In this document: positions 1 through 6,264 of the stretch, piece by piece
How the letters are laid out: each line of letters begins with the position of its first letter
Numbering within the stretch: the stretch's first letter is position 1
Source: a virus
Virus record (IMG/VR): IMGVR_UViG_3300020030_000101
Span: 1-6,264 of that record
Strand: one strand, 5' to 3'
Length of the DNA: 6,264 bases
Made by a program: the position numbers and the translations under genes
The notes under the pieces: model-generated
What the model was told of the DNA's origin: nothing
Seen by the model: only the letters and a program-made list of their open reading frames with translations
Databases searched by the model: none

Positions 1-121
1 GTTGAACGCACTTTTAAGGACCCCGAAGTTCGGTTTTCTTATCCTATGAAACCTAGTGAGCTTTTGTCTATTCTTGGAAAGATTAAGCATAATGTTCCCA
101 ATAGGATTCCTTATGTTTGTA
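1..121. repeat. Terminal redundancy (left copy), the overlap produced when a circular genome is written linearly
   Basis: By eye, gttgaacgcacttttaaggaccccgaag...ccttatgtttgta at 1..121 is identical to 6144..6264. The repeat lies inside an open reading frame that runs continuously across the junction. Confidence 0.9.
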
Positions 122-1338
122 ATCGTGACCTCGATTTGTTTTTAAAACGTTTAAGAAGTTACTACCCGGATGAAAAATTACGTTACTACGCTGTATCAGA
201 ATATGGCCCTACCAGCTTCCGCCCGCATTGGCATTTGTTATTGTTTTCCAATTCCGAACGATTCTCGCAAACTGTTCTTGAAAATGTATCTAAAGCTTGG
301 TCTTACGGACGTTGTGATGCATCACTCTCGAGAGGATTCGCAGCACCGTATGTTGCGTCGTATGTTAACAGTTTTGTCGCTTTACCCGACTTTTATACTC
401 AAATGCCAAAAGTGGTGCGACCTAAATCCTTCCATTCCATTGGATTTACAGAATCAAATCTCTTTCCTCGAAAGGTACGAATTGCCGAAATTGACGCAGT
501 TACCAATAAGTGCCTTAATGGAGTCCGCGTTGAGCGCGATGGTTATTTTCGCACAATTAAACCTACATGGCCGTATCTCCTTCGACTATTCCCCCGATTT
601 TCGAACGCTATTCGTCAATCTCCATCGAGTATTTACCAATTATTATATTCTGCGTTCACTGCGCCCGGGCGAGTCATTCGTAGCGGATGTGCAGATATAA
701 CTTGTGACCCTTTTAACGAGAATGCTCCATCTAAACAGAGTATTTTGTCTTTTTGTAAATATTATTTAAATTATGTGGATAATTATGGAAAATCAAATGA
801 ACTTAATAACTTCCTCTCTCCTCAGGCGAATCTACCGCATAGTGATATTCTCATTCTTACTGAATGTCGTTTGTACGATGGTGTTGATTTGGAAGCTACT
901 CATCGTCTCTCCCGCGTATACCGCTTTTTCCTCGGAATTGCGAAATTTATTCGAACATATTCAACAGACGGATGCTCGGAACTTTTCTGGTCCAGCGGCA
1001 CTCCTGGAGGAGAACTCTTTGGACGAGAAAGGTTCTTGCGCATTATTTCCGAGAAAATAGTTAATTTTTGGAATCGTTACGAGTACAGCCGTCTTGTGGA
1101 TTTCTATCAGACTTTGGAAGACTCCAATGATAAGGATTTGGTAGACTTTGAGCTTCGTAACTATTCTTTCCGTTATAATAGACCTCCTGAGAATAAGGAA
1201 AAACCTTATCATGAGCTCCCTCTTGTTCGTCGTTTGGCTGCCGCGGCTTTGATGAAATGTCGGGATAAGGTTAAACACAAGAGGCTTAACGATTTGTCAG
1301 GTGTTTTTTCTTATCAGGATGAGCCTGAAATTGTTTAA
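1..1338 (+). CDS. VP4: Replication initiation protein VP4, C-terminal part (continuation of 5763..6143). The joined product is about 572 aa.
   Basis: The frame is open from base 1 (VERTFKDPEVRFSYP precedes the Met at 46 used by the ORF track). HUH-type motif 2, RPHWHLLLF, has HWH at 226..234. Motif 3, APYVASYVNS, has two Tyr residues three residues apart (349..351 and 361..363), like the catalytic Tyr pair of phiX174 gpA. Stop TAA at 1336..1338. Confidence 0.9.
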   Translation, partial: VERTFKDPEVRFSYPMKPSELLSILGKIKHNVPNRIPYVCNRDLDLFLKRLRSYYPDEKLRYYAVSEYGPTSFRPHWHLLLFSNSERFSQTVLENVSKAWSYGRCDASLSRGFAAPYVASYVNSFVALPDFYTQMPKVVRPKSFHSIGFTESNLFPRKVRIAEIDAVTNKCLNGVRVERDGYFRTIKPTWPYLLRLFPRFSNAIRQSPSSIYQLLYSAFTAPGRVIRSGCADITCDPFNENAPSKQSILSFCKYYLNYVDNYGKSNELNNFLSPQANLPHSDILILTECRLYDGVDLEATHRLSRVYRFFLGIAKFIRTYSTDGCSELFWSSGTPGGELFGRERFLRIISEKIVNFWNRYEYSRLVDFYQTLEDSNDKDLVDFELRNYSFRYNRPPENKEKPYHELPLVRRLAAAALMKCRDKVKHKRLNDLSGVFSYQDEPEIV

Positions 1339-1357
1339 TTGTTAAATTGTTTTTTTT

Positions 1358-3211
1358 ATGGCTTCTTACACAGGAATGTCCAACCTCCAGAATCACCCTC
1401 ACCGTTCTGGATTTGATATTGGACGTAAAAATGCATTTACTGCGAAAGTTGGTGAGCTTCTTCCCGTTTATTGGGATATTTCCATGCCCGGTGATAAGTA
1501 CAAGTTCAACATTGAGTATTTCACCCGTACCCAGCCCGTTGAAACTTCTGCTTATACCCGTTTGCGTGAATATTTTGATTTTTATGCTGTGCCGTTGCGC
1601 CTTCTTTGGAAGTCTGCGCCTTCTGTGTTGACTCAAATGCAGGATATCAATCAGATTCAGGCTTTGTCTTTGACTCAGAATTTGTCGCTTGGTACTTATC
1701 TCCCTTCTATCTCTCTTTCTCAGCTTGGTGTTGTTCTTTCCCGACTTAATGGAGGGAATTATAGCCCTGGAAGCTCTTCGTCTTTGGTAAATATGTTTGG
1801 TTTTTCTCGTGGAGATTTGTCTTTTAAGTTGTTGAGTTATCTTGGTTATGGTAATGTTGTTAATACTCTACCTTCTCCTGGCAATCGTTGGTGGTCTACT
1901 TCTTTAACGAGGAATGTTGATTCAAAGAGTTATACTCAGCAATATATACAAAATGTCTATGTAAATGTTTTCCCTCTTCTTGCTTATCAGAAGATTTATC
2001 AGGATTTTTTCCGTTGGTCTCAGTGGGAAAATGCTAATCCTTCTTCTTATAATGTAGACTATTTTACGGGTATTTCTCCTACTTTAATTTCTTCTTCGAA
2101 TATTCCTGCTGTGGATTCTGCCTATTGGAAATCTAATACAATATTTGACCTCAAATATTGCAACTGGAACAAGGATATGCTGATGGGTGTTCTTCCGAAT
2201 TCTCAGTTTGGAGATGTTGCTGTAATTGACCTTCCCTCTTCAGTTTCTAATGTTCAGGTTGCTGATACTTCTGGAACTCTTCATCCCGTTGGTACTGCGA
2301 CTGTTATGAGTAAAGGGATTGCTACTTCTCCTATTGGTGTTAATTTGTCTTCTGGAGGAACTATAAATGCTGGTTCTCTTCTTTCTGTCAATGTGCAGGA
2401 TATTGCTTCTAAATTTACGGTTCTCGCTCTTCGCCAAGCCGAAGCTCTTCAACGTTGGAAAGAAGTCAGTCAATCTGGAGATAGTGATTATCGTGAACAG
2501 ATTCGTAAACATTTTGGTGTGAACTTGCCTCAAGCTCTTTCTAATATGTGTACCTATATTGGTGGTATCTCTCGCAACCTTGATATCAGTGAGGTTGTCA
2601 ATAATAACCTTGCTGCCGAAGGTAATACTGCTGTTATTGCTGGTAAAGGAGTTGGTGCTGGTGACGGTTCATTTACTTATACTACCAATGAACATTGTGT
2701 TGTTATGTGTATTTATCATGCTGTTCCCTTGCTTGATTATACAATTACTGGTCAAGACGGACAGTTGCTTGTCACTGATGCTGAAAGCCTTCCGATTCCT
2801 GAGTTTGATAATATTGGCATGGAGGTTCTTCCTATGACGCAAATTTTCAACTCCCCTCAAGCTTCTATTGTTAATCTATTTAATGCAGGTTATAATCCTC
2901 GTTATTTTAATTGGAAAACTAAACTTGATGTTGTTAATGGCGCGTTTACCACTACTCTCAAGTCTTGGGTTTCTCCTGTTACCGAATCTCTTCTTTCTGG
3001 TTGGTTTGGCTCTGGTTATGATGAAGGCGATGTTAACGAGAGTACTCGCGTTGTCTTGAATTATAAGTTCTTCAAGGTTAATCCTTCTGTTCTTGACCCC
3101 ATTTTTGGTGTCAATGCTGATTCTACCTGGGACACTGACCAGCTTTTGGTCAATTCCTATATCGGCTGCTATGTTGCCCGTAATTTGTCTCGTGATGGTG
3201 TACCTTACTAA
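1358..3211 (+). CDS. VP1: Major capsid protein VP1 (Microviridae F-protein family), 617 aa
   Basis: The N-terminus MASYTGMSNLQNHPHRSGFDIGRKNAFTAKVGELLPVYWDISMPGDKYKFNIEYFTRTQPVETSAYTRLREYFDFYAVPLRLLW matches my memory of the conserved microvirus capsid N-terminal block. The C-terminal RYFNWK...VNPSVLDPIF block also fits. It is the longest ORF and uses strongly NNT-biased codons. Confidence 0.92.
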   Translation: MASYTGMSNLQNHPHRSGFDIGRKNAFTAKVGELLPVYWDISMPGDKYKFNIEYFTRTQPVETSAYTRLREYFDFYAVPLRLLWKSAPSVLTQMQDINQIQALSLTQNLSLGTYLPSISLSQLGVVLSRLNGGNYSPGSSSSLVNMFGFSRGDLSFKLLSYLGYGNVVNTLPSPGNRWWSTSLTRNVDSKSYTQQYIQNVYVNVFPLLAYQKIYQDFFRWSQWENANPSSYNVDYFTGISPTLISSSNIPAVDSAYWKSNTIFDLKYCNWNKDMLMGVLPNSQFGDVAVIDLPSSVSNVQVADTSGTLHPVGTATVMSKGIATSPIGVNLSSGGTINAGSLLSVNVQDIASKFTVLALRQAEALQRWKEVSQSGDSDYREQIRKHFGVNLPQALSNMCTYIGGISRNLDISEVVNNNLAAEGNTAVIAGKGVGAGDGSFTYTTNEHCVVMCIYHAVPLLDYTITGQDGQLLVTDAESLPIPEFDNIGMEVLPMTQIFNSPQASIVNLFNAGYNPRYFNWKTKLDVVNGAFTTTLKSWVSPVTESLLSGWFGSGYDEGDVNESTRVVLNYKFFKVNPSVLDPIFGVNADSTWDTDQLLVNSYIGCYVARNLSRDGVPY

Positions 3212-3226
3212 TTTTTTGTTTTGATT

Positions 3227-3709
3227 ATGATAGGAAAATTTAATTGTTTGAACAGTCTGGAACAAGGTTCCGGTCTTGTTCCCGATGTTTCTCCGGATGC
3301 TTTTGCAGTTGCTCCCGAATTTGATTCTACCGAACAGCTTCGCGTTGAAATTTATGATAATGAAGAGGATTGTCCGGTGCGTTACACTTCTGATATTTGT
3401 TTAATTCTTCATACCAAGGACTTGGCTTCTCGTGCCGGTCTTGCTGTTGCCTCCAAGTTCGGACAGAGCAAGCAATCTGCCTCTCAAATTCAGCAGATTA
3501 TGGACAAGATGTCTGATGATGACCTTTTGTCAACGGTTCGTTCCCGGCATGTTCAGGCTCCTTCTGAAATTATTGCTTGGTCTAAAGAGTTGTCGGCTTA
3601 TGCTGAAAACCTTGAATCTCAAGCACAAGAATTGATTGAAACTGAAACTGCTAGACAAGAAGCAGAAAAGGCGTCTGCTGCTCCCGCCGGTTCTGCTTCC
3701 CTTGAATAA
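3227..3709 (+). CDS. Acidic 160-aa protein, putative internal scaffolding protein (VP3-like)
   Basis: ORF 3221..3709 in the track starts at TTG; the first ATG is at 3227. It sits between VP1 and VP2, and its stop overlaps the VP2 start (TAATG at 3707..3711). The protein is rich in Asp/Glu with a predicted helical C-terminus (SEIIAWSKELSAYAENLESQAQELIETETARQEAEKA). The functional call rests only on position and composition. Confidence 0.6.
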   Translation: MIGKFNCLNSLEQGSGLVPDVSPDAFAVAPEFDSTEQLRVEIYDNEEDCPVRYTSDICLILHTKDLASRAGLAVASKFGQSKQSASQIQQIMDKMSDDDLLSTVRSRHVQAPSEIIAWSKELSAYAENLESQAQELIETETARQEAEKASAAPAGSASLE

Positions 3710-4770
3710 TGGGTCTTTTTGGTTCAATCACTGGTGGTCTTCTTGGCATTGGTTCTTCTGCTATTCAGAATTCTCAGAATAGACAAAATGTCCGGGAGAC
3801 TAACCAGATGAACTATAAAATAAATCAGATGAACAATCAGTTTAACGAGCGTATGGCTATGCAGCAGCGTGATTTTCAGGAAAATATGTGGAATAAGGAA
3901 AACGCATATAATACTGCTTCCGCGCAACGTCAACGTCTTGAAGAAGCTGGTTTAAACCCTTATCTGATGATGAATGGTGGTTCTGCTGGTGTCGCTCAGT
4001 CAGCTGGTCCCGGCGCTTCTGCTTCTTCTTCTGGTTCTGCCATCATGCAACCTTTCCAGGCTGATTATTCTGGTGTCCAGCAGGCTATTGGTTCTGTGTT
4101 TCAGTCCCAGGTTCAGCAAGCCCAGGTTTCACAGTTGCAAGGACAGAAAAACCTTGCGGATGCCCAGGCTATGCAGGCTCTTTCTAATGTTGATTGGTCA
4201 AAAATGACGAAAGAAACTCGTGAGTACTTGAAGGCTACCGGCTTGGCACGCGCTCAGCTTGGTTATTCCAAGGAAATGCAGGAACTTGATAATATGGCTT
4301 TTGCCGGACGTCTTCTCCAGGCACAAGGTACCTCCCAGTTGCTTGATGCTGAAGCCAAGACCGTTCTTAACAAGTATCTTGACCAACAGCAGCAGGCTGA
4401 TTTGAATGTCAAGGCTTCTGAATATTATAATCAGATGTCTCATGGTCATTTGAACTATAACCAGGCCAAGAAGGTTCTTGCTGACGAGGTATTGACTTAT
4501 GCCCGTGCCAAAGGTCAGAAAATCAGTAATAAGGTTGCTGAAGCTACTGCCGATTCTTTGATTCGTGCTTCTAATGCTTCAAATCACTCTAATGCTGAAT
4601 TTGAGCTCGAAGCAGCTAAATTCAATCGTGAGCGCGCCCGTTCTCGTAGTATTGAGGACTGGTATCGTTCCCGTAATGAAGGCAAGAAATATAAGTATTA
4701 TGACGCTGATAAGGCTGTTCATTATGGTACTTCTATTGGTAATACTATAGGAAACTTTCTGCCCTGGTAG
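3709..4770 (+). CDS. VP2: Minor capsid / DNA pilot protein VP2, 353 aa
   Basis: Gly-rich hydrophobic N-terminus (MGLFGSITGGLLGIGSSAIQ). The block NTASAQRQRLEEAGLNPYLMM resembles the conserved (A/K)AGLNP motif I recall from microvirus VP2 proteins. A long Gln/Ala-rich, probably coiled-coil middle region is followed by a basic C-terminus. The position after VP1 and the scaffold-like gene fits. Confidence 0.8.
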   Translation: MGLFGSITGGLLGIGSSAIQNSQNRQNVRETNQMNYKINQMNNQFNERMAMQQRDFQENMWNKENAYNTASAQRQRLEEAGLNPYLMMNGGSAGVAQSAGPGASASSSGSAIMQPFQADYSGVQQAIGSVFQSQVQQAQVSQLQGQKNLADAQAMQALSNVDWSKMTKETREYLKATGLARAQLGYSKEMQELDNMAFAGRLLQAQGTSQLLDAEAKTVLNKYLDQQQQADLNVKASEYYNQMSHGHLNYNQAKKVLADEVLTYARAKGQKISNKVAEATADSLIRASNASNHSNAEFELEAAKFNRERARSRSIEDWYRSRNEGKKYKYYDADKAVHYGTSIGNTIGNFLPW

Positions 4771-4792
4771 TACTTTTGTTTGTTGTGTGTTT

Positions 4793-4827
4793 ACCCGGCT
4801 CGTAGTGATACGCGTCGGGTTTTGTTG
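4793..4827 (+). terminator. Intrinsic-terminator-like hairpin with a T-tract just downstream of VP2
   Basis: ACCCGGC-t-CGTA [GTGA] TACG-c-GTCGGGT gives 7 bp (one G-T wobble), one mismatch, then 4 bp, capped by a GNRA-type tetraloop. It is followed directly by TTTTGTTG and begins 23 nt after the VP2 stop. Confidence 0.5.
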
Positions 4828-4878
4828 CTTGGAGTAACTCCCGGCAACCGCGCGTAGCGTGGTTATACAAGTCCTAGA

Positions 4879-4902
4879 TTTTGGCGGTTTTGTCCGCTAA
4901 AA
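4879..4902. repeat. Inverted repeat / hairpin, 9-bp stem (one G-T wobble), 6-nt loop
   Basis: TTTTGGCGG (4879..4887) pairs with CCGCTAAAA (4894..4902). The loop is TTTTGT. Confidence 0.7.
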
Positions 4903-4918
4903 TCGTGAGTCGAAGACT

Positions 4919-4978
4919 CTAAATATAAGAACACACATGAAGGGAGCATAGCGACCGTTGCTAAACACCTAAATATAA
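4919..4978. repeat. 10-nt exact direct repeat CTAAATATAA, two copies starting 50 nt apart
   Basis: Copies lie at 4919..4928 and 4969..4978, flanking a short segment that also repeats AACAC-type strings. Confidence 0.6.
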
Positions 4979-5010
4979 ATTGGCGAAGCCTACATGAGTT
5001 TGCCCGTAGG

Positions 5011-5035
5011 GAAAGCGATTTACCCCATCGCTTTC
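5011..5035. repeat. Perfect 9-bp inverted repeat forming a hairpin with a 7-nt loop
   Basis: GAAAGCGAT (5011..5019) and ATCGCTTTC (5027..5035) are exact reverse complements. The loop is TTACCCC. Confidence 0.8.
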
Positions 5036-5126
5036 AACCTTCTCTTGTCTTATATACGCAAACTCACAGACCAGCCTTCCACCCGCATAGCTTATTGTTT
5101 ATTAATGTTAATAATATATGCTCATA

Positions 5127-5159
5127 TTTGTTTTTTTCAAATTTTTATTTGTACCTTTG
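5127..5159 (+). promoter_or_regulatory. Bacteroidetes-type promoter: -33 TTTG, 21-nt spacer, -7 TAccTTTG
   Basis: TTTG lies at 5127..5130 and TACCTTTG at 5152..5159. This matches the Bacteroides primary-sigma consensus as I recall it (TTTG, 19-21 nt, TAnnTTTG). It sits in an AT-rich tract about 45 nt upstream of the first ATG of the small-gene/VP4 block. Confidence 0.55.
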
Positions 5160-5201
5160 CTTTGTCTTTAAAACCAATGTATAATTAAAATTTTAAATGT
5201 T

Positions 5202-5375
5202 ATGGAAAAGTATTATCTGTGCTCTGTTCAATCGAAGGTTGACCCTAATCAGAATGAGACTATTCTTGTTCTCGTTGACGAAGTTTCTGAATTTGTTTCT
5301 TCGCATCTTCGCCCTGATTGTGTTCTTATTATTTCTCATTGTTCAACTTTTAAAGCAATTTCTGATGAAAAGTGA
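5202..5375 (+). CDS. Hypothetical 57-aa protein (below the ORF-track length cutoff)
   Basis: My translation is MEKYYLCSVQSKVDPNQNETILVLVDEVSEFVSSHLRPDCVLIISHCSTFKAISDEK, ending at TGA 5373..5375. By my count about 35 of 57 codons end in T, the same bias as VP1 and VP2. ATG 5202 is the first ATG after an in-frame TAA at 5169 and lies just downstream of the predicted promoter. The amino-acid composition is balanced, unlike the overlapping 85-aa frame. Confidence 0.55.
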   Translation: MEKYYLCSVQSKVDPNQNETILVLVDEVSEFVSSHLRPDCVLIISHCSTFKAISDEK

Positions 5376-5454
5376 AACTAAATCTAAAATCTGGGCTGCT
5401 GTTATTGCAGCTGCTGTCAGCCTTCTTACGTCTATTGCCAAAATTTTTTCGTAG
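5365..5454 (+). CDS. Putative 29-aa single-pass membrane peptide (candidate holin-like lysis accessory)
   Basis: MKSETKSKIWAAVIAAAVSLLTSIAKIFS has a charged N-terminus followed by about 17 hydrophobic residues. About half of its codons end in T. Its ATG overlaps the last codons of the 57-aa ORF, and its stop TAG (5452..5454) lies 3 nt before the peptidase ATG. It is the only part of track ORF 5197..5454 that is not a shadow of the 57-aa frame. Confidence 0.4.
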   Translation: MKSETKSKIWAAVIAAAVSLLTSIAKIFS

Positions 5455-5457
5455 ATT

Positions 5458-5766
5458 ATGAATCCTGAATTAATGAAATTTGTTGAGTGGCTTCTTCGCC
5501 AAAACATTCATTTTACTGTTACTTCTGCTCTTCGTACTGTAGCGCAGAATAGTGCGTGTAATGGTTCTCCTAATTCTCAGCATTTGACCGGAGATGCCAT
5601 TGACCTGGCACCTGTCGATTTTCCGATTGGTGTTTTCTACTCGATGGTTGAAGATTCTCCCTTTGGATTTGACCAGCTTATAAGATATCGTACATTTATT
5701 CACGTTTCCTTTGCTCGTGGTCGTAAGCCTCGTCAAATGAAACTTGATTTTACTGATAGAAAATGA
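5458..5766 (+). CDS. Zinc D,D- or L,D-peptidase of the M15 family (VanY / Peptidase_M15_3-like), putative endolysin, 102 aa
   Basis: TSALRTVAQNSACNGSPNSQHLTGDAIDL contains the S-x-H-x-x-G-x-A-x-D signature, with His at 5581..5583 and Asp at 5602..5604. A distal YRTFIHVSF supplies the third ligand, His at 5701..5703. No N-terminal signal peptide is apparent. The stop TGA overlaps the VP4 ATG (ATGA at 5763..5766). Confidence 0.75.
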   Translation: MNPELMKFVEWLLRQNIHFTVTSALRTVAQNSACNGSPNSQHLTGDAIDLAPVDFPIGVFYSMVEDSPFGFDQLIRYRTFIHVSFARGRKPRQMKLDFTDRK

Positions 5767-6264
5767 TTACCAAGGAATTGCAGAATAAGTTAGTGACTCG
5801 TTGTCAGCATCCTCGTACGGTTGTTAACAAGTATACACATGAGCCTGTTCTCGTGTCTTGTGGTTCTTGCCCTTCTTGTATTCTCCGTCGTTCCGGTATT
5901 CAGACTAACCTGCTTACTGCTTATTCTGCTCAGTTTCGCTATGTTTATTTTGTTACTCTTACTTATGCTCCTTGTTTCCTTCCTACTTTGGAGGTTTCGG
6001 TTGTTGAAACTTGTACGGACGATATTGCGGACGTGTCTTGCGTTCCCGATATTAATGACCTGGACGCTAGTGACCCTAACACTTATTTGTTTGGTTTTCG
6101 TAGCGTTCCTCGTTCTGCCTCTGTTAAGTTGAAAAATTCTACCGTTGAACGCACTTTTAAGGACCCCGAAGTTCGGTTTTCTTATCCTATGAAACCTAGT
6201 GAGCTTTTGTCTATTCTTGGAAAGATTAAGCATAATGTTCCCAATAGGATTCCTTATGTTTGTA
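5763..6264 (+). CDS. VP4: Replication initiation protein VP4 (HUH rolling-circle endonuclease), N-terminal part. It runs off the window end and continues at position 1.
   Basis: This ORF is absent from the ORF track because it has no stop in the window. ATG at 5763 follows an in-frame TAG at 5757. My translation is MITKELQNKLVTRCQHPRTVVNKYTHEPVLVSCGSCPSCILRRSGIQTNLLTAYSAQFRYVYFVTLTYAPCF... It has a Cys/His cluster (C14, H16, C33, C36, C39) and Rep motif 1, FVTLTY, at 5949..5966. The frame stays open through 6143 into 6144, which equals position 1. Confidence 0.85.
   Translation, partial: MITKELQNKLVTRCQHPRTVVNKYTHEPVLVSCGSCPSCILRRSGIQTNLLTAYSAQFRYVYFVTLTYAPCFLPTLEVSVVETCTDDIADVSCVPDINDLDASDPNTYLFGFRSVPRSASVKLKNSTVERTFKDPEVRFSYPMKPSELLSILGKIKHNVPNRIPYVC
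6144..6264. repeat. Terminal redundancy (right copy), duplicate of 1..121
   Basis: Same 121-nt string as 1..121. The offset of 6143 gives the genome length. Confidence 0.9.

Follow-up and report, generated by a model that had tools for sequence, protein, structure and literature searches.

Microviruses are among the most abundant gut phages, yet to our knowledge replication signals have been worked out for no members other than phiX174 and the G4-type coliphages. The window analyzed here, a stretch of 6,264 nt, holds a complete circular microvirus genome (6143 nt) followed by a terminal repeat of 121 nt, and it raises the question of what a long, hairpin-rich block without genes does in so compact a genome. 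The genes are arranged as follows:

5763..6143 continuing at 1..1338, Rep (split because 6144-6264 repeats 1-121)
1358..3211, MCP
3221..3709, scaffold
3709..4770, pilot
5202..5375, 57-aa ORF
5458..5766, M15 peptidase

We propose, with a probability of about 0.6, that the block is a cis-acting control region that works mainly as folded ssDNA of the packaged T-rich (here coding-sense) strand, and that it combines a terminator, a minus-strand origin cassette, a Rep nick site, and a promoter. A first hairpin and its T-run (module A) would end capsid-scaffold-pilot transcription. The mini-hairpins of modules B-D and of a remnant of module E would stay folded on the injected strand once it is covered by host SSB. 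They would mark where host primase or RNA polymerase lays the complementary-strand primer, thereby serving as the minus-strand origin. Module F would then display an almost invariant unpaired CTCTTG-TCTTATATAC, where a Rep nick likely starts and ends rolling-circle viral-strand synthesis, and an AT-rich promoter would drive the small ORF, the peptidase, and Rep. The conservation, covariation, strand bias, loop types, modular inheritance, and orientation of the cassette with respect to the T-rich strand are observations made here, from which we infer the biochemical roles and the assignment of modules to origins. Start signals for genome copying are expected in such a phage, but the present signal family has most likely not been described before for Bacteroides-type microviruses. 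The island thus offers concrete candidates for both origins of Bacteroides-type (Alpavirinae-like) microviruses, of which the candidate minus-strand signal is a mobile cassette of DNA mini-hairpins. With a defined origin, it would be easier to construct replicons and to rescue these uncultured phages in laboratory strains of Bacteroides.

A conserved, modular non-coding island

The sole long non-coding stretch of the genome spans 4771..5196/5201 and measures 426-431 nt, or 7.0% of 6143 nt, in agreement with the roughly 350-430 nt and 7% estimated by an earlier sequence-only reading of this DNA. It is flanked by a terminator-like hairpin and the next promoter. The same reading had described the remaining genome as tightly packed and the block as more GC-rich than the genes. 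Most junctions do overlap or leave gaps of at most 20 nt, but 82 nt (5376-5457) separate the 57-aa ORF from the peptidase gene. Likewise, the G+C content of 4771-5079 is 0.46 versus 0.41 genome-wide, and the enrichment is therefore modest, while 5080-5201 reaches only 0.21.

We found the same island, with a modular build, in more than 100 related gut microviruses. These comparisons indicate that it is a mosaic of independently inherited modules, a feature that the sequence-only reading had missed. When the island was compared by blastn (11-base words) with 50,697 phage records, only gut microviruses and chance matches were returned. It was absent from 401 sampled Bacteroidota genomes, where the single match was a chance one inside a gene, and a capsid-protein search of species genomes yielded no prophage, only short contaminant-like contigs. 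The island is not universal, as phiHBP1, a cultured relative that infects Bacteroides fragilis (PMC13064476), lacks it.

A conserved protein-coding frame, which would contradict a non-coding role, was looked for and not found across module F, where open frames are inconsistent among relatives. Coding potential was rejected because an ORF at 4994-5188 is not conserved, spacer lengths range from 7 to 10 nt, and open frames disagree.

Folding and covariation of the island

Folding of 4771-5126 as DNA gave -53.7 kcal/mol, compared with -36.9 +/- 4.7 in shuffled sequences (z -3.57), and folding as RNA gave -111.2 compared with -86.5 +/- 5.4 (z -4.58). None of the 100 shuffles run for each (0/100) matched the native energy, which bears out the proposal that the block is dense in hairpins. 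The minus strand of the island folds equally well (z -3.99), and therefore folding energy alone is uninformative on which strand folds. All stems named in the sequence-only reading were present in the fold, the 11-bp GNRA-capped one being interrupted by a mismatch:

4793-4820, 11-bp stem with GTGA cap and one 1x1 mismatch
4877-4887 with 4894-4904, 11-bp stem
5011-5019 with 5027-5035, perfect 9-bp stem
4995-5003 with 5058-5066, perfect 9-bp long-range pair

Compensatory changes in relatives were found in modules A-D and in module F, each at a level reached by 0/500 shuffles. Modules A-D comprise 36 pairs, 95.1% paired, 18 of them with compensatory change, and the G·T pairs of A, B, and C are either conserved or alternate with G-C. 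Together, these results support that the structure of the island is under selection. The pentamer CGTAG recurs at 4801, 4853, and 5005, as had been reported, and CGAAG occurs at 4911 and 4984. Overall, CGNAG reaches 16.2 per kb in the island versus 2.4 per kb elsewhere (Poisson P = 0.001), with five copies on the plus strand and none on the minus strand. The comparisons identify the recurring CGTAG as a C-GNA-G DNA mini-hairpin loop whose middle base is free in relatives. Moreover, the conserved G·T pairs and the strand bias of CGNAG indicate that the plus strand is the one that folds.

A terminator-like hairpin at the operon end

Module A lies immediately 3' of the pilot gene stop:

4793..4827, + strand, module A, hairpin ACCCGGC-T-CGTA[GTGA]TACG-C-GTCGGGT followed by TTTTGTTG, folded as DNA and RNA

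In 47 relatives, 7/10 core stem pairs show compensatory changes, G·T often alternates with G-C, and the T-run is retained; mar62 and mar63 carry unrelated GC hairpins followed by a T-run at this position. A simple terminator scan overlooked the hairpin because of its internal mismatch. With a covarying GC-rich hairpin and the TTTTGTTG T-run at the end of an operon, module A has the sequence features of an intrinsic terminator.

This resemblance would also suit a scheme in which the hairpins have no role beyond gene expression, either terminating transcription or forming an attenuator in which GTCGGG pairs with one or the other CCCGGC copy. We consider such a scheme very unlikely. The 3' arm of module A covaries with its own 5' arm (CCCAGT/GCTGGG, TCCGGC/GCCGGA), whereas in relatives the second CCCGGC, which appears as TCTGGC or TTTGGC, fails to track these changes; the alternative pairing of GTCGGG with that copy was accordingly rejected, having no covariation in relatives. 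Moreover, the 22 covarying pairs of module F lie 3' of the terminator and 5' of the promoter, and a second microvirus lineage carries the hairpin cassette in antisense orientation to its genes.

A hairpin cassette as candidate complementary-strand origin

Modules B-E (4829-4975) form a cassette of covarying stems with conserved G·T pairs and C-GNA-G or C-GNNA-G loops:

4829..4870, + strand, module B, consisting of AGTAACT, a mini-hairpin, and the invariant tail GGTTATACA
4831-4841, + strand, part of module B, weak GGAG/CTCC pairing with the conserved AGTAACT
4847-4863, + strand, mini-hairpin of module B (B2), ACCGCGC[GTA]GCGTGGT, containing GCGTAGC
4877..4904, + strand, module C, 11-bp hairpin GATTTTGGCGG / CCGCTAAAATC
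4907..4919, + strand, module D, mini-hairpin GAGTC[GAA]GACTC
4920..4975, + strand, module E, shortened remnant (alignment A1)

Module B is nearly invariant across 108 distinct contexts, in which all four GNA loops are represented (GTA 64, GAA 37, GCA 5, GGA 2) and the G and A of the B2 loop are fixed. Its stem has one covarying pair (C-G 103, T-A 5) and a G·T pair that never changes. The module is 91% identical in Dulem virus 262, a genome that is otherwise very divergent. Module C shows the same pairing from different sequences in relatives (one pair is T-A in 27 and C-G in 18) with a conserved G·T, and the variant of the window is shared with L074 and L082. The stems of module D covary (GCC/GGC, ACC/GGT, GCT/AGC, TGC/GCA, TTCAC/GTGAA) under GAA, GTA, GTTA, GTCA, GCCA, GCAA, GTAA, and rarely TTTA loops; because pyrimidines occur at the third position, these loops are not GNRA but of DNA type. 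Module E lacks about 35-170 nt found in relatives and retains the 3' end GCATAGCGACCGTTGCTAAACACC. An exact 10-nt repeat, CTAAATATAA, flanks the remnant at 4919 and 4969, and the spacing from B to F is 201 nt in the window versus 235-370 nt elsewhere. On the plus strand, mini-hairpin heptamers were found at 4852-4858 (GCGTAGC), 4910-4916 (TCGAAGA), 4983-4989 (GCGAAGC), and 5004-5010 (CCGTAGG).

The mini-hairpins GCGNAGC and GCGNNAGC, with C-G closing pairs and sheared G·A, are found at the complementary-strand origins of G4, St-1, and alpha3, and CCGAAGG is found in RSF1010 ssiA; such DNA mini-hairpins bind SSB poorly (PMC13037366). The presumed role, staying free of SSB and marking the priming site, may be common to these origins and to the cassette. 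Like the primase-dependent origins of G4, St-1, alpha3, and phiK, the island is an intergenic cluster of hairpins on what would be the packaged strand of a microvirus. Its location is non-coding, its strand is the T-rich and thus probably packaged one, and its hairpins contain mini-hairpins whose loops obey GNA or GNNA in relatives. However, it has no detectable sequence similarity to the G4, St-1, and alpha3 origins (blastn, 50,697 phage records), has more and different hairpins and a Bacteroidales host, and its cassette moves between unrelated microviruses. We know of no study of the priming enzymes of Bacteroidales. The best reading of the function of modules B-D and the E remnant is that of a candidate complementary- (minus-) strand origin.

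Parallels extend beyond microviruses. The single-strand origins ssoA, ssoT, ssoU, and ssoW and RSF1010 ssiA/ssiB are also orientation-dependent folded ssDNA signals that use host enzymes, and among rolling-circle plasmids they too are exchanged as cassettes independently of the module of Rep and double-strand origin. The CCGAAGG heptamer of ssiA occurs in hairpin D of relatives and in hairpin H3 of F. The orientation of the cassette follows the T-rich strand. In contrast to these systems, the cassette was found in none of the 72,556 plasmids searched. ssoA is defined by RS-B and by CS-6 (TAGCGT) in the terminal loop; a TAGCGT at 4855-4860, overlapping the B2 loop and 3' stem, could be due to chance. 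The intergenic region of f1, M13, and fd offers a similar arrangement, with a terminator, minus-strand origin hairpins, and a plus-strand origin with its nick site in one non-coding block of about 500 nt on the packaged strand. These phages belong to another virus family with another Rep and no sequence relation; their packaging-signal role is not expected in a microvirus, and the mimicry of a sigma-70 promoter by M13 hairpins was not seen in the window island. Predicted DNA hairpins with compensatory substitutions also occur between genes of the uncultured reekeekee- and roodoodoo-microviruses, whose authors tentatively tied them to negative-strand initiation (PMC9865509). Those viruses, however, belong to other clades and have one or two simple hairpins, without the mini-hairpin signature, cassette sharing, or three-way junction.

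The cassette in a second lineage and the packaged strand

The cassette is also present, at about 90% identity, in a second microvirus lineage without detectable protein similarity, where it is antisense to all genes. Its strand is the T-rich one in both lineages; relative to the genes it runs sense in one of them and antisense in the other. In the window the T-rich strand is the coding strand (T 0.63 at four-fold sites), whereas lineage 2 shows the mirror image, with A at 0.60-0.72. The antisense strand of lineage 2 also carries ACTTGATATTAA, identical at 12/12 positions to the phiX174 origin, 56 CTTGATAT-type motifs versus one on the sense strand, and a native mini-hairpin island with 27 mini-hairpins versus 9 on the sense strand. 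A C-to-T bias is a mark of the single-stranded form in ssDNA phages (PMC4032129), and we take the T-rich strand to be the packaged one in both the window and lineage 2.

Because the cassette is inverted relative to the genes of lineage 2 and yet remains on the T-rich strand that bears the phiX174-type origin, these results speak against an mRNA element and suggest that the cassette functions in the packaged single strand. An RNA element embedded in mRNA was excluded as the identity of the cassette, given its antisense position to all lineage 2 genes. Of the three roles originally suggested for the block, that of a complementary-strand origin is thus favored for most of its length, a terminator fits the first hairpin only, and a structured RNA within mRNA is excluded for the cassette.

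For an independent RNA gene, the inverted orientation in lineage 2 would arise by chance in 50% of cases. The cassette, module F, or both could accordingly be structured non-coding RNAs with their own promoter, oriented independently of the genes. Orientation independence suits such a free-standing gene, the RNA fold is strong (z -4.6), and covariation with G·U-compatible pairs is equally expected of RNA. Still, we regard RNA genes as quite unlikely. The Rfam search that the sequence-only reading had suggested, run with the covariance models of Rfam 15 at E values up to 10 on the window and three other versions of the island, matched no family within the island. Moreover, the two lineages share no promoter-like motif upstream or terminator downstream, the loops obey the DNA rule (GNA, or GNNA with pyrimidines) rather than GNRA, and in both lineages origin-like motifs accompany the cassette on the T-rich strand.

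Returning to a signal in single-stranded DNA, we give roughly even odds to a wider proposal, namely that the cassette is a portable, host-recognized priming signal confined to the encapsidated strand and that gut microviruses of a large, abundant clade encapsidate the antisense strand. Antisense packaging is suggested by four agreeing signs: the inverted cassette, the mirror-image synonymous sites, the 12/12 phiX-type motif on the antisense strand, and the antisense native mini-hairpin islands. A negative-sense member would run contrary to the textbook description of the Microviridae. The cassette may therefore serve as a sequence marker of the packaged strand. If the antisense packaging that this marker and base composition suggest for the whole clade is true, it would change genome annotation and the reading of single-stranded virome libraries.

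A three-way junction as probable viral-strand origin

Module F folds into a three-way junction:

4982..5066, + strand, module F, three-way junction, candidate Rep nick site / viral-strand origin
4982-4990, + strand, mini-hairpin GGC[GAA]GCC
4995-5002 with 5059-5066, + strand, closing stem
5003-5011, + strand, mini-hairpin CCC[GTA]GGG
5011/5012-5019 with 5027-5034/5035, + strand, 8-9-bp stem
5036-5057, + strand, unpaired, almost invariant stretch AACCTTCTCTTGTCTTATATAC

Across 50 sequences, its 22 pairs are 97.6% paired and 15 show compensatory changes, compared with 25-43% paired when the alignments were slid as a control. G·T pairs are nearly missing, with 2 one-sided versus 53 two-sided changes. 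Module F, with its almost invariant unpaired CTCTTGTCTTATATAC, persists even where Rep is 28-30% and MCP 26-29% identical, and its core stays unchanged at protein identities below 30%. Some 40 further IMG/VR matches to the 15-mer core were judged to be chance, as they lack the closing stem. Module F always lies upstream of Rep in constant orientation, and it is missing from lineage 2, whose Rep differs. Since it tracks the Rep clade, module F is the probable viral-strand origin, that is, the Rep nick site.

The comparison with the phiX174-type origin (CAACTTG, then ATATTAATAAC) is mixed. The core of F shares with it a CTTG followed by an AT-rich TTATAT: it reads CTTG-N2-TTATAT, the Dulem 262 island CTTG-ATA-TTATAT, and phiX174 CTTG-ATA-TTAATA. 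This similarity is not significant, as 22-25% of shuffles score as well. In sister lineages, ACTTGATATTA occurs either within the corresponding island or elsewhere on the T-rich strand. On the other hand, the 30-nt phiX174 recognition and nick sequence beginning with CAACTTGATATTAATAAC has no match in the window within 3 mismatches, and the phiX174 origin lies in gene A and needs no hairpin, whereas the core of F sits in a three-way junction.

These features leave room for an exchange of roles, in which the complementary-strand origin would be F, whose conserved single-stranded stretch host primase or RNA polymerase would recognize, B-D would be an accessory or second priming signal, and the viral-strand origin a phiX-like CAACCTTGATAT hairpin in the capsid gene at 2574-2594. 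That site, CAACCTTGATATCAGTGAGGTT, is kept in 18/20 close relatives, always on the sense strand; at 2579 it contains an exact CTTGATAT preceded by CAAC, on the 5' side of a 5-bp hairpin loop, and phiX174's own origin is also inside a gene. In addition, F contains two C-GNA-G mini-hairpins, as do known priming sites. However, mar63, L143, and L048, all of which have F and a homologous Rep, lack the capsid-gene motif. Its conservation is explicable by the peptide NLDISEV and T-biased codons, and the window holds two copies of CTTGATA where 0.9 would be expected. A host-recognized element would also be expected to pass between lineages in the way the cassette does, while F tracks the Rep clade instead. 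We therefore consider the exchange of roles possible but unlikely, and keep F as the probable Rep nick site.

The AT-rich 3' end

Downstream of F, the island becomes AT-rich:

5067..5126, + strand, conserved tail CAGACCAGCC..CCACCCGCATAGC followed by a palindrome
5099-5114, + strand, perfect palindrome TTATTAA-TG-TTAATAA
5127..5159, + strand, Bacteroides-type promoter for the downstream genes, predicted by consensus match

In other relatives the position of the palindrome region carries a prophage attachment core, which the sequence-only reading had overlooked. Prophage L128 has this core, TATATTAAACATnnTnCTGATATTG, directly repeated at its two ends. The core is also found at the junction of L082 and L108, adjoining host Usp/BatD genes, and once in the free phages L002-L004. 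The window has no such core, its place being a 30-nt gap in alignment A1. Integration in relatives involves no integrase and takes place at a dif-like direct repeat inside the same island, and dif-like sites flank Bacteroidales microvirus proviruses (PMC3091885), as would be expected if the folded region were a recombination substrate, an Xer-type attachment site in folded single-stranded DNA as in phage CTX. However, the core is located about 70-90 nt 3' of F, in the AT-rich part and outside the hairpins, and the window keeps all hairpins yet lacks the core, so that we find this explanation very unlikely.

The predicted promoter consists of TTTG at 5127-5130, a 21-nt spacer, and TACCTTTG at 5152-5159. 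A lone -7-like box, TACTTTTG, is present at 4771-4778 as previously noted but is not conserved in relatives, whereas the -7 box of the predicted promoter is conserved as TATCTTTG or TATATTTG.

A single long non-coding island in a complete microvirus genome

The window is a complete circular Microviridae genome. Positions 6144-6264 are an exact repeat of 1-121 (121-nt terminal redundancy), leaving a unique length of 6143 nt, and the IMG/VR record (G000) is one with direct terminal repeats. All genes lie on the + strand. Linearisation splits Rep, so that the joined protein has 572 aa versus a 430-aa ORF in the raw window.

Genes of the window
5763..6143 joined to 1..1338, +, Rep
1358..3211, +, major capsid protein (MCP)
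3221..3709, +, scaffold
3709..4770, +, DNA pilot
5202..5375, +, 57-aa ORF
5458..5766, +, M15 peptidase

The nearest GenBank matches are faecal 'Dulem' and 'bajarodmic' microviruses (80-86% identity), whose Rep-then-MCP gene order and ~6.3-kb size are as in Bacteroidales (Alpavirinae-type) proviruses (PMC3091885). Bacteroides fragilis is the host of a more distant relative available in culture (PMC13064476); its MCP is 41% identical to that of the window. Contigs of 1.4-1.9 kb in Saccharospirillum and Marinomonas assemblies (L062, L063) encode a capsid protein with 76-79% identity to that of the window; rather than prophages, they probably represent gut-microvirus contamination of these marine isolate assemblies.

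The sequence-only reading had described one long, hairpin-dense, gene-free block. We found that 4771-5196 is indeed the sole such stretch, 7% of the genome, and that none of the dinucleotide shuffles of 4771-5126 folds as well as the sequence itself (DNA z -3.57, RNA z -4.58), with every stem named in that reading present. The claimed GC-richness proved modest (G+C 0.46 vs 0.41) and does not extend to the last 120 nt, at just 0.21. CGTAG is present in three copies, as claimed; with two CGAAG, the CGNAG motif is seven-fold enriched in the island (P = 0.001), on the + strand only. The island belongs to no Rfam family.

Modular inheritance of the island

A non-coding block of 340-840 nt lies 3' of the pilot gene in every close relative. 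Pattern scans with the two most conserved island pieces recovered 53 IMG/VR and ~70 metagenome contigs, nearly all of them gut-sample microviruses of 6.1-6.6 kb. Module boundaries were resolved from alignments of relatives.

Modules of the island
4793-4827, module A, hairpin plus T-run
4829-4870, module B
4877-4904, module C
4907-4919, module D
4920-4975, module E, shortened in the window
4982-5066, module F
3' of F, conserved tail, then AT-rich promoter region

The modules have been inherited independently of one another. Dulem virus 262 has only module B in common with the window (91% identity), while mar63, a porcine microvirus and the contig L048 have only module F; baja1134 and other relatives carry additional inserts. 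The B-to-F spacing is shortest in the window (201 nt vs 235-370 nt). An exact 10-nt direct repeat, CTAAATATAA, at 4919-4928 and 4969-4978 brackets the shortened segment; a deletion or recombination may have taken place at the first copy. In bajarodmic virus 410 (L004:1144-1420) the island is enlarged to ~840 nt, with module A duplicated and another hairpin unit (CTCAAATTTACGAG...TCACTC) present twice.

The conserved structures appear to be DNA hairpins of the + strand

Comparison with relatives showed that the stems covary. In modules A-D, 36 pairs are 95.1% paired across 47 sequences, with compensatory changes in 18 pairs, and in module F, 22 pairs are 97.6% paired across 50 sequences, with 15 compensatory. 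Slid controls gave 29-46% and 25-43% pairing, respectively; 0/500 shuffles reached any measure for A-D and 0/500 were as good for F, figures that overstate significance because the aligned sequences are kin. The remotest copies of F have wholly different stem sequences and the same architecture. By this comparison, the structures of A-D and F are evidently under selection.

Folding energy did not discriminate between the + and - strands of the island. We would call the + strand the folding strand because G·T pairs are kept in A, B and C, and because GNA loops occur on this strand only. In B2, the mini-hairpin of module B (4847-4863), the triloop in 108 contexts is GTA (64), GAA (37), GCA (5) or GGA (2); the G and A never vary, and a C-G pair closes the loop. 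Hairpin D has GAA, GTA, GTTA, GTCA, GCCA, GCAA or GTAA loops, and its rule is therefore GNNA, not the RNA-type GNRA. The island loops follow the DNA mini-hairpin rule. As DNA, GCGNAGC and GCGNNAGC show extraordinary stability and have little affinity for SSB (reviewed in PMC13037366); the primer-start hairpins of G4 (GCGAAAGC), St-1 and alpha3 (GCGTTAGC) contain mini-hairpins of this type, and RSF1010 ssiA has CCGAAGG (PMC13037366). The window carries the heptamers GCGTAGC, GCGAAGC and CCGTAGG, and its relatives CCGAAGG, CCGTTAGG and GCGAAAGC.

Module F is a candidate Rep nick site

Module F forms a three-way junction in which both inner hairpins stack directly onto the closing stem. Its unpaired stretch of 22 nt contains an essentially invariant CTYGTCTNATATRYG, and no conserved reading frame was found across the module. 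G·T intermediates are hardly seen, which would be expected if pairing has to form on each strand at extrusion from the supercoiled replicative form. F always lies upstream of Rep in the same orientation, is retained where Rep is 28-30% and MCP 26-29% identical, and is absent in a lineage with a different Rep. The equivalent island of Dulem virus 262 has CTACTTGATATTATATG, so that the F core reads as a diverged member of a series, CTTG-N2-3-TTATAT. Similarity between F and the phiX174 origin was not significant. A rival candidate for the viral-strand origin is the phiX-like hairpin CAACCTTGATAT inside the capsid gene (2574-2594, CAACCTTGATATCAGTGAGGTT), where a phiX-like CTTGATAT is combined with a 5-bp inverted repeat. 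This site is found, invariably in sense orientation, in 18/20 close relatives, but distant F-bearing genomes lack it; of the two, F is the favoured candidate for the Rep nick site.

The hairpin cassette is inverted in a second microvirus lineage

Modules B-E (the cassette, 4829-4975) recur at ~90% identity in 7 metagenome contigs (scan) and 2 IMG/VR contigs (follow-up scan) of a second lineage, lineage 2. These are microviruses with a Phage_F capsid, a short REP_ORF2-G2P Rep and an M15 peptidase, and tblastn found no similarity between their proteins and those of the window. All these contigs have the cassette antisense to their entire gene set, which excludes a role within an mRNA, and the G·T pair of B2 is kept in the cassette sense.

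A comparison of 36 genomes showed that four-fold sites on the lineage 2 coding strand (A 0.60-0.72, G 0.08-0.17, C 0.03-0.14, T 0.08-0.18) mirror those of the window (T 0.63, C 0.17, A 0.12, G 0.08). In ssDNA phages, C-to-T bias affects the strand that is single-stranded for part of the cycle (PMC4032129). Motifs of the CTTGATAT type in lineage 2 number 56 antisense versus 1 sense, where composition alone would give ~4:1, and the antisense ATTACTTGATATTAA matches the phiX174 origin at 12/12 bases. The native conserved non-coding island of lineage 2 also folds on the antisense strand, with covarying mini-hairpins (CGAC-GAA-GTCG, GACC-GTA-GGTC) and GTTATACAC at its end, as in module B; perfect mini-hairpins number 27 antisense versus 9 sense. 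Lineage 2 may therefore package the antisense strand, and the simplest account would be such packaging with the cassette always on the packaged strand. Because the cassette moves among phages with unrelated proteins, it must use host factors, and an orientation set by the packaged strand would indicate action on ssDNA; a complementary-strand origin would combine both of these properties.

Other features of these genomes were also noted. In the lineage 2 contigs L086, L092, L113, L131, L136 and L146-L176, four-fold sites of the coding strand have A 0.53-0.72, and both the phiX174-type origin motif ACTTGATATTAA (12/12) and conserved mini-hairpin islands lie antisense to all genes. TA(T/A)AC(A/C)CC, a candidate priming or recognition site, recurs 3' of hairpin domains (window 4864-4870 and 4960-4969; antisense islands of L153, L155 and L172), as GGTTATACA after B2, GCTAAACACC or GCTATACCCC after E, and CCGTTATACACCC in lineage 2. 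The lineage 2 contig L131 (4154-5299, minus strand) carries a Fic/DOC-family gene with DUF4172 and HTH domains, an unusual cargo in a 5.9-kb ssDNA phage.

The flanks: a putative terminator, a predicted promoter and, in some relatives, an attachment core

In module A, the GC hairpin covaries and the T-run 3' of it is conserved. Unrelated hairpin-plus-T-run elements replace this module in the relatives mar62 and mar63, which makes A a probable functional analogue of an intrinsic terminator. The AT-rich end of the island has TTTG-N21-TACCTTTG, the Bacteroides -33/-7 pattern, with a conserved -7 box.

Some relatives carry an attachment core, TATATTAAACATnnTnCTGATATTG, in the AT-rich part. It forms a 25-28-nt direct repeat that flanks prophage L128 on either side (L128:1400-1830 and 7880-8400) and is found at the junction of prophages L082 (3600-3760) and L108 (5860-5990); all three are integrated prophages of the window's lineage and adjoin host Usp (universal-stress-protein) and BatD/TPR genes. 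Part of this core, ATTAAACATAA, resembles the XerD arm of E. coli dif as read on the complementary strand. The prophage cores fit the proposal that Bacteroidales microviruses integrate at dif-like sites without an integrase (PMC3091885). Alignment with relatives showed that TATATTAAACATnnTnCTGATATTG is absent from the window, which in its place has nearby, in the AT-rich part, a perfect palindrome, TTATTAA-TG-TTAATAA (5099-5114). Conserved as TTATTTATGTTAATAA in most relatives, this palindrome may be a protein-binding site.

A model for the island and its likeness to known origins

The functions assigned to the island, all of which we infer, would combine as follows. The injected T-rich strand would be coated by SSB save for the mini-hairpin cassette, where host primase or RNA polymerase would start the complementary strand. 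Judging by consensus signals, the replicative form would be transcribed from a promoter at 5127-5159, round the circle, to terminator A. Rep would then nick the unpaired F core, and rolling-circle synthesis would displace the viral strand.

Conserved intergenic hairpins are known from other uncultured microvirus clades (PMC9865509); our literature search found no account of this island family, its cassette behaviour or antisense-packaging microviruses. The layout of the island is like that of the f1/M13 intergenic region, its chemistry like that of the G4, St-1 and ssiA priming sites, and its modular inheritance like that of the single-strand origins of rolling-circle plasmids; in sequence it is related to none of these.

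Follow-up and report, generated by a model that had tools for sequence, protein, structure and literature searches.

A conserved gene for a predicted mini membrane peptide directly upstream of an M15 peptidase gene in a microvirus, and its candidate role in lysis

M15 peptidases are known in microviruses; what appears to be new here is a conserved gene for a mini membrane peptide that lies directly 5' of the peptidase gene. The window, that is, the whole stretch of 6,264 nt analysed here, holds a complete circular genome of 6,143 nt, the circle being shown by a terminal redundancy of 121 nt, and it represents an Alpavirinae-like gut microvirus with a probable host among the Bacteroidota. A 57-aa protein, a 29-aa peptide and a 102-aa peptidase are encoded in a compact module that is flanked by the pilot gene and Rep (Table 1). 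We propose, with slightly less than even confidence, that the peptide is the membrane-acting lysis effector of this lineage and works here with an acquired endolysin. An earlier note on this DNA had described a two-component lysis cassette of peptide and peptidase: both ORFs are present where it placed them, the 29-aa frame ending three nucleotides before the 102-aa ORF, but the unit has to be enlarged to three genes because a conserved 57-aa ORF overlaps the start of the peptide ORF by 11 nt.

Table 1. The module and its flanking features, in positions of the window
Feature	Position	Strand	Basis and remarks
Bacteroides-type promoter-like site (TTTG ... TACCTTTG)	5127..5159	+	Pattern match
57-aa ORF	5202-5375	+	First gene of the block; stop overlaps the peptide ATG by 11 nt
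29-aa peptide MKSETKSKIWAAVIAAAVSLLTSIAKIFS	ATG 5365 to TAG 5452-5454	+	ORF; candidate holin-like lysis effector
102-aa M15A peptidase	ATG 5458 to TGA 5764-5766	+	ORF; Pfam, PHROG, AF2; putative endolysin
VP4/Rep replication initiator, 5' part	5763..6264	+	Continues past the circular junction to window position 1338

The genes of the module are tightly packed. The 11-nt overlap, the gap of 3 nt between the peptide stop and the peptidase ATG, and the overlap of the peptidase stop with the Rep ATG (ATGA) suggest that all of them are probably made together with Rep, which was identified by Pfam PF23343 and PHROG 942 matches on the downstream part of its gene and which, in annotated relatives, likewise starts 4 nt before the peptidase stop. 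In relatives the gap between peptide and peptidase is 2, 3, 9, 12, 13, 16, 21, 29, 32 or 56 nt, and clade B has a 4-nt overlap throughout; the window shares with most clade A genomes an arrangement in which both ORFs are in one frame, with the stop and one codon between them. The promoter-like site carries what we take to be the Bacteroides -7/-33 consensus, with its -7 box TAnnTTTG at 5152-5159, 50 nt 5' of the start of the 57-aa ORF. The pattern is weak taken alone, with one match in the window versus 0.42 expected. Of 109 related loci, a set with some redundancy, 89 have a TAnnTTTG box 5' of the small-ORF ATG, at a distance of ~50 nt in clade A and ~58 nt in clade B. As judged from these spacings and overlaps, promoter, 57-aa protein, peptide, peptidase and Rep form a conserved, translationally coupled block, the module being probably read from this one promoter, and the coupling and the conserved promoter box point to co-expression of peptide and peptidase. 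The accessory genes of these genomes are all grouped between VP2 and Rep. An Rfam search of the window returned no RNA family, no spanin-like gene for the outer membrane is evident in this genome, a prophage search of GTDB species representatives for host assignment gave no close relative, and an IMG/VR scan with a single Rep sequence found nothing.

The first gene of the block encodes an acidic, soluble protein that is kept in every relative examined and listed as "hypothetical protein" in GenBank relatives. None of its 416 database homologues has a Pfam domain. Its AF2 model (pLDDT 86.5) has a beta-beta-alpha-beta fold, for which the PDB gave no significant match and BFVD only uncharacterised microviral proteins. 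The 57-aa protein might serve as a regulator or chaperone.

The pattern of substitutions marks the 29-aa ORF as a genuine gene with a translated product under purifying selection. Its variable columns, counted in 31 sequences, are distributed 9/4/20 over the three codon positions, and its pN/pS is 0.10, versus 1.5 and 1.2 for the two other frames of the same DNA. The stop codon is TAA in 27 of the 31. In clade B, where the peptidase is about 50% identical, a 27-aa homologue has a pN/pS of 0.11. The peptide is more strongly conserved than the peptidase (pN 0.025 versus 0.13), and its pS of 0.24 is about half of the 0.46 found for the peptidase, whose pN/pS is 0.28. Of 80 related IMG/VR loci, 78 have the ORF unbroken at this position. 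The earlier note had looked to relatives for an intact frame with a bias to synonymous sites, and both are found; it had also held that a frame broken beside a retained peptidase would speak against the pair, and this occurs in one locus alone among the 80 (L026, with a nonsense codon and an 8-nt duplication, peptidase intact), the frame being intact elsewhere save in a truncated contig, which is the other exception. An 85-aa reading of the peptide frame (5197-5454) was rejected because upstream stops differ among relatives and the last 29 codons alone are conserved.

Relatives of the peptide were sought by local regex and HMM scans. The peptide itself is deposited solely as "hypothetical protein [Microviridae sp.]" (e.g. 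DAE51345.1), members of its family in Dulem virus 262 and some TPA records are annotated "hypothetical protein", and the annotation of the four close GenBank relatives, as of the six from clade B/mar62 that were examined, leaves the peptide ORF out. ORFs of about 30 codons are thus annotated unevenly in microvirus genomes, and counts of their accessory genes are probably too low.

Hydropathy and charge bear out the predicted architecture of a charged head and one hydrophobic helix: a basic N-terminal MKSETKSK (net charge +2) is followed by a single hydrophobic helix of about 20 residues (I9-F28; best 17-residue Kyte-Doolittle mean ~2.1-2.2). A stripe of small or polar residues at positions 15, 19, 22 and 26 (A/G, S/A, T/G and Q/N, respectively) is common to both clades, which are otherwise about 35% identical, and Pro is absent from all peptide variants save for one C-terminal residue in locus L094. 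No Pfam match was obtained for the peptide, and its best PHROG match, phrog_443 "holin", is not significant (E=0.13). The resemblance to holin-endolysin pairs raised in the earlier note therefore stands in part. It holds for the predicted TM helix in a small protein, for the adjoining and presumably co-expressed endolysin gene (78/80 loci) and for the parallel with tailed-phage cassettes described below; it fails in that the peptide ends one to four residues past the helix (KIFS or S) where holins have a charged hydrophilic C-terminal domain, belongs to no holin family, and has no obligatory endolysin partner in the same genome, each being found without the other. The peptide is also smaller than typical holins, as the note remarked, with 29 aa versus 94-189 aa in the tailed phages compared. 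Nor is it of the phiX174 E type, since it occupies its own slot apart from the 11-nt overlap and its helix has no Pro. A 64-aa hydrophobic ORF at 4994-5188 was considered as a holin of normal size and rejected, its length (19-126 aa) and frame shifting among relatives; its first 15 codons are conserved, but a conserved hairpin and the promoter box lie within it, so that this conservation is one at the DNA level.

On profile and model evidence, the 102-aa protein is a minimal M15A peptidase of the predicted LAS/hedgehog zinc-peptidase fold, as proposed in the note. It matches Pfam PF08291 (Peptidase_M15_3) with 44 bits, the gathering threshold being 23.2, and E=2.6e-11, over profile positions 42-108 of 108; PF08291 is carried by all of its listed homologues. 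A PHROG match is to PHROG 894 "endolysin" (1.5e-14), and sequence matches in the PDB are to T5 endolysin 2mxz, ChiX and 1lbu. The AF2 model (pLDDT 95, pTM 0.85) finds 1lbu as its best PDB match by Foldseek (E=3.4e-4, TMq 0.59), followed by LysB4, ShhN, LysECD7, Ply500, LdcB and VanY, so that the best PDB folds are all LAS/M15. The predicted fold, the H-x6-D zinc motif with its preceding Arg and, by prediction, the third ligand His are shared with the solved structures of the Streptomyces albus Zn DD-peptidase (1lbu), T5 endolysin (2mxz), LysB4 (6akv), LysECD7 (8q2g) and Ply500 (2vo9), with TM-scores of only 0.5-0.6 because the protein is a minimal core, shorter by ~27-45 N-terminal residues than full-length M15_3 domains. 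One might derive the peptide ORF from the ~27 N-terminal codons that the gene lacks relative to a full-length peptidase, position and size being the same as in phiHBP1, but no sequence trace of such an origin was found and the idea is speculation. The calculated mass of the protein is about 11.7 kDa.

The predicted Zn ligands are H42 and D49 of the SQHLTGDAID motif and H82 of FIHVS, the last on a predicted strand (81-84) of the AF2 model. All three are invariant across both clades and phiHBP1, as are R26, the substrate Arg, and D72-Q73. R26, S40, H42 and D49, which belong to the pattern SxxR...SxH..G.A.D, do not vary among 54 family members and align with R138, S152, H154 and D161 of 1lbu as well as with the motif of T5 endolysin. 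The alignment from profile searches of PDB sequences does not reach the C-terminal motif, and the assignment of the C-terminal ligand and of the catalytic residue rests on conservation and literature. The catalytic residue of LAS enzymes is the first His of HxH, as in 1lbu, or a Glu/Asp at -3 from the ligand His, as in the LdcB, VanX and T5 types (PMC4087270). Here neither is present, the residues at -2 and -3 from H82 being F80 and T79; in this the protein is like YcbK, which is likewise without HxH (PMC3927764). S84, at +2, stands where many M15A members have Asp. The doubt once attached to HVS in place of HVD is thus eased in that the Ser is a trait of the subfamily and not a sign of decay, and persists in that the usual LAS catalytic residue is absent. 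The invariant D72-Q73 is a candidate substitute for it; the MG945328-type clade, also of the HIS type, has Thr in place of D72, which makes a catalytic role of this acid in all members less likely. The peptidase is presumed to be catalytically competent.

The note's statement that the peptidase lacks a signal peptide is confirmed. Its largest 17-residue Kyte-Doolittle mean is 1.29, neither a TM segment nor a signal peptide is found, and its N-terminal helix (residues 3-14) belongs to the confident AF2 fold; the N-terminal signal or SAR segment of secreted and SAR endolysins is thus absent. An upstream start giving 124 aa in PP511453 and PP511602 proved to be an alternative in-frame ATG over the peptide ORF and not a TM fusion. 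That M15 genes occur in microviruses is correct and had already been published in 2012 as putative endolysins (PMC3394797); that they are sporadic does not fit the more than 7,500 database proteins that match the family profile.

Coupling of peptide and peptidase is not obligatory, and the two are phyletically separable. Dipodfec UOA04_Rod_499, bajarodmic 429, Dulem 262 and the IMG/VR loci L206-L209 (accessions OQ686870, PQ006546 and PP511329, together with L206-L209) have the peptide and no M15 gene at all. These peptides are related to those of clades A and B by weak scores (E 0.03-9), and their homology is argued from these together with position and pattern. In the peptidase-less loci L147, L148 and L206-L209, no membrane protein other than the peptide is evident in the accessory region by Rep. 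In the Dulem 245 group the peptide is extended to 65 aa and has a lipobox-like Cys as well as a tail rich in Ser and Thr. Conversely, Microvirus mar63 and the cultured Bacteroides phage phiHBP1 (MZ089809, PV598014) encode a small soluble protein and the peptidase with no recognisable mini peptide, and thus the peptidase can apparently do without it; in phiHBP1 the protein adjoining the peptidase is a probable homologue of the 57-aa protein. The most constant neighbours of the peptide are the 57-aa soluble protein and Rep, not the peptidase.

Similar arrangements are seen outside this group. ORFs of 28-30 aa with a basic head and a TM segment abut unrelated M15 clades in bajarodmic 540, MT135448, MG945328 and MG945336. 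The last two are otherwise unrelated, and their sole shared nucleotide block covers the peptidase and extends into the mini ORF (cf. PMC9239249). The 700-nt recombinant peptidase region of Kirchberger et al. was examined as an instance of the same cassette and rejected, having a peptidase of another clade and no upstream peptide; it has its own downstream mini TM ORF. In two tailed phages, Burkholderia phage vB_PR2a, whose spanin is Rz-like, and Brevundimonas phage Bambus, homologues of the peptidase lie between holin and spanin genes in lysis cassettes, where a small membrane-protein gene is likewise found just 5' of a signal-less M15 gene on the same strand and at close spacing. Their peptidases are 33-38% identical and share the FDQLI...H-x-S/G C-terminal variant. 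In contrast, their holins have 94-189 aa, at least two hydrophobic segments and charged tails, whereas the peptide here has 29 aa, one helix and no tail; the microvirus also differs in having no spanin, an enzyme cut to 102 aa, a 6-kb ssDNA genome and a peptide that occurs without the enzyme as well.

Previous work has described the enzyme and not its neighbour. Roux et al. proposed that the M15_3 genes of Alpavirinae and Gokushovirinae are horizontally acquired endolysins, with an adjacent "unknown" ORF in 5 of 11 cases and no membrane partner described (PMC3394797). Kirchberger et al. treated peptidases as accessory genes and left overprinted genes out of their analysis (PMC9239249). The plaque-forming Bacteroides fragilis microvirus phiHBP1 has an M15A peptidase (PMC13064476), which is related to that of the window, has 135 aa and ends in FIHVSW. 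In all three papers the enzyme family, virus group and proposed role match those seen here, and none describes a membrane partner; GenBank relatives of the enzyme are annotated "peptidase". Our literature search found no paper on a mini membrane partner of microvirus M15 peptidases, in agreement with the earlier note, which knew of none.

Known lysis and toxin systems offer partial models. The phiX174 E protein has 91 aa, is overprinted in gene D, needs a conserved helix Pro and acts with no muralytic enzyme. It shares with the peptide a small phage genome, a short length and a key part made of one N-terminal TM helix, but the peptide has its own gene slot, a helix without Pro and a muralytic-type enzyme encoded alongside. 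For the peptide of relatives that have no peptidase, single-gene lysis of the E type would serve as the model. Pinholin/SAR-endolysin systems of the phage 21 type and type I toxins such as TisB likewise use very small membrane proteins, unrelated in sequence to the peptide, and these collapse the membrane potential; TisB matches the peptide in length (29 aa) and approximately in hydropathy. Pinholes free only enzymes already tethered to the membrane in the periplasm, whereas the peptidase here has neither a SAR nor a signal segment, and depolarisation alone thus would not deliver it.

The mechanism that we propose starts from an enzyme with the modelled LAS/hedgehog fold, an intact predicted H-x6-D...H metal site and purifying selection, and from a translated, strongly constrained peptide with one hydrophobic helix and a positive N terminus. 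The peptide would enter the inner membrane N-in/C-out, self-associate via its conserved small/polar face and, at a critical level, permeabilise the membrane; the folded cytoplasmic peptidase would then reach the murein and cut stem peptides or cross-links, leading to lysis. For this, a peptide of 29 residues would have to form lesions that a folded enzyme of ~11.7 kDa can pass. The occurrence of the peptide family in genomes without a peptidase suggests that the peptide would be the primary effector and the peptidase a horizontally acquired enhancer inserted beside it. In the peptidase-less genomes a pure hole-former could not digest murein, and a different mechanism fits better there. The far smaller size of the peptide relative to described holins counts against the proposal, as do its missing charged tail and holin-family match, the genomes of mar63 and phiHBP1, the broken frame in L026, the absence of the usual LAS catalytic residue and of an evident spanin, and the weak scores that link the peptides of peptidase-less genomes to those of clades A and B.

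Other roles for the peptide have to be weighed against this proposal. It might be an autonomous single-gene lysis protein whose TM helix binds and blocks a membrane step in the synthesis or flipping of murein precursors (for example MraY or MurJ), in the manner of phiX174 E and the small lysis proteins of ssRNA phages, the peptidase being an accessory that acts after envelope failure, for example by clearing sacculus debris for virion escape. A conserved peptide next to Rep in peptidase-less genomes, which must still lyse, and the inability of a hole-former alone to remove murein both favour such a protein, as does the lower pN of the peptide relative to the peptidase, which is expected for a helix that fits a conserved host protein; single-TM lysis proteins of 35-37 residues do exist in ssRNA phages. 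We nevertheless consider it unlikely, since the peptide shows no similarity to phiX174 E, has no Pro in its helix and occupies a slot that is not overprinted, and mar63 and phiHBP1 lack it. Moreover, a sufficient peptide would leave the purifying selection on a signal-less peptidase in thousands of 6-kb genomes in need of a reason, and the recurrence of mini TM ORFs by unrelated peptidases suggests a functional partnership. One may also argue that the membrane role of the peptide is not lysis at all: it could tether replication or assembly complexes through the 57-aa protein or Rep, or block superinfection, with its adjacency to the peptidase following merely from a single permissive accessory slot upstream of Rep. 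The steadier association of the peptide with the 57-aa protein and Rep than with the peptidase, the occurrence of peptide and peptidase each without the other, the 65-aa form of Dulem 245, which resembles an envelope protein more than a holin, and the location of every accessory gene between VP2 and Rep fit this view. However, every lytic microvirus has to lyse its host, and the peptidase-less genomes show no further candidate for this task; phage lysis genes cluster, and the peptidase sits exactly by the peptide, translationally coupled, in at least three peptide/peptidase lineages; and in independent lineages, where the peptidases are unrelated, a mini TM ORF lies on their other flank, an arrangement that does not follow from slot sharing alone. 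A role outside lysis thus appears unlikely to us, if worth keeping in mind.

The notion that the 29-aa frame is not a separate product, being instead part of a readthrough or frameshift fusion (a recoded SAR-endolysin) or a DNA/RNA element, is close to refuted. It could appeal to the shared frame in the window and most clade A genomes, with the stop and one codon between the ORFs, and to the low pS of the peptide ORF, about half that of the peptidase, which hints at an extra constraint at the nucleotide level. Nonetheless, the spacing from stop to ATG varies and the frame relation is not conserved, the stop is mostly TAA (27/31), Rfam finds nothing, and third-position substitutions together with a pN/pS above 1 in the alternative frames are the signature of a translated peptide.

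To our knowledge, descriptions of microvirus lysis are essentially confined to the phiX174 group, yet few viruses of the mammalian gut are as abundant as Alpavirinae-like and gokusho-like phages. Earlier papers go no further than noting peptidases with a possible lysis function in some microviruses. An endolysin without a signal has to be given passage across the membrane, and the conserved, coupled 29-residue peptide is a concrete candidate for that step. It is also readily testable, comprising one 87-nt gene, and a relative among the Bacteroides microviruses is by now in culture. Should the peptide prove to permeabilise membranes or to block wall synthesis, the minimum size of phage lysis proteins would have to be set lower, and antibacterial peptides against Bacteroidota would gain a minimal scaffold. 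As a wider possibility, held somewhat more tentatively than the proposal for this lineage, N-in single-helix peptides of 26-31 residues, at times extended to 65, standing next to Rep with a small soluble protein may be the missing lysis effector of Alpavirinae-like gut microviruses and would then be the smallest known holins or lysis proteins, acting alone where there is no peptidase and within a two- or three-component cassette where an M15 endolysin has been captured. If this is true, the analogous mini peptides by unrelated M15 peptidases of other microvirus families would mark the repeated assembly, and occasional lateral transfer, of mini-holin and endolysin modules in ssDNA phages.

The 29-aa ORF that precedes the 102-aa peptidase gene is, judging from how its codons vary, a real gene. 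Both ORFs lie precisely where the earlier note had placed them, and the peptide ORF is intact, with start and stop unchanged, in all four close GenBank relatives, none of which has it annotated. It is also present in 78 of the 80 IMG/VR loci that carry the 102-aa peptidase; in one of the two exceptions it is interrupted by the contig end, and in the other (L026/L084) codon 4 has changed from GAA to TAA and 8 nt are duplicated, with the peptidase intact. Clade A, with peptidases 65-90% identical to that of the window, has an almost invariant peptide (MKSETKSKIWSAIIAAAVSLLTSIAQIFS), and clade B, with peptidases about 50% identical, has MKSNNIWKIVIGAVSAALGYILNAIGL, the stop of which overlaps the peptidase ATG (ATGA); Microvirus mar62 carries an intermediate form. 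The synonymous-site bias that would be expected of a gene is seen in both: variable columns at the three codon positions number 9, 4 and 20 in clade A (pN/pS 0.10, as against 1.5 and 1.2 in the other two frames) and 9, 3 and 20 in clade B (pN/pS 0.11, as against 1.2 and 8.5). The frame 5' of the ATG is broken at different places among relatives, thus the product is the 29-mer. Its hydrophobic stretch, I9-F28, averages ~2.1-2.2 on the Kyte-Doolittle scale, and the net charge of +2 on the N-terminal flank predicts an N-in/C-out topology. One helix face bears a stripe of small or polar residues shared by the two clades, at positions 15 (A/G), 19 (S/A), 22 (T/G) and 26 (Q/N). The consensus peptide occurs in nr solely as "hypothetical protein [Microviridae sp.]", and no significant family match was found in Pfam or PHROG. 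In PP511453 and PP511602, the "peptidase" CDS is 124 aa long and starts 63 nt further upstream; this start, at an ATG overlapping the conserved mini-peptide ORF, is probably too far upstream, a misannotation that would hide the peptide gene.

The 102-aa protein proved to be an M15 peptidase, as proposed, matching PF08291 (Peptidase_M15_3; 44 bits, cut-off 23.2) and PHROG 894 "endolysin" (E = 1.5e-14), and the gene is already called "peptidase" in GenBank relatives. Its closest solved proteins by sequence are T5 endolysin, ChiX and the Streptomyces albus zinc DD-peptidase, and the top PDB fold matches of an AlphaFold model from 54 homologues (pLDDT 95, pTM 0.85) are LAS enzymes throughout, namely 1lbu (E=3.4e-4), LysB4, the Sonic hedgehog N-domain, LysECD7, Ply500, LdcB and VanY. 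The family is large, its profile matching over 7,500 database proteins, nearly all 102 aa long and on ~6-kb contigs. H42, D49, H82, R26 and several further residues are invariant from the window peptidase through that of phiHBP1, the first Bacteroides fragilis microvirus in culture and a plaque-former (PMC13064476), and pN/pS is 0.28. The suspicion that HVS in place of HVD marks decay was not borne out, as HVS is fixed across the subfamily along with an invariant [FY]DQLI strand. The phiHBP1 enzyme carries FDQLI...FIHVSW, and the DQLI/H-x-S/G variant also occurs in tailed phages, in Burkholderia vB_PR2a (FDQLI...WVHIG) and Brevundimonas Bambus (YDQLI...WVHIS), where each peptidase gene is flanked by an annotated holin and spanins. 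The usual LAS catalytic residue is His at -2 from the ligand His (HxH), or Glu/Asp at -3 (PMC4087270); relative to H82 these positions are F80 and T79, and YcbK is also without HxH (PMC3927764). D72-Q73 are candidates for supplying the absent function, with the Thr counterpart of D72 in another HIS-type microviral clade counting against D72. Invariant residues, pN/pS and the sharing of the variant with tailed phages and phiHBP1 argue for activity and the absent LAS residue against it; overall, the peptidase is probably active. It carries no signal segment, in agreement with the earlier note, and no SAR segment, and compared with full-length M15_3 domains it is missing the N-terminal ~27-45 residues.

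Each of the two genes also occurs without the other. Dipodfec virus UOA04_Rod_499 and bajarodmic virus 429 (VP1 ~52% identical) have the small soluble protein, a mini peptide (MNKVWKEIIRAFVTAAISVLTTLGIM) and Rep in succession, and an M15 gene sought across both genomes is absent; IMG/VR loci L206-L209 have the same order with MKPTAKKNLIKWLTYILTAILGALGGNQLPL and are also without the M15 peptidase. Dulem virus 262 has no peptidase and a 30-aa peptide (MSKKNTWRTILEVIGAVISAVLGALGASSL) in a different gene order; in the other peptidase-less relatives the 26-31-aa peptide, again with basic head and TM helix, sits between small protein and Rep, and only that of Dulem 262 is annotated. In the Dulem 245 group, a gene upstream of the small protein encodes 65 aa with a mini-peptide-like N-terminal helix (QWIEIVKLISTFVVGVIT), a lipobox-like Cys (VQAC/VQSC) and a tail rich in Ser/Thr; it may be a longer version of the family with lipoprotein character. 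Conversely, mar63, sister of mar62, has the small protein joined straight to a 101-aa peptidase, and no membrane ORF was found in its accessory region; phiHBP1 has the small protein adjoining a 135-aa peptidase, with nothing like the mini peptide between them.

A peptide HMM trained on clade A, clade B and mar62 peptides only was run on 7,440 ORFs from all loci. Below the family itself, other 26-32-aa basic-head/TM ORFs ranked highest, with weak E-values (0.03-9), and their positions beside M15 peptidases are telling. In bajarodmic 540, the mini ORF begins 4 nt before the end of a 162-aa M15 peptidase gene. In MT135448, MG945328 and MG945336, a conserved 29-30-aa ORF (MTKEQLNKISNALCALISAVCAALSYFFS and MLTKEKLTRISNGICALISAICAAISYFLS, with synonymous differences) overlaps the final ~35 nt of a 131-aa peptidase gene and fills the gap to Rep. 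Kirchberger et al. (PMC9239249) cite MG945328 and MG945336 for lateral exchange of a peptidase region, and the sole block common to them (766 nt, 76% identity) extends from the peptidase over the initial two-thirds of the mini ORF. The M15 genes of these other lineages are longer than, and unrelated to, that of the window, and the 28-30-aa membrane ORFs start inside them or right at their end.

The unit is three genes and a promoter, not peptide and peptidase alone. The stop of the 57-aa ORF overlaps the peptide start by 11 nt, and the peptidase and Rep genes share ATGA at their stop and start. The 57-aa protein, the small soluble protein referred to above, is kept in every relative; it is the block's most constant component and occurs with or without the other two. 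It is acidic, has 416 homologues, all unannotated, and is modeled as a beta-beta-alpha-beta fold (pLDDT 86.5); it has no family match, and structure searches gave no relatives beyond uncharacterised microviral proteins. A role as lysis regulator or chaperone is speculation. A TAnnTTTG box (TACCTTTG), which matches the Bacteroides -7 promoter consensus, recurs in 89 of 109 related loci, where the small-ORF ATG follows it after ~50 nt in clade A and ~58 nt in clade B. The box points to a single transcription unit. The box fits a Bacteroidota host, as does an 88-kb contig (L131; ENA ERZ501913 NODE_27) that has a close relative at one end and, directly after it, bacterial genes (RecR, DUF4923, DUF1573 and OPT transporter), of which DUF4923 and DUF1573 agree with this host. 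Either the relative is integrated in a Bacteroidota genome or the contig is a chimera of the assembly; a search of GTDB representative genomes gave no close prophage.

The window ends in a 121-nt repeat (assembly redundancy) and is thus a complete circular microvirus genome of 6,143 nt. Eight GenBank microviruses from the faeces of lemurs and rodents, including Dulem virus 236, Dulem virus 257, bajarodmic virus 1134 and bajarodmic virus 410, were hit by megablast at 83-87% identity and have the same gene order; VP1 of the window shows 41% identity to its phiHBP1 counterpart. The non-coding stretch holds a perfect hairpin (GAAAGCGAT-TTACCCC-ATCGCTTTC) inside a 64-aa hydrophobic ORF. Relatives keep the sequence around the hairpin but not the reading frame, and what is conserved is probably not this ORF but a signal in DNA or RNA, for an origin, a terminator or packaging. 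Further upstream, one intergenic segment folds as single-stranded DNA much more strongly than its shuffles (-32.9 kcal/mol, z=-4.06), and part of it is 91% identical to Dulem virus 262, the only nucleotide similarity between the two genomes; this segment, especially that part, may be a conserved origin or another element acting in cis.

Coordinates of the features in the window and in related loci
Source	Feature	Position	Strand
Window	Rep/VP4	5763, through circle junction, to 1338	+
Window	VP1 major capsid	1358-3211	+
Window	Scaffold	3221-3709	+
Window	VP2 pilot	3709-4770	+
Window	Non-coding stretch, 430 nt	between VP2 pilot gene and three small ORFs	
Window	Folded segment	4771-4960	
Window	Part shared with Dulem virus 262	4829-4883	
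Window	64-aa ORF (rejected)	4994-5188	
Window	Hairpin	5011-5035	
Window	TAnnTTTG box	5152-5159	
Window	57-aa ORF, first of three immediately 5' of Rep	5202-5375	+
Window	29-aa peptide	5365-5454	+
Window	102-aa peptidase	5458-5766	+
Window	End repeat	1-121 and 6144-6264	
L026	Interrupted peptide ORF	2883-3013	
L040 (PP511453)	124-aa CDS	1138-1512	
L042 (PP511602)	124-aa CDS	1138-1512	
L045	Membrane ORF by unrelated M15	1404-1490	
L044	Membrane ORF by unrelated M15	1412-1501	
L143	Membrane ORF by unrelated M15	5404-5493	
L144	Membrane ORF by unrelated M15	5727-5819	
L147	Peptide, M15-less	4480-4560	
L148	Peptide, M15-less	4587-4667	
L047	Peptide, M15-less	6291-6383	
L206 (also L207-L209)	Peptide, M15-less	704-799	
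L145 (Dulem 245 group)	65-aa protein	4175-4372	
L149 (Dulem 245 group)	65-aa protein	1180-1377	
L146 (mar63)	Small protein and peptidase	4577-5055	
L131	Relative at contig end	1-12701	

The simplest account covering all these observations is that the mini single-helix peptides would be the membrane-acting lysis component of these microviruses, that the M15 peptidases would be captured endolysins settled beside them, and that the window would represent the combined state, working like a holin-endolysin pair. We hold it tentatively, as a reading that could well be right. Of the holin-endolysin-like pair first proposed, the adjacent conserved membrane-helix gene stands; the peptide itself differs from classical holins, lying outside every holin family and departing from two classical holin criteria. 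A peptide that inhibits wall synthesis by itself, as E does, would account better for the peptidase-less genomes; we consider this rival fairly unlikely. The peptide might instead have a non-lytic membrane role and share the sole accessory slot with the peptidase, which is favoured by their separability and by phiHBP1 and mar63; this too is unlikely, if a real contender. A recoding or non-coding explanation of the 29-aa frame is nearly excluded.

A possible part of the peptidase in microviral lysis has already been proposed in print (PMC3394797, PMC9239249, PMC11499846, PMC13064476). A full-text literature search covering few subscription journals turned up no mention of a membrane partner for it, in line with the earlier note's impression that the pairing was undescribed. 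The finding opens an existing question to direct testing.
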